Source: Candidatus Harrisonbacteria bacterium (GTDB taxonomy: Bacteria > Patescibacteriota > Minisyncoccia > UBA6257 > UBA11618). Taken from it: a stretch of 64,000 nt of DNA. This document shows, in pieces, positions 1 through 64,000 of this stretch (positions are counted from its first letter, which is position 1; the number at the start of each line of letters is the position of its first letter). Both the position numbers and the translations under genes were made by a program. Location of the stretch: contig JAHFLN010000001.1 in assembly GCA_023244835.1 (NCBI GenBank), forward strand, positions 4,912-68,911. Reading direction: 5' to 3'. The notes beneath the pieces were generated by a model. That model was not told the DNA's origin and searched no databases. It saw only the letters and a list, made by a program, of their open reading frames with translations.

Positions 1-337
1 CCGGCCGAGGACATCGCCCTTCGGCCGCCGTTCCTATCACCCTGCCTACGCACCCTACCGATTGGATCGAGGTAGAAGACGAGACGATCGCGAAATCCGC
101 CTGACTTTCAGGACTGAATAAGGGTTTCGGATACTCCTTTCCTTCTTCCGTTTCCGCGAATTTCCGGTAGAGTTGCCATTCGAGGCCGGTATCCGCGGCG
201 AAGAGCGCTTGGAGCGATTGGCCGAAATTCGTCGCTTGGCGAATTTGGTAGCGCATGAGGAGGCCGGCGACGGTCGTCGCGCCCAAAACGGTACCTGATA
301 CGATGAGGACGGTGAGAAGCATGACCTGGCCGCGCAT
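1..337 (-). CDS. PilX-like minor pilin (partial, runs off window start)
   Basis: Manual translation MRGQVMLLTVLIVSGTVLGATTVAG...QALFAADTGLE: prepilin-like G|Q hydrophobic N-terminus and a PilX N-terminal A-x-x-A-A-D/E-x-G motif. Not in the ORF track. Confidence 0.6.
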   Translation of the reverse strand, partial: MRGQVMLLTVLIVSGTVLGATTVAGLLMRYQIRQATNFGQSLQALFAADTGLEWQLYRKFAETEEGKEYPKPLFSPESQADFAIVSSSTSIQSVGCVGRVIGTAAEGRCPRP

Positions 338-527
338 ATCCTCTTAAGAATACGGCAAGCTATTAATATTGGATACCCTCGTCATTTCAATATGACGATG
401 AATAAAAAATCCGCCAGGGAGAGATGAGTCTCCCCGGCGGTATTCGGTTTCATGGCGTAATGAGCACCATGGCTCCATAGCGCCCGCATCGGGCTTTTAC
501 GGCGGCTATGAGCGCCGTCAGGGTACG

Positions 528-1289
528 TCACGGAATCCAATCGAATCCCGTTCCGAACCGAAGGTGTCCCAATCGGACGTTTCCTCCGAGAAGCGGTTTC
601 GGCGCACACCAGTTCCGCCAGCCGTTCTGGCGATAGGTGACGCCGGCTCCGACGCCGAGTCCCAAGGCATTCACGCCTCCGCTTGCCAGCGTTTTTCCGC
701 GCGGTTGCTGGTTGTTGCAGCAGCCGGGCTGTCCGTACGGAACGCTCGTTGTCCATCCTTGTGACGGGATTGACGGGCTTTGAAAGCCCTGCGACGGCAG
801 TCCGTTGAATTGCGCGTCCGGGATCGGTTCGGGGGGCGGGTTTTGCGCCCGCACCTCGAGCTGGGTTTGCCGTACGCGCGATTCGCGCGCCCGCACTTCG
901 CGCAGGCGCTCGGCATCTCCCGAGCTGATTTGCGGCGCGCCCTCGAATGCGCATTGGCAGAAACTCCATCCGCATTTCGAGCAGAACTCAAGATTTTTGG
1001 GAATCTTCACTTTGCAGTTTCGATCCGCACAATGATGAAAGTGCCACTCATCGGGCTTCATTCGGCAGCCTTCGCATCGGTGCGAGTGCTTCACCCGTCC
1101 CGTTCCTTCATCGAAGCCGAAGTTGATCTCCGGCTTCCCCTCTTTGATCGGCCGTGCCGTTTCGGGTTGTCCGATGAGGCGCGGCTCGTCCGGAACGCTT
1201 TCCGGATCACCCAGTCGGATGAACGGTTCGTCGGCGAGCGCTGCGCCCACCATCAAAAGAAACGTAAAGGAACACACGAGATGTCGCAT
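528..1289 (-). CDS. secreted hypothetical protein with Cys/His cluster
   Basis: Signal peptide ending ALA-DE; GAGGAG SD; HxHxCxxC, HxHHC and CxxC...CxC motifs. Confidence 0.6.
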   Translation of the reverse strand: MRHLVCSFTFLLMVGAALADEPFIRLGDPESVPDEPRLIGQPETARPIKEGKPEINFGFDEGTGRVKHSHRCEGCRMKPDEWHFHHCADRNCKVKIPKNLEFCSKCGWSFCQCAFEGAPQISSGDAERLREVRARESRVRQTQLEVRAQNPPPEPIPDAQFNGLPSQGFQSPSIPSQGWTTSVPYGQPGCCNNQQPRGKTLASGGVNALGLGVGAGVTYRQNGWRNWCAPKPLLGGNVRLGHLRFGTGFDWIP

Positions 1290-1408
1290 CTGGACTCCTC
1301 CTATTCGGTTGACAACGCGTTGGATACGGTCGTATTACGGCCCCTATAGCCCTTTTCCGTCAGGTCGCGTTCTGCGCATAGTATACGCTATACGCTCTAT
1401 TTTGTCAA

Positions 1409-1467
1409 CCTCGTTAGAAGCCCGCTTTTTAGCGGCAGTCGCCTAAGGCGTCTTGCTTCTAACGCGG
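1409..1467. mobile_element. short TIR element, family B (CCyCGTTAGAAGC...GCTTCTAACGsGG)
   Basis: Inverted ends match the element at 24970-25086; CAA on both sides. Confidence 0.5.
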
Positions 1468-1476
1468 CAAATATTC

Positions 1477-2235
1477 TTATTTCGTAAGTATTATAGGGCC
1501 GTTTTCGGTTATTGCCACCGTATGCTCAAAATGGGCCGCGAATCCCCCTTCTTTCGTCGCGAAGCTCTCGTCGGCCAGCTCTTTCACCGCACCGCTTCCC
1601 AAGGTCACCATCGGTTCTATCGCCAGTACCATGCCCGACTCGAGGCGCGCTCCCAATCCCGGCTTTCCTTCGTTGTAGACAACCGGATCCTCGTGCAGGC
1701 GCCGGCCTATGCCGTGGCCCGTGAGTCCTTTTGCCACATGCATGCCGTGCTTGCGCACGTAGGCATTCACTGCGAATCCAATATCCCCCACCGCATTGCC
1801 CGCTTGGCATTCGTCGATCGCGAGCGTGAGCGCGTCTTCCGTGACCGCCATGAGCCGTTTTGCCTCGTCCGATATTTTTCCGATGCCGACCGTTATCGCC
1901 GTATCCGTATAGAAACCACGATATTTGAGGCCAAGGTCGAGCTTCACGATATCCCCCTCTTTAAGGCGATATGCACCCGGAACGCCGTGCACCACGACGT
2001 CGTTTACCGATGCGCAGATCGATGCCGTATAGGCTTTTTTAGCCCATGCGGGCTTGTATCCTAAAAATGCCGGAACGCCACCCGCCTCTTCCATTAACTT
2101 TTTCGCGAGGAGATCGAGCTCTTTCAGGCGCGCGCCTTCCACCGCCTTTTCCGCGAGCATGTCCGTAACGCGGCGGAGGATCTTTCCGCCTTCTGCCATT
2201 ATCGCGATCTCCTCTTCCGTTTTCAGCTCGATCAT
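1477..2235 (-). CDS. map: methionine aminopeptidase type I
   Basis: SVNDVVVHGVP, DTA, GHGIG, EPM and HFEHT motifs; start MIELKT overlaps the adk stop (ATGA). Confidence 0.97.
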   Translation of the reverse strand: MIELKTEEEIAIMAEGGKILRRVTDMLAEKAVEGARLKELDLLAKKLMEEAGGVPAFLGYKPAWAKKAYTASICASVNDVVVHGVPGAYRLKEGDIVKLDLGLKYRGFYTDTAITVGIGKISDEAKRLMAVTEDALTLAIDECQAGNAVGDIGFAVNAYVRKHGMHVAKGLTGHGIGRRLHEDPVVYNEGKPGLGARLESGMVLAIEPMVTLGSGAVKELADESFATKEGGFAAHFEHTVAITENGPIILTK

Positions 2236-2810
2236 ACTGATGCCGCGAGCAATTCCTGTACCGAGGCGATTTCCCCCTCCCCTTTCACCTGGATGAGGCG
2301 ACCATCGTAATAGTCGATGACTGGCATGACTTCGGTCGTGAACCATGAGAGGCGGTTTTCGATCGCGTCCGGCGTATCATCCCCGCGCATGCGGGCCGTG
2401 AGCCTCCTGCGCGATTCGTCTTCCGAGATATCGATATGGATCGCCCGCGGAGCCGAGCGGCCGAGATTTGCCATAAGCTCGTCCAAGGATTTCGCCTCGA
2501 AAAGCCGGCGTGGCGCACCATCTAAAATAAGCACCTGCCCCGTGCTTTTCAGGCTTTCCGCGAGCTCGTCGACCAGGAGCGTGAACGCGAGCCAGCTCGG
2601 GAAAGCCGCGCCTTTCCCGAGCATATCTTTTACCCAGGCGCCGATGAGTGTTTTTCGCGCGCCGAGCGCGCGGCCCAAGTCTCCGACCGTAAGGCGTAGG
2701 ACGTCGTATCCCTCCGATTCGAGACGTTTTACGAAAAGTTCCGACTGAGTTCCCTTGCCGCTTCCGGGCCTGCCTATGAATACGAACGTTTTACCCGCGA
2801 GATCATTCAT
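2232..2810 (-). CDS. adk: adenylate kinase (short LID)
   Basis: GRPGSGKGTQ P-loop, LDGAPR, RGDD; lies between secY and map. Confidence 0.9.
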   Translation of the reverse strand: MNDLAGKTFVFIGRPGSGKGTQSELFVKRLESEGYDVLRLTVGDLGRALGARKTLIGAWVKDMLGKGAAFPSWLAFTLLVDELAESLKSTGQVLILDGAPRRLFEAKSLDELMANLGRSAPRAIHIDISEDESRRRLTARMRGDDTPDAIENRLSWFTTEVMPVIDYYDGRLIQVKGEGEIASVQELLAASV

Positions 2811-2836
2811 GGTGTGAGGATACCATATCGAATTAT

Positions 2837-2875
2837 GAAAAAGGAGTTTCGTACGAATACGAAACTCCTTTTTTC
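2837..2875. terminator. bidirectional intrinsic terminator after secY
   Basis: AAAAAGGAGTTTCGTA-loop-TACGAAACTCCTTTTTT. Confidence 0.75.
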
Positions 2876-2884
2876 AAATGCGAG

Positions 2885-4159
2885 CTAGAAGCTCGCGTCG
2901 TATTCGCGCACGATGAGCTGGCTGTCGATCTGCTTCATGGTTTCCAAGGCTACGGAGACGACGATCAGGAGTCCGGTGCCGCCGATCGAGAGGCGCTGTA
3001 TGCCCGTGATCATCTGCGTGAGGTTCGGGAGCACTGCCACGAAGCCCAGGAATACCGCGCCGAAGAACGTGATGCGGTTCAGAAGTTTCGAGAGAAAGGC
3101 GGTTGTGGGCTCTCCAGGCCTGATGCCGGGGATGAAGCCGCCTGCCTGCTGGAGGTTCTTTGAGATCTCCTTTGGGTCGAAGGTGACCATGGTGTAGAAA
3201 TAGGTGAAAATAACGACAAGCACGAAGTAGAAGGCGCTGTAGATGCCTTGGTTGTTGAACACGTAGCTCACCCAGTCGTTCACTTTCGCGGACCAGTCGA
3301 GCGAGACGATCGCGATGATCTGCGCGAAGAATTGCGGGAAGAGCATCACGGAGATCGCGAAGATGATAGGCATCACGCCGGCCTGGTTCACGCGGAGCGG
3401 CAGGTAGGTGGCGACGCCGCCGTATATTTTGTTTCCGCGTACGCGCTTCGCGTAAGATACCGGCACTTTGCGCTCCCCCTCGGTAACGAATACCACGGCG
3501 CCGATGATTACGACGCTCAATACGGCGAACGCGAGATAGGTCATGAGCACGGTCGGGTCATAGGTCGCGATCGCCGTCTGCAGTTCCTGGGGTAGGCGGC
3601 TTACGATGCCGGCGAAAATGATCAGGGAGACGCCGTTGCCTATCTTTTGTTTTGTAATCAGGTTTCCGATCCACACGAGCACCATGGAGCCTGCGGTCGC
3701 GATGATTACGTTCGTGACGATCGTATATATACCGAAATCCGTGAAGATTCCCTGGCGGTTCAGGAGGTTTAAGAGGCCATAGGATTGGAGCGCCGCGAGC
3801 GGGATCGTGAGATAGAGCGAGAGGCGGTTGAATTTTGCCCGACCCATGGCGCCCTCTTCGTAATAGAGCACTTTAAGGCTCGGGAAAACCATGGTCAGGA
3901 GCTGCATCACGATCGTTGCCGTGATGTAGGGGCCGACCCCGAGCATCACTATGGAGAGGTTGTTCAACGCGCCGCCCGAGAATACGTTTAGGAAGCCAAG
4001 CAGCTGGTTCGATGAGAACAGCTCGACGAGCCGCGCATGGTCGATGCCCGGGAGCGGGATATTTGCCATCAGGCGGAATATAAGAAGGAGGCCGGCGATG
4101 ACCCCGATCTTTCTCCGGATTTCCGGGATTTTGAATGCCGAAAGGAATCGGTCGAGCAT
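2885..4159 (-). CDS. secY: preprotein translocase SecY
   Basis: LGVGPYITATI, GNGVSLIIFAGI, GGFIPGIRPG, GGTGLLIVV. Confidence 0.99.
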   Translation of the reverse strand: MLDRFLSAFKIPEIRRKIGVIAGLLLIFRLMANIPLPGIDHARLVELFSSNQLLGFLNVFSGGALNNLSIVMLGVGPYITATIVMQLLTMVFPSLKVLYYEEGAMGRAKFNRLSLYLTIPLAALQSYGLLNLLNRQGIFTDFGIYTIVTNVIIATAGSMVLVWIGNLITKQKIGNGVSLIIFAGIVSRLPQELQTAIATYDPTVLMTYLAFAVLSVVIIGAVVFVTEGERKVPVSYAKRVRGNKIYGGVATYLPLRVNQAGVMPIIFAISVMLFPQFFAQIIAIVSLDWSAKVNDWVSYVFNNQGIYSAFYFVLVVIFTYFYTMVTFDPKEISKNLQQAGGFIPGIRPGEPTTAFLSKLLNRITFFGAVFLGFVAVLPNLTQMITGIQRLSIGGTGLLIVVSVALETMKQIDSQLIVREYDASF

Positions 4160-4160
4160 G

Positions 4161-4532
4161 CTATTTGACGGTTCCGCCCGCCTTTTCGATCTTCTCGCGG
4201 GCAGTCTTCGAAACCGGGCCGTAGACGGTTACCGCTTTCCTCACTTTTCCCTTGCCGAGGATCTTCACGCCGCGGGGAATTTCCTTCATCGCGTCAAGGT
4301 CACCCACGTTGATGATGGGGAGCTTTTCCCAAATAGGCTTGTTCTGATGGGTGCCGCGGCCGCGCATTTTCGGAAGACGCTGGACCAAGTCGCGAACTGC
4401 GGGGTGGATACGGCGGCCGGCGTGCGCTTTCTGCCCCTTCGTGCCGCGGCCCGAGGTTGTTCCGCGCTTTCCGCCGCGACCGATTCGTGCGCGGGCATTT
4501 TTATTGGATGAGGGTATTTCGTGGAGAAGCAT
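4161..4532 (-). CDS. rplO: 50S ribosomal protein L15
   Basis: RIGRGGKRGTTSGRGTKGQK, KILGKG, IEKAGG. Confidence 0.95.
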   Translation of the reverse strand: MLLHEIPSSNKNARARIGRGGKRGTTSGRGTKGQKAHAGRRIHPAVRDLVQRLPKMRGRGTHQNKPIWEKLPIINVGDLDAMKEIPRGVKILGKGKVRKAVTVYGPVSKTAREKIEKAGGTVK

Positions 4533-4536
4533 GGTT

Positions 4537-5040
4537 TTATTTCTTCGCTTTCTTAGGTTTCAGCTGGCTCAAGGCCTCGATCGTTGCCAAAGCGTTCGTG
4601 AGCTTGTTGGGCGTGCGGCCGAGCGTTTTTGCCGTGATGTCCTTGATGCCGCATAGCGAGAGGACGACGCGCGCCGCGCCGCCCGCGCGCATGCCGTGGC
4701 CGACCGAAGCAGGTTTCAGGCGGATATGGGCCGCGGAGAACTTCGCCTCGACTTCATGCACTATCGAGCGCTTGTCGAGTTCCACCGTGATGAGGTTCTT
4801 CTTGGCCGCCGCACGGCCCTTTGCGATCGCGGCCGGCACGTCGATGCTTTTCCCTACGCCTACGCCCACGCGGCCCAGGCTGTCGCCAATCACGACCGTC
4901 GCGCGGAAGCGGAACCGCTTGCCGCCCGCCACGACGCGGGTGACGCGGCGCAAGTCGAGGACCTTGTCCTTGAACTCGTCCTGGGGCTGTCGTGCGAAGC
5001 CGCCCTTATTCCCCCCTCCGTATGTGCGCTGTTCTGCCAT
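4537..5040 (-). CDS. rpsE: 30S ribosomal protein S5
   Basis: RVTRVVAGGKRFRF; start moved to MAEQ. Confidence 0.97.
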   Translation of the reverse strand: MAEQRTYGGGNKGGFARQPQDEFKDKVLDLRRVTRVVAGGKRFRFRATVVIGDSLGRVGVGVGKSIDVPAAIAKGRAAAKKNLITVELDKRSIVHEVEAKFSAAHIRLKPASVGHGMRAGGAARVVLSLCGIKDITAKTLGRTPNKLTNALATIEALSQLKPKKAKK

Positions 5041-5050
5041 ATGTATAGTT

Positions 5051-5386
5051 TTAGAATTCAAGCCCGGCTGCCCGCGCGCCGTCGGCGACCGCCTTCACAT
5101 TGCCGTGGTAGCGGTACGCGCCCCGGTCGAATACGGCCTTCGTGATGCCGGCCTTCTTCGCGGATTCGCCGATTTTCTTTCCGAGTACTTCCGCGCGCGC
5201 GACGCTCTTCTTATCGTGCGCGGAAAACACCGTCTTGCCTGCCGTGTCATCGATCAGCTGAACCGATACGTGCTTGTTGCTGCGGAATACCGTGAGACGC
5301 GGCTTTTCAGCCGTTCCGGTTATGCGGCCCCGCGTGCGGTTCCTGCGCCTCATCCTCTGGTTGTTGATCGCGTTAACTCGTTTCAT
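5051..5386 (-). CDS. rplR: 50S ribosomal protein L18
   Basis: PRLTVFRSNKH, FDRGAYRYHG; start moved to MKRV. Confidence 0.97.
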   Translation of the reverse strand: MKRVNAINNQRMRRRNRTRGRITGTAEKPRLTVFRSNKHVSVQLIDDTAGKTVFSAHDKKSVARAEVLGKKIGESAKKAGITKAVFDRGAYRYHGNVKAVADGARAAGLEF

Positions 5387-5393
5387 GGTTTCG

Positions 5394-5957
5394 TTATGCC
5401 TTGGCTCCTGCCGCCGCGGCCTTCTTGCCCGCCTTCCTGCGCACGAATTCGCCGACATAGCGGATCCCCTTGCCCTGGTAGGGCTCCGGCTTCTTCAGTT
5501 TTCTGATTTCCGCGGCGACTTTTCCGACCAGTTCCTTGTCGATGCCCGATATGCTCATGATATTTTTCGTCATGACGGCCGCGATTCCTTTCGGAACAGG
5601 AAAATTCACCGGGTGGCTGAATCCGAGCGCGAGGACGATCTTGTCTCCCTCTACCGTCGCGCGGTATCCAATTCCTTCGAATTGAAGCTTTTTCTCGAAT
5701 CCCTGCGTTACGCCCAGGAAGGCGTTTTTGAGAAGTGATGCCATGGTTCCCCAGTTCGCCTGTGCCTGGCGGCCAGGATCGCTTATCGTGACCTGCGCCT
5801 CCTTCTTTCCTTCTGCCTCCTTACTCTCAACCGAGCAATACGGAAGAATGGGGAGAGAGAGCTCTCCTTTCGTTCCCTTCACGTGGGCTATGCCGCCCTT
5901 GATCTCGAGCGTCACGCCGTCGGGTATCCTTACCGGCCGTTTTCCTATCCTGGACAT
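5394..5957 (-). CDS. rplF: 50S ribosomal protein L6
   Basis: MSRIGKRP...PEPYQGKGIRY. Confidence 0.98.
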   Translation of the reverse strand: MSRIGKRPVRIPDGVTLEIKGGIAHVKGTKGELSLPILPYCSVESKEAEGKKEAQVTISDPGRQAQANWGTMASLLKNAFLGVTQGFEKKLQFEGIGYRATVEGDKIVLALGFSHPVNFPVPKGIAAVMTKNIMSISGIDKELVGKVAAEIRKLKKPEPYQGKGIRYVGEFVRRKAGKKAAAAGAKA

Positions 5958-6059
5958 AGATATATGCGGTTTGCGAAGTTTTCTCATCATAGCACGGCTT
6001 TTTCCCGCGCGCAATGGGAAAAAAGAACCGGCTTGGCAGACCTGCCTGAGCCGGAACCG

Positions 6060-6545
6060 TTATCGTCCGAAAAATGCCGTGCGTACGAGCTCTAAAGGCT
6101 TCCAACCCGCGAATGCGGGCATCGCTTCCATGTCGGCTAGCAGCTCTTTCACCTCTTCGTCGTCGTGGATCAAGACGGCGTTTCCGAGGCGGTAGAGCGC
6201 GCGCCAATCGTCCATTTCCATGGTTTCGGGAAGCTCGTGGATGGTTCTGCACACATCGCGCCGGAGGTCGTCATACGAAGGTATTTCCACGCGCAGTCCG
6301 ACCTGGCGGCGGATTAGCCATTCGTAGGCGATCGGCAGGATGACCGATGCGTAGGCGAGCGTCCGCGCATCGCGCCTGCAGATCTCCCCCATGGCGAATC
6401 CTACCGAGGCGTATGTCAGTCCGACAAACATGGTTAGCGAGGCCATGATACCCGCCCGTTCGACGCGACACATTGCTCGCGCGCGAATCATCGCATGGCA
6501 CGTTCGGAAGACTGTCATGAAAAAGCCGTACTTTCGGTTGAACAT
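6060..6545 (-). CDS. hypothetical membrane protein inserted between rpsH and rplF
   Basis: 161-aa ORF, AAAGGGGG SD, hydrophobic segments, hairpins on both sides. Confidence 0.55.
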   Translation of the reverse strand: MFNRKYGFFMTVFRTCHAMIRARAMCRVERAGIMASLTMFVGLTYASVGFAMGEICRRDARTLAYASVILPIAYEWLIRRQVGLRVEIPSYDDLRRDVCRTIHELPETMEMDDWRALYRLGNAVLIHDDEEVKELLADMEAMPAFAGWKPLELVRTAFFGR

Positions 6546-6611
6546 GGCATCCCCCTTTCTCTCTGAAAAGCTTTTTTTATGATGCCATGAAATCTACTCT
6601 ATAGCTATAAT

Positions 6612-6640
6612 GAAAAATCCGGCATTGCGCCGGATTTTTC
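6612..6640. terminator. intrinsic terminator after rpsH
   Basis: GAAAAATCCGGC-attgc-GCCGGATTTTTC. Confidence 0.7.
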
Positions 6641-6662
6641 TCTTGCAGCGAATTAAGTTGGG

Positions 6663-7046
6663 CTACCAAATTTCGAACAGGAGTTCGCCGCCCATATTCG
6701 CTTTTTTCGCTTCGTGATACGCCATGATTCCTTTCGGGGTCGAGACGACGCCGAGGCCATAGCCTTGCTTTACCGGGCGCAGTTCCTTCGCTCCCGCGTA
6801 GATGCGGCGCGAGGGGACGCTTAAATGGCTTACGCCCTTGATGGCGCCCGATTTCTTTTCGTCGTATTTCAGAATGACCTCGATCACGCGTTTCGGCATT
6901 CTTCCTTTTTTGTTCACGCCCGCCACGTATCCATACTTTGCGAGGAGGTCGAGCACGACCAAGTCCATGTTCGAAAAAGGCACCTTGAGGCTTTCCTTCT
7001 TCGCCGCCTGCGCGTTGCGTATTCTCGTTAAGACGTCTGTGTACAT
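6663..7046 (-). CDS. rpsH: 30S ribosomal protein S8
   Basis: LTRIRNA, STPKGIM, GGELLFEIW. Confidence 0.98.
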   Translation of the reverse strand: MYTDVLTRIRNAQAAKKESLKVPFSNMDLVVLDLLAKYGYVAGVNKKGRMPKRVIEVILKYDEKKSGAIKGVSHLSVPSRRIYAGAKELRPVKQGYGLGVVSTPKGIMAYHEAKKANMGGELLFEIW

Positions 7047-7056
7047 ATGATAGGTA

Positions 7057-7242
7057 TTACCACGATGATTTCGTTACGCCCGGAATCTCGCCTTTTCCGG
7101 CCATTTCTCGGAAGCAGATCCTGCACAGTCCGAACTTGCGGATATATCCGCGCTTGCGCCCGCACTTGAAACAGCGGAGCACGGCGCGCGTCGAATATTT
7201 CGGCGTCTTCTTCGATCGGGCTATGACGGATGCTTTTGCCAT
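7057..7242 (-). CDS. rpsN: 30S ribosomal protein S14 (Zn-binding type)
   Basis: RCFKCGR...LCRICFRE...GVTKSSW. Confidence 0.98.
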
Positions 7243-7245
7243 GGT

Positions 7246-7812
7246 TTATTTAGCGGTTCGTTTCGATTTCGTCCTCGTTTTGGGAGCGGCTGACCTCGCT
7301 GCTGCCATATCCTTCTCTTTCTTGAGCGGCACGCCGAGCGCTTCGTAGAGGGCGATCGAGCGCTCGCGGCCGCGGACCAAGGGCACCATCGTGACTTCGA
7401 GTCCAAAGTCGATCTTCGAGTTTTCAGGCACTATTTCCGGAAATGCGGTGTGTTCCTTGATGCCGATCGTCAAATTGCCGTTGCCGTCGATATTCTTCGG
7501 GTCTATGCCGCGAAAGTCGCGGACGCGGGGAAGGACGATCGCGTTCAGGCGTTCGAGGAAATCCCTCATGCGCTTGCCGCGGAGCGTGGCGTTCATGCCA
7601 ACGATCATTCCCTGCCTCAGTTTGAATCCTGCGATTGAGGCGCGGGCTTTTCTCAGCGCGGGCTGCTGGCCCGTGATCGCTTTGAACTCGGCGATGATTT
7701 CGGGGAGTATCTTCTCCTCGAAGTGCGCGTTCGACGTGGAGAGGCGGCCGATGCCGGTGTTCACCACGATCTTCTGCAATCCGCTTTGAGTTGTCGCTTT
7801 CGTGATCGCCAT
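7246..7812 (-). CDS. rplE: 50S ribosomal protein L5
   Basis: ITGQQP, IAGFKLRQG, LPRVRDFRG. Confidence 0.98.
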   Translation of the reverse strand: MAITKATTQSGLQKIVVNTGIGRLSTSNAHFEEKILPEIIAEFKAITGQQPALRKARASIAGFKLRQGMIVGMNATLRGKRMRDFLERLNAIVLPRVRDFRGIDPKNIDGNGNLTIGIKEHTAFPEIVPENSKIDFGLEVTMVPLVRGRERSIALYEALGVPLKKEKDMAAARSAAPKTRTKSKRTAK

Positions 7813-7813
7813 A

Positions 7814-8125
7814 TTATTTTATTTCCGCGGAGCATTTTTTGCAGACGCGCGACTTCCCGCCGTCTTTCAGTGTTTTGTAACCGATGCGCGATGTTTTGCC
7901 GCACTTCGGGCAGATGAGCATAACGTTCGCGACGGAGACGAAACGGGGCGCGGTCACGATCTCGCCCTTTTCGCCCTGCTTCCGGGGTTTGCGGTTATGC
8001 TTCAGCATATTCAGTCCTTCCACGAGAACCATGCGGACGGCTTCCTTGGCGCGCAAAACCTTGCCGCTCTTTCCGGCGTCCTTGCCGACCGTCATTTGAA
8101 CCGTATCCCCTTTCTTTATCTTCAT
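7814..8125 (-). CDS. rplX: 50S ribosomal protein L24
   Basis: MKIKKGDTV..GKDAGKSG KOW motif. Confidence 0.98.
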   Translation of the reverse strand: MKIKKGDTVQMTVGKDAGKSGKVLRAKEAVRMVLVEGLNMLKHNRKPRKQGEKGEIVTAPRFVSVANVMLICPKCGKTSRIGYKTLKDGGKSRVCKKCSAEIK

Positions 8126-8251
8126 GGGAACTTAATGGGAATAGTATATCAGAAGCGGATGCGATTATCAAGGATATTGTCATTTCCTTCTATAATCGGC
8201 ATACTAGCATTCGCACCTTTCCATTACTCCTAATCCAGAAAGGGTTTTGCC

Positions 8252-8596
8252 GTGCATCCGAAACGATCGGTTCCCGCGTGGTACGATATTGCGTTTCGCT
8301 GGTTTTTATCTCTCGTTCTCGTCGCTGACGCTCTCGTCGTGTGCCATGCGTTTTCTCTGGCATTCGCATGCATGGGCATGGCTCCGCACGTGCCTGTTCC
8401 GCACGAGATCCGGAACGCCTTCGATATTTCGTGCATGGGCGCTCTTGGCATACTTATCGCTATCCGGATCGATTGGGGGTCCATGCCCGGACATCCGCCG
8501 ATTTCTGAGGATGCCGATTGGGTTCTCTTAAGGATCTTCTTAATGCTCATTTTCGTCGCCTGGGTCATGATGCGGATTATGGGGCATCCGTCATGA
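8252..8596 (+). CDS. hypothetical membrane protein (about 3 TM)
   Basis: GTG start with AAAGGG SD; hydrophobic helices; terminator at 8629-8670. Confidence 0.55.
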   Translation: MHPKRSVPAWYDIAFRWFLSLVLVADALVVCHAFSLAFACMGMAPHVPVPHEIRNAFDISCMGALGILIAIRIDWGSMPGHPPISEDADWVLLRIFLMLIFVAWVMMRIMGHPS

Positions 8597-8628
8597 CTCT
8601 CCGTTGCGATCGATGCTTGTGCTAAATA

Positions 8629-8670
8629 AAAAAAAGCCTGCTCTATCGAAAGGAATGAGCAGGCTTTTTT
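8629..8670. terminator. bidirectional intrinsic terminator
   Basis: A-run AGCCTGCTC...GAGCAGGCT T-run. Confidence 0.75.
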
Positions 8671-8768
8671 CTGGCATCAGACGCATTGCCAATTATTCGA
8701 TGTGACAGTATGATTCCGCGTGAGCACATTCCAATTCCCCCCACCCTCTTTTCCAGAAGGAATTTCCC

Positions 8769-9119
8769 ATGGACCAGGATCCTATGCCTCCCGTGCATAT
8801 TCGCCTCGTCGGCATCGCGGTCGTTCTTGTTTTTGTACCAAGTCTTTGTATGTGGATAACCGGTCTCATCGCCACATGCGCATCGGCCCTGCTTTCGCCG
8901 ATTACTCCGATTTCGCTTGAAGGACGGCGGATATTCGGGATTTCCTCGATCTCCCTTCTTGCGAGTCTGGCACTTCTTCGCCTTATCATCGACCGATATC
9001 CGGGACATGAGATCACGCCGGACAAAGACGCAGGATTTCGCCGTATCTTCGTCCTCGTTTCCGTCATAAGCGCCTTGGCGCTTGTCGTGATGGCCCGGTC
9101 GTGGCGGATATTCAGCTAA
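8769..9119 (+). CDS. hypothetical membrane protein (3-4 TM)
   Basis: AAGGA SD, hydrophobic helices, terminator at 9152-9182. Confidence 0.6.
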   Translation: MDQDPMPPVHIRLVGIAVVLVFVPSLCMWITGLIATCASALLSPITPISLEGRRIFGISSISLLASLALLRLIIDRYPGHEITPDKDAGFRRIFVLVSVISALALVVMARSWRIFS

Positions 9120-9151
9120 GTCGATCATGCGGAGAGGTCGTGCGCATCATC

Positions 9152-9182
9152 AAAAAACCCGCGCCAGATTGCGCGGGTTTTT
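9152..9182. terminator. bidirectional terminator between ORFan and rplN
   Basis: AAAAAACCCGCGC-cagatt-GCGCGGGTTTTT. Confidence 0.75.
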
Positions 9183-9194
9183 CTCTCCTATTTT

Positions 9195-9563
9195 TTATAC
9201 GATCTCTTCCGCGAGGGAGAAGATGCCGTCGAAGCCCATTTCCTTGATTTCGCGCGGGATTGGCCCGAAGATGCGTGTCGCGCGCGGCTGCTTCTTGTCG
9301 TCGATCAAGACGACCGCGTTCTCATCGAAGCGCAGGCGCGTGCCATCGGGGCGGTTTATCGCGTGCGCCGTGCGCACGATGATGCATTTCACGATATCCT
9401 TCTTCTTTACCGCCTTCCGAGGCTCTGCGGTCTGGACGGACGCGATGACCGTCTCTCCGAGGTGTGCGTAGCGCTTGCGGCTCCCGCCGAGCAGCCTGAA
9501 GACACGGACGAATTTCGCGCCCGAGTTATCCGCAACTTTCAGTATCGAACGTTCCTGTACCAT
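9195..9563 (-). CDS. rplN: 50S ribosomal protein L14
   Basis: VADNSGAK, FDENAVVL, TRIFGP. Confidence 0.99.
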   Translation of the reverse strand: MVQERSILKVADNSGAKFVRVFRLLGGSRKRYAHLGETVIASVQTAEPRKAVKKKDIVKCIIVRTAHAINRPDGTRLRFDENAVVLIDDKKQPRATRIFGPIPREIKEMGFDGIFSLAEEIV

Positions 9564-9564
9564 A

Positions 9565-9700
9565 CCCTGTGTTACAAATTAAGCTTATTACTTATAAATC
9601 TATTGAAACTTGATTATACTCCCGATTTCTTTATTTGCCTAGTGTGTTTGCGATTCTTTAATCCCGCATTTTGCGGGATGGCTGAATTTGTAACACGGGG
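9565..9700. mobile_element. MITE-like element, family A copy 1
   Basis: TIRs CCCTGTGTTACAAATT / AATTTGTAACACGGGG; direct repeat CATA at 9561-9564 and 9701-9704. Confidence 0.75.
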
Positions 9701-9707
9701 CATATGC

Positions 9708-9959
9708 TTATTCGGCCTTGCCGACGATTATCCAGCGCTTCTCTTTTGACATCGGGCGCGTGGCGTGGATTACGACCGCGTCTCCCGTCTTATATTCGTT
9801 CTTCTCGTCATGCGCCTTGAATCTGGAGTGGACGGTGTATTGCTTCAGATACTTGGGGTGGCGTTTCGTTTCCGAAACCTCGACGACGCGGGTCTTCATC
9901 ATCTTGTCGGAGACGACGATGCCCTGCCGCTTGCGTACGTTTATCGCTTTCTTTTCCAT
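9708..9959 (-). CDS. rpsQ: 30S ribosomal protein S17
   Basis: GIVVSDKMMKT, HPKY, TRPMSKEKRW. Confidence 0.98.
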   Translation of the reverse strand: MEKKAINVRKRQGIVVSDKMMKTRVVEVSETKRHPKYLKQYTVHSRFKAHDEKNEYKTGDAVVIHATRPMSKEKRWIIVGKAE

Positions 9960-9964
9960 GATAT

Positions 9965-10171
9965 TTATTTCTTTGCCGGGGCGAGCGCTTTTCGGGCGGT
10001 GAGTATCCGGGCGATATCTTTCTTCATCGTCCGTATTCCCTTTATATTCTTGACTTTTCCCGACATCAAATCGATCTTAGATTGCCATAATTTTTCGCGA
10101 AATTCAAGGGCGAGCTTTGCGAGCTCCGCATCTGTCTTCCCTTTGAAATTTTCCTTAGCTTGCTTTGCCAT
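9965..10171 (-). CDS. rpmC: 50S ribosomal protein L29
   Basis: KKDIARILT; position between rplP and rpsQ. Confidence 0.93.
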   Translation of the reverse strand: MAKQAKENFKGKTDAELAKLALEFREKLWQSKIDLMSGKVKNIKGIRTMKKDIARILTARKALAPAKK

Positions 10172-10175
10172 ATGG

Positions 10176-10592
10176 TTATTCGAATTTGGATATCATCTTG
10201 GTCTTTACCGGCAGCTTGTGCCCAGCGAGACGCAAGGCTTCTTTCGCGACTGTGGCCGATACGCCATCCATCTCGAACAGAACTCTGCCTTTCCTGACCG
10301 GGAAGACGTAAAATTCCGGATTTCCCTTACCGCCACCCATCGTAATGTCCGTCGGGCGCGAGGTAACCGGCTTGTCGGGGAATATGCGGATCCAGATCTT
10401 TCCCTCGCGCTTCACGAAGTTCGTGAGCGCCCTCCGTGCCGCTTCGATATGGCGCGATGAAATCCACGCAACGCCTTCGGAGCGCAGTCCATATGAGCCA
10501 TAGGAAAGCGTGAGTCCGCGCGTCTCAACCGTGCGCTTCCTCGACCGTCCTTTTTGCCACTTCCTGTGTTTTACTTTCTTAGGCAGTAACAT
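10176..10592 (-). CDS. rplP: 50S ribosomal protein L16
   Basis: [23 protein letters not shown]. Confidence 0.99.
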
Positions 10593-10602
10593 GTCGTTTT
10601 TT

Positions 10603-11301
10603 TTAGGCGTTTTCCTTATTAGCCGCGATATCCGTTTCGAATACGTCTCCTTTATAGATCATGACCTTGATGCCGACCGTTCCGTAGGTCGTGAAGGCGG
10701 TATTTTCGCTGTAATCGATGTTCGCCCGCAGGGTCTGGAGCGGCAAGCGTCCCTTCGCGAGCCACTGGCGGCGGGCGATTTCCGCTCCGTCGATGCGGCC
10801 CGAGAATTGGATGCGCGCGCCAAGCACCCCCTTATTCATCATGATCGCCTCCAGCTGCTTTTTCATGGTGCGGCGCGAGGGCATGCGCTTTTCGAGATCG
10901 GCCGCGATATTCTGGCCGACGATTGCCGCTGAAATGTCGAAGCGGCGGAGTTCGTCTATCGTAAGGCTGACTGAGAATGACGGCTTTACCGCTTTTCGCG
11001 CGCGGAAGAGCTTTGTGAGCGCGTCTTCGAGGGCCTTATGGAGCAATTCGATACCTTTGCCTCCCCGGCCGATGATGAAGCCCGGCCGCGCCGCCTTAAT
11101 GACGATGCGGTAGTTGTTGTTCATCGTGCGTTCGATGTCGATGCGGATGATTCCTGCCGCGGCGATTTTATCCTCGATAATCGTGCGCAATAATAAATCC
11201 TCTTCAAGCTGGTTCCTGAAGCTCTTCTTGGCGAACCATCTCGACTTCCACGTTTCGATGATTCCCAAACGCAATGAATCCGGTCTGATCTTGTGTCCCA
11301 T
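10603..11301 (-). CDS. rpsC: 30S ribosomal protein S3
   Basis: [28 protein letters not shown]. Confidence 0.99.
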
Positions 11302-11308
11302 ATATGTA

Positions 11309-11821
11309 TTATCCTGATTTACGCCTAAAAACGCGGCGCATGAATCCGGGGTCTTCCGAGGATTTCTTATCCGGCTTTTCCGCGGGCTTCGCCTTGCCCT
11401 TCGGGGCGCCCGGAACTCTTGCTTTCTTTTCTTTCGATTCCTTTTTCTCGCGCGGGATCATTACGAAGCGAGCGGGCTTCATATCTTTTTCCGATTCCGC
11501 GAGGATGATCGAGATGTGGCTCGTCATTTTGTGGATCGGCGAGGCGCTTCCTTTCGCGCGCGGGAGCGAGCGCTTCATCGTCGGTCCCTGGTCGACGCGG
11601 ATTGCCGCAACGCGGAGCTTTCCCATAACCATCTTCAATTCATTCGCGTTTGCCATCGCTGAGCGGAGCAATTTCAAGATTGCCGGCGCGGCGCGCTTCT
11701 TCATCATCATAAGTTGGGCTTCGGCTTCGGTTGTGGCCAAGCCGCGCACGACGTCGATAACGAGGCGCACCTTACGAGGCGCCATATGGAGATGATTCAA
11801 TTGTGCCTGCGCGTTTTTCAT
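11309..11821 (-). CDS. rplV: 50S ribosomal protein L22 with Lys-rich C-terminal extension
   Basis: APRKVRLV, PRAKGSA, TSHI. Confidence 0.97.
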   Translation of the reverse strand: MKNAQAQLNHLHMAPRKVRLVIDVVRGLATTEAEAQLMMMKKRAAPAILKLLRSAMANANELKMVMGKLRVAAIRVDQGPTMKRSLPRAKGSASPIHKMTSHISIILAESEKDMKPARFVMIPREKKESKEKKARVPGAPKGKAKPAEKPDKKSSEDPGFMRRVFRRKSG

Positions 11822-11823
11822 GG

Positions 11824-12138
11824 TTATTTCTTGGCTGCCGGGGCGGCTGCGGGAGCGCCTTTCTCTATATCGCGCTGCATCTTGCCGCCGTGTTTCGTGA
11901 ATTTCCGGGTCGGCGAGAATTCGCCCAGGCGATGGCCGACCATTTCCTCCTTCACGGAAACCGCGGTGAACTGCTTTCCGTTATGAACGCCTATCGTAAT
12001 GCCGACCATTTCCGGCGAGATCTCGGAATCGCGCGACCAGGTCTTAATTCCTTCGGTTGCTCCACTCGCCTTCAATGCGGCCACCTTCTTCAGGAGCTTC
12101 GGGTCGATCCACGGGCCTTTTTTAGAACTTCTGGACAT
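11824..12138 (-). CDS. rpsS: 30S ribosomal protein S19
   Basis: [25 protein letters not shown]. Confidence 0.99.
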
Positions 12139-12147
12139 ATATATGTA

Positions 12148-12984
12148 TTACCGGACTTTCGGACGGCGGCGGAGAATCAGCGGGTTCGACCACTTCTTCG
12201 GACTGCGTGTCTTTTTGCCGCCGGTTATGTTTCCCCACTTATCCTTCGGGCGGCGCGTGCCGCGCGGCTGGCGCCCTTCACCGCCTCCGTAGGGGTGATC
12301 GCAGGGGTTCATCGCGCTTCCGCGCACCGTGGGCCTTATACCCATCCAGCGGGACCTGCCTGCCTTCCCGAAATTCGTGAGGCTCCAGTCGGGATTCGAA
12401 ACCTGTCCTATCGTCGCGAGTGACGTCCAGAGGATGCGACGCACTTCTTTCGAGGGCATCTTAAGCGTGGTGTAACCGGCATCGTGACCTAATACTTCCG
12501 CCGCGGATCCCGCCGAGCGGATGAGCTTTCCTCCCGCACCGCGCTGCATCTCGATATTATGCACCTGCGAGCCAACCAGTATGTTCTTTAGGGGCATACG
12601 GTTGCCGGGCGCGAGCGCCACGGTTTCAGAGGTGAGTATTACGTCGCCTTTCTTCATGCCTTCCGGCGCCAAGATATAGCGGCGTTCGCCGTCTTTGTAA
12701 ACAACGAGGGCGATGAATGCGGTGCGGTAAGGGTCGTATTCGAGCGTTTCGACGCGACCGGGAATATCGAACTTGTCTTGCTTGAAATCGACCATGCGGT
12801 AGGTTTTTCTATTACCTCCTCCCTGGTGGCGCATGGTTATGATGCCGCGGTGGTTGCGCGCCGCCTTGTTCTTCAAGTGCTTCGTGAGCGGCTTATGCGG
12901 AACGTTTGTCGTGATGCACGAATAATCTATCGTCTTCATCTGACGACGGCTCGCGCTTGTGGGTTTGTAGGTCTTGATCGGCAT
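12148..12984 (-). CDS. rplB: 50S ribosomal protein L2
   Basis: EYDPYRTA, VRGSAMNPCDHPYGGGEG. Confidence 0.99.
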   Translation of the reverse strand: MPIKTYKPTSASRRQMKTIDYSCITTNVPHKPLTKHLKNKAARNHRGIITMRHQGGGNRKTYRMVDFKQDKFDIPGRVETLEYDPYRTAFIALVVYKDGERRYILAPEGMKKGDVILTSETVALAPGNRMPLKNILVGSQVHNIEMQRGAGGKLIRSAGSAAEVLGHDAGYTTLKMPSKEVRRILWTSLATIGQVSNPDWSLTNFGKAGRSRWMGIRPTVRGSAMNPCDHPYGGGEGRQPRGTRRPKDKWGNITGGKKTRSPKKWSNPLILRRRPKVR

Positions 12985-12995
12985 GGGCGTGTCTC

Positions 12996-13277
12996 TTATT
13001 GCGGCATTATATCGAGTTTTTCGCCTTTCTTCAAGGTAACGATCGCCTTCTTGAAGCCGTGTTTTACGCCCATGATCTTGCCCCTGCGCCTTTCTTTCGG
13101 ACGCACGTTCATGACATGCACGGCGGTTACCGTGACCTTATATTCCTTTTCCACGATCTTTTTTACCTCTGACTTGTTCGCATCGCTTCCCACAAGGAAG
13201 GTGTATTTGCCGTTTGCGGTCGCCAAGCCAGCCTTTTCGGTGATATACGGGCGTTTTACGAGGAATTTATCAGTCAT
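12996..13277 (-). CDS. rplW: 50S ribosomal protein L23
   Basis: PYITEKA, KKAIVTL. Confidence 0.97.
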   Translation of the reverse strand: MTDKFLVKRPYITEKAGLATANGKYTFLVGSDANKSEVKKIVEKEYKVTVTAVHVMNVRPKERRRGKIMGVKHGFKKAIVTLKKGEKLDIMPQ

Positions 13278-13286
13278 GGCAGTATT

Positions 13287-13880
13287 TTATGAAATCGCCT
13301 GGACGGCTTTCTGATCGATCAGAACGCTTTTGAATTTAAGCACATCCTCGACGTTTAAGGAGCGGACGTCGAGCGCCTTTATCTTTTGCATGTTTGCCGA
13401 TGCGCGGAAGATATCCTTGTTTCCCATCGCCGGGACAAGGAGAGTGCTCTGTTTTACCCAGCGCAATTCGCGGGTCTTGGGTTCTTTAAGATCCATAGTA
13501 TCGATTACGCGGAGCTCGCCGTCCGCGAGTTTACGGGACAAGGCGACATAGAGCGCCGCTTTAACCATCTTCTTATTAACTTTCTGCGAAAAATCGCGAT
13601 CTTTGCGAGGGCCGAATGTCGCGCCGCCGCCTTTCCAGAGCGGAGAGCGAGTCGAGCCATGTCGTGCGCGGCCGGTTCCTTTTTGCCGCCATGGCTTCTT
13701 GCCGCCGCCCGATACTTCGTCGCGCTGCTTCGTGTGCGCTAGGGGCTGCCTGCGGTTCGCGGCGATTGCGACAACAACCTGGTGGATCAAGTCGGAGTTC
13801 CATGGGCGGCTGAAAATCGCGTCGGATGCCTCGACTTCGCCAACCGTCTCGTTCTTCTTGTTATATACCGCGAGTTTCAT
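13287..13880 (-). CDS. rplD: 50S ribosomal protein L4
   Basis: KPWRQKGTGRARHG, GGGATFGP; start moved to MKLAVY. Confidence 0.98.
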   Translation of the reverse strand: MKLAVYNKKNETVGEVEASDAIFSRPWNSDLIHQVVVAIAANRRQPLAHTKQRDEVSGGGKKPWRQKGTGRARHGSTRSPLWKGGGATFGPRKDRDFSQKVNKKMVKAALYVALSRKLADGELRVIDTMDLKEPKTRELRWVKQSTLLVPAMGNKDIFRASANMQKIKALDVRSLNVEDVLKFKSVLIDQKAVQAIS

Positions 13881-13884
13881 GATG

Positions 13885-14307
13885 TTATGAGGAAATTTCG
13901 ACAGATCCTTTCCGAGGGCCGGGCACGGCGCCGCGGATGGAAACTTCGCGCGTTTCGGCATTTACCGCGACCACTTTCAAGCCTTTCACGGTTTTCCGGA
14001 TAACGCCCATGTGGCCTGCCATGCGCAAGCCGGGAATGACGCGCTGCGCGGCCGTGTTTCCGATCGAGCCCGGGGCGCGGAAACGGTTCTTTTGACCGTG
14101 GGTTTTCGGGCCGCCGCCGAAATTATGGCGCTTCACCACGCCGGCGAAACCATGGCCCTTCGTGGTGCCGGTTACGGCAACGAGCGAATCTTCGGCGATC
14201 GTTGAAATATCGCCCGCTTCGTCGAGTTTCACGAGGGTTACAGGAATGACAACGTCGCCTTTCCAGACCTGCGTCATTTTCAGTTTCTTTCCGGTTAATC
14301 TAGCCAT
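13885..14307 (-). CDS. rplC: 50S ribosomal protein L3 (internally shortened, 140 aa)
   Basis: GKKLKMTQ, TKGHGFAGVVKRH, RAPGSIG, MAGHMG, GAVPG. Confidence 0.95.
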   Translation of the reverse strand: MARLTGKKLKMTQVWKGDVVIPVTLVKLDEAGDISTIAEDSLVAVTGTTKGHGFAGVVKRHNFGGGPKTHGQKNRFRAPGSIGNTAAQRVIPGLRMAGHMGVIRKTVKGLKVVAVNAETREVSIRGAVPGPRKGSVEISS

Positions 14308-14455
14308 ATGCGACTATCGTGAAAACAGTTTTTTAATAATAGAGTATCCGACTGCTTTTTGCAAGGAGTATTGCCATATCAAGCGTCCCGTGGCATACTG
14401 GCTCCGCGTCAGGTCTTCGAAAATCTACCATCTCCTAATCAGAAAGGAGGCTCGC

Positions 14456-15157
14456 ATGCCTTCTCAATCGAATCCGTCGCAACGGATTCTCATGGTTCAT
14501 GCCTATGGATTCCGCGATGCCGCGCATCTTGGCGCGCTTACGCTCGCCGTGTGCAGGAAAGTCTTGAAGCATGCCGACGATTATGACCGGATCATCCTTT
14601 TGGGCGGCTGGGACACGAAAGGAAAGCCTGCCCGCCCGACTTCAGCCGAACTCATGGCTATATGGCTTATCGAGCATGGCGTCTCTCCGAACAAGCTCGT
14701 CGGCCAAATCACTGCGGGAGAGCGTTCCCGAAACCGACGGCCTGCGCGCGACACCATCGAAGAAGCAGATTTGGCGGGGATCATTCTCCGGGATCTCTAC
14801 CCTGGCGCGCATTTGCAGGAAATCCGCTTCGATGCCGTAGGCGCTTGGTTCCATGCGCCGCGCATCAAGATAATTTGGTGGAAACGAACCCCGCGTCTCG
14901 GGCGATTCCTGCATGCGTTCTCGTGGCGCATGCTCCTGCCCGACATGTGGTGGCGGATGTTCGAGGAGATTCCCGGCATCTGGCTTACTCGGCGCGATCC
15001 GCTCGGTACGGGAGATTTCTTCCGATGGTTGCGTCGTGGACGAACGCATGAGCATGTCATGAGTGAATATTCCGCGAATACCATCGATGCGTGGTATCCC
15101 GAACGATCCGTTTTCGATCGGCCTGCGGCATGCACGAGCCTGCCCGCATCGGAATGA
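14456..15157 (+). CDS. YdcF/DUF218 (ElyC/SanA-like) protein
   Basis: AAAGGAGG SD before MPSQ; IILLGG, SAELMA..L...GV, DTIEEA and FHAPRI match the DUF218 pattern. Confidence 0.65.
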   Translation: MPSQSNPSQRILMVHAYGFRDAAHLGALTLAVCRKVLKHADDYDRIILLGGWDTKGKPARPTSAELMAIWLIEHGVSPNKLVGQITAGERSRNRRPARDTIEEADLAGIILRDLYPGAHLQEIRFDAVGAWFHAPRIKIIWWKRTPRLGRFLHAFSWRMLLPDMWWRMFEEIPGIWLTRRDPLGTGDFFRWLRRGRTHEHVMSEYSANTIDAWYPERSVFDRPAACTSLPASE

Positions 15158-15323
15158 CCGGCTCAATGCCCTCATTCCAGCTCTTTCGCGTTTTCTCCCT
15201 TTTTTGCCGTCTTGTCCTCATTAGGATCGGACGGCATTTGATTTTATATTCGATATGTGGCATACTAGGCGCAGCTCGAGTAGGCATATCGCCCGCTCAC
15301 CAACTTGAACAAGGAGACCGCCC

Positions 15324-15698
15324 GTGCTTAAGCGATTCGTGATCTTCATGCTTTTGAATGCCGAGGGACTTCCCCGCGGCGGCGGAGGCTGCAAAGACTT
15401 CATGATGACTGATGATGGCAAAAACATTGCTTCGTGGGATAGTCAGGATGAGGCCATTGAGGCCCTTCGAACGCGATTCCCTCTTCGATGCAATGTCGCG
15501 CAAGTGTGCGACACGAATGATAATTCTTTCGTTGAGCTTCTGCTGAAACGTGTTTGGGAGCTTCCCGAGACGCCGAAGTCGCAGCAGCAGCAACGAGGAG
15601 GAGGCGACCAGTCACGCAGCGATCGAGAACGGCCGCAACAGCAGCACTCTTCGAACCCTCCGCCTCCGAAAGGCGATGGCGGCGGCCCTTCGAAGTAA
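15324..15698 (+). CDS. hypothetical protein with Q/P/G-rich tail
   Basis: GTG start with AAGGAG SD; terminator at 15731-15756. Confidence 0.6.
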   Translation: MLKRFVIFMLLNAEGLPRGGGGCKDFMMTDDGKNIASWDSQDEAIEALRTRFPLRCNVAQVCDTNDNSFVELLLKRVWELPETPKSQQQQRGGGDQSRSDRERPQQQHSSNPPPPKGDGGGPSK

Positions 15699-15730
15699 TT
15701 TTCTTGCGATAGACGCATCCTTCACCCTCC

Positions 15731-15788
15731 CTCGCCCTTTCCGGGCGAGTTTTTTTGTATGAAAAAACCGCCTTTCGGCGGTTCTTTC
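15731..15788. terminator. back-to-back terminators for the ORFan (+) and rpsJ (-)
   Basis: CTCGCCC-tttcc-GGGCGAG T-run; A-run ACCGCC-tttc-GGCGGT. Confidence 0.65.
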
Positions 15789-15789
15789 A

Positions 15790-16116
15790 TTACATCATCT
15801 TTATCTCAATATCGACGCCCGCGGGCAGGTTGAGCTTGGAAAGCGCTTCAACGATGCCCGGCGTGATATTGAATATATCTATCAGCCGCTTGTGCACGCG
15901 GAGCTCGAATTGCTCGCGCGAGTTCTTATGGACGAAGGTCGAACGGTTCACCGTATACTTGTGAATCTCCGTCGGGAGCGGGATCGGCCCCATCACCTCG
16001 ACGTCATATCGTCTCGCGGTTTCAACGATCTGGCGCGCCGAGCTGTCGATCAGCTTGTGATCGTACGCCTTGATGCGGAGGCGGAGCTTCTCTACTTTCG
16101 GCTTTTCCTTGACCAT
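15790..16116 (-). CDS. rpsJ: 30S ribosomal protein S10
   Basis: [32 protein letters not shown]. Confidence 0.99.
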
Positions 16117-16143
16117 AATGACTGAAAGAGCTTGGTTAGCGGA

Positions 16144-17343
16144 CTATTTATTTATCTTCGTCACGACGCCCGCTCCTACGGTCTTGCCGCCTTCGCGGAT
16201 CGCGAAGCGCTGCTTTTCCTCGAGCGCGACCGCCATAATAAGCTTGACGTTGATCTTGATCGTGTCGCCCGGCATGACCATTTCTGTTCCTTCCGGCAGG
16301 ATCACCTCGCCTGTTACGTCCGTCGTTCTCATGTAGAACTGGGGTTTATATCCCTTGAAGAACGGGGTGTGACGGCCGCCTTCCTCCTTGCTCAATACGT
16401 AGACCTCGCACTCGAAGTCGGTGTGCGGCGAGACGGAGCCGGGCTTCGCGAGCACCTGGCCGCGCTCCACGTCCTCCTTCTTCAAGCCGCGGACCAAGAT
16501 GCCGACGTTGTCGCCCGCGCGACCCTCGTCCAAGAGCTTGTTGAACATTTCGATGCCGGTTACGACGGTCTTCTGGCTCGGGCGAAGACCGATGATTTCG
16601 ACTTCCTCGTTGACTTTCACGATACCGCGCTCGATACGGCCGGTTACGACCGTGCCGCGGCCTTCAATTGAGAAAATATCTTCGACGGGCATAAGGAAGG
16701 TCTTGTCGGTCTCGCGGACAGGCTCGGGGATGTACTCGTCGAGCGCTTTCACGAGATCAAGGATCGGCTGGACTGACGGGTCTTCGAGGCTCGAAGATTC
16801 AAGCGCCTTCAAGCCGGATCCGCGAATAACGGGGATCTGGTCTCCCGGGTATTCGTATTTCTTCAGCAATTCGCGGACTTCTGACTCAACGAGGTCGATG
16901 AGCTCCTTGTCGTCGACCATGTCGCACTTGTTCAAAAAGACGATGATCGAGGGAACGCCGATCTGGCGCGCAAGCAGAATGTGCTCGCGGGTCTGAGGCA
17001 TCGGGCCGTCGGTCGCTGAAACCACGAGGACCGCGCCGTCCATCTGGGCGGCTCCCGTGATCATGTTCTTGATGTAGTCTGCGTGACCCGGCGCGTCGAT
17101 GTGCGCGTAGTGCCGTTTCTCGGACTCGTATTCCGAGTGGTGGATAGAAATGGTGATTCCGCGGGCCTTTTCCTCCGGGCTCTTATCGAGCTCGTCGACG
17201 GTCAGCTCTTTGCCGGCCAAGCCCTTCATGTGGAGGACGTGGGTAATAGCGGCCGTGAGCGTGCTCTTGCCGTGGTCGACGTGACCGATCGTTCCGACGT
17301 TTACGTGCGGCTTAGACCGCTCGAATTTTGCCTTTTCTGCCAT
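16144..17343 (-). CDS. tuf: elongation factor Tu
   Basis: [28 protein letters not shown]. Confidence 0.99.
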
Positions 17344-17438
17344 GTGTGCTGTTTTTTTACCTCTTATTTATATATGTTCTTTTTTCGACGAAAGTAACGA
17401 TAAGCATACCAATCGCCATGGGGACTGTCAATACGATA

Positions 17439-18443
17439 TTAGTACGCTTCCGGAACCCCGTTTTTAATGCGTTTCAGCACTAGATCTCGGACGCTCGTTC
17501 CGTTCCCGTCGAACATACCCGAGCCGTCGATTCCCTCCTTCGTGCAGGCATAGTCGCCCTTACACGCGCCTGCCTTGGCGATGAGGAGTTCCGCCGACTG
17601 TTTCGAAAGCTCGTATATCGCCCCCTTGCCGATTTTGGCCATATCTCCTGGAAATGAATACGCGACTCCTTCTACCAAAGGACGGAGCGCCGGCAATTCG
17701 ACGGCGTAGGAAGAGAATACGGGCTGCGTTATGCCTAAATCCTTCAGTTTTTTCAATCCTTGCGCGAAGAAGAAGGAAATATCGGTCGAGAAAATCGCAT
17801 CGTATTCCGCTCCTTTGAGCTTTAGGAGGCCCGAGGAAATATCTTTTTCCGTGCCCGTGAATATGACTTCTTTCGCGATATGGTCCTCTCCGTACGCTTC
17901 TTTAAAACTATCCGCGAGGGTCTTTGAGAATGCGTTTTGGTAGGAAATAACGGCAACTTTCTCATATTTCAAAGTATCGTGCATCTGTCTCGCTAAGAAC
18001 GCCGCTTCGCTTTCCAGGGCATATTGCATGTCATACATATTCTCCCCGCTTTCCGCATAGAGCTTTTGCGAAGCGGCCGAAGGGACGACGGCGAGGATTT
18101 CAGCTCCCTTCATGAGTGGCGCGACTGCTTCCTGCGGCGAACCGCATGCGGGACCTATAATAAGGTTCACTTTGTCGAAATCGACTAGCTTCTTATACAC
18201 CGTTACGGCTTCTTTCGGATCGCATTTGTCATCTTCGTATATGAATTCGGCATCAGTGCCGCCGAATGACGCTTCTACCCCCTCTTTCATTTCCGCGCCG
18301 TAATCGGCGGCGATGCCCGAGAGCGGCGCGATCACGCCGATTCTGACTTTAATCCCATCCGCTTTTTTCGATGTGCGAAGTAACGCCATGTAACCGCCTA
18401 TCGCAACGACGATGATCGCGAGCCATAACCAGATGCTTTTCAT
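17439..18443 (-). CDS. LivJ/LivK-like ABC solute-binding protein, N-terminal TM anchor
   Basis: IGVIAPLSG, EDDKCDP, IIGPACGS. Confidence 0.85.
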   Translation of the reverse strand: MKSIWLWLAIIVVAIGGYMALLRTSKKADGIKVRIGVIAPLSGIAADYGAEMKEGVEASFGGTDAEFIYEDDKCDPKEAVTVYKKLVDFDKVNLIIGPACGSPQEAVAPLMKGAEILAVVPSAASQKLYAESGENMYDMQYALESEAAFLARQMHDTLKYEKVAVISYQNAFSKTLADSFKEAYGEDHIAKEVIFTGTEKDISSGLLKLKGAEYDAIFSTDISFFFAQGLKKLKDLGITQPVFSSYAVELPALRPLVEGVAYSFPGDMAKIGKGAIYELSKQSAELLIAKAGACKGDYACTKEGIDGSGMFDGNGTSVRDLVLKRIKNGVPEAY

Positions 18444-18447
18444 GGCC

Positions 18448-19521
18448 TTATTTGATTTCTTTTACGACGAACACGCCGTCCCCCCAGGCGGCATAGCCGC
18501 TTCCGTCGAAATTAATCGTGCCCGTCAGCCCTGCATAGTCCTTGACGGCGCGGATGCTGTTCGCGATTTCGTCAGATGTCTTCGCGCCTGCTTTGATCGC
18601 CGCGCCTACTAAAGACATCGCGTCATATGCCGTCTGCGTGCTTGGCGCGACCTCATCAGTCGAGCCGTACGCCTCTTTGAATTTTGCGCTCATCGCATCC
18701 GACATTGTGAAATCAACCATATAGGTTCCTGTGAGGATCGGAATGGTCGTTTCGTTGATCGTTTGTCCGCCCGGGTAGACTATGAGTGCCTTAATGCCTT
18801 GTTCCTTGGCTTTTTTTATGAATGGGATCGCCTGCGGCTGGACGAGATTTACTACGATGCTATCTGGCTTTTGCGCTTTGATTTTTGCGATCACCGTCCT
18901 AAAATCCTTCTCGTCCGGATTCGCTATATGCACGTCGTCCACGATTACTACGCCGTAGCCGGATGCAAGCTTTTTGACGTTTTCCGTAACCTTGTCCATG
19001 AAGGCGTTTGCCGTGGTTATGACAATCGCCTTCTTCATATTCCGATCTTTCGCGAATTTCAATTCCTGCTTCGCCCATCCTTCGTATGAGACGCCGAGCG
19101 AGAATACGTAGGGCTGATAGGACATATCGCTCAGGCCCGAGGGCGAGATCATCGCCACTTTCGCCTCTTTAGCTATCGGCGCGACTGCCTCGAACCATTC
19201 TGTCCATTGCGGTCCTATGATCGCAACTACCTTATCTATGCTTATGAGCTTTTGCGCGGCTGACACGCATTTCGGGATGTCCGACGCGCAGTCTTCCGAG
19301 ATAAGCCTGATATTCAGTCCGTCCGCCCGTAGTTCCTTCACGCGCAATGCGACGGCTTTCTCTTCCCCTACGCCCCACGAGCTTCCGAAGCCCGTCACGT
19401 TTGTTAACTGACCGATAACGATTTCCCTTTCTTCGGATGGGGTAATTTTTTTATCCGATAACGTAAGCCATCCACCCACTATCACCACCAGGACCGCGAG
19501 CCACAGCAAGGGATTTTTCAT
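18448..19521 (-). CDS. LivJ/LivK-like ABC solute-binding protein
   Basis: EDCASD, IIGP, DFRTVIAKIK, AYDA, GLTGTINFD. Confidence 0.88.
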   Translation of the reverse strand: MKNPLLWLAVLVVIVGGWLTLSDKKITPSEEREIVIGQLTNVTGFGSSWGVGEEKAVALRVKELRADGLNIRLISEDCASDIPKCVSAAQKLISIDKVVAIIGPQWTEWFEAVAPIAKEAKVAMISPSGLSDMSYQPYVFSLGVSYEGWAKQELKFAKDRNMKKAIVITTANAFMDKVTENVKKLASGYGVVIVDDVHIANPDEKDFRTVIAKIKAQKPDSIVVNLVQPQAIPFIKKAKEQGIKALIVYPGGQTINETTIPILTGTYMVDFTMSDAMSAKFKEAYGSTDEVAPSTQTAYDAMSLVGAAIKAGAKTSDEIANSIRAVKDYAGLTGTINFDGSGYAAWGDGVFVVKEIK

Positions 19522-19612
19522 ATCCCCATGCTAGCTTCGGCATGCATAAAAAACAAGCGGGGCGAAGGGCCCCGCTTGGTACGGAAATCCATGATTACCG
19601 ATCCTTGCATGG

Positions 19613-19948
19613 TCAGAGATGCAGGGCGAGCGCGACCAGATTATGCTCGCGGCACAGATGCGTATCGCCAATCGCCGGAGCGTTCTTGCATGTCCAGCAC
19701 ATCTCATCATCGGGGGCATCGGGAGCTGATGCGATCAGGCTTTCCGCCTCTCTCACGTCATCAGGGCTAAGGAAGGGAATCGAATAGGTATTCAAGAGCA
19801 TCAACTGCAGGAGCCGCGAAGCCGCCGCATATTGCGCCTCGAGCTGGTCCGCCCGATTGTCATCCCCGAGCCAGAACACTTCTCGATCGCCCGCTCTCCC
19901 GACAACCGTAGGAAAGCCGCTTGCGTTAGGACCTCGTTCACGACTCAT
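19613..19948 (-). CDS. hypothetical protein with C-terminal CxxC-x11-CxxH motif
   Basis: GAGGTGA SD; CWTC...CREH. Confidence 0.55.
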   Translation of the reverse strand: MSRERGPNASGFPTVVGRAGDREVFWLGDDNRADQLEAQYAAASRLLQLMLLNTYSIPFLSPDDVREAESLIASAPDAPDDEMCWTCKNAPAIGDTHLCREHNLVALALHL

Positions 19949-20030
19949 ATGTCACCTCGTTTCGGTTTCGATTGGAATACAAGGGATTTCTCCCACTGCC
20001 GGACACGATACCACGAAACCAATGCGTCGC

Positions 20031-21152
20031 CTAGATATCCGTGAGCGCTCCCGCCTTGATGCGACGGACCGAGAATTCCCTCGCCGTATCGCCGTTCACA
20101 TCGATCGTAATCATGCCCGTGATGCCTTGGTATCCTTTCGTCGCATACAATGCATCGCGTACGCACGCCGATTCCGTGCCGCCGCATTTTCCGATCGCGT
20201 CGGCTAATACGTTATAGCCGTCAAACGGCAGGGCCGCATAGATTTCCTGGCTTGGCTTCTTTCCGTATGCCTTCTCGTATGCCGCCATATATTCCACGAA
20301 TGCCGGGGCTGAGGCATCGTACGCGTATTGCGTGATGTAGAACCCCTCCGCATCCGGGTTTACTACAACCTCCTTGAAGCCGAAGTATTCGTTGCCGAGC
20401 ACGGGGATCTTCAAGCCGAAGTCCTTGCCCTGCTTGATGAACGCATTCGCCGTCACGGTTGAATTCATCACTGCGACTATGATTTGCGGCTTCAAGGCCG
20501 CGAGTTTCGCGAGCTCTGTCCGCACGTCGTACTCCTTCGAATTCACGCCTTCCGCGCCCAGGATGGCATTCCCCGCTCTCGCTCCGAAGTCCGCGACGAA
20601 CGCGTCTTTCATGCCCACGGTATAGTCCGCATTCTCGAAAAGGATAGCGACGCTCTTATAACCTGCCTTCGCGAGGAATGCCGACATCGCTTTCGCGGTC
20701 GCGACGGACGATGCGGACGTGCGGAACACGTAGTCGCCCGCATCGGTAATCTTCGGCGAGGTAGAAACCGGCGTGAAGAGAACGGCCTTCGCGGTTTCGG
20801 TGATCGGCGCCATGGAAAGCATCGAACCGCTGCAGACGCCGTTCACCACTATCGAAACCTTATCGACGGCGAGGAGCTTCTGCGCCGCAGAGGCCGCCTG
20901 CTTGGGATCGCATGCGTCGTCTTCATATACCATTTCTACCTTCTTGCCGGCGATTTCCGGCCGCTCTAAGGCGGCGAGCTTCCAGCCGCTCGCAACATCC
21001 TCGCCGGACGATCCCGCAACCGGGCCGGTGAAGGGGCCGACATAGCCGATCTTAATCGTATCTGCTCCTGCGCCGTCCTTATTTCTTTTAAACGCCATAT
21101 AACCCCCGACTGCGACGATGATTATTACGACTATTATCCAGATTTGTTTCAT
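20031..21152 (-). CDS. LivJ/LivK-like ABC solute-binding protein
   Basis: EDDACDP, VCSGS, GDYVFRT, GITGMITID. Confidence 0.9.
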   Translation of the reverse strand: MKQIWIIVVIIIVAVGGYMAFKRNKDGAGADTIKIGYVGPFTGPVAGSSGEDVASGWKLAALERPEIAGKKVEMVYEDDACDPKQAASAAQKLLAVDKVSIVVNGVCSGSMLSMAPITETAKAVLFTPVSTSPKITDAGDYVFRTSASSVATAKAMSAFLAKAGYKSVAILFENADYTVGMKDAFVADFGARAGNAILGAEGVNSKEYDVRTELAKLAALKPQIIVAVMNSTVTANAFIKQGKDFGLKIPVLGNEYFGFKEVVVNPDAEGFYITQYAYDASAPAFVEYMAAYEKAYGKKPSQEIYAALPFDGYNVLADAIGKCGGTESACVRDALYATKGYQGITGMITIDVNGDTAREFSVRRIKAGALTDI

Positions 21153-21169
21153 ATGATTCTTTCTTCGGC

Positions 21170-22309
21170 TTAATCAACCGGCACCGGCGCGTCGTTCCTG
21201 ATTTGCTTCATCACGAAGCCTAAGTCCGAGTTCCCATTCGCGTCGAGGGAGAACGTGCCCATCAAGCCCGTCCACTTCTTTATGTTTTCGAGGAGCCAAT
21301 CCTTCACTTTCGCGCTGTCGTCACCCTCCGCTCGCAAACCCACGACCATCATCATGATCGCGTCATGCGTTGCCGCGGCATGGAAGGCGATGAGCGGATC
21401 CCTCTCGTATTTCGCCTTATATGCCGCGAGAAAATCCTTCCACGCGGCGCTTTCGCCGTCATATGCGGGATCGGCGAAGTATAAGCCCTCGAACGAGCCG
21501 ACGATTTTCTTCGCGTCGCCGTTCAAGGCAAGCGTGAAGTCTGAAAAAAGCGGCGCATCCAGCTTTTGTTCCTTGACTTGCTTCATGAAATTGCCCGCGG
21601 AGAGCCCCGTCTGCGAGGCGATCAATATCGCATCGGCACCCCGCGCTTTCAGTTTCGCTATGATAGTGCGGAAATCGTTCGTCCCGGGCTGGAACTGCTC
21701 GTCTATCGCTATTGCGCCGCCGCCCGCCATGATCGTTTCCTTGAAGCTCTTCGCAATATCTAACGTATATTCAGTCACTTCGGAAACCGAGGCTACTTTC
21801 TTATAGCCCATCTTTAGCATCGCATTCGCGATGTCCCGGCCCGCCAGTATGTCAGAATTCGCTGTGCGGAAAATGTATTCGCCTGCGGCATCCACATTGC
21901 TTCCACCTGTTACCGGCGTCATCACGATCGCCTTGTTCTCGTTCGCGACAGGAGCCGCGGCGATCGTGCCGTTGCTACACATACCACCCACGATGTAGCG
22001 GATGCCGTCTACCGAGACGAGCTTCGTTATGGCCGCAAGACCGGTCTTACTGTCGCATTTCGAGTCTTCGACCGTGAGCTCGAGCGGGTGGCCGTTCACG
22101 CCTCCTTTGGTATTTATCTCGTCGATCGTGAGGCGGGCCGCATTCACCATATTCTCGCCCGCGACGGCCAGGTCTCCGCTCAATATCGTCGCGATGCCGA
22201 TTTTTATCGGCGCCGCATTCGCATCGAGAGGCGTCGCCTTGTCTTTATTAACTATCAGATATCCTCCCGCCACTATAACGACCGCGGCCCATATCCAGAG
22301 ATTTTTCAT
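21170..22309 (-). CDS. LivJ/LivK-like ABC solute-binding protein
   Basis: INTKGGVNG, EDSKCD, MCS, GEYIFRT, DFRTIIAKLK. Confidence 0.9.
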   Translation of the reverse strand: MKNLWIWAAVVIVAGGYLIVNKDKATPLDANAAPIKIGIATILSGDLAVAGENMVNAARLTIDEINTKGGVNGHPLELTVEDSKCDSKTGLAAITKLVSVDGIRYIVGGMCSNGTIAAAPVANENKAIVMTPVTGGSNVDAAGEYIFRTANSDILAGRDIANAMLKMGYKKVASVSEVTEYTLDIAKSFKETIMAGGGAIAIDEQFQPGTNDFRTIIAKLKARGADAILIASQTGLSAGNFMKQVKEQKLDAPLFSDFTLALNGDAKKIVGSFEGLYFADPAYDGESAAWKDFLAAYKAKYERDPLIAFHAAATHDAIMMMVVGLRAEGDDSAKVKDWLLENIKKWTGLMGTFSLDANGNSDLGFVMKQIRNDAPVPVD

Positions 22310-22384
22310 ATCGAAATACTACCTGTTAGAGCCTCATAAAATCAATCGATAAAAAATACTCCGTCATTCGACGAGGTATCTTCC

Positions 22385-24490
<2,106 letters not shown>

Positions 24491-24501
24491 TGCGTCGTAT
24501 A

Positions 24502-24969
24502 TTACCAGCCGAAATGAGCGAACGCGCGGTTCGCTTCGGCCATGCGGTGCATGTCGAGCTTCTTCTTAACCGCCGTACCCTCGTTTTTCGACGCCGCGAT
24601 GAATTCCTCGGCCAGCTTTTCAGCCATTGACTTTCCCTTCTTCGCTCCCGCGGTCGCGATCAGCCAGCGGACGGCAAGCATGTACTGGCGTTCGGGGCGC
24701 ACCGGGCGCGGCACCTGGTAGTTCGCGCCTCCCACGCGACGGCTCGACACCTCGACTGCTGGGGAGATGTTCTCCAGCGCCTTCTCGAATACCTCGATCG
24801 GAGCCTGCTTGTGCTTCTTCTCGATCAGGTCAAACGCATCGTAGACGATCTTCTCGGCCACGGCCTTCTTGCCATCCTCCATTATATAGTTGATAAAGCG
24901 ACCGACGGCGATATTACCGTGCTTCAGGTCTCCTGCGTGATCGCGCTTATAATTACGTTTCTTTCTCAT
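24502..24969 (-). CDS. rpsG: 30S ribosomal protein S7
   Basis: [23 protein letters not shown]. Confidence 0.99.
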
Positions 24970-25086
24970 CCCGTTAGAAGCAGGTTATCGCAGATAACCG
25001 CATAGTAGCATTAGATATAGTATTGATTGACTCGATGATGATACTCATTTTTTTCTAATAAGGCAACTTAAGGCGCTTCTAACGGG
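24970..25086. mobile_element. MITE-like element, family B, between rpsL and rpsG
   Basis: Perfect TIRs CCCGTTAGAAGC / GCTTCTAACGGG with AT on both sides; removing it restores the TAATG stop-start overlap. Confidence 0.7.
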
Positions 25087-25087
25087 A

Positions 25088-25513
25088 TTATGCGGCCTCG
25101 GCCTTCTTAGGGGTTTTCGCGCCATATTTAGAGCGCTGCTGCTTCCTATCTTTCACGCCGCTCGTGTCGAGGACTCCGCGGAGGATATGGTAGCGCACGC
25201 CCGGAAGATCCTTAACCTTGCCGCCGCGGATTACGACTACCGAGTGCTCTTGGAGGTTGTGGCCTTCGCCCGGGATGTATGCCGTGACTTCGCTGCCGTT
25301 CGTAAGCCGTATACGGGCAACTTTCCGAAGCGCCGAGTTCGGCTTCTTGGGGGTCGTCGTGAAGACCTTCACGCATACGCCGCGCTTGAAGGGTGACGCC
25401 GAGTTCACCGGCTTGTTCAGGATATTATTGAAATACTTCAAAAGGGCCGGAGACTTTGATTTCGTCTTGAGCGGCTTCCTTCCTTTACGCACCAATTGTC
25501 GCATTGTCGGCAT
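25088..25513 (-). CDS. rpsL: 30S ribosomal protein S12
   Basis: [27 protein letters not shown]. Confidence 0.99.
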
Positions 25514-25693
25514 GTGTCGGTCTTATAATCGAATTATCATGATATCAGATGCGCTGGGACATTGTAAAGATGACGGGCCTGATCCTTTCACGGACCCTGC
25601 GATCCATTGACATATTCCAATAAATAATGCATATTAGTGACAGATGGGGCATAGCAATCCCCTCTTTCCTATCTCTTATCAGGAGCTGAAATC

Positions 25694-26305
25694 ATGGCGA
25701 CATTCGCCGAACAGCGAGAAGCGGAGCATCAAAAATTCCTCGAGACATTGCTCCAGGCAGCCCGGACGTATGCCGAAACGGCAGCGCCCGACGAGTATTT
25801 CGATTGGCAGAAGCTCGTAGCCTCTACGATGATTCTCACACCAGAAGTACTTCGCGAGATGATCGGCGAACGCACGATGATCCTGCGAAGCCAGGCCCTT
25901 TCGAAGGCCCTCCAGAACCATTCCGTCGCGGTCATGTGCGTGAAGACGCTCCTCGACTGGCATACTCTCGATCCCGACTGGAGTCCCGAGCGCATGGACA
26001 TGGGTATCGCCCAGGAATTCCTTGCCCGTGTCATCGTCAGCGTCCATCTCTTCAGCAATACGCCGCAAGAGGCGGCGTATCTCGTATGGCGGCTCATTGC
26101 CGCCATGATCATGTCCTATGGCGCGGAAATGACGAATGGCTATCTCGAGCAGATGGTCAGCGGTCAGACGCTCCTCTACGGAAGCTCTGCGATGGATGAC
26201 GTTCCCAGATCGGAATGCCTCCGTCGTGACGAGATGATCGCTACCATGCCCGAGCGCTATGCGATTCCCAAAATCAACGCGCCGCTCACGTGGGCCGCGC
26301 CGTGA
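25694..26305 (+). CDS. hypothetical protein
   Basis: AGGAG SD; TTGACA promoter-like sequence near 25607; terminator 26341-26376. Confidence 0.65.
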   Translation: MATFAEQREAEHQKFLETLLQAARTYAETAAPDEYFDWQKLVASTMILTPEVLREMIGERTMILRSQALSKALQNHSVAVMCVKTLLDWHTLDPDWSPERMDMGIAQEFLARVIVSVHLFSNTPQEAAYLVWRLIAAMIMSYGAEMTNGYLEQMVSGQTLLYGSSAMDDVPRSECLRRDEMIATMPERYAIPKINAPLTWAAP

Positions 26306-26374
26306 CGGGAGATCGGACGAAGAGAATGTTTGCGATAGTGCGCCGCCCCAGGCACCTGCCTAGGGCGGCGTTTT

Positions 26375-27001
26375 TTATGCGACGCCCGTAAACGCCATAA
26401 GCGCGCCGTACAGCGCCTCTACAACTTCCCCCACTAATGAGAATCCGAGAAATATGAACGCGAGGATCAGGACCATGCTATTTCGTTCGAGAAAGTCGAT
26501 TATGGGCGAACGATCGGGTAGGAGCGCCGTAAGAATCTTCGAGCCGTCCAAAGGCGGGATCGGAACCATATTAAATACAGCAAGCATAAGATTAATGAGA
26601 ATAACGTAGGTAAACGCTACGCTTATCGCCAACCCTTGTCCCGTAAACGATACGAGGAGAGCGAATACGAACGCGATTATGATATTGCTTACGGGCCCCG
26701 CGAGCGCGATAATGCCCGCGCCCGTTTTCGGATTCTTTAGATTGTACGGATTATACGGCACGGGTTTTGCCCAACCTATGATTATGGGCTGGGCACCGAA
26801 CAGGACCGGGATTGAGAGGAGTAGCGGCAGAATCACCGATCCGAAGGGGTCGATATGCCGCACGGGGTTCAGCGTCAAGCGGCCCATGCGATATGCCGTC
26901 TCGTCGCCCAGCCAATACGCAACCGCGCCGTGCGATATTTCATGCACGATGACCGAGAAGATGAGCACGGCGAGCTCGAAGAGGATGATGATCGGTTCCA
27001 T
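26375..27001 (-). CDS. site-2 protease (M50) family
   Basis: HEISH, ALAGP, FNMVPIPPLDG; start moved to MEPII. Confidence 0.95.
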   Translation of the reverse strand: MEPIIILFELAVLIFSVIVHEISHGAVAYWLGDETAYRMGRLTLNPVRHIDPFGSVILPLLLSIPVLFGAQPIIIGWAKPVPYNPYNLKNPKTGAGIIALAGPVSNIIIAFVFALLVSFTGQGLAISVAFTYVILINLMLAVFNMVPIPPLDGSKILTALLPDRSPIIDFLERNSMVLILAFIFLGFSLVGEVVEALYGALMAFTGVA

Positions 27002-27134
27002 CCATGCACTATATCGACTCCTTGGACACGAGGCAAACCCCTTGCCAGGGCCCACAGCCTCCCGTATCATTATATTTTAGTACGTCTCTGTACGTAATAC
27101 TGTCCGCTTCACCCCTTCAGAAGGAGGCACGACG

Positions 27135-27623
27135 ATGCCCGTATTACACTGGCATACCGCCGCGTGGGATCTGCAAGCTGGCTGGAAGAGTCTCGCGAGA
27201 ACCCTTTCATCCCAGTACCTCGGAATCGAAGTCCGCGGTCAGGAGATGTTCGAGAGCCATGTCAGGTGGGCCGCATCGTTCGCCCCCCACATCCTCTCGG
27301 ATTTCGAATGGCCTGAAGTCGAAGATTCGCACGTCCTCATGCTCGTCAGCATGACGAATGTCGATTCTTTGGAACCCGCCGAGTCCGTCCTCGTGATCGA
27401 GCAGGCCCATTTCATACGGCAGGTGCGATGGGAGCGGGTTCCCGGAACCGCGCTCATCATCCCCAATCGCCCGCTCGAGGACATGAAGGCAATCATTGCG
27501 GGGCAGTCGTTCGGCCGCGTTCAAAAACTGGGAACGCCCGGAACGATGTTCATGGTTTCCGATGATACGGCCGATGCCATGATTAGCGCGGCGCTCGGAC
27601 GCCGAGCTCTCATGCCTGCCTGA
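27135..27623 (+). CDS. hypothetical protein
   Basis: AAGGAGG SD; 162 aa; hairpin downstream at about 27664-27690. Confidence 0.6.
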   Translation: MPVLHWHTAAWDLQAGWKSLARTLSSQYLGIEVRGQEMFESHVRWAASFAPHILSDFEWPEVEDSHVLMLVSMTNVDSLEPAESVLVIEQAHFIRQVRWERVPGTALIIPNRPLEDMKAIIAGQSFGRVQKLGTPGTMFMVSDDTADAMISAALGRRALMPA

Positions 27624-27783
27624 ACGCGAAAAATCATGCGCGACTATGCGGAACGTCGCATGCGCCGGGCTCTCACAGCCCGGCGTTTTTCATCCTTGTA
27701 TAATTGACATTTATCAGAAAATAAAGTTTGATAATCGTGTTGTTACCCACCCCCGCATCTTTCACAACTCAAGGAGTCCCGTT

Positions 27784-28869
27784 ATGGGAAGGCTCGAAGT
27801 AATCAAGACCATTCCTGCACAGAAAGCCGTGCGCGCCCCGCGCATCGTGGAGCCTGCTCCGACCGCAGGCTTCGCGAAATTCACTGAATTTCAAGATGCT
27901 ACGGGAGCCGATCTCTCCCTCGACGATGCCCTTGTTCGCGCGGGCTATCTCGAGCATGCCGATGAAACGGCGTTCTTTACCCGCTATCGCGGCACCGTCG
28001 CCAGCCGTTTCTCGAAAATCGGGCTTGGAAAAGCGTTTCCGCCTTCCATCCGGCATCGGCTTAATGCGGCAACTCATCTCCAAGCGATCTTTGTCGATCA
28101 GCCTGAATTCCACGAAGCGCTCATTCTCGCGTGGGGATCCTATGCCGACGCCACTCTCAAGGCGGCCCGGAAAAGCCAGAGAGCGGACATTCTCGAGTCA
28201 TTCGGTTTTCCTTCCGGCTTTTTCGAGATCCATGAGCCGTCGGGCATGCCTATGACCACGATCGCCGTCTGGGGTATGGTGCCGGATAACAAAGGTCTCG
28301 CCTATGCGAAGGCGATGGACTGGCTTGCCGCCTTGGGGACTTTGAATCCTTATAAACGGAGGGATGCCCGCTCATTCGAGATCCGGCCGGGAATCAACAC
28401 CGTGTCGCTTTTTCAGCGGTCGCCGACCATTGCGCATACGGGACGCTGTCTCGCATCGTTCGGCATTCCACTTACGCATAATGAGGCTGACCGCCTCATC
28501 CGGAAAGCAGGATACGTTCCCGGAGGGTTCAAGGATCTCATCCAACATCTCACGCCGGAGATCATTCTCGGAATTCCAAACCCGAACTATCCCGACCTTA
28601 CGGGAAGGAACCAAACACCGGAACGGATCAATGGCATCGTTTCGGGCGCGCCGATCGTCGCGCTCGCATCTGCCGACGAGCACCATGTCCCCTGTTTCTC
28701 GCTTACTTCGACATACGGAGTTACGCTCGATGCGGCTTCCCTGGGAGGAGGCGGATTCCCGCCACACACCCGGTTCATAGCGCTTTCGGGTGCCCGTGAA
28801 ATAAAGACGCGATCTCCGTATGAGACACGAGACGTTCCCGGAACGACTCGCGAAGGCGTCCTGCTCTGA
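27784..28869 (+). CDS. hypothetical protein
   Basis: AAGGAG SD before MGRLEV; 361 aa; no recognised motif. Confidence 0.6.
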   Translation: MGRLEVIKTIPAQKAVRAPRIVEPAPTAGFAKFTEFQDATGADLSLDDALVRAGYLEHADETAFFTRYRGTVASRFSKIGLGKAFPPSIRHRLNAATHLQAIFVDQPEFHEALILAWGSYADATLKAARKSQRADILESFGFPSGFFEIHEPSGMPMTTIAVWGMVPDNKGLAYAKAMDWLAALGTLNPYKRRDARSFEIRPGINTVSLFQRSPTIAHTGRCLASFGIPLTHNEADRLIRKAGYVPGGFKDLIQHLTPEIILGIPNPNYPDLTGRNQTPERINGIVSGAPIVALASADEHHVPCFSLTSTYGVTLDAASLGGGGFPPHTRFIALSGAREIKTRSPYETRDVPGTTREGVLL

Positions 28870-28930
28870 AACGGACCCGCTGTTTCGAATTCCATGCCAC
28901 TGCCAGGCCATCAAGCCAGGCAGTGGTTTT

Positions 28931-29671
28931 TTATTTCTCCCCCAGGAAGATTTTCTCGAGCACGCCGGACGACAGAAGCTCCTCCGGCTTCCCTTGTGCC
29001 GCCACTTTTCCCTTCGCAAGCACATATGCCCGATCGACGATACCTAAGATTGATTTGATATTATGCTCAACAACCACGATTGCCGTCCCGTGACGCTCGT
29101 TGATCTCTTTAATATTTTCGAATACCTCCTTCACAATCTTAGGCGCTAAGCCAAGCGACGGCTCGTCGAGCAAAAGCACTTTGGGGTCAACCATCAACCC
29201 GCGGGCGATCGCGAGCATCTGCTGCTGGCCGCCCGACAGAGTTCCCGATTTCGTTCTCCGTTTTGCCTTCAGCGCCGGAAACGTTTCCATGACTTCGGCC
29301 ATGCGCCGCGCGAGCTCTTTTTTGTCGCCGACTATGAAGCCGCCGATCTCCAAGTTCTCCTCGACAGTCAGATATTTGAACACGCGACGCCCCTGCGGAA
29401 CGAAGGCGATCCCCCGCGCAACAACCTCGTGCGGCACCGGCTTAAACCGCTTCTCGTGCCATAAGACCTCGCCCGAATGGACGGGCGCGATGCCGAAAAT
29501 CGCCTTCAACACCGTAGATTTTCCCGCGCCATTCGGACCCATAAGAGCCACGATCTCGCCTTCATCAATCGCGACCGAGGCGCCGTCCAAGGCATGCACG
29601 CCCCCGTAGTGGACATGCACATCGTCGAGTTTCAGGAGAATTTCCTTTTCATTTCTGATTTCGGATTTCAT
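28931..29671 (-). CDS. livF: branched-chain amino acid ABC ATPase LivF-like
   Basis: GPNGAGKS, VPQGRRVF, LSGGQQQMLA, LDEPSLGLAP. Confidence 0.93.
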   Translation of the reverse strand: MKSEIRNEKEILLKLDDVHVHYGGVHALDGASVAIDEGEIVALMGPNGAGKSTVLKAIFGIAPVHSGEVLWHEKRFKPVPHEVVARGIAFVPQGRRVFKYLTVEENLEIGGFIVGDKKELARRMAEVMETFPALKAKRRTKSGTLSGGQQQMLAIARGLMVDPKVLLLDEPSLGLAPKIVKEVFENIKEINERHGTAIVVVEHNIKSILGIVDRAYVLAKGKVAAQGKPEELLSSGVLEKIFLGEK

Positions 29672-29680
29672 AGTTCGAAT

Positions 29681-30412
29681 TTATTCCCCGAGGTACGCCT
29701 CGATTACGTCCCGGCGGGCAAGCACTTCGTCGGGCTTTCCCTTGGCTAAAAGACCGCCCGCATCCATCACGATTACGTGGTCGGAGAGCTCCCTGATCAA
29801 CTCCATATTATGCTCAATTAAAAGCACGGTCTTCCCCGCGGCCTTCAGCTCGCCGATAATCCCGACGATCACCCGCACCATCTCCTTGAAAAGCCCCGCG
29901 AACGGCTCGTCTAAAAGCACGATGTCCACATCCATAGCGAGCACGCGGCCGATCTCCACAAGCTTCCGCTGGCCGTATGACAGATTGTACGCGAGCTCGC
30001 GCCGCTTCTCCCACAGGCCGATCTTCTCGAGAACGGCCTTGACTCTTTCCTCGCGGTCCGCGCTTCCACGCTCGAGGAGCGCGGCAAGGGGGCCGCGCGC
30101 GGTCAATGCGACCATTATATTATCAGCAACCGTCATCTGCTCGAACAGGCGCACGTCCTGGAAGGTGCGCGTGATGCCGAGCCGCGGCAGGCTCTCGGGC
30201 CGTATCGCATGAAACGATTTTCCACCGACAACGACCGCGCCTCCCGTAATCGCGTGCATACCCGTCAAGACATTCACGAGCGTCGTCTTGCCCGAGCCAT
30301 TCGGACCAATGACGCTCGTGAGCTTCCCCTTCGCGAATGATATCGAGAGATCGCTTATGGCGTGGACTCCGCCAAAGCTTTTTTTAAGATTCTTTGTCTC
30401 CAGTATATTCAT
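29681..30412 (-). CDS. livG: branched-chain amino acid ABC ATPase LivG-like
   Basis: GPNGSGKT, RTFQDVRLF, LSYGQRK, IEHNM, VIEAYLG. Confidence 0.93.
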   Translation of the reverse strand: MNILETKNLKKSFGGVHAISDLSISFAKGKLTSVIGPNGSGKTTLVNVLTGMHAITGGAVVVGGKSFHAIRPESLPRLGITRTFQDVRLFEQMTVADNIMVALTARGPLAALLERGSADREERVKAVLEKIGLWEKRRELAYNLSYGQRKLVEIGRVLAMDVDIVLLDEPFAGLFKEMVRVIVGIIGELKAAGKTVLLIEHNMELIRELSDHVIVMDAGGLLAKGKPDEVLARRDVIEAYLGE

Positions 30413-30415
30413 ATG

Positions 30416-31564
30416 CTATTTAAACGGAATAAATGCGCCATTTCTGACCGTTTTCAATTCGAACTCCCCACCCAAGACCTGATGCTTTTCGTCGAACCCC
30501 AAGTCGCCTATAAACGCTCCTTTAATGCGGACTTTCTCAAGCGCGTTCCGAATCTCCTGCCCGTTCTTCGCTCCTGATCCGATCGCGGCGACAATAATAC
30601 GAACCGCATCATACGCATTCACGGCCGCAGGCCCTTGCGGATCTTCATTGTATTTCGCCCGATACGTTTCCTTGAATGCTTTCTGCTCCTCGTTTGCCAC
30701 CGGGTAGGTATAAATCACACCGTCCATCGCCGACCCGAAACTCTCAAGCACACTTTCGTCCTGGATGTCCGCGGCAGAGAGTATTATCGCCCTGAATCCC
30801 AGCTCCTTCGCCTGTTTCAGGAAACTTGCCTTTGTGTGCGGAGCGAGAAAGGAAATGAATACAGCCTCGATATTCGCCGTCTTCATCTTCGCAATGACAG
30901 TTCTAAAGTCCTGGATACCCGTCGGCATTTCATGTTTCTCCCCTATCTGAATGCCGTGGAAAGGAGAGGCTTCCTCGAAAAGCCGCGTCATCATCGTGCT
31001 GTACGAGTCCTGATCCCACACCATCGCGACCTTCTTCAACTCCACTCGCTCGGCATAGGCCTCGAGCGCCGCTATTTCCTTCCGTTGGGGCGCGTACGTC
31101 GAGAAAATATAGTCGATTGACTGCTTCTGGAACTCTAGCGCTTCCATAGCAGTATCAGGCGACACAGCCGGGGTCATAGAGCCGTTTATGACCGGGCTCG
31201 CTCCCTGGTAGGCATCGCCCCATGTGGGACCGACGATCGCTATGACATGGTCGGCGTTCACAAGCTTCTGCACGGCATTCACCGTCGTCTTATTCTCGCA
31301 CTGCGTGTCCTCGATCATGAAATCGATCTTCTTGCCATTCACGCCGCCCGCAGCATTCGCCTCGTCGACCGCCATCTGCGCCGCCTTCTTCTCGCCCTCG
31401 CCCCACTCGGCGCATACGCCTGATAGGCCGAATGCCCCGCCGAGTCGTACCGTCGACAGGTCGTCCAACTCCGCGACTTTCGCTTCGCGGCGAGACATTA
31501 CTAAGCCAATTCCCACGACAAGCAGCATAACAATGAGCGCGATATAGAGAGAATTCCTTTTCAT
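30416..31564 (-). CDS. LivJ/LivK-like ABC solute-binding protein
   Basis: NAAGGVNG, EDTQC, DFRTVIAK; lies inside the liv operon. Confidence 0.9.
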   Translation of the reverse strand: MKRNSLYIALIVMLLVVGIGLVMSRREAKVAELDDLSTVRLGGAFGLSGVCAEWGEGEKKAAQMAVDEANAAGGVNGKKIDFMIEDTQCENKTTVNAVQKLVNADHVIAIVGPTWGDAYQGASPVINGSMTPAVSPDTAMEALEFQKQSIDYIFSTYAPQRKEIAALEAYAERVELKKVAMVWDQDSYSTMMTRLFEEASPFHGIQIGEKHEMPTGIQDFRTVIAKMKTANIEAVFISFLAPHTKASFLKQAKELGFRAIILSAADIQDESVLESFGSAMDGVIYTYPVANEEQKAFKETYRAKYNEDPQGPAAVNAYDAVRIIVAAIGSGAKNGQEIRNALEKVRIKGAFIGDLGFDEKHQVLGGEFELKTVRNGAFIPFK

Positions 31565-32427
31565 AGTTTATATTCTCCGAACATGCCCTGCGGCCGATAC
31601 AGCATGAGGAGGACGAGAATCGCCCCGTACGCGACCTGGCGCATCTGCGCGGCGATGTCGGGCGGGAAACCTACGAACCGCAGGATCTCGGGCAAGAGGA
31701 TGAATACGATCGCCCCGAATACCGACCCGTTCACGTTCGCGAGCCCGCCCAAGATCACGAGCGACAATATGAAGATTGACTCATTAAGCGAGAAGGTTGA
31801 GGGATCGATATAGGAGATATATGAGGCGAAAAGCGACCCTGCGACCGCCGCGAGCATCGCGGCGATCATAAAAATAATGCGCTTGTACCGCGCCGTGTCA
31901 TAACCGAAGACCCGCAAGGCATCTTCATCTTCCCGAATTCCTTTAAGCGCCCTGCCAAACGAAGATTTCACGATCCATTGCGAAATAGCGTAGGTCAAAA
32001 GCGCGAAGACTATGGAAAGGATGAGGAATTGCGCGTTCGTGCGTATCGCCGTTCCAAACAACTCCGGCTTCGGAATACCCGGAATCCCCAAAGGGCCGCG
32101 CGTGACGCTCTGAACGTTCAGGAATATGCTGAACACGATTATATTGAAACCGAAAGAGACCAAAGCGTAATAGTCTCCCTTAAACTTCCCTGACACGATG
32201 CCGATGAACCATGCGGCTGCGGCCGCGCATACCATGCCGATCGCGGTTGCTTCGAAAAAGCCGTATCCACGAGACACCGTGAGGATGCCCACCGCATATG
32301 CTCCCACGCCATAGAACGCCGCGTGCGTCACCGATAGGAGCCCTGCGTAACCCACGACCAAATTCAAGCTCATGCCTAATATGGCATAGATCGAAGACAT
32401 GACGGCTAAATGGATAAGGTATTCCAT
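31561..32427 (-). CDS. livM: branched-chain amino acid ABC permease LivM-like
   Basis: NLVVGYAGLLS, GDYYAL, TRGPLGIPGI, IREDE, RPQG. Confidence 0.92.
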   Translation of the reverse strand: MEYLIHLAVMSSIYAILGMSLNLVVGYAGLLSVTHAAFYGVGAYAVGILTVSRGYGFFEATAIGMVCAAAAAWFIGIVSGKFKGDYYALVSFGFNIIVFSIFLNVQSVTRGPLGIPGIPKPELFGTAIRTNAQFLILSIVFALLTYAISQWIVKSSFGRALKGIREDEDALRVFGYDTARYKRIIFMIAAMLAAVAGSLFASYISYIDPSTFSLNESIFILSLVILGGLANVNGSVFGAIVFILLPEILRFVGFPPDIAAQMRQVAYGAILVLLMLYRPQGMFGEYKL

Positions 32428-32428
32428 A

Positions 32429-33301
32429 TTATTTCTTCACGATCCCTTCCGGCCTTATGAGCAGGAATATGATCAATACGACGAACGCGATCGCGTCTTT
32501 CCATTCGCCGCTTATCTTCCAGATGCCGAAGTTCTCCGCGAACCCGAGCACGAACGCGCCTAAGAAGCCGCCGTAGAGACTCCCCACGCCGCCGATAATC
32601 GAAGCGATAGTTCCTTTTAAGAGCAGGTTCATGCCCATGGTCGGTTCGATGCCCGTATCGAAGCCGATCAGGATTCCCGCGACGCCCGCGATCGCCGAGC
32701 CGATGAAGAACACGCGGCCGATGATCTTGTTCGTGTCGATACCCACCATACGCGCGACTTCCTCATCGTCCTTTATCGCCGATACGGCCTTGCCGAAGAG
32801 GGTATATTTCGCGACGAGTCCCAAGACCGCCATGATCGCGAGGCCGCAAGCGATGATCACGACCTGCGTGTGCGTGATTATCGCGCCATAGACTTCGACT
32901 GAGCCCGACACGCCGCCGGACGATTCAAGCGCTTGGAATTGACTCGTGAAAAGAATCGCGATAACCGCCTGAATCGCCGTGAAAGCGCCGAGCGACGCGA
33001 CCATGAGCACCATATTCGACGCCTTACGCTTGCGAAGCGGCAGATAAACGAACTTGTCCAGCCCATAGCCGATGGAGCCCGCGACCACAGCGCCTATCAC
33101 GCACGTGACGACGACATTTACTGGCAAGGCGAATATCTTAAGGATGGCGAATACCGTATAGGCGCCGCATGCCGCAACCGCCCCGTGAGCGAGGTTAAAA
33201 AACTTGGTCGTGCCGTAAATGAGGTTGAATCCGAGCGCGATCAGGGCGTATATAGCGCCGGCGATCACGCTGTTCGCGATAAGTTGAGGCACGATGTCCA
33301 C
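32429..33301 (-). CDS. livH: branched-chain amino acid ABC permease LivH-like
   Basis: YALIALGFNLIYG..FNLAHG, IRPEG; start moved to GTG (VDIVPQ). Confidence 0.92.
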   Translation of the reverse strand: MDIVPQLIANSVIAGAIYALIALGFNLIYGTTKFFNLAHGAVAACGAYTVFAILKIFALPVNVVVTCVIGAVVAGSIGYGLDKFVYLPLRKRKASNMVLMVASLGAFTAIQAVIAILFTSQFQALESSGGVSGSVEVYGAIITHTQVVIIACGLAIMAVLGLVAKYTLFGKAVSAIKDDEEVARMVGIDTNKIIGRVFFIGSAIAGVAGILIGFDTGIEPTMGMNLLLKGTIASIIGGVGSLYGGFLGAFVLGFAENFGIWKISGEWKDAIAFVVLIIFLLIRPEGIVKK

Positions 33302-33446
33302 ATAAGGAAATATATAGGACTCACTCGTTTTCATCAATCGCATAATCTTGACTTTAATCAATATTTTATGCACTATATATTCGGCTATCCGACAACCGAA
33401 TACTGCTTGTAAGTCCCTATTTTTTCGAACGAAAGGAACGGTTCCG

Positions 33447-34136
33447 ATGTCTATCTTACACTCAAATCCCACGAAAAAGAGAGGCAGACGAAAGAAAAAG
33501 GCCCTTGCCCTGAAGGATACGGCGCGACGGAAAAGCGACCTGCCCGCGCGTCGCTATATGGGAGCGTATGTCTCTCGCGCGAAACGCGCAGGGCTTTCCC
33601 ATTCACAAGGGAAACCCCCCAAGATCATCCAGCTAAAACCCTCTGTCGCGAAACGGACGGAAATGACGCCGAGTGTCGCTCCCCCGTTCATTCTCTTCCT
33701 CGCAACGGCGGAGGCTCTGCAGCGATCCGGCATCACCATGACGGGAAAAACATCGAAGCAAAAAAGGAGACTTCTTCTTTTGGCTGAATCCGTTTCTGAT
33801 GGCCGGCACCATGCGAAGATCCTTATGCGCGCCGAGCTTGACGAGTTTCTCTGCGTCATCGCCTTCGACGAGGAAAGCTGGACTCCCGAAAAAGACGACG
33901 TTCTGTTCGACTTCGAACTCAAACTCCGCAGATCGTGTGGCCACTGTGTTCATTTCTACGCCAAAGAGGCTGCTATGAATACCGGCGAGGTCATCGCCCG
34001 GATTATTGCCGAACGCTTCAAGAAATACGTTCTCGGCCGTGCCCGGCTTGCGCTCCGTACCGCGGAAATCAGGAATGAGATCAATAGCCTCGTGGCCGAA
34101 GCTATGCAGTTCACTCTTCCGCTCAGCGATAGCTGA
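33447..34136 (+). CDS. hypothetical protein with very basic N-terminus
   Basis: AAAGGA SD before MSILHS; terminator 34169-34202. Confidence 0.55.
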   Translation: MSILHSNPTKKRGRRKKKALALKDTARRKSDLPARRYMGAYVSRAKRAGLSHSQGKPPKIIQLKPSVAKRTEMTPSVAPPFILFLATAEALQRSGITMTGKTSKQKRRLLLLAESVSDGRHHAKILMRAELDEFLCVIAFDEESWTPEKDDVLFDFELKLRRSCGHCVHFYAKEAAMNTGEVIARIIAERFKKYVLGRARLALRTAEIRNEINSLVAEAMQFTLPLSDS

Positions 34137-34223
34137 TACGATCGGCATTTCAAAACGCGGGAAAACACAAACGCCCCCGGCAGCTTGCCGGAGGCGTTTT
34201 TTCTTTACCTTTTTATATCCTCC

Positions 34224-35429
34224 TTATTGCGGGGTGCTTGTCGCGGTAGTCGCGGCCATCATTTCCACCTTACCGCCCTTCACCACCTCGCCGCTGTAGC
34301 CGCTCTCGCGGTCGCCGTCCGGCTTGATCGTGATCGAGCCCGATGCGCCCTGCCAATCCTTCACGGTGCGGAACCAGTCCGCGAGCTTCGCGCCGTCGTC
34401 TCCCACGGCCATCAGGCCCTCTTTCGCCATATAAACGCCGTCGTACACGGTCTGGCCGTAGGACTTGAACGGCATATCAACACCGAACTTTGCTTTGTAG
34501 GCCTGATCCAATGCCGCGAACTTCGTATTCGCCGGGTCAACCGCGAATTCGGCCGCGAGCGCACCTTCCAAAATATCCTTGTATTTCTCGACCGTCGCGC
34601 GGTCGCCTACGAACGCCTCGTTCACGAGCATCTTCGGCTTCCACTTCAAGTCGACTAATTGCTTAATGACCCGCTCGCCGGATGCCGGCGTCTGCGCGTT
34701 CAGGAAGAGCGCGTCGGGCTTCGCCGCCTTTAACTTTGTAAGCATCGAGCGGAAATCGGTCGCGCTCGTCGGGAACTCCTCCTTCACCACCGTACCGCCT
34801 AATGCTTCGAACGAAGCGCTGAATGCCTTGAAGATGCCCAAGGGGTAGTCAAGCTGCTCCTGAATCATCGCGACCTTCTTCCAGCCTTTCGCGGCCGCGG
34901 CCTTCGCCAACACCTCGCCCTGCGTCGCGTCACTCGGATAGTCACGCACGAAGAAACGGCTCTTGCCCGTCAAGTCGGGACTGCTCGAGCCGGTCGAGAG
35001 CATGAGTACCTGGCCCGCCTCCGCGACCGGGATCGCCGCGAGCGATTCGCCACTGCAGAACCCGCCGAGAATGAAATGAACCTTGTCGACGTTTACCAGC
35101 TTCTGCGCCGCGCTCGTCGCGTCCTTACCGCTGCACTTACCATCTTCATAAATAACTTCGAGCGGCCGGCCATTTACGCCACCCGCGGCGTTGATTTCTT
35201 CAACCGCGAGCATGACGACGTTCCGCTTCATTTCCCCATATGACGCGCCATCGCCCGACAAGGGAGCGATGAAACCGATCTTAAGCGGCTCGACAGCCAC
35301 CGGAACCGTGCTCGTCGCGACGGTCTCCTCAACCGGCGCTTCAGCAGGCGCGCCGAGCATGGCGTACCCCGCCCATGCGACCACGCCCAACACGACGACC
35401 CATATAATAGCTTTCGCTGTAGTGTTCAT
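34224..35429 (-). CDS. LivJ/LivK-like ABC solute-binding protein
   Basis: IGFIAPLSG, INAAGGVNG, EDGKC, GGFCSG, DFRSMLTK. Confidence 0.92.
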   Translation of the reverse strand: MNTTAKAIIWVVVLGVVAWAGYAMLGAPAEAPVEETVATSTVPVAVEPLKIGFIAPLSGDGASYGEMKRNVVMLAVEEINAAGGVNGRPLEVIYEDGKCSGKDATSAAQKLVNVDKVHFILGGFCSGESLAAIPVAEAGQVLMLSTGSSSPDLTGKSRFFVRDYPSDATQGEVLAKAAAAKGWKKVAMIQEQLDYPLGIFKAFSASFEALGGTVVKEEFPTSATDFRSMLTKLKAAKPDALFLNAQTPASGERVIKQLVDLKWKPKMLVNEAFVGDRATVEKYKDILEGALAAEFAVDPANTKFAALDQAYKAKFGVDMPFKSYGQTVYDGVYMAKEGLMAVGDDGAKLADWFRTVKDWQGASGSITIKPDGDRESGYSGEVVKGGKVEMMAATTATSTPQ

Positions 35430-35547
35430 AGTGCCTTCATACTACCCAAGCCATGATGTCCGTCAATATGGACAAAACGCACTATAATCATCGTAATTAC
35501 GCCTGATTGAACGAATCGGCAGGGCACGATATACTGAACCCGCCGAA

Positions 35548-35635
35548 GGAGGGGTCGCATAGCGGCCTAGTGCACCATCTTGGAAAGGTGGCATACCGAA
35601 AGGTATCGAGGGTTCGAATCCCTCCCCCTCCGCCA
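35548..35635 (+). tRNA. tRNA-Ser(GGA)
   Basis: GGAGGGG/CCCCTCC acceptor stem with GCCA; anticodon arm CCATC-TTGGAAA-GGTGG; long variable arm ATACC-GAAA-GGTAT; GGTTCGAATCC. Confidence 0.97.
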
Positions 35636-35656
35636 GATTGGCAACTTTGAACCAAT

Positions 35657-36430
35657 ATGAATACATGGACTAAAAAGAGTATAGAACTGGCGCGTAAACC
35701 GGGATATTTAGATGCCTTGGGCGCTATTTATGTTATGAATATAAATCCTAGTAGACCACTAACGGAAGAAGTTGAGAAAAAAATACGAGAGGCTTTCCAT
35801 AATAGAAAAAATAAAGAGTTAGTTCATCTGTTAATTCAAAACGAAGTCTTTCCGGTCAAGGATTCTTATGTCGGATTTTTAAGACTTAACCCTGCGGCTA
35901 TTGATCAAAATCCGATAACTATCAATAGAATATCAGAAAGGCTTTACTCATTGGGGATTGAAGCACTTCTTAAGGAGGCAACTCGTCCTAAAGAGACAAA
36001 TCGTCAACTCGGACACTCATTCAAAAAATGGTTGCCTCAATTAGGTTATCCCGTACTTAATGTAGAAGAGTTTGCCAATACTCGAGGTGTGGCCATCCTT
36101 GCCGGTGGGGACGCACAACTTGCAAAATACGCTAGAGAGAAGTTGGGCTGTGAATTATCCAAAGGTATTGATTTTGTTTTAAAGAAAGGAAAGAATCATA
36201 TTATTGGTGAAGCTAAATTTCTTACAACTCCTGGAGGAGAGCAAGATCGAGGTTTTGATGACGCATCAAATTTTATTAAAGGAAAATTGCGCCCAAATGT
36301 GAAAAGAATAGCTGTTTTGGATGGCTATATCTGGGTAGAACGAACTGGTGGGCTCCACAATAAGATCGTGATGAACAACCTTGATATTTTTAGTGCTCTA
36401 CTCCTTCCCGAATATATTAAAAAGTTTTAG
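35657..36430 (+). CDS. putative type II restriction endonuclease (Tsp45I-like)
   Basis: PD-(D/E)xK core IDFV...GEAKFLT..GG.Q...F.DA; convergent with the MTase, overlapping stop codons at 36427-36430. Confidence 0.7.
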   Translation: MNTWTKKSIELARKPGYLDALGAIYVMNINPSRPLTEEVEKKIREAFHNRKNKELVHLLIQNEVFPVKDSYVGFLRLNPAAIDQNPITINRISERLYSLGIEALLKEATRPKETNRQLGHSFKKWLPQLGYPVLNVEEFANTRGVAILAGGDAQLAKYAREKLGCELSKGIDFVLKKGKNHIIGEAKFLTTPGGEQDRGFDDASNFIKGKLRPNVKRIAVLDGYIWVERTGGLHNKIVMNNLDIFSALLLPEYIKKF

Positions 36431-38187
36431 GTTGCAGAATAAACCTCAAAAGAAGCTTTTAATTTAGCTCCTTCTTTTTCTATAAGACTAATAGCATTTT
36501 TATTGAGGTCTATTCCTATCCAATTTCTTTTTAGTTCTTCAGCGGCTAGTAGAGTAGTACCCGACCCCGCAAAACAATCCAAAACCAAGTCGTCTTGCGT
36601 TGTAGAGCTCTGAATAATTTGTTTCAATAAGTCTCGATTTTTCTGTGTTGGGTAAAGAGAGCTCTCGAAACCAGGATCTTTAAAGTCCCACACGTCCTGA
36701 AGTTTCTTGCCTCGGTTTTCGTCTGCGTAGATTTTTTTTCGAGGATTCCCTGAACTAGACCACTCAATCAATCCTTCTTTATCTAGGCGTGTTAATTCTT
36801 CAGGGTTATATCTCCAATGCCTTCCTTTCGGTGGGAGCATGCCTTTCCATTCTCTGCCCGTAGGACCATTTCGTGTCTCTCCTTTAGCGTGAAGAGGTGT
36901 GGTGGCATACCTACGCCCTTTTTTGTCAATCTTGGGAAATTGTTTTATGATCTCCTCCTCAGTTAAGGCTATACGATGGTCCGTCCAAGACATTGGGTCA
37001 TGTCCATTTGGTTTTGATTTGGAATAAAAATATATTACATCTTTTATGTTCCCGAAAGCTTTCCTATCGAAATTTTTTGGATTACATTTTATTCTGGTAA
37101 TGTCATTTCTAAAATTTTCCTCTCCGAATACTTCGTCCATTAATACTTTTACATAATGTCCTATTTTCTGATCAATATGGAGGTATATGCTACCTGTTTC
37201 GGAAAGTAATTCTCTAAGAAGGATCAGTCTTTTTCTTAAAAACTCAAGGAAATCTGTGTTTGTAAGTTTGTCGCTATAAAAGTTTTCTTCGTTATAACCA
37301 ACAAAATCTTGCCCTGTACCAAAAGGTGGATCGATATAAATTAATTCGATATTGCCCTTTATATTTTTATTTTCATACAAATTCTTAAGAACACTGAGAT
37401 TGTCGCCTGCAATTAATTTATTTACAGACTTTGATCCATATTTCTTAGTAAGTTTAAGTTGAGCCGCTTTGATTTCAAGAACTTCTTCTTCCTTTATTTT
37501 TCCTCGATAAATCAACTCAGCTCCTCCTTTAGGACGACGTGCATGAGGAATCGTATGAAGAATATTTTCTGCTCTCTCCCTCTCGGAATATCTTTCGTTG
37601 GATTTAATAATATCTATAACTACACCTTGGATAGTTAACCGTTCAGGTTCAATAAAAAGAGGTAGCATTGTTTGGTTCGCAGGCTGTAGCCGTATCCTAT
37701 TTTTCTCCCTAAAAAACTTTTTAAGTGTGGCGGACTCCTGATCAATCAAAGCAACAACTTTTTGACCATTGTGTGCTACCGATTGACTCTGAATCAACAC
37801 AATGTCTCCATCGTTGATATTCTCATCAATCATACTATCGCCATACACACGTAGAGCGTAAACATCACTACTTTTAGGCATTTTCGATTTCGGGATAGCG
37901 ATTGTCTCCTTTTCTTGAATTGCTTCAATTGGCTCGCCTGCAGCAATAGTACCCAGGAGAGGAATGCTTACCAGGGGTTCGCCAGAGGAAATACTTATAG
38001 AACGTGCTTTATTTTCAGATTTATCCAAATATCCACTATCTCGTAGTTTGTTTATATGAAAATGTGCAGTAGAAACAGAGGCAAGTTTAAAATGCCTCTG
38101 TATTTCCTCTAAGGAGGGGGCATACCCTTTCTTTTTGGAAGACTCTTTTACGAAATCGAAGACCTCTTTTTGCTTTTTGGTGAGCAT
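36427..38187 (-). CDS. LexA repressor fused to a beta-class N6-adenine DNA methyltransferase
   Basis: N-terminus MLTKKQKEV..GYAPSLEEI wHTH, IAAG cleavage site, GDSM, TLKK; C-terminus YIDPPF (motif IV) before LDCFAGSGTT (motif I). Confidence 0.9.
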   Translation of the reverse strand: MLTKKQKEVFDFVKESSKKKGYAPSLEEIQRHFKLASVSTAHFHINKLRDSGYLDKSENKARSISISSGEPLVSIPLLGTIAAGEPIEAIQEKETIAIPKSKMPKSSDVYALRVYGDSMIDENINDGDIVLIQSQSVAHNGQKVVALIDQESATLKKFFREKNRIRLQPANQTMLPLFIEPERLTIQGVVIDIIKSNERYSERERAENILHTIPHARRPKGGAELIYRGKIKEEEVLEIKAAQLKLTKKYGSKSVNKLIAGDNLSVLKNLYENKNIKGNIELIYIDPPFGTGQDFVGYNEENFYSDKLTNTDFLEFLRKRLILLRELLSETGSIYLHIDQKIGHYVKVLMDEVFGEENFRNDITRIKCNPKNFDRKAFGNIKDVIYFYSKSKPNGHDPMSWTDHRIALTEEEIIKQFPKIDKKGRRYATTPLHAKGETRNGPTGREWKGMLPPKGRHWRYNPEELTRLDKEGLIEWSSSGNPRKKIYADENRGKKLQDVWDFKDPGFESSLYPTQKNRDLLKQIIQSSTTQDDLVLDCFAGSGTTLLAAEELKRNWIGIDLNKNAISLIEKEGAKLKASFEVYSAT

Positions 38188-38193
38188 ATTGAT

Positions 38194-38222
38194 ATTATAG
38201 AAAATAAATAGAAAGTATACAA
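38194..38222 (-). promoter_or_regulatory. sigma70 promoter of lexA-MTase (leaderless) with a direct-repeat operator candidate
   Basis: TTGTAT-17-TATAAT-6-ATG; ATAGAAA repeated with an 11-bp period within the spacer/-10. Confidence 0.65.
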
Positions 38223-38228
38223 ATCAAG

Positions 38229-38237
38229 TTATCCACA
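38229..38237 (+). promoter_or_regulatory. DnaA-box consensus
   Basis: TTATCCACA, 5 nt before the DUF4238 ATG. Confidence 0.4.
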
Positions 38238-38242
38238 AGGTC

Positions 38243-39238
38243 ATGGCAAAGCATCACATCGTTCAAGACAAATATCTCACTCAATGGAGAAAAAGCGGAA
38301 CAGAAAATCAGCTCAATATTTATGTTATTCATGAAAATCAAATTATAGAAAGAGGACCGGGATGGAAGGGTTTTTGGAGAGATGATTTTAATGTGCTTGA
38401 AGATGACGGTGAAAAGTCCTACCTCCCAGAGGAAGTTACGGTAATTATTGATACAAAGGGTATTGAAGCTGTCAGGAAAATAAATACTACAAGCGAAGAA
38501 TTATTATCAGGTATGGATAGGAGTTGCGTAGCTTTTTATACGGCATTGCAGTACACAAGAACTCCGCGACACAGAGAGGAAACAAACAAATTGATCGAAG
38601 CTACTACCCGACATTTTATGAGAAAAGACCTTCCATCACCAGATAAGGTGCATATGTCCAAAGATAAGATACTCGAGTATAACCCACAGAATAAAATGGA
38701 GGAGGATGCTCTGGATGTGATAAGTAAGATGACGCAAGAGGAAATCAACTCACAGATTTTTAAGGCAATACACGATGATACAGTCAGGATCGGCCTTACA
38801 AAGACAGGCCACTCAAAAGGCATTCTGAAAGTAGATCGTCATGCCGAGAAGATATTTGAAATGCAGTGGCTATTCCTAGTAACTCCTGAGGGTACGTCCT
38901 TCATTACCTCGGATAGCCCTTGTTTTACAATATCCACATCGAAACTGAATGGGCTAATATCGCCTCACTCAACGGTATATTTCCCATTAAGACCAGATAT
39001 ATGTCTTTACATAAAACCGAGCATGAAATCAAAAGCAGAATACTATATGAAGTTAGATAAGGGACAGGTTAGGGATATAAATTCACTGATACTCTCAAAC
39101 AGTACCCAATGTGCAGTTGCCAAGGACAAAATACATTTAGAGAAACTGACCAAGAACTTCGATTACAAAAACCACAGAAAGTCACGCGTTATATCTATTA
39201 GCGAATCGGGGCCATACACAATGTTTACCGCAGAATAG
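38243..39238 (+). CDS. DUF4238 domain protein
   Basis: N-terminal HHIVQDKYL..W and FITSDSP...FPL.P motifs. Confidence 0.75.
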   Translation: MAKHHIVQDKYLTQWRKSGTENQLNIYVIHENQIIERGPGWKGFWRDDFNVLEDDGEKSYLPEEVTVIIDTKGIEAVRKINTTSEELLSGMDRSCVAFYTALQYTRTPRHREETNKLIEATTRHFMRKDLPSPDKVHMSKDKILEYNPQNKMEEDALDVISKMTQEEINSQIFKAIHDDTVRIGLTKTGHSKGILKVDRHAEKIFEMQWLFLVTPEGTSFITSDSPCFTISTSKLNGLISPHSTVYFPLRPDICLYIKPSMKSKAEYYMKLDKGQVRDINSLILSNSTQCAVAKDKIHLEKLTKNFDYKNHRKSRVISISESGPYTMFTAE

Positions 39239-39493
39239 TAAATTAACCTGAGTAGCCTGTATATTTTAGGCTAGACAGAATAATCAACTGCATTTTGCCC
39301 TATATCTGACTTTGGCTTCGGTACTTCAAACCATTCAGGGTGGACTTTGTAGATAACCCTTAGTTTCTGTATACTTTTATCAAGATCCTCGAATTTGAGC
39401 CGTACTTTTGGTTCAAAGTTACGGGCATCGTCCCCGCCTAATGCAAAAGAGATGGCCTTGCGCCATCCCCTTTTGCATTAGATGTGATGGCTT

Positions 39494-39594
39494 GGAGAGG
39501 ATTCGAACCGAAGGTCCCCTATTTTCAAGGAGGCTTACAGCCGACTATGAAAATAGCGGCCTCGACCGAAGGAAGAGGCGAATCCCCCCCGCCC
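39494..39594. repeat. structured inverted-repeat element with tRNA T-arm-like ends
   Basis: GGATTCG/CGAATCC closing stem, CTATTTTCA/TGAAAATAG inner stem, two small hairpins. Confidence 0.55.
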
Positions 39595-39614
39595 TTGCAT
39601 TACTCCTCTTTAAC

Positions 39615-40079
39615 TTAATCCTTCCCAGACTTCGCGCTTATTCCATCGCGTACGATACCCTCAAGCACTGCCGCCGTACTGGCAGCAATGATAGAGCCGA
39701 AGGCAACGAGAAGTCCTATAGCAACCCCGCCTGCCCGGTCATCGCTCGTGTTCAGCATAATGAATACTTCCCCTACCGCGACGAAGCCAATGATAACAAA
39801 GGCGCACCGCCTAATAGTCCGCATGGCATTTACGACTTGTTGCGAAAACGCCTTACCCTCTCGGATATATCGGAGCGCCGTGAATGCCTGATAGAGCGCC
39901 GTGAAAAACGCGATTGATCCTATATAAGCGAATAGTATGAAAGGATCGGAATACATTTCGAAATTCGTGGCGTTCGCGTTCACGCCCTCGACGCGAGGTT
40001 CCCATACGAGAAACGCAAGCGCGCCAATGCCGATAAGCATGATGACTGCTTGAAGAAATATCGTCGGGCCTTTTTTCAT
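39615..40079 (-). CDS. DUF2975 membrane protein
   Basis: MKKGPTIFLQ.., ALYQAF..LRYI...AFS, DDRAGG. Confidence 0.8.
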   Translation of the reverse strand: MKKGPTIFLQAVIMLIGIGALAFLVWEPRVEGVNANATNFEMYSDPFILFAYIGSIAFFTALYQAFTALRYIREGKAFSQQVVNAMRTIRRCAFVIIGFVAVGEVFIMLNTSDDRAGGVAIGLLVAFGSIIAASTAAVLEGIVRDGISAKSGKD

Positions 40080-40116
40080 ATATAGTTCTTTATGCATACT
40101 ACATTCATCGTAAGAC

Positions 40117-40563
40117 ATGAAGACTACTTTCACCATCGGGGCGTTCGGGATGATATTCGATGCCGAATGGCGCGTGCTTCTCTGCCATAGGACGGACTAC
40201 GACCTATGGAACCTGCCCGGCGGCACTGTCGAGCACGGCGAATCTCCCTGGGATGCCGTGGTGCGCGAAATCAAAGAAGAAACGGGACTGGATGCCATCG
40301 TCTCGCGACTCGCGGGTATCTACAGTAAACCCGACCAGAATGACGTCGTTTTTTCTTTCGTCTGTACGATAACGGGCGGCGTGATAACGCCGAATAACGA
40401 AGCTGATCGTATAGAATGGTTCGCGCCTGCTTCCTTGCCTCCGAATACCTCACCGAAACAAGTCGAGCGTATTATGGATGCCGTTCGGGATCCGAATGCC
40501 ATGCATATGAAAATCCAAACCGGGAAATCCTCGATCGAACTCATCAGGGACGGCCGGCTTTAG
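40117..40563 (+). CDS. NUDIX hydrolase
   Basis: Nudix box PGGTVEHGESPWDAVVREIKEETG. Confidence 0.93.
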   Translation: MKTTFTIGAFGMIFDAEWRVLLCHRTDYDLWNLPGGTVEHGESPWDAVVREIKEETGLDAIVSRLAGIYSKPDQNDVVFSFVCTITGGVITPNNEADRIEWFAPASLPPNTSPKQVERIMDAVRDPNAMHMKIQTGKSSIELIRDGRL

Positions 40564-40642
40564 GACGAACTTGAGCGACAGTCCCCGATTACGCTAGACT
40601 GATACTCGTTTTCCGCATTTCACCATTTCAAAGGAGGCATCC

Positions 40643-40729
40643 GTGAGACGCAGCAGACTTCCCGATCCCACCACTATCTTCGCGATCATCATCGGCATAA
40701 TCCTCGTGATTTTCGCCTGGAACCGGTAA
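40643..40729 (+). CDS. 28-aa single-TM small protein
   Basis: AAGGAGG then GTG; MRRSRLPDPTTIFAIIIGIILVIFAWNR. Confidence 0.5.
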   Translation: MRRSRLPDPTTIFAIIIGIILVIFAWNR

Positions 40730-40784
40730 TGATCGGGAGCAAGCACGCACCCTGATAACCCAAACCACAGAAAGGACAGATGTA

Positions 40785-41402
40785 ATGCCCAACGCATCAG
40801 GCAACCTCTCCGTCCGCGAAGTTCTCGAACAGGCGTTCGCCTTGCTTCTTGAACATTTCAGCGTAACGGCCGTCGACCTGCCTTGCCGCGCGCAGGCGGA
40901 AATAGCCGACGACTCCTTCGTTCCCCATGAGCCCGCATTCGGCTTTATCGGTTACGATCGCGCGGCGCTCGTATGTCTTGTAGACGGCACCCGATGGGCG
41001 CTTAGCAATGGCCGTAAGTGCGGCCAGTATCCGGGCGATGAATACGATTCGGATATTGCCGCGGTCATCCTTACCGGATTTTCCGAAGATGACACGATAG
41101 AGCCCGCGCACCTCGGCTACGCGCTCGCTTCAAACGATCACTTCTTCCACTCCGCGATCGTCGCGTGTCGCGACGGGGGGTTCGGCGTCGCGAACGATTC
41201 GGTATTCCACCAAGCGACGAGCGCGCTCGTCCTGCCCCGCACTCCCGGCTTCGTCGCGACGCCTGCCATTACCGATACGCGGCGAGTCATTGACCCGGGC
41301 ACGATGCGCGTGCGCGTCGCACAGCCGGCGACCTATCGGCCGGACATCGTCCCATTTCTCGCGGATATGATCACCTTGATTATCAAAGGAGAAATCTCCT
41401 GA
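40785..41402 (+). CDS. hypothetical protein
   Basis: AAAGGA SD; terminator at about 41417-41456. Confidence 0.6.
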   Translation: MPNASGNLSVREVLEQAFALLLEHFSVTAVDLPCRAQAEIADDSFVPHEPAFGFIGYDRAALVCLVDGTRWALSNGRKCGQYPGDEYDSDIAAVILTGFSEDDTIEPAHLGYALASNDHFFHSAIVACRDGGFGVANDSVFHQATSALVLPRTPGFVATPAITDTRRVIDPGTMRVRVAQPATYRPDIVPFLADMITLIIKGEIS

Positions 41403-41453
41403 TATCGCGCGAATCAACACCCCCGCTCCGGCCGACCTTCGGCTGGGGCTTTT

Positions 41454-42698
41454 TTACGCTTTTCCCGCAGGCACGCGGCGCAGGAGCGCCGCTCCGAATA
41501 TGATAAACGCGCTGATCGCGACGATCGCCACGCGATACCGGTCGCTGCCGAGTCCCGAAAGCCCAGACACCATAAGCCCCCACACGACCGGCCCCACGAA
41601 TGACGACGCGCGCTCGGCAAGGCCGAAGTACGCGAACGCGAGGTTGTGCTTATCTTTCGGCGCTATATCTCCCATGGCCGAACGCGATACCGTCCATGTC
41701 GCGCCGAACCAGAATCCCATCATCACCGTCGCGAATACGAACCAGGGAAACGACACGAGAAGTCCCACGAGAGGCAAGAGGAAAACCCATCCGCATAAGA
41801 CGACGAAAAGCGTGCGCCTATGCCCGTACCGGTCGGCGATCATACCTGATACCATGCCGCCTATGCCGCACGTCACGAGAATCGCCAAAAGGAGAACGGT
41901 CTTCACCGTATCCGACACGTGCCATACCTGCTCCAGGAATATAGGGAAGTTGTTGGAAACCGTGAGCACCGCATCATTGAAGAGGAAGTACGCTCCCAGA
42001 AATGCCGCGATTCCCGGGCGGAGGAATATATTCTTAGTTTCCGCGACCACTGTCCGTATTGCCTTGCCGAACGGGACCCGCTCCGTTCCCCGCCCAGGCT
42101 CTTCAAACCATATGAGCGTCGGAAGCGACAGGAGAAAGAAAACGACAGTCGCCGGCAGAAGCGTTTCCGCGCGCGGCGACGCATGGAAGACCGTCCACAC
42201 GCCCTTTGAGAACGGGAGCGCGAGGAGGAGCCCGGCGAACTGGCCCGCATAATTCGCCGCGATCCCGAAACCCGATATGCGGCCGCGCCGCTCGGGCGAG
42301 GCGATGTCATTCATAAGCGGCGTATAGAACGTGAACGAGAGGAGATATATATAGAGCGCGAACGCGAAGCATATGAGCGCTCCCCACGCATTTCCCGCGA
42401 CGGCGAAGAGAGCGCACGCGCCATAGAGCGCTGCCGCTGTAGCCGTCGACCAGCGCAATCCCGTAATGCGCCTGAGCGAGCTGTCGAGGAATACGCCGGT
42501 TATAGGCGCCGTGAGAAGCAGAAGAAACGCGGAAAGCGTGAAGGCGAGATTGAAATGAAAATCGGCGATTCCCTTGTCCACGACCGCCCACTGCGCGAAA
42601 TACAGAAAGAACGTTATCGAAACGATCGAATTAGCGAAGTCGTACGCGACCCATAGCGCGACGTTCCTCCGCGTATGCATCGGGAGCGCGGCCATCAT
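41454..42698 (-). CDS. MFS transporter (UMF1/Atg22-like)
   Basis: WVAYDFANS, about 12 TM, ADRYGHRR; start overlaps the htpX stop (ATGA). Confidence 0.88.
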   Translation of the reverse strand: MMAALPMHTRRNVALWVAYDFANSIVSITFFLYFAQWAVVDKGIADFHFNLAFTLSAFLLLLTAPITGVFLDSSLRRITGLRWSTATAAALYGACALFAVAGNAWGALICFAFALYIYLLSFTFYTPLMNDIASPERRGRISGFGIAANYAGQFAGLLLALPFSKGVWTVFHASPRAETLLPATVVFFLLSLPTLIWFEEPGRGTERVPFGKAIRTVVAETKNIFLRPGIAAFLGAYFLFNDAVLTVSNNFPIFLEQVWHVSDTVKTVLLLAILVTCGIGGMVSGMIADRYGHRRTLFVVLCGWVFLLPLVGLLVSFPWFVFATVMMGFWFGATWTVSRSAMGDIAPKDKHNLAFAYFGLAERASSFVGPVVWGLMVSGLSGLGSDRYRVAIVAISAFIIFGAALLRRVPAGKA

Positions 42699-43612
42699 CG
42701 CGTGCCGCGCAACGCGGCGATACGTTCCGCGACCGGCGGATGCGTGAGGAAGAGCTTCGCGAACCACGGAATCCCCTTCGCCGACCCATGGCGCGCATCC
42801 GCCTTGAACGGGCTCTCGAACCACAGGTGCGCCGTGCTCGCGCTCGCGGACTGTACCGCATGCGGGTCCGCCGAGATTTTCTCGAGCGCGCTCGCAAGAC
42901 CTTCCGGATAACGCGTAAGGAGCGCCCCCGAAGCATCAGCCAAGAACTCGCGCTTGCGCGAGATGGCGAGCTGGATCAGGGTCGCCGCAAGGGGCAGGAG
43001 AATCACGCCCGCGATCGCGAATATACCCGCTAAGGCATTGCGCTCGCCGCCGCGATCGTCCCGGCTCCTCATACCACCCCATATGAACGAGCGCGTCATC
43101 ATATCCGCGGCGATCGATATACAACCCACAAGTACCACAACAACGGTCGACACAAGCATGTCCCAATTCCCGATATGCGACAGCTCATGCGCGATCACGC
43201 CTTCGAGCTCGGGCTTGCCGAGCCGCGCAAGCAAGCCCGTGGTCACCGCGACCACCGCATGCTCGGGATTCCTACCCGTCGCGAACGCGTTCGGGGCCGG
43301 ATCATCAACGACATATATCTTCGGCACGGGCAATCCGGCCGCGATCGAAAGATTTTCGACGATGGCGTAGAGGCCCGGCGCATCACGACGCCCGATAGGC
43401 CTCGCATTCGCCATCCTCAAAACCAGCTTGTCCGAATACCAATAGCTCCCGACACTCATCAGAACGCTTAGTATGACCGCGATAACGAGGATCGCGGGAT
43501 TTTCAAAGTAGACTCCTAATGCATAGCCGAATCCGATAATGACGGCGAAAAAGACCGTGAGCAGAAACCATGTCTTGCGGATATTCGCATCCCTATGCCG
43601 ATATATGTCCAT
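42695..43612 (-). CDS. htpX: zinc metalloprotease HtpX (M48)
   Basis: PNAFATG, HELSH, SRKREFLAD, THPP. Confidence 0.95.
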   Translation of the reverse strand: MDIYRHRDANIRKTWFLLTVFFAVIIGFGYALGVYFENPAILVIAVILSVLMSVGSYWYSDKLVLRMANARPIGRRDAPGLYAIVENLSIAAGLPVPKIYVVDDPAPNAFATGRNPEHAVVAVTTGLLARLGKPELEGVIAHELSHIGNWDMLVSTVVVVLVGCISIAADMMTRSFIWGGMRSRDDRGGERNALAGIFAIAGVILLPLAATLIQLAISRKREFLADASGALLTRYPEGLASALEKISADPHAVQSASASTAHLWFESPFKADARHGSAKGIPWFAKLFLTHPPVAERIAALRGTR

Positions 43613-43618
43613 CAAAAG

Positions 43619-44239
43619 CTAGAACTTCACCGAAACCGGCGCGCGTTCCGCATCAGAAAGCCCTTCGAAGAATTTCTCCGCACCGAAGCCGAACATTCCC
43701 GCAATGATATTCGTGGGGAAGGAATGCACCGCCGCGTTCAACTCCATCACCATCGCGTTGTAGAAGCGGCGCGCGGCCTGGATCTTGTTCTCGGTATCCG
43801 ACAGCTCGCCCTGGAGGCCCATGAACGTCGTATTCGCCTTCAGGTCAGGATAATTTTCCGCGACCGCGAAAAGCGACTTAAGCGTTCCCGAGAGAGCGTT
43901 CTCGGCGGATGCCCGGTCGATAGGGCTCCCGCCTCCCGCGACGCGCGAGCGCGCCTCGGTTATCTTTTCGAACACGCCGCTCTCGTGCGAGGCATATCCT
44001 TTCACCGTCTCCACGATATTCGGAATCAGGTCAAACCGGCGCTTCAGCTGGACATCGATGTCCGAGAGCGCTTCGTGCACGCGGTTACGCACCCGAACGA
44101 GCCCGTTATACGCGGCGACCACCCATAAGACAGCGACGAGCGCGATAAGCGGGATATTGAGAGACCAGCTGATCGCATCGAATAATCCGCTTATAACGAG
44201 CAGGATTATGACTACCCCTCCTATGAAGTTCCAGATCAT
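43619..44239 (-). CDS. lemA: LemA family protein
   Basis: IDVQLKRRFDLIPN, ENYPDLKAN, RRFYN. Confidence 0.95.
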   Translation of the reverse strand: MIWNFIGGVVIILLVISGLFDAISWSLNIPLIALVAVLWVVAAYNGLVRVRNRVHEALSDIDVQLKRRFDLIPNIVETVKGYASHESGVFEKITEARSRVAGGGSPIDRASAENALSGTLKSLFAVAENYPDLKANTTFMGLQGELSDTENKIQAARRFYNAMVMELNAAVHSFPTNIIAGMFGFGAEKFFEGLSDAERAPVSVKF

Positions 44240-44271
44240 ATGATTTCAGTGTAGCACTTCCCCCTTCCGCG

Positions 44272-45954
<1,683 letters not shown>

Positions 45955-45966
45955 TCAGGGCGGATA

Positions 45967-46260
45967 TTACGACTCAAGGATCGCGAGGATATCCGCCTCG
46001 TCGGCAACCAAATACTTCTTGCCGTCAAGCTCGACCTCGTCCGGCCCGTATTTCTTGAAAAGCACGAGGTCTCCCACCTTCACGGACATCGGATTCAGCT
46101 CCCCTCGGTCATTCCGCTTGCCCGCGCCGACCGCGAGCACGCGCCCCTTTACCGGCCGTTCTTTTTCCGCTGTATCCGGCAGGACGATGCCTGATTTCGT
46201 CATGCGGTCTTCTTCCATGGCATCGAGAAACACGCGATCAGCAATGGGTTTTATGGTCAT
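45967..46260 (-). CDS. groS: co-chaperonin GroES
   Basis: MTIKPIADRV, TKSGIVLPD, VKVGD, DILAI; promoter-like TTGACC-16-TATACT just upstream. Confidence 0.96.
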   Translation of the reverse strand: MTIKPIADRVFLDAMEEDRMTKSGIVLPDTAEKERPVKGRVLAVGAGKRNDRGELNPMSVKVGDLVLFKKYGPDEVELDGKKYLVADEADILAILES

Positions 46261-46953
46261 CATAGTACCTAGGAGTATATCCTGTTTTTTCCCATGGTCA
46301 AGAGCGCGAACGCTTTCTCCCGGCGCTTTTTTCGGACGGAAGCACAGCTCGACGCGGCTTTCCGAAACGCTGATGCGCGATTCGCTTGACGCGCCGAATC
46401 GAATGCTCTGCGCCGCGATCCGGCGCTCCTGAATACGCCTCATGAGCGCTTCGCCCCAGGCGCCGAATGCGAAATCGAAGAGCGTCTCCGCGCACGCGAC
46501 AAGCGGGATCTTCTCCTTCCTATAGCGATATCTCACATTCGCGAATATCCCCTCGCGCATCGCCCCTGATGCCGTAAGGAATTCCCCAATCGCCTCCCGC
46601 GTTCCCACGACGGGCACGAGCGACGCGGCGAGGGCCCGTGCATACGCGTCCTCCGGCGCGTCGAGGCGGGCATCCGTCGCTATAAAATGATTCAGGCAAA
46701 AGCCTCTGCCGCGCGCGGCGATATGCGTACGGAGTCCGAGCAAACGGAAAATCCCCAAACAGAAAAAACGCGCCGTATACATACGGCCCGGCCGCGTTCC
46801 GACGATCACATCCCAGTCGGAATTCCTATGGGCATCGCCTGTCGCGAGCGATCCCGACACGAGCACTAAGTCGACGAAGGGGATCCACTCGAAGATCCAG
46901 ACCTTCCCGAGCAGGCCGTGCCATGCGTGGTCGAAAATTCCTTTTTGGTCCAT
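46261..46953 (-). CDS. nucleotidyltransferase-like protein (Pol-beta superfamily), in frame with groS
   Basis: GSLATG..SDWDV motif; no stop codon before groS. Confidence 0.65.
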
Positions 46954-46959
46954 CAGGGG

Positions 46960-48036
46960 TTATGACTCCCCATCCTGCTCCTCCGCTCGCGGCTTTTCAA
47001 GCAGCGTTGCCTTTATTCCGCTCGATTCCCCCGTCACCTTCAACACATCCTTATCGATCTTTCCGAGCTCTTTGTATGCGGTATTGTACGCGTTCACCGC
47101 AGTGCCAAGATGCGTTCCGATTTTTTCAAAGTAACCCTGATATGCCCCCAGATGCCTGTCGAGATCCTGCACGCGCCGAATGATTATCTCGATCTCCTTG
47201 TGAAGATGCTCGCGGCGTATACCCTGGATAACCGTCTGCAAGTATGCGAGAAACGAGGTTGGTGAGACGATCACCACCTTCTTGTCCTTCATCGCGTACT
47301 CTATGAGATCCTGAGCGCTCGCCGTACCCACGCGGTTTACCAAGAGGTCATAATAGATCGCCTCGGCCGGAATAAACATGAACGCGAAATCCATCGTATC
47401 CTCCTCCGGCCGGACATATTTCGCCGTCTCGTCGATGCGATTCTTCAGGTCGGTCCTGAACGCTTTCTCGAGCCGCGCGCGTTCCTCGCCGTCCTTTGCC
47501 TCGACCAGGCGGTTGTAATTCTCCAAGCTGAATTTCGAGTCGATAGGGATCACCTTCTCCTGATAGAAGACTGCCGCATCAACGATATCCCCGTTCTTGA
47601 ACGCGTATTGCATCTGATATTGGCCGGGCGGAAAGACATTTTTTAGGAGGGTTTCCAAGAGGTATTCGCCGAGTATCCCCCGCTGCTTCGGATTTTTTAA
47701 AATATCCTCGAGTCCCCTGATCTGCTCCATACCGAGCGCGACCTGCTTGTTCGTCGCATCGAGCTTCACGAGCTTTTCGGCAACTTCCTTCATCATGTTC
47801 GCGCTCGAAGCAAACTGGCCGTGCGAAAGGCGATTCGATTCCATAAGCTTTTCGTCGAGCGACTTCCGCAAGCTTTCATTCGCCCGCGCCAATTCGGCCA
47901 TCTGGGCCTGAAGCATCAAGAAGCCCTGCTCGGATGCCCGATCTTCCGGAACATCGAGCTTCTTCCTTATGAGTATGAATAACCCCGTGAAGCCTACAAT
48001 GACAATGACGGCGAGGACCCATGTGCCGGATATCAT
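46960..48036 (-). CDS. rmuC: DNA recombination protein RmuC
   Basis: RGILGE..LE, IDSKF, FAFMFIPAE, SPT; N-terminal TM and coiled coil. Confidence 0.93.
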   Translation of the reverse strand: MISGTWVLAVIVIVGFTGLFILIRKKLDVPEDRASEQGFLMLQAQMAELARANESLRKSLDEKLMESNRLSHGQFASSANMMKEVAEKLVKLDATNKQVALGMEQIRGLEDILKNPKQRGILGEYLLETLLKNVFPPGQYQMQYAFKNGDIVDAAVFYQEKVIPIDSKFSLENYNRLVEAKDGEERARLEKAFRTDLKNRIDETAKYVRPEEDTMDFAFMFIPAEAIYYDLLVNRVGTASAQDLIEYAMKDKKVVIVSPTSFLAYLQTVIQGIRREHLHKEIEIIIRRVQDLDRHLGAYQGYFEKIGTHLGTAVNAYNTAYKELGKIDKDVLKVTGESSGIKATLLEKPRAEEQDGES

Positions 48037-48097
48037 CCGTTCAGGATATGCCAGCCGGGCAAAAAAAAATAGACGGAGCCGTTCCGTCAGTAACCTA

Positions 48098-48285
48098 TAA
48101 AAAAATAAACGGTTGTCGACCCATCATACCCCTCCCATGCGCTCGTGATCTTGGGCGGGCTCACGAAGGAAATAGCCGTAGCCTGCAAACAGATCGCATG
48201 TCCAGGACTTCAACGCATCGCCAAGACGATACTCTTTCATGGACGACGTGTGACCGTGCAGTGATGGGCCGACAAACCGTTTAAC
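48098..48285 (-). ncRNA. putative structured ncRNA, copy 1 (unknown family)
   Basis: About 21-bp closing stem (48106-48126 / 48262-48283), U-tail, promoter TTGACG-17-TAAATT; shares motifs with copy 2. Confidence 0.65.
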
Positions 48286-48338
48286 CTTATTAATTTACAT
48301 TAATGACTCCATCGCGTCAATATCCGTCCGCACTGGGC

Positions 48339-48512
48339 AAAAAAAATAGATAGCCGGTTCCTCGTATTTCCATCATGCGGCCTTTCGGAACATCGCTCCT
48401 GGAAATAGCCGAGAGGGCCTATGATCCGTATCCATGGCGTCTATGCCTCGCTGGCAACGTTAGCGAGACTCTTCCACGAGGGATCATAGCGAGGAACCGG
48501 TCGCTATCTAGT
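48339..48512 (-). ncRNA. putative structured ncRNA, copy 2 (unknown family)
   Basis: Closing stem 48347-48364 / 48490-48510, U-tail, promoter TTGACA-17-TACCGT; shares motifs with copy 1. Confidence 0.65.
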
Positions 48513-48543
48513 ACTTACACGGTAGTCTGAAAACTGCTTTGTG

Positions 48544-49272
48544 TCAATGACAGCTCGGATCGGCGGGGTTGATTTCGCAGAGTTGTGACTTCACGACCGT
48601 GACGGTCTTCGGAATCTCCACTGACTGGCCCCCCGCATTACCGCACTTCAGAGTATAGGTCGTCGTGCGCGGCGGCGTTACCGTTACTCCGCCGGAAGAA
48701 GGATCGGCGAGCTTGCCGACCGTCGGCAGTATGCGACACTCGTCGGCATCCTCGCATTGCCAGGTGAGGCGCGATGTCTTCTGAGGCGATATGAGAACTT
48801 TCGGCCCCGCATTAAAGGAACAAGCGATGTCGAAAAGATGCGGCGGTTCGACAGGCACGATGCACTTCGCGAGAGAAACCTTATATGTCGGCCCGTTGAA
48901 ATGAAGCCACCCTACCACGTCAGATCCCCATGCATATCCCGAAAGACTGCATCCCAAAGCTTCCGTTCCCACGACTTTAGGTCCGTATGTCGCCCCCTTC
49001 AGCTTCACGATTCCGTCCCAGTCCCCGGAATTCGCGGAAATGACATTCGAGCAATCACCGCCCTCGGTTGCCGAGCAGACCCGGGCAGTATCCCCCGCAA
49101 GCTTGATCCACCCCACATTCTCCGACCATGCATATCCTCCGAACGCTCCCGTTTCCTCGTCTATCGTTGCCTGGTACCCGGGACCCGCAAAGCCGACCCA
49201 GCCGATATTTTCCGACCACGCATGGCCGGAGAGCGAGACGAGCGCGAAGAGCGGAACGAACAGAAATCCCAT
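48544..49272 (-). CDS. secreted protein with GxAWSxxxGW repeats and Ig-like C-terminus
   Basis: Three GxAW.xxxGW repeats; TTYTLKC. Confidence 0.75.
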   Translation of the reverse strand: MGFLFVPLFALVSLSGHAWSENIGWVGFAGPGYQATIDEETGAFGGYAWSENVGWIKLAGDTARVCSATEGGDCSNVISANSGDWDGIVKLKGATYGPKVVGTEALGCSLSGYAWGSDVVGWLHFNGPTYKVSLAKCIVPVEPPHLFDIACSFNAGPKVLISPQKTSRLTWQCEDADECRILPTVGKLADPSSGGVTVTPPRTTTYTLKCGNAGGQSVEIPKTVTVVKSQLCEINPADPSCH

Positions 49273-49278
49273 AGGGAA

Positions 49279-49800
49279 TTAGCAGAATAATCCTCCAAAG
49301 CAGACTATGGTTTTCAACACATTTCCGGCAGTTCCCAAAAAGGTATCGCCCCCATCTCCTGCCGCATTCTGCTTGGTATAGAGCGCCTGCGAACACGGGG
49401 CGGGCGCAGTCGCGCCGCATGATTTCGGCTTCGAACTGATTTGGAGCGAGACAACTTTTATGCCTGTAAGTTGGCCGCCTGAACATTGAAGACCCACGGT
49501 CATCGCGAGGCCGGCCGCGCTCGAGCCGTCGCTCTTACAATCGCACTTCCAGCCAGTCCATGTGCATGACGATCCGGCTTCGAGCCATGACGCGCGCGTT
49601 TCCCCGCCAAGGGTTATGCTCGTAGCCTTCAGGTTATTTACCGTCAAATCGCCCGCCTTCACCTGCCTTCCCGATCCTACCGTGATCGGTGAGGGCGCAT
49701 TGTTCAAGGGCGGAAGCGCCGTCGGTTCGGTGAATGCTAACGCAACGGATGCGATGGCTGACATAGCTGCGATCCCCCCGATAAACAAAGATTTCTTCAT
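49279..49800 (-). CDS. secreted Cys-rich protein (FTEP N-terminus)
   Basis: Signal peptide ALA-FTEP; domain shared with 49850-50740. Confidence 0.75.
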   Translation of the reverse strand: MKKSLFIGGIAAMSAIASVALAFTEPTALPPLNNAPSPITVGSGRQVKAGDLTVNNLKATSITLGGETRASWLEAGSSCTWTGWKCDCKSDGSSAAGLAMTVGLQCSGGQLTGIKVVSLQISSKPKSCGATAPAPCSQALYTKQNAAGDGGDTFLGTAGNVLKTIVCFGGLFC

Positions 49801-49849
49801 AGTAGTATCATACCCCGGAACCGAACCTCCGCTCTTGTGGATAAGTCCC

Positions 49850-50740
49850 TCAGCACCAGAAGCAGAGCGCCTTTACCACTTTCGTGGCCGCTTTTACCAC
49901 GGTCGTCGCAGCCGATGTCACGGCAGTCACCGCCGCTTTTACTACCGTCGTACCGACCGCAACCGCGGCCTTAACCGCCGCAACGCCCGTTCCTACCACA
50001 AGCTCGATCGGATTAGTCTTCGGATCAAGGGCGAGTTTCGACACGTCCGAGGCAAGTCCCTTTACGGCATCCACTACCCCGCCCCCGATCGATTTCACCG
50101 TCTCGAATGTCGTTTTCACGCCTTGAACGACGATATCCGTCGCAGCGCTTACTACCGCAACCGTCGTCTTCACCGCAAACGCGCCAACGGCAACCGCGGC
50201 TTTAACAGGAGCGAGTGCTATATCCGCCGCAACCTTTGCCCCACCCGAAAGCCCGGCTGTCGCAGACTCGAGGAATGTCCCGCTATCCTGATTGTTCCGC
50301 GTGTATATCCCTTGCGTGCACGGAGCGGGAGCTTTCGCGCCGCACGATTTCGTCTTTGAGCTCACAGCCAGTCCGAACAGGCCCGCATCCTCCACGCGGC
50401 CGCCCGCGCATTTCACGCCGAAGGTGATCGCAAGGCTCACAAAACTCGAGCTGTCGCTCTTGCAGTCGCATCTCCACCCCTCCCATGAGCACGACTGGCC
50501 CGCGGGAAGCCATGAGGCGCGCGTTTCTCCTCCTAAACCGATGCCGTTTAACGCTTTTATATTTTCTAATGTGAGGTCGCCCGCTTTCGTTTGCGGAACA
50601 GAACTCACATTCAGAAGCTTAGGCGAAGAAAAGCCAGCAGGAGAAGCGATGGGTTCCGTGAATGCGAGCGCCGTTCCGGCCGACGCGCATAGGGCGAGAA
50701 CCGCGCCGCATACGATATGCGCCCGATTGATACTTTTCAT
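49850..50740 (-). CDS. secreted Cys-rich protein with 11-mer amphipathic repeat tail
   Basis: ALA-FTEP; paralogous Cys domain; VKAAVAVG repeats. Confidence 0.75.
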   Translation of the reverse strand: MKSINRAHIVCGAVLALCASAGTALAFTEPIASPAGFSSPKLLNVSSVPQTKAGDLTLENIKALNGIGLGGETRASWLPAGQSCSWEGWRCDCKSDSSSFVSLAITFGVKCAGGRVEDAGLFGLAVSSKTKSCGAKAPAPCTQGIYTRNNQDSGTFLESATAGLSGGAKVAADIALAPVKAAVAVGAFAVKTTVAVVSAATDIVVQGVKTTFETVKSIGGGVVDAVKGLASDVSKLALDPKTNPIELVVGTGVAAVKAAVAVGTTVVKAAVTAVTSAATTVVKAATKVVKALCFWC

Positions 50741-50741
50741 C

Positions 50742-51680
50742 TCAACGAGGAGGCGGCTGGCCGCCCTGCGGAGGAGGCATTGATGGCGGCGTACATCCTC
50801 CTGGAGGCATCGTGGGCATCGGGCCGCCTGGCTGCATTATAGGACATGGAGGTAACGAAGGGGCCGATGCTTGCACGGTAACCGATGTGGCGCCCAGTGC
50901 CTGACCCTTCGTCCGCAAGGCGGGCACCCTGAGCATTTCCGACCATGAAATGACATCCAGGATATCCCCATCCCTCGTCGTATAACCGTATTTCCCGTTA
51001 ATCCCGATACATACCTCGACTTCGCGACCGGTTGTGTCGGTGCCGACATAGCGATATGCCGCAGTCAGGCGATCCTTAATGGACTGTTTCGAACAGATTC
51101 CGTCGGTATCGCCTCCGAGTGATATCTTATATCTCGTCTCATTGCACTGCGCGGCCGTAAGCGCTGTCCCGTATGCGTCATATGCCCCCCACTTACAAAA
51201 CGGCTCAAGCGGCCCCTTGCCGCACTCTTCCTGGGTTTTTATGCCCGCGCAATTAACGCTTTGCGCTATCTGCGCGAGACTTGGAGGCCTCGGCGCCTCG
51301 ACGACCGGCTGAGGAGTCGGTTCCGGAACAGGCTCAGGAACTATGACGGCGGCCTGAGCCGATGATCTTCTACTCCTCCATCGCGATGTTCTCACTGCTG
51401 GAGTTCCTAATATGGCATCGACAGCTTGGGCGGCATATATTCCGTCCCCATTACCCTCGTCACCATAGAGCGCAAGCTCGACCTCCGTGCATAATTCGGC
51501 ATCCAAGACCTCGCCCTTCGCGCACGCGACATCGAGCACCCTCGTCATCATGCTATATCCCGAAACATATCCCGCCCGATAGCTTTGGGCGTCAATGAAT
51601 CCATATATCAGTATCGCCGCGGCGATCACGATCACCGCGATACTTGCTATCCGCACATTCTTTCCCATATTTTTCATCAT
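50742..51680 (-). CDS. membrane-anchored Cys/Pro-rich hypothetical protein
   Basis: N-terminal TM, PEPVPEP linker, several Cys; start uncertain. Confidence 0.65.
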   Translation of the reverse strand: MMKNMGKNVRIASIAVIVIAAAILIYGFIDAQSYRAGYVSGYSMMTRVLDVACAKGEVLDAELCTEVELALYGDEGNGDGIYAAQAVDAILGTPAVRTSRWRSRRSSAQAAVIVPEPVPEPTPQPVVEAPRPPSLAQIAQSVNCAGIKTQEECGKGPLEPFCKWGAYDAYGTALTAAQCNETRYKISLGGDTDGICSKQSIKDRLTAAYRYVGTDTTGREVEVCIGINGKYGYTTRDGDILDVISWSEMLRVPALRTKGQALGATSVTVQASAPSLPPCPIMQPGGPMPTMPPGGCTPPSMPPPQGGQPPPR

Positions 51681-51714
51681 ACCCCACAACAGGACTTCGT
51701 CCCTTGTGGAAAAC

Positions 51715-52347
51715 TTATTTCTGGATCGTCACCGGGAACGTATATGATTTCTTCCCCGTCGCCGTTCCCGTTATCTCCACCAATATTGAATAATCGCCGA
51801 GCTCTTTCCAGAAATGCTCGATTGACTTGCTCTCCCCCTTCTTCACCGAACCAGAAATCGCTTGCTTGTCCCCCCAATTCACCGAATATAAGAGATCCTC
51901 GACGTCCGCTCCTATAAGAAGCGAGAGATTTTGCTGGACGGGACGGACGATAGATACGCTCGATTGCTCGCCTAGAGTCCCAATCGGCACCCCTAAAACC
52001 TGTCCAAGCTCCTTCCTCGCGACCTCGATGCCCGCTTTCGTCATCTCGTTAGCGAAACCCGTTACGGCCTCCTTCGGCTTCTCAATAAGGAGTTCCATAC
52101 CTGATTTCACGAGCGATGCGCCCGCATCTTTCGCCGTCTGCGCATGACCCGGCGTCTGATCGAATAACTTCCCGATGCCTATGGAAAGCGATTCGCCGCT
52201 TATCGCGCGCGTCGCCTTCCCGATATCGAAGCCGGAATTCCAGAAATACCATATGCCGCCCGCGACGGCGACAAGAAGCACGAGATAGAGAATTCCGCCT
52301 CCTCCTTTCTTACCTCTCGACCGGCGCGGATATTCGTCGTCGTTCAT
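51715..52347 (-). CDS. membrane-anchored protein with PKD-like domain
   Basis: TM; YSVNWGD...H.WKELGDYSI.V. Confidence 0.7.
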   Translation of the reverse strand: MNDDEYPRRSRGKKGGGGILYLVLLVAVAGGIWYFWNSGFDIGKATRAISGESLSIGIGKLFDQTPGHAQTAKDAGASLVKSGMELLIEKPKEAVTGFANEMTKAGIEVARKELGQVLGVPIGTLGEQSSVSIVRPVQQNLSLLIGADVEDLLYSVNWGDKQAISGSVKKGESKSIEHFWKELGDYSILVEITGTATGKKSYTFPVTIQK

Positions 52348-52367
52348 GTCTAGAGTATACTACCTTC

Positions 52368-53480
52368 TTATTTGAAAATCTCCGGCCGATACCTATTGCT
52401 CGGGTTCCAATTGAGCCACCCCGCGGATAGGCCCGCGTCATGGATTGCCCGTATCTGCGCGCGTACCATCTCAGGCGTATAGTCCGCGCCCATATTGAAA
52501 TCCTGAATCCACGGCCTAATATTCGTGAATGGCTGATTTGCGGCCATAAATATCTCCTTCCCCTTCGCGAGCGTACCCGCCATCACCTCATAAGGATGCG
52601 CCGCCGGATTATCGAAGCCGAAATTGCCCGCGTCGAAATGCGACGGGTAAATCATCGGACAAATCGCATCAAATACTGCCGCGAGAGCCGGCGCCGACTG
52701 ACCGATACCGAGATCCGCCTTTCGCATAAAGGTGTAGCCGAAAATATCGGCGGTTAAGCGGATATCCGGATAGTCCCTCTTGATCTCATTTTTCAGATAA
52801 TTCGCGGCCTCTACGATAACATCGCTTTTTTCCCTACCAGCCCCTTCCCGCCAGAATGGATAAACCGCGGTCGTCACTCCTTCGGAGGGAAACCTAAAAT
52901 AATCGAAATTAATTTCACCGAAACCCGCGTCAACCGCTTCCTTCGCGATGCCCGCAACATGCGCCCACGCCTCCTTATTACTCGGATCGAGCCAATGCCG
53001 CCCTCCATTATCGCGCCATAAGCCGCCGCCAGCGCCGTGTACGGCCCAACTCGGCTTCTCTGCCGCTATATTATTATTCTGAAACACCACAAGCCGCGCG
53101 ATGGGGAAGATGCGCAGGAACCGCAAGCGGCGGATCGCCGCACGCAGACGATCATCGATTAAAACGCGCCCGGAATCGTCTTGGATATCCACAACGACCG
53201 CATTCGGCGCCATGTCACCCGAAGCGTCTTTTATAAGACTCACGATGCCGTCCATCTTTCCGCTCCGCAGGATCGAGGCGGTAATATACAGCGCTCGAAC
53301 TTCTGCCGGATATTCGAGAGGAGTAAGCGGCGGGAGAACGATCTGATCCGGAGCTACTACCGCTACCGCTTGAGCCTCCTGCCCCATAGACGCCGGAACG
53401 GGACGGGTGGTTATGAACGCCGCGCCCGATGCTGAAACAATCATAAGCGCCGATGCGAGCACTTTCGCCTTACCGGGCAT
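52368..53480 (-). CDS. putative glycoside hydrolase (DUF4015)
   Basis: NAVVVDI, IARLVVF, GFGEINFDYFRFP, PMIYPSH, RPWIQDF, WNPSNRY; start moved to MPGK. Confidence 0.85.
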   Translation of the reverse strand: MPGKAKVLASALMIVSASGAAFITTRPVPASMGQEAQAVAVVAPDQIVLPPLTPLEYPAEVRALYITASILRSGKMDGIVSLIKDASGDMAPNAVVVDIQDDSGRVLIDDRLRAAIRRLRFLRIFPIARLVVFQNNNIAAEKPSWAVHGAGGGLWRDNGGRHWLDPSNKEAWAHVAGIAKEAVDAGFGEINFDYFRFPSEGVTTAVYPFWREGAGREKSDVIVEAANYLKNEIKRDYPDIRLTADIFGYTFMRKADLGIGQSAPALAAVFDAICPMIYPSHFDAGNFGFDNPAAHPYEVMAGTLAKGKEIFMAANQPFTNIRPWIQDFNMGADYTPEMVRAQIRAIHDAGLSAGWLNWNPSNRYRPEIFK

Positions 53481-54327
53481 ACGGGAAAATAACGATGAAC
53501 CACGCGGCGGCCGACAGGAGCACCGCGAGGACCTTCTCGGGAAGATTCGCAACGAGGCTTTTCCGAAGCTCTATCTTCTTCGGATCGTATTTATCCCGCA
53601 TGAATTCTCCGATCGCCTGCTTAAGCTCCTCAGCCGATGCCATAACCGCAAGACGCCCGTCACGGGCGACCGAAATCGTTCCCTTTTCCTCCGATACGAT
53701 GACGGCGAGCACGTCGGACACTTCGGCGATACCCAAGCCCGCGCTATGGCGCGTGCCGTACGATTCGATCTGCCCGAAATCCTGCGACAACGGAAGGTGC
53801 ACGCCGAATTTAGCAATAAGCCCGCCCGCGATTACAAGAGCTCCATCATGCCCCGGCGAGCTCGCGTCGAATATACTTTCAAGGAGAGGCTCTGAGATCT
53901 TCCCCTCGAGTGAAAATCCGCCGCTTAAGTGGCGGCCGATCGCTTCACGGCCCGTGAATACCACGATCATGCCGATTTTCTCCTTACTGAAACGCTCCGC
54001 AACCCGCACTACGCACTCAACAATACCCGTTCCCGGCCGTTTCTTCATCGAGGCTCCTCCCGCGCCTATCCATATGGCGATCATCTCGAAATATCTCCGC
54101 AGTTCCGCCTGGAATATAATCACAAGGCCGAGCAGAAATACGCTGAAAAAAAGATTCAACGCCGCGGCGGACAGACGTAAGCCAAATGTGTTTGCGGCGG
54201 CATAGACTACGGATACGACGATAATCCCGTACACGACGAAGAGCGACCGCGTCTGCTTCAGGAGCATGATAAGCCCGTACGTGAGGAACGAAGAAAGCCC
54301 GATATCGAGAATATCTATCAATCTCAT
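53470..54327 (-). CDS. cdaA: diadenylate cyclase CdaA/DacA
   Basis: 3 TM, IFQAELRR, HDGA, GTRHSA, VSEEKG. Confidence 0.88.
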   Translation of the reverse strand: MRLIDILDIGLSSFLTYGLIMLLKQTRSLFVVYGIIVVSVVYAAANTFGLRLSAAALNLFFSVFLLGLVIIFQAELRRYFEMIAIWIGAGGASMKKRPGTGIVECVVRVAERFSKEKIGMIVVFTGREAIGRHLSGGFSLEGKISEPLLESIFDASSPGHDGALVIAGGLIAKFGVHLPLSQDFGQIESYGTRHSAGLGIAEVSDVLAVIVSEEKGTISVARDGRLAVMASAEELKQAIGEFMRDKYDPKKIELRKSLVANLPEKVLAVLLSAAAWFIVIFPYAR

Positions 54328-54339
54328 ATGAGCAGTATA

Positions 54340-54426
54340 CCCCGTGTTACAAATCCGACCATATATGACCCGTCATATTAGCTCGTCCATAGCGTTTCTA
54401 CACCACGTCGGATTTGTAACACGGGG
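54340..54426. mobile_element. MITE-like element, family A copy 2
   Basis: Perfect 20-bp TIR CCCCGTGTTACAAATCCGAC; TATA on both sides. Confidence 0.75.
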
Positions 54427-54440
54427 TATACCTCGTCGTG

Positions 54441-54488
54441 AAAAAAATACAGCCGCTCTACCCGATACCGGGAGCGGCTGTATTTTTT
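54441..54488. terminator. bidirectional intrinsic terminator
   Basis: A-run TACAGCCGCTC...GAGCGGCTGTA T-run. Confidence 0.75.
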
Positions 54489-54505
54489 AAAACCGACAGT
54501 TCGCG

Positions 54506-55168
54506 CTACAGCGCGATCAGAATATCCTTCTTTCCTCCCGCAACCACATCGATCGGCATCATTTTTATAGATTCATTCGGAATGCCGGTGTCGTTCGAAA
54601 GCGTACGCACCTTTACCTCGTCGTACGCGATAGCCGCGAGCGATACGGTGAAGATATTCGTCACGGAACCTGCCTGAACGGGCTTATAACCGTCATAGAC
54701 CTGTATCCATCCGCCGTTCGCGTCGGCTACGCGATACGGATTATGCACGAAGATTTCGCGCACCGTTACCGCCGTAGGCGACGATACCGAGAACGACACC
54801 TCGCCCTTCCCTACCGCGGCCGGAACGGCTGTTCCCTGCGCAGGAGCTTCGGGCATCGAAGGAGAGACCGCTTCTTCCGCCGGACCCGCGCCCGCAGGCG
54901 GCATGGTGTCTAGAACATCGGCCCCGGTCGATGTCGCTTCCTCCGCCGCCTCGGTCGATGTCGAGACTGCTTCTTCCGCCGCCGGCATGCCAGCAGTCGA
55001 TGACGACATGAGAAGCTTAACCCCTACGACTACGATTACGAGCACCAGTATGACTATGGCGAGATTAGTGCCTGCCTGACCCTTATCCTCTTCAGGAGCC
55101 TTATGCTCCCCATAGTATGACGCGCCATTACCCACCCGATTTCCCTGCTCCGATCCTATTGGTTCCAT
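54506..55168 (-). CDS. membrane-anchored hypothetical protein with acidic A/E/P linker
   Basis: Single TM; AEEAxS repeats; beta-rich C-terminus. Confidence 0.7.
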   Translation of the reverse strand: MEPIGSEQGNRVGNGASYYGEHKAPEEDKGQAGTNLAIVILVLVIVVVGVKLLMSSSTAGMPAAEEAVSTSTEAAEEATSTGADVLDTMPPAGAGPAEEAVSPSMPEAPAQGTAVPAAVGKGEVSFSVSSPTAVTVREIFVHNPYRVADANGGWIQVYDGYKPVQAGSVTNIFTVSLAAIAYDEVKVRTLSNDTGIPNESIKMMPIDVVAGGKKDILIAL

Positions 55169-55209
55169 ATGCGCCTCATGGTAGGGCGAAGCATACCGAA
55201 CGTCAACAC

Positions 55210-56325
55210 CTATAATCCGGAAAGCGTGATGCCTGATCCCTCCAGCATCTTTTTCAGCGGATAGGTGGAAATTATCGTCGCGCGAACCGACCCGTCTTCC
55301 TTCGCGCTCACGACGCCGATCACCCTACCCTTCCAGAATATGGGCGATCCCGACCTTCCGCCGATCGTTTCCATATCCGCCAAAATACCGATGGGCTCAT
55401 CCTTGAAAAGCGCGTCACCCCCGACATACTTCCGCACCGCGCCGACACTTCCTTGCAAATAAAACGAATTTCCATATGCCGGTGTTCCGCTCGGGAAGCC
55501 GAACGTGAGCAGTTCCCCGCCCGGCGCGGGAAAGGCTACCTCCTCGATCCTGCTCGCCGGAAACGAGCTAGGCATCGAGCGGCCGAAGAACTCCCTCGCA
55601 TCGTCCGTTACATCGATGATCTTCAATATCGCCATATCGAGAAAGTCTCCTTCGCCCGCGCTCATACCCGGCTTTCCGGCCGAATTCGGCACGAACGCTA
55701 CCGTCGCGCGGTACGGCAAGGCGTTTACGAGCGTGAATGGATTCAAGGCCCTGATTTCCTGCGGCGTCGGCGCATGCGCATCCAGATCGGGCCCGCCCAC
55801 GATACATGACTTAAGCGAATAACCCGAAGCCCCCTGCCTGCCCCCGGTACGTCGATACGCGTACTCCATATCGACCACGTGCCGCGCGGTCAGCACGTAT
55901 CCGCGCGAGTCCACGATCGCGCCGGAACCGAATGCCGTGATCGTCCCGCCTGTCGCCGCATTCTCGAACGAACACTTCACGACGACGATAGACGACATCA
56001 CGATCGGCGTTTCGGGAAGTGTCTTCTCCGATGACTCCTTCGGCAGGGAAACGGGGGGTTGCTTCGGCGCGGGGAGAGGGAGCACGGGCATAGGAGCAAC
56101 GGACTTCGAAGGCTCGCGCGCCGCCTTCTTCGCCGACTCCGACTGCGTAGCCGGCGCAGGAAGCGCGGCGGGTTCCATCCTATCGGACGCGAGCGGCTTC
56201 GTAGGCGCTTCTGCTTTTCCATTATCCCCATCGGGAAGCATGACGACCGTTTTCGCCCTCATACCATACGTGCCGAAACCAATGACTACCGCGACGATCA
56301 GCGCGAATATGATACGGAACGTCAT
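55210..56325 (-). CDS. membrane-anchored trypsin-like serine protease
   Basis: Catalytic triad LTARHV, DMAILKI, GRSGSP. Confidence 0.88.
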   Translation of the reverse strand: MTFRIIFALIVAVVIGFGTYGMRAKTVVMLPDGDNGKAEAPTKPLASDRMEPAALPAPATQSESAKKAAREPSKSVAPMPVLPLPAPKQPPVSLPKESSEKTLPETPIVMSSIVVVKCSFENAATGGTITAFGSGAIVDSRGYVLTARHVVDMEYAYRRTGGRQGASGYSLKSCIVGGPDLDAHAPTPQEIRALNPFTLVNALPYRATVAFVPNSAGKPGMSAGEGDFLDMAILKIIDVTDDAREFFGRSMPSSFPASRIEEVAFPAPGGELLTFGFPSGTPAYGNSFYLQGSVGAVRKYVGGDALFKDEPIGILADMETIGGRSGSPIFWKGRVIGVVSAKEDGSVRATIISTYPLKKMLEGSGITLSGL

Positions 56326-57914
56326 TTCCTCCTGATATGCGCCTCCGCGTATGCGGCGCTGCCGCCGACCTTCTTTCCCGGATTAAATATGCCGTGCGGA
56401 TCGAAGATGCGCTTCACTTCTCCGAAAAGCGCGCACACTTTTTCTCCGTACATCCGCTCCAAATACGGCGTTCGCATGAGCCCGTCATTATGCTCGGCCG
56501 TAATCGATCCCCCGTATTTCACGACCAAGGCGTACACCTTTTCCCCCAGCTCCTTGATAACCTCCCGCGATCGGGCACTTCCGAGATCCATGAGCGGAAT
56601 GATATGAAAATTGCCGTTGCCCATATGCCCTGCGACGGTATAGGTCATATCGGCCTCGTACGGCTTCATAAGCGCCTCGAGTTCGGGCAGGAATTGCGGA
56701 AGCTTCTTAGGCGATACAATCACGTCGTCTATGAAGGGCGCCGTCTGTCTGCCGTGAATCTTCGTGCGGAGCAAGCTAAAACTTTCACGACGCACCGCCC
56801 AATACTTCTCCGCATCGCGGGCCGTCCTCGTGACCCGCATCGCGCCCACGAGCCCCGCAAGCGACTTCCGTGCCGCCTCGGCCTTCGTGAGCGTCTCACG
56901 CTCCGAATCTCCCGTGAACTCCGCGAGGAGCACGAGCTTCGGCAGGCCGCCGTTCCGAACGATCATCATGACCTCCGGGATGAATTGCCAGGCGAAGCGG
57001 AAGAACATATAGCGCATGCCGAGCATGAGCGTATGGTCGTCATATGACTCGAAGCTTTCAGGCCGATGCTCAAGCACCTTGGGAATAAGCGTGGCAAGCG
57101 TCGAGGCGTCATTCAAAAATATCACGAGCAGGCGCGAATGCTTTTTAGGACGAATAGTTCGAAACCGTATCTCTGTCACCAACCCGAGCGTCCCCTGCGA
57201 ACCCGTTATGAGCCGCGTCATGTCGAATGTCGTGCCGTCATACACGTCCCAGAGCGCGTATCCCGCCGAATTCTTGCTGACCGCGGGCTTCGCCGCGCGC
57301 AGGACATCGGCATTCTTCGTGACAAGATCGTAGACGGAACGATAGAGGTCGCCCTCGAACGTCCCAAGACGCATCTTTTCCCGCAGGCCGCGTTGATCGA
57401 GCTTGCCGAACGAGTACTGATTGCCGTCTGCGCATACAACGTCGAGCTTCGACACGTAATCCGCCGTTTTCCCGTATGATAAGGTCTTTTCCCCGCCAGA
57501 ATTGTTCGCGACCATGCCGCCGATTGCGCACAACCCCTTCGACGCCGGATAGCTCGGCATGAGAAAGTCTTTCGCCGCAAGCTCCCGCTCGAGATCGCGG
57601 TAATACGTTCCCGGTTCCGCGACTGCAAACCCGTATCCGACCTCGCGGATATGGTTCATATAGCGCGTGAAATCAACCACGACCGATTCGGACAATGGGC
57701 CACCCGTCATGTCCGTGCCCGCCGCACGGGCTGTTAAGGACACGCCGAGGCTCCGATTCTCAGAAACGAACGCGACGAGCGCCTTCACATCATCCTCATC
57801 GCGCGGAAAGACGACGGCCTGCGGCACCACCTTAAAGAGGCTCGCGTCGCGACTCGCCGTCTCCCGCGAGGCATGATCTTCCGCGATATCTCCCTTGAAT
57901 CCCGGGATCACCAT
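56322..57914 (-). CDS. FAD-binding oxidoreductase (GlcD/D-lactate dehydrogenase-like)
   Basis: RAAGTDMTG, GGMVANN, GSQGTLG, GHMGNGNFH, AEHNDG, FNPGK. Confidence 0.9.
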   Translation of the reverse strand: MVIPGFKGDIAEDHASRETASRDASLFKVVPQAVVFPRDEDDVKALVAFVSENRSLGVSLTARAAGTDMTGGPLSESVVVDFTRYMNHIREVGYGFAVAEPGTYYRDLERELAAKDFLMPSYPASKGLCAIGGMVANNSGGEKTLSYGKTADYVSKLDVVCADGNQYSFGKLDQRGLREKMRLGTFEGDLYRSVYDLVTKNADVLRAAKPAVSKNSAGYALWDVYDGTTFDMTRLITGSQGTLGLVTEIRFRTIRPKKHSRLLVIFLNDASTLATLIPKVLEHRPESFESYDDHTLMLGMRYMFFRFAWQFIPEVMMIVRNGGLPKLVLLAEFTGDSERETLTKAEAARKSLAGLVGAMRVTRTARDAEKYWAVRRESFSLLRTKIHGRQTAPFIDDVIVSPKKLPQFLPELEALMKPYEADMTYTVAGHMGNGNFHIIPLMDLGSARSREVIKELGEKVYALVVKYGGSITAEHNDGLMRTPYLERMYGEKVCALFGEVKRIFDPHGIFNPGKKVGGSAAYAEAHIRRK

Positions 57915-57918
57915 GCCT

Positions 57919-58725
57919 CTATGGTATCACGAATTTCCCCCGCCTTTCCCGTACCAGTCCCTCCTTCAGAAGATTCGCCATAGTGCGCCGTATCCGCCCT
58001 TCGGCCATGCCCGTTTCCCCCATAACTTCCGCGATCGCGCGCGGCCCGGAAGCAACAAGCAGTTTCACGATCGCGCCGCGGGCCTGCCTATCCGACCCCT
58101 CGAATTTCGCCTGCGTGACGTGGTGGGCGCTCCTGCGAGAAGGATTCGCCTCTGCCCCCTTCAAATACGCGCCGTAATCCATGAGCGCCCAGTACCACTC
58201 GCGCGGACGAACGCGGTCAAGCGCGCGCTCCACAAACGGCATAATCTGCCCGTCCCTCACCCCGCTCCGACCCGGAAAAAAATGATGCAGGAATACGCTC
58301 CGCACGTTCGTCTCGATGAATGCGACCGGCGCATTGAATGCGAACGCGGCGATCGAGCGCGCGGTCGCCTGGCCTATACCCGGCAACCGTTCGAGAAATT
58401 CCGGATCCTCCGGAAGCTTCCCGCGATGCTTCCGCGCAACCTCCTCCGCGATCCGCTTCAGATACAACGCACGCCGGTTATATCCCATACCCTGCCAAGC
58501 GGCGAGCACGTCCTTCAAGGAAGCGGACGCGAGCGAGGCGAAGTCCGGAAATGCCGCGATGAATTCGGGATATTTCTTCTCCACGCGGCTAACCTGCGTC
58601 TGTTGAAGCATGATCTCCGAAACGACGATACGATACGGATCGTGCATGACGCGCCACGCCATTCCGTGCCGTCCGCGTTTCCGATAATGGTCCCATATTT
58701 TTTTCCTGAATTGCCCGATGGTCAC
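57919..58725 (-). CDS. mutY: A/G-specific adenine glycosylase (short form without Fe-S motif)
   Basis: VSEIMLQQTQV, WQGMGYNRRA, LPGIG HhH, ETNV. Confidence 0.88.
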   Translation of the reverse strand: MTIGQFRKKIWDHYRKRGRHGMAWRVMHDPYRIVVSEIMLQQTQVSRVEKKYPEFIAAFPDFASLASASLKDVLAAWQGMGYNRRALYLKRIAEEVARKHRGKLPEDPEFLERLPGIGQATARSIAAFAFNAPVAFIETNVRSVFLHHFFPGRSGVRDGQIMPFVERALDRVRPREWYWALMDYGAYLKGAEANPSRRSAHHVTQAKFEGSDRQARGAIVKLLVASGPRAIAEVMGETGMAEGRIRRTMANLLKEGLVRERRGKFVIP

Positions 58726-58852
58726 TCTTCAGGCATATCAGGTAAATCCCCCGGCGTGAAGGCTTCCGCGCGCCATTTCGACCGACATAGAAACAAAAAA
58801 AACGGCTCCGTCCAGCATCCTGCCGAACGAAGCCGTATCGTGCCGCCCTCCC

Positions 58853-59398
58853 TCACGCAGCATCGTATATTTTCAAACGATGATACGTATGCTTCTTGCC
58901 CGGAACCCCCTTCTTCAAGGCGATCCGGGATTCCCCATTAAACCCCGCATTCATCCGATACAGCTCGACAACAAGCGCTGCATCGATTTTTTTCAGGCAT
59001 GGCACGAACCATTCGCTACCGCCATCCGCCATAAGCGGGATCGCCGGAAAATCGATACGCATCCACTCGGGAATGCGCCCGACATCCACTTTGCCCGGAT
59101 TGTCTGCCATCCATAGCGCATGTTTCAGGCTCAAGTAGCCTCCCGCTATCGGCGCAAGGCGATACCGGTACGCCCGTCCGCCGATAGAGCTTTCTTCGGG
59201 ATACAGCATACTTCCCCAGATAGCATCCACCTCGCACAGAAGCGCGTCCCTGAATGCGCCGACCGACCGCATGCCAGGAAACCTCTCTTTAATCTCAGCT
59301 TCGGACATCTCGCGGAGCGCGGGAATATGCGCGCTGAAATAGTCTCCGCTCGCCCTCGCCTCCAAACGCGATCTTCGTATAGGCTCATGAACCATCAT
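58853..59398 (-). CDS. hypothetical protein
   Basis: AAGGAG SD; 181 aa. Confidence 0.55.
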   Translation of the reverse strand: MMVHEPIRRSRLEARASGDYFSAHIPALREMSEAEIKERFPGMRSVGAFRDALLCEVDAIWGSMLYPEESSIGGRAYRYRLAPIAGGYLSLKHALWMADNPGKVDVGRIPEWMRIDFPAIPLMADGGSEWFVPCLKKIDAALVVELYRMNAGFNGESRIALKKGVPGKKHTYHRLKIYDAA

Positions 59399-59682
59399 GG
59401 CCTTTTCTCCTTATGCAAGCCGATCGCTTCTCTACACATAACGAAATGCGCAGAGACGCGATAAAAATCAAGACACTGGAATTATAATGGATTTATTTGA
59501 CAAAAAAGTCAAATTCCATTCCAATCATCCAAGAACCACGCCACGATATCGTTTAATATCCCGAAATGCGAATCATCTTTTTTTCGAAGATATATCGCGA
59601 TGCCATAGAAAAGATACCCCAGCCAGATCGGCAGAGTCGCCCAAAAAAAGATTGCCCGGGGCGAAATCAGCTTTCCCATTCC

Positions 59683-59859
59683 TTACGACGTGGCGCAGGA
59701 GCACTTGCTCTTCGCCTCGCTACATCCGCAGCAGCGTTCCTCGCGCGGCATACCGCAGCATTCTTCCGCCGAAGCCTCTGCCTCGCTTCCACAGCCCGCG
59801 CATTTATATCCGTGCGCCTCGCCGCATTTCTCGCACATTTTCATGTCTTCTTGTTCCAT
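59683..59859 (-). CDS. small Cys-rich metallothionein-like protein
   Basis: 58 aa with 11 Cys in CxxC, CC, CCxC and CxC; start moved to MEQED. Confidence 0.65.
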   Translation of the reverse strand: MEQEDMKMCEKCGEAHGYKCAGCGSEAEASAEECCGMPREERCCGCSEAKSKCSCATS

Positions 59860-59897
59860 ATATCCAGTATCGCAACCAAGCCCCCCGCTGTCAATTA

Positions 59898-60548
59898 TCA
59901 ACCGATGCGAATCGCGTCCTCCGCCCGGTACTGTCCGACGCGCGTGCGTTCAAGACCGGCGAGATAGCCTCCCACGCCCAAAACGACACCTATATCCCGC
60001 GCGAGCGCACGAATATAGGCCCCCGGGCCGGTCACGACCCGCACACAGACCTCAGGCCATGCATATGAAACGACTTCGATTTCCTTTATGAGAATCGGAC
60101 GCGCCTTCATTTTAAGCTCCTCTCCCGCGCGCGCTCGCGTATATGCCGCCTTTCCGCCAATTTTCAAAGCGCTGTATATCGGCGGTACCTGCATAATCTC
60201 GCCCACGAACTCCTTGCATGCGCGCTCGACATCCTCTCGCGTCGGAACCCTTGGAACCTCGCGCGTCGACTTTTCCCCCTCTTCATCATCCGTCGCGCTT
60301 GTCATACCGAGCCGCACCACGGCGACATACTCCTTCTCATGCGCTACGACCTCGGCCAATGTACGCGTCGCCGCTCGGCCGATGCCCACGACGAGCACGC
60401 CTCTCGCGAGCGGGTCGAGCGTGCCCGCATGACCCACCCTGCGCTCGCCCGTCGCACGACGAATCAGGCCCACGACATCGTGCGATGTCATGCCGATGGG
60501 CTTGTATACAGCGACTATTCCCTCTTTAGGATAGGTTCTACTATTCAC
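59898..60548 (-). CDS. truB: tRNA pseudouridine(55) synthase
   Basis: GHAGTLDPLA, QVPPIYSA, GAYIRALARD, LERTRVG. Confidence 0.96.
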   Translation of the reverse strand: MNSRTYPKEGIVAVYKPIGMTSHDVVGLIRRATGERRVGHAGTLDPLARGVLVVGIGRAATRTLAEVVAHEKEYVAVVRLGMTSATDDEEGEKSTREVPRVPTREDVERACKEFVGEIMQVPPIYSALKIGGKAAYTRARAGEELKMKARPILIKEIEVVSYAWPEVCVRVVTGPGAYIRALARDIGVVLGVGGYLAGLERTRVGQYRAEDAIRIG

Positions 60549-60897
60549 GGAGCATTTTCTTCAGCTCCGCGCCACCGCGCTTCTTCGCATCCACGCTTTT
60601 TTCCTTATGCCGTTCAAGCTCGGTGCGCATATCCTCCTGCGCCTTATCCATCGCCTCAAGCAGGGTTTTTCCTACGGCTTCAGCCCGCAACTCCTTTCCC
60701 GGAACATGAATCATGATCTCCACGCGGAATACGTCGCCTGTGCGGTGGTGGCGCGTGGTGCGCGCGGCCTCTACATGCGCCGAGAGCGCCTCGCCGAAAT
60801 GGCCGGCAACCTTGTCGAGCGCTGCCATCTTCTTCCCGACATACTCTTCGACGGATGCCGTTAACTCGACGTCCGTAGCCTTCATAACGTATTTCAT
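60541..60897 (-). CDS. hpf: ribosome hibernation factor (RaiA/HPF, short)
   Basis: ELTASVEEYV.KK..L, HHRTGDVFRVE, LRAE. Confidence 0.85.
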   Translation of the reverse strand: MKYVMKATDVELTASVEEYVGKKMAALDKVAGHFGEALSAHVEAARTTRHHRTGDVFRVEIMIHVPGKELRAEAVGKTLLEAMDKAQEDMRTELERHKEKSVDAKKRGGAELKKMLRE

Positions 60898-60901
60898 ACC
60901 T

Positions 60902-61537
60902 TCATGATATGCCTGCGAGGATGGGAGTCAAAGGACACTTCCCGTGGGCGTGCGGCCGGGCCACGCACCACCTCCTCCCATACTCTATCAACCGATACGT
61001 AAACGAGAACCACTCCCCCTTCGGAATGAGACGCATAAGATCGCGCTCGATACGTACGGGATCAGAATGCTCCGTAAGGCCGAGCACCTTCGCGAGCCGC
61101 TTCACGTGCGTATCGACCGCGATGCCTTCCACTACGCCGTATGCGTTCCCGAGCACGACGTTCGCGGTCTTTCTCGCCACGCCGGGAATCGAAAGCATCT
61201 CCTCCATCGTTTTCGGCAACTCGCCGTGGAACCTGTCCTTCACCATCTTCGCCGCCGCGAGAATGTTCTTCGTCTTATTCCTAAAAAATCCCGTTGAATG
61301 AATATCCCGCTCGAACTCCGCGGGATCGGCCGCGCAATAGTCCTCGAGCCGCGGGTATTTCCGGAAGAGCGCGGGCGTGACCTCGTTGACCTTCTTATCG
61401 GTGCATTGGGCGGATAACTGGACGGCGACCATGAGCTCCCAGTTATCGGAATACGAAAGCGCGATATGCGCATTAGGAAAAAGATTTTTCAGAGTACCGA
61501 GTATCGCCTTCACGCGCACGTCCATGTCCGTATCCAT
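60902..61537 (-). CDS. nth: endonuclease III
   Basis: LSAQCTDKKVN, GVARKTANV, VDTHV. Confidence 0.95.
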   Translation of the reverse strand: MDTDMDVRVKAILGTLKNLFPNAHIALSYSDNWELMVAVQLSAQCTDKKVNEVTPALFRKYPRLEDYCAADPAEFERDIHSTGFFRNKTKNILAAAKMVKDRFHGELPKTMEEMLSIPGVARKTANVVLGNAYGVVEGIAVDTHVKRLAKVLGLTEHSDPVRIERDLMRLIPKGEWFSFTYRLIEYGRRWCVARPHAHGKCPLTPILAGIS

Positions 61538-61561
61538 ACGCTGAGCGTATCATACTGCGAC

Positions 61562-61593
61562 AAAACCCCCGCGCCTCGCATGAGGCGCGGGGG
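61562..61593 (-). terminator. intrinsic terminator after the DoxX gene
   Basis: AAAA CCCCCGCGCCTC-gcat-GAGGCGCGGGGG. Confidence 0.7.
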
Positions 61594-61620
61594 CATGTCC
61601 CGCATCAGCGCGCGAATCTC

Positions 61621-62022
61621 TTACTTATTCCCCGCAAGCTTATGAACCGTGAATCCTCCCGGACCCGCGAACGCCACGCCGAGCGACACAAGAAGCAGGG
61701 TTAGGGTGTACTCATAACCCCCACCCCCCATGAACCCCTTCGCTCCCGTCACGTACCAGATCGCTCCGGCCATAACGATCGCGAGCAGGATGCCTGCCCA
61801 TTTCGTCCATACCCCAAGAATCATAGCGATGCCTCCGAGGAGCTCGACCCATGACACGAGATACGCGACGAACGTCGCGAGGCCGAGTGACGCGAAAAAG
61901 CTCACCGTGCCGTCCATCATTTGGATCTTGCTCCAGCCATGGGAAACGAACACGAGTCCCAATGCCACGCGGATTAGGAACATGCCCGTGTCCGCGCACA
62001 TCACCTTGTCTTTTGACATCAT
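61621..62022 (-). CDS. DoxX family membrane protein
   Basis: RVALGLVFVSHGWSK, ELLGG, GYEY, GPG. Confidence 0.9.
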   Translation of the reverse strand: MMSKDKVMCADTGMFLIRVALGLVFVSHGWSKIQMMDGTVSFFASLGLATFVAYLVSWVELLGGIAMILGVWTKWAGILLAIVMAGAIWYVTGAKGFMGGGGYEYTLTLLLVSLGVAFAGPGGFTVHKLAGNK

Positions 62023-62145
62023 TGTTTTCCGTACGCCTTATCCGACGACCTTTATATATATCCATAGTATCACGACGATATCTCCTTTTCGCAACGCCCC
62101 CGATGCTTGACGCGCGACCGATAATCTCCGTATGCTCCGATCATG

Positions 62146-62274
62146 CCCCGTGTTATAAATCCGATCTTTCCCGCGGGGAAAATAAAAAACCACGAAATCC
62201 ATATATGATAATCAGAACGATGCATATCAATGACCCCTATCAACCCGATAATCAATCGGATTTGTAACACGGGG
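62146..62274. mobile_element. MITE-like element, family A copy 3
   Basis: TIR CCCCGTGTTAtAAATCCGAT / ATCGGATTTGTAACACGGGG; CATG on both sides, the second containing the dcd start codon. Confidence 0.75.
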
Positions 62275-62275
62275 C

Positions 62276-62944
62276 ATGTTACTCTCAGCACCCGCGATAC
62301 TGCGCCATATAAAGAAAGGAACGATCACGGTCGACCCGTACGACGCGAAGAATCTCGGCAACGCGAGCTTCGACGTGACACTCGGCGAACATTACTACCG
62401 CGAACATGCTCCGCAGAACGGAAACGCCGTCTTCAACCTCTATAATGAGGCGGATACCTACCGCGTATGGGGAAAGAAGCATGAGACCGCCCAGCCGTTC
62501 GGTAGAAATGACACGCCCGGCATCGGAGCGAAAGACCTGGTAATTTGGCTCGCTCCCGGCGAAACGATCCTCGCCCACACTCGGGAATTCATCGGCGGCA
62601 CGGAAACGGTGGACGCGATGCTTAAAGCGCGCTCCTCGACTGCGCGTAATTTTATAAGCGTATGCAAGTGCGCCGGCTGGGGCGACGTCGGCTATGTGAA
62701 CCGCTGGACGATGCAGATAACGAACCACAGCAGGCACTATCATATCCCGCTCGTCGTGGGCCGTCGCATCGCCCAGATCGTCTTCTTTGAAGTCGAACCG
62801 CTCGTTGAGAAGGATAACGCGGGCGCCTACGGCAAGAAGAAAGACGGTAAATATCAAGCTTCTGCCAACCTGAAGACCATTAAAAAGAACTGGAAACCGG
62901 CAGACATGCTGCCGAAGATGTGGAAGGATCGGGACGTGAAGTAA
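62276..62944 (+). CDS. dcd: dCTP deaminase
   Basis: ASFDVTLG, ARSSTAR, AGWGDVGY, IAQIVF, GKYQ. Confidence 0.88.
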   Translation: MLLSAPAILRHIKKGTITVDPYDAKNLGNASFDVTLGEHYYREHAPQNGNAVFNLYNEADTYRVWGKKHETAQPFGRNDTPGIGAKDLVIWLAPGETILAHTREFIGGTETVDAMLKARSSTARNFISVCKCAGWGDVGYVNRWTMQITNHSRHYHIPLVVGRRIAQIVFFEVEPLVEKDNAGAYGKKKDGKYQASANLKTIKKNWKPADMLPKMWKDRDVK

Positions 62945-62973
62945 ATCCGAAATTCGAATATCGAAATTCGAAA
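62943..62973. repeat. heptamer tandem repeat flanking the four-helix-bundle gene (counterpart at 63283-63306)
   Basis: AAATCCG AAATTCG AATATCG AAATTCG; TTTCGGA TTTCGGA TTTCGAG on the other side. Confidence 0.65.
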
Positions 62974-62978
62974 ACGGA

Positions 62979-63268
62979 TCACTTCTCCGCCTTACGAACT
63001 ATCGAGCCAAAAATCATCATAAGCTCGGCGCATTCCCCAATCAGCTCGGCGCAGCGTCCCTCATCCCCTTCTAATAATCGCAACCAATATATGCTCTCTT
63101 TCGCCTCTTTGCGGCAAATCCTTATCCGCATCAAAAAATCTTTTTCGCCCAAGGCCTCGTTCGCCTCGATATAATTCGCGCCGACCGAAGCCGACGATCG
63201 TATAAGCTGTTTCGAATATTCCTTACAGCGAATGCCAATGTCCTGTCCTCTAAATCGTATACGGCCAT
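62979..63268 (-). pseudogene. four-helix-bundle (23S rRNA IVS-type) protein, frameshifted
   Basis: MAVYDLEDRTLAFA in one frame and QLIRSSASVGANYIEANE...KEAKESIYWLRL in another; span of 290 nt is not a multiple of 3. Confidence 0.75.
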
Positions 63269-63272
63269 CCGT

Positions 63273-63749
63273 CTATCTTTTTTTTCGGATTTCGGATTTC
63301 GAGCTTCTCGCTAAGGGGAGCGGGTGCAAGTGCGCGGCGAGCGATAAGGCGAGCGCGATGATAACAAGGTTTTTGATTATATACTGCCCCTCAAACGTTG
63401 GTACGAGTACGCTCTGCCACGTAAGCTCGGGCAGGACGACAAGCGGCAGAAACGCCGCGACCATGTGCAGCGCGAGCAGTGCCACCGCAAGCCTCTCCAT
63501 GCCCGATACGAGGAATGCCGCCCCGATCACCATCTCGTAGATGCCGAAAAATATCCGGAACGGGGCAAATGGGACGAACGGCAGCGCCTTCGCGAGGAGC
63601 GCCGCGACGAGCGGATCGGCAGGGCTCAGATCCATCACCTTCAAGAGGCCAAACCAGAAAAAAACTATGAATAACGCCACGCGCGCAACGGGAACGGCGA
63701 TCTCGCGCACTCCGTGAATCATCACACGGTCGAATCGGGGGAAGTCCAT
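63273..63749 (-). CDS. DoxX-like membrane protein
   Basis: RVALFIVFFWFGLLK, EGQYIIKN. Confidence 0.8.
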   Translation of the reverse strand: MDFPRFDRVMIHGVREIAVPVARVALFIVFFWFGLLKVMDLSPADPLVAALLAKALPFVPFAPFRIFFGIYEMVIGAAFLVSGMERLAVALLALHMVAAFLPLVVLPELTWQSVLVPTFEGQYIIKNLVIIALALSLAAHLHPLPLARSSKSEIRKKR

Positions 63750-63873
63750 ATATCAATACTATCATATTGACAAAACCACTTCGATGCCCCATGCTGTAGT
63801 CACGTAGATACCACCGTTGCAATGCAAATTGCCCTGGGTCTCGGAACGTCGTTTACAAATCAAACAAGACCAC

Positions 63874-64000
63874 ATGGCATTTGAACGCAGCAATGGCGGC
63901 ATGGGAGGCGGAAGCTTCCAGCGCCAGATGTTCAACGGAGACTGGAAGTGCTCGAAGTGCAACGGTCCGATCACGGAACTCCCGTTCCAGCCGGATCCTG
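63874..64000 (+). CDS. CxxC-x17-CxxC zinc-ribbon protein (partial)
   Basis: MAFERS...RQMFNGDWKCSKC..ITELPFQP. Confidence 0.75.
   Translation, partial: MAFERSNGGMGGGSFQRQMFNGDWKCSKCNGPITELPFQPDP

Follow-up and report, generated by a model that had tools for sequence, protein, structure and literature searches.

In an ultra-small groundwater bacterium of the lineage Candidatus Harrisonbacteria, one gene joins a LexA repressor to a DNA methyltransferase beside a restriction endonuclease gene. The question raised by this locus, which lies in the window of 64,000 nucleotides analysed here, is whether the fusion couples restriction-modification (R-M) to DNA damage. Type II systems avoid killing the host after entry or during repair by means of C proteins, autorepression through helix-turn-helix (HTH) domains, promoter methylation or antisense RNA. 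If true, a RecA sensor built into a methylase would extend this control by a damage-feedback mode. No description of a LexA-methylase fusion was found in a literature search, by which Sanchez-Osuna 2017 on the LexA of Patescibacteria was not covered, and the word LexA is absent from a 2025 review of type II R-M control. Patescibacteria are mostly uncultured and, according to PMC4742961, rich in restriction systems; the fusion offers a handle on gene regulation in them.

The fusion gene and its island

The features of the locus are as follows.
35548-35635, + strand: tRNA-Ser(GGA), which anchors the island on the left
35657-36430, + strand: Tsp45I-family type II restriction endonuclease, 257 aa (PF06300, E 1e-68; PADLOC REase_II, E 1e-50)
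36427-38187, − strand: LexA-methyltransferase fusion, 586 aa, one ORF
36427-37518, − strand: beta-class amino-methyltransferase, aa 224-586 (PF01555 N6_N4_Mtase at 280-571, E 4e-51)
37519-37602, − strand: linker, aa 196-223
37615-37962, − strand: Peptidase_S24 domain, aa 76-191 (PF00717, E 3e-28)
37936-37941, − strand: predicted Ala83-Gly84 scissile bond, aligned with A84-G85 of E. coli LexA
38002-38184, − strand: LexA winged-helix (wHTH) DNA-binding domain, aa 2-62 (PF01726 LexA_DNA_bind, E 4e-17)
38194-38222, − strand: predicted promoter TTGTAT-17-TATAAT of leaderless type, from sequence and alignment with relatives
38198-38213, − strand: predicted LexA operator, direct repeat TTCTA-N6-TTCTA with an 11-bp period, overlapping the -10 box
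38229-38237, − strand: TGTGGATAA element, DnaA-box-like, marking the upstream limit of the block that is swapped (see below)
38243-39238, + strand: DUF4238 gene, 331 aa, in a variable divergent slot (PF14022, E 5e-27)

The preliminary description had read a complete LexA and a beta-class methyltransferase in one ORF, convergent with an endonuclease gene, and this reading was borne out by the Pfam matches, by a TIGR00498 lexA score of 184 bits in the profile search, where the cut-off is 111, and by the 4-nt overlap of the two convergent genes. The methylase part matches PADLOC MTase_II (E 5e-148), its fold matches are Mod/CcrM/RsrI-type enzymes, and DPPF (286-289) stands ahead of FAGSG (539-543), which is the beta order. 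Continuity of the junction, put up for checking earlier, was confirmed in assembled contigs rather than raw reads: a contig from another study (run X5) covers 37474-37766 with two substitutions and no gap.

The fusion and the endonuclease gene lie on a low-GC island behind the tRNA-Ser gene; in a genome of the same genus, the island is absent and htpX-lemA-groEL-like genes come next after this tRNA. The endonuclease ATG stands 21 nt after the tRNA with no C gene between, the site scan listed no terminator-like site in the interval, and tRNA-Ser likely supplies the endonuclease transcript. By sequence the endonuclease is intact and would form with the fusion a Tsp45I-like type II pair, and a Tsp45I-family endonuclease is paired with the fusion in three relatives as well (L003, L004 and L005). 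GTSAC, the Tsp45I target, occurs in the host genome at an observed/expected ratio of 0.99, an absence of avoidance that neither supports nor excludes activity.

On the divergent side, relatives often carry defence-like genes, and one DUF4238 protein, from E. coli, gives protection from T7 (PMC9122126). A reverse promoter pattern, set up with the data already in view, was found in 37 of 49 long-leader loci and in none of 22 short-leader ones. Co-regulation of the DUF4238 gene in the present copy was rejected, this being a short-leader locus without the pattern. The contigs of runs X5 and X6 do not reach over the DUF4238 gene.

Predicted operator, cleavage site and RecA pocket

The predicted -10 box lies 6 nt ahead of the ATG, while the -35 box is weak and falls below the listing level of a consensus promoter scan that returned 9 sites against 11 expected and is therefore uninformative. 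Among 75 upstream regions, 71 carry the repeat TTC(T/G)A-N6-TTCTA over the promoter (one more has it inverted and three are without it), against a mean of 0.23 and a maximum of 2 in shuffles. By this conservation, a predicted operator of the fused LexA sits in its own promoter, over the -10 box, which supports the autorepression proposed earlier; the full LexA at the methylase N-terminus likely represses its own promoter through this direct repeat. The TGTGGATAA element, exact in 46 of the 75 regions, was also considered as operator and ruled out, being common elsewhere in the host genome and often placed right before promoter-like boxes.

Upstream of stand-alone Patescibacteria lexA genes, a related repeat of TTCG-N7-TTCG type occurs in 11 of 30 cases, placed within the promoter spacer wherever its position was read, and none of the 30 has the form TTC(T/G)A; by sequence, the predicted fusion operator is a variant of this stand-alone box. 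Sanchez-Osuna 2017 reportedly gives a direct-repeat motif for Patescibacteria LexA. The recognition helix of the fused LexA reads SVSTAHFH, with S37, V38, S39 and T40 invariant in 75/75 loci, and fusions with different recognition helices have TTCGG or ATCGG repeats. Within the clade, the only covariation of helix and operator is A36 to S with TTCGA (9/11 versus 2/59), which is confounded by kinship.

The host possesses a separate, distant lexA on another contig (C28) and an intact RecA with GMMFGNP in loop L2. When the host genome was scanned with an operator matrix, the best score was 34.6 and the next 15.6, so the box is unique, and it was not seen before host recA or lexA. A role of the fusion as the SOS master repressor of the host was thereby ruled out. 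In this genome the fused LexA is an additional LexA, borne on the island, and its predicted operator is private.

Alignment with E. coli LexA places A83-G84, S118 and K156 of the fusion on A84-G85, S119 and K156, so that the intact cleavage site and catalytic dyad noticed earlier hold. These residues are kept in 75/75 loci and 56/56 proteins; in an even sample of the phylum, Ser and Lys are kept in 13/13 fusions and Ala-Gly in 12/13, and one fusion (L127) has Ala-Ser at the site. The LexA residues that form the pocket for RecA-F203 (bioRxiv 2023.10.30.564768) were mapped through the same alignment onto L78, I81, Y110, L112, V145 and A153 in the S24 domain. The predicted RecA-docking pocket is nearly invariant among the 75 loci (L78 in 74, I81, Y/F110, L112 and V145 in 75 each, A153 in 71). 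For E152 of the E. coli protein, the aligned residue of the fusion is E151 or S152, and E is found at 152 in 68/75. RecA-pocket residues of LexA are also core residues. The 75 loci were selected for their resemblance to the query sequence and share descent, so these counts overstate independence.

Median dN/dS over 32 pairs was 0.038 for S24 and 0.07 for the wHTH, a stronger constraint on S24; since S24 doubles as the dimer domain, such purifying selection is by itself no proof of cleavage. The AlphaFold model, with pLDDT below 50 at 147-187 in S24, is too weak for active-site geometry or domain packing. The fusion is predicted to cut itself at Ala83-Gly84 on RecA-ssDNA filaments. Such a cut would strip the wHTH only, and the methylase would remain joined to the S24 domain. 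The earlier claim that cleavage frees the methylase from its DNA-binding domain needs correction in that S24 would stay on the enzyme.

A promoter-lexA block on many methylases

The search across genomes suggested in the preliminary description returned the full architecture, with the same methylase family, in 55 other 90% clusters (aligned). That description missed a larger fact, namely the exchange of the promoter-lexA block between methylases of many families. The same LexA clade stands on 15 methylase clusters at 75 loci, and LexA parts that are 95-98% identical carry methylases only 29-43% identical, which marks promoter plus lexA as a swappable block. In 7 of 8 close pairs, the shared DNA starts at -50 to -61. 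The fused LexA is grafted on beta, D12 and C5 methylases, which are unrelated in fold and class, and the LexA parts of the fusions range as low as 54% identity to the present copy. In quick trees of the LexA parts, the fused LexAs make up one side of a branch with SH-aLRT of 100 (75 rows) and 99 (29 rows, including the C5 and D12-class fusions). Of 300 Patescibacteria genomes sampled, at least 13 have a LexA-methylase fusion; none of 35 plasmid records covers 80% of the fusion protein, and viral contigs gave two loci, one of them a LexA fusion.

The gene downstream of the fusion is convergent in 62/68 loci and matches PADLOC REase_II in 42/68, and the conserved block flags unannotated endonuclease and defence candidates. 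A C-like HTH_3 gene stands directly ahead of the endonuclease in 37 of the 62 convergent relatives and is missing from the present copy. LexA is therefore not an alternative to C proteins, as had been supposed, since those 37 carry both. Of the damage-responsive R-M system proposed at the outset, comparison supports autorepression, the kept cleavage and RecA-contact residues and the host RecA, and the contrast with C proteins falls. The analysis yielded no support for activation of the enzyme by cleavage or for phage as a trigger.

Proposed mechanism, alternatives and known systems

We consider it probable that the fusion is a self-repressing type II methylase of SsoII-like design made cleavable by RecA, in which damage, including self-restriction, raises the methylase. 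On entry into a new host, the unrepressed promoter would give a first burst of methylase, and the dimer would then shut the promoter, as in M.SsoII and M.Ecl18kI. Wherever sites become under-methylated through entry, repair synthesis or dilution, the endonuclease would cut the chromosome and RecA filaments would form, on which free fusion would be cleaved and lose its wHTH. The promoter would open, and the remaining S24-methylase fragment of 503 aa likely stays active. Transcription from the open promoter would meet the endonuclease gene, which it overlaps, head-on and may damp it. The predicted outcome is a feedback loop against self-restriction that is independent of the target sequence, which would explain the reuse of one block on many methylases. 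The wider proposal, in our judgement a little short of evenly balanced, is that Patescibacteria possess a portable promoter-operator-lexA block of ~640 bp, graftable on any DNA methylase, which would wire R-M to RecA, sense self-inflicted breaks and raise protection (a type II restriction alleviation), and whose long-leader copies would also unlock a divergent defence gene via the overlapping reverse promoter.

The fusion could instead be a plain self-repressing methylase that borrowed LexA as a DNA-binding and dimer module, RecA cleavage being slow, blocked by the methylase or irrelevant. The same methylase family is found elsewhere with an HTH_17 domain or without any regulator, the L127 site is altered, and in E. 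coli LexA an N-terminal MBP blocked RecA, a documented steric blockage from the N-terminal side which indicates that adjoining bulk can hinder RecA. N-terminal HTH autorepression is moreover a known design (PMC3874152, section 17). We nevertheless regard this reading as unlikely, as the cleavage residues (Ala-Gly, Ser, Lys) and the RecA pocket persist down to 54% LexA identity while other positions drift, and selection constrains S24 more tightly than it does the wHTH. A passive or false fusion, through assembly error or through a lost stop codon between a host SOS repressor and the adjacent gene, is largely refuted and hardly credible: the junction recurs in contigs of two studies, the architecture in 55 further clusters, each of the nine further matches from the phylum at E 1e-55 is a long ORF, and the host keeps its own lexA. 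Its one support is a TTG at codon 225, after a purine-rich run, as a possible internal start, from which a LexA-free methylase might also be made. Stand-alone methylase relatives start mostly near the equivalent of aa 223; the TTG is present here and in L003 and is missing at that codon in L005, L154 and L155.

Two further readings accept cleavage and differ in its consequence. In a kill switch, the fragment would be destroyed, protection would fall and the endonuclease would kill the damaged or infected cell. In E. coli, ClpXP and Lon break down LexA fragments, the host has ClpP, by which the S24-methylase fragment could be degraded, and defence-like genes are frequent in the divergent slot. 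Yet the same cut would also derepress the promoter and renew the enzyme, loss of existing methylation would take rounds of replication, and neither ClpX over the cut-off nor a Lon domain was found in the 97% complete host genome, which makes this distinctly unlikely. Activation by cleavage, as of UmuD to UmuD', would mean an intact protein that is a weak methylase, either held at operator or DNA or kept down by its wHTH, and a cut form that is the active one. The predicted cut would take the wHTH off the enzyme, and such activation is compatible with the RecA-cleavable self-repressor and could act together with it. We find it highly doubtful, as a specific inhibitory contact is hard to reconcile with one LexA serving methylases of unrelated fold and class, an enzyme that needs damage to become active could give no protection on entry, and a single operator per genome cannot hold much enzyme.

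Among known systems, the RecA-cleavable self-repressor comes close to M.SsoII, M.Ecl18kI, M.EcoRII and ScrFI, described in section 17 of PMC3874152 as self-repressing R-M methylases with an N-terminal HTH. The fusion likewise has its regulator on the methylase N-terminus and a predicted operator overlapping the methylase promoter, and a delay-and-balance role is plausible. Those enzymes are C5-cytosine methylases with a short HTH and no protease, whereas the fusion is a beta-class amino-methylase with LexA wHTH and S24; its block is swapped among methylase families, the genes are convergent and many relatives have a C protein. With a whole LexA including the S24 autoprotease, the regulator is predicted to be RecA-inducible, unlike the SsoII-type HTH.

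With LexA/SOS repressors (PMC8565304), including Patescibacteria LexA, the fusion shares wHTH plus S24, Ala-Gly, Ser/Lys and the RecA pocket, and also a predicted autoregulatory direct repeat of 11-bp period in its promoter. It differs from stand-alone LexA by a C-terminal enzyme of 390 aa, its own clade, a diverged helix and a TTCTA rather than TTCGG box, and the lack of this box before host recA or lexA speaks for no host regulon. As in C-protein systems (PvuII, Esp1396I, Csp231I), there is a type II pair, with a C-like gene in the relatives counted above; unlike in them, the present copy has no C gene, its endonuclease follows a tRNA and its methylase is under its own LexA.

CapH/CapP are damage-responsive regulators of defence islands. 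In type I restriction alleviation, ClpXP acts on EcoKI and destroys the nuclease subunit (PMC12707154), and the WYL protein BrxR is a regulator of damage-responsive type for defence islands (PMC9122601). In common with these, the fusion would link DNA damage or nucleic-acid signals to the level of a defence system. Unlike in type I alleviation, the predicted output here is more methylase, by way of a RecA sensor inside the enzyme.

The fusion gene and its setting

Profile search placed the fusion above the TIGR00498 lexA cut-off, and domain search resolved its parts, listed here with the predicted operator.

36427-38187, - strand: ORF of the LexA-methyltransferase fusion, 586 aa
Fusion aa 2-62: LexA_DNA_bind
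Fusion aa 76-191: Peptidase_S24
Fusion aa 280-571: N6_N4_Mtase
38198-38213: direct repeat (predicted operator), overlapping a TATAAT whose end is 6 nt before the ATG

Alignment with the LexA of E. coli puts the scissile bond at A83-G84 and the catalytic dyad at S118/K156. The methylase motifs run in the beta order, DPPF and then FAGSG. Pfam domains, TIGR00498 and motif order thus agree with the preliminary description, which had read this single ORF as a complete LexA plus a beta-class amino-methyltransferase. The convergent endonuclease gene that it reported was likewise recovered, as a Tsp45I-family member (domain search) with a 4-nt overlap with the fusion. The predicted fold of the fusion matched Mod/CcrM/RsrI-type enzymes and LexA structures, the model being weak in S24. 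A stop or frameshift between the domains had been named as a refuting finding; at the junction, contigs of two sequencing runs from one study, one of which may be the source of this DNA, showed zero differences from the window, and a contig from a separate study crosses it (37474-37766) with 2 substitutions and no gaps, all evidence here being contigs. Among the in-gene differences translated from the rows listed (46 further rows stand in the table), 17 of 21 were synonymous. The LexA-methylase junction is real.

The cassette has a GC content of 37-38% against 55% for the host genome, and starts 21 nt behind tRNA-Ser. It is an accessory island, since it was matched in none of the four same-genus genomes searched and in one of these, G304, the same tRNA precedes htpX-lemA-groEL-like genes. 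A perfect 13-bp inverted pair (35643-35655 and 39408-39420) lies either side of the low-GC island and is possibly a boundary mark, or chance. Between island and htpX (39615-42824) stand DUF2975, NUDIX, a gene that resembles transporters and a 205-aa ORF of unknown kind; these are missing there in G304 and form part of a wider variable region behind tRNA-Ser. An element of ~90 bp (39499-39590), beginning with a reversed tRNA T-arm-like motif and without an Rfam match, has 13 more matches across 7 other host contigs, three of them in tandem on contig C18 with a 100-bp period, and also occurs in same-genus genomes. Elsewhere in the window (45967-46953, - strand), a frame that we take to be nucleotidyltransferase-like continues in frame into presumably groES-like sequence; this 328-aa ORF probably represents two genes that no stop codon separates.

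The host recA is intact, and a stand-alone lexA lies on another contig, C28 (L002:1447-2178). Its product is highly divergent, being the longest branch of the LexA tree, and neither repeat type discussed below was present upstream of it.

Relatives, conserved residues and operator

Going by record titles, relatives of the fusion are mostly Patescibacteria. The proposed search for the architecture gave, among proteins, at least 55 more clusters in which the complete set of domains includes the same methylase family. In an even sample of the phylum (300 genomes), 13 of 14 long LexA frames fetched were fusions. The latter figure is a lower bound because 134 of 284 matches lie outside those listed, and its denominators count one unpublished genome (G154). 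Methylases of these sampled fusions were of beta-type, D12-class and C5. With fusion residues 1-200 as query, 4271 proteins of 322-1026 aa were obtained; among the 120 listed, all carry both LexA domains and 119 carry PF01555. LexA comes first in 74 of 80 genome loci, and the methylase parts of these 74 and the window form 15 clusters at 50% identity. In two quick trees, a single branch (SH-aLRT 100 and 99) divides the fused LexAs from the stand-alone LexAs of Patescibacteria; query bias is reduced in the second, as it takes in fusions found by a general profile. L129:2190-4452 looks like a two-methylase system: another amino-methylase comes after the LexA fusion, and a TIR gene is divergent.

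A83, G84, S118 and K156 are kept in all 75 LexA-first loci, and in the phylum sample Ala-Gly was found in 12 of 13 fusions and Ser and Lys in all 13. In E. coli LexA, six residues make a pocket for RecA F203 (bioRxiv 10.1101/2023.10.30.564768, partial text). Their equivalents mapped through the E. coli alignment (L78, I81, Y110, L112, V145 and A153) are near-invariant across loci, and median dN/dS over 32 pairs is 0.038 for S24 and 0.07 for wHTH. Judged by its sequence, the fused LexA looks functional. Against this, S24 doubles as the dimer domain, the compared rows are kin, and bulk fused to LexA is able to block RecA (same preprint). A LexA-C5 methylase fusion (L127:2313-3887) with Ala-Ser instead of Ala-Gly and a divergent vsr gene alongside is a possible natural non-cleavable variant.

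Four features recur in the upstream regions: the TGTGGATAA element, a box resembling -35, a direct repeat of the form TTC(T/G)A-N6-TTCTA, and a -10 box. The repeat occurs in 71 of 75 loci against 0.23 expected, being inverted in L005 and missing from L019, L062 and the truncated L041; 22 of the 71 are leaderless, as in the window. In the host genome it is unique and was seen before neither recA nor lexA. Among 30 stand-alone lexA genes of the phylum, a TTC(T/G)-N7-TTC(T/G) repeat precedes 11, where it sits in the promoter spacer and reads TTCG...TTCG; the TTC(T/G)A form precedes none of the 30. Where a fusion's recognition helix is of another type, its repeats are TTCGG or ATCGG. Since repeat form varies with LexA type, TTC(T/G)A-N6-TTCTA is best read as the predicted operator of the fused LexA. 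Patescibacteria LexA is reportedly a direct-repeat binder (Sanchez-Osuna, 2017). In L005:5880-6003, on a 179-kb contig titled Omnitrophica, and in L155, the inverted operator is positioned downstream of a different promoter. The DnaA-box-like TGTGGATAA occurs 20 times on many host contigs, often ~10 nt ahead of promoter-like boxes; these bacteria may use it widely as a promoter element.

Eight pairs of loci combine 95-98% identity between their LexA parts with only 29-43% between their methylases. In 7 of the 8, the common DNA begins between -50 and -61, at the TGTGGATAA element; it ends at codon 196-260. Only 40 of 75 loci share the methylase cluster of their nearest LexA neighbour. Compared with the window, eight LexA parts are 73-77% identical while their methylases reach only ~30-39% over short stretches, and one relative's protein (P0038) is 70% identical in methylase and 55% in LexA. 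By these sequence comparisons, promoter plus lexA is a swappable, portable control block.

Neighbouring genes

Of 68 loci with a downstream ORF (six others have none), 62 have a convergent neighbour there, and in 42 the neighbour matches PADLOC REase_II. Families named among 40 neighbours scanned included Tsp45I, BglII, TaqI, HindIII, MamI, MutH-like, His-Me and HNH. A C-like HTH_3 gene immediately precedes the endonuclease in 37 of 62 convergent loci, counted from 44 candidate ORFs scanned, with several loci ending too early to judge. LexA control of the methylase therefore supplements C control and does not replace it; the preliminary description had set it against C proteins as the usual regulators, a contrast that fails where relatives have both. 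A same-strand tRNA lies within 1 kb upstream of the endonuclease in 20 of 62 loci, and within 240 nt in nine loci without a C match, which is the window's arrangement. The endonuclease thus appears to be under separate control. Convergent ORFs at the endonuclease position without a PADLOC match and, where scanned, without a Pfam match are candidates for undescribed restriction enzymes (L024, L029, L036, L039, L040, L042, L045, L048, L053, L064, L071, L073; L035, L037, L038, L057, L060, L076; L025, L026, L034; L074).

The gene upstream of the fusion is divergent in 51 of 63 loci and highly variable in content. Among 46 scanned, 18 belong to families that we take from general knowledge to be tied to defence (AbiU2, TIR, DUF4145, AlbA_2, SMODS, trypsin-like, DUF4238, DUF3644, DUF4209, patatin, GIY-YIG), five are housekeeping-like, and the others are of other families or without match. 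A DUF4238 protein guards E. coli against T7 (PMC9122126, partial text). A reverse promoter pattern across the operator, picked after viewing the data, was found in 37 of 49 long-leader loci and 0 of 22 short-leader loci; shared LexA control of the divergent gene is therefore plausible in relatives and unsupported in the window's short-leader copy.

Proposed control and its alternatives

By analogy with M.SsoII/M.Ecl18kI, the fusion would probably repress itself and be rendered RecA-inducible. Cleavage would leave a 503-aa S24-methylase and open the methylase promoter, from which transcription could run into the overlapping endonuclease gene. Because the endonuclease itself breaks DNA when methylation lags, the loop would close blind to target sequence.

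A plain, non-inducible repressor is unlikely. Quite unlikely is a kill switch by degradation, for which ClpP is present in the host but ClpX and Lon were not found there. We give still less weight to cleavage activating the enzyme, and an artefact is highly improbable with the junction seen in contigs of two studies. The RecA-inducible self-repressor stays the preferred reading.

LexA-methylase fusions are real, widespread and apparently undescribed. Database names read only 'LexA' or 'DNA methyltransferase', and literature searches listed no paper on such fusions, which the 2017 Patescibacteria LexA paper could mention. 'LexA' was missing from the main text, as available in part, of a 2025 R-M review (PMC12707154) and a 2026 CPR methyltransferase preprint (10.64898/2026.07.13.738296); further background came from partial texts of PMC8565304, PMC4742961 and PMC9122601. 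M.SsoII and M.Ecl18kI are self-repressing methylases (PMC3874152, partial text). The fusion would resemble them in self-repression and differ in its predicted RecA inducibility, and may thus be viewed as a variant of self-repressing R-M methylases whose new part is a putatively RecA-cleavable, portable control block.
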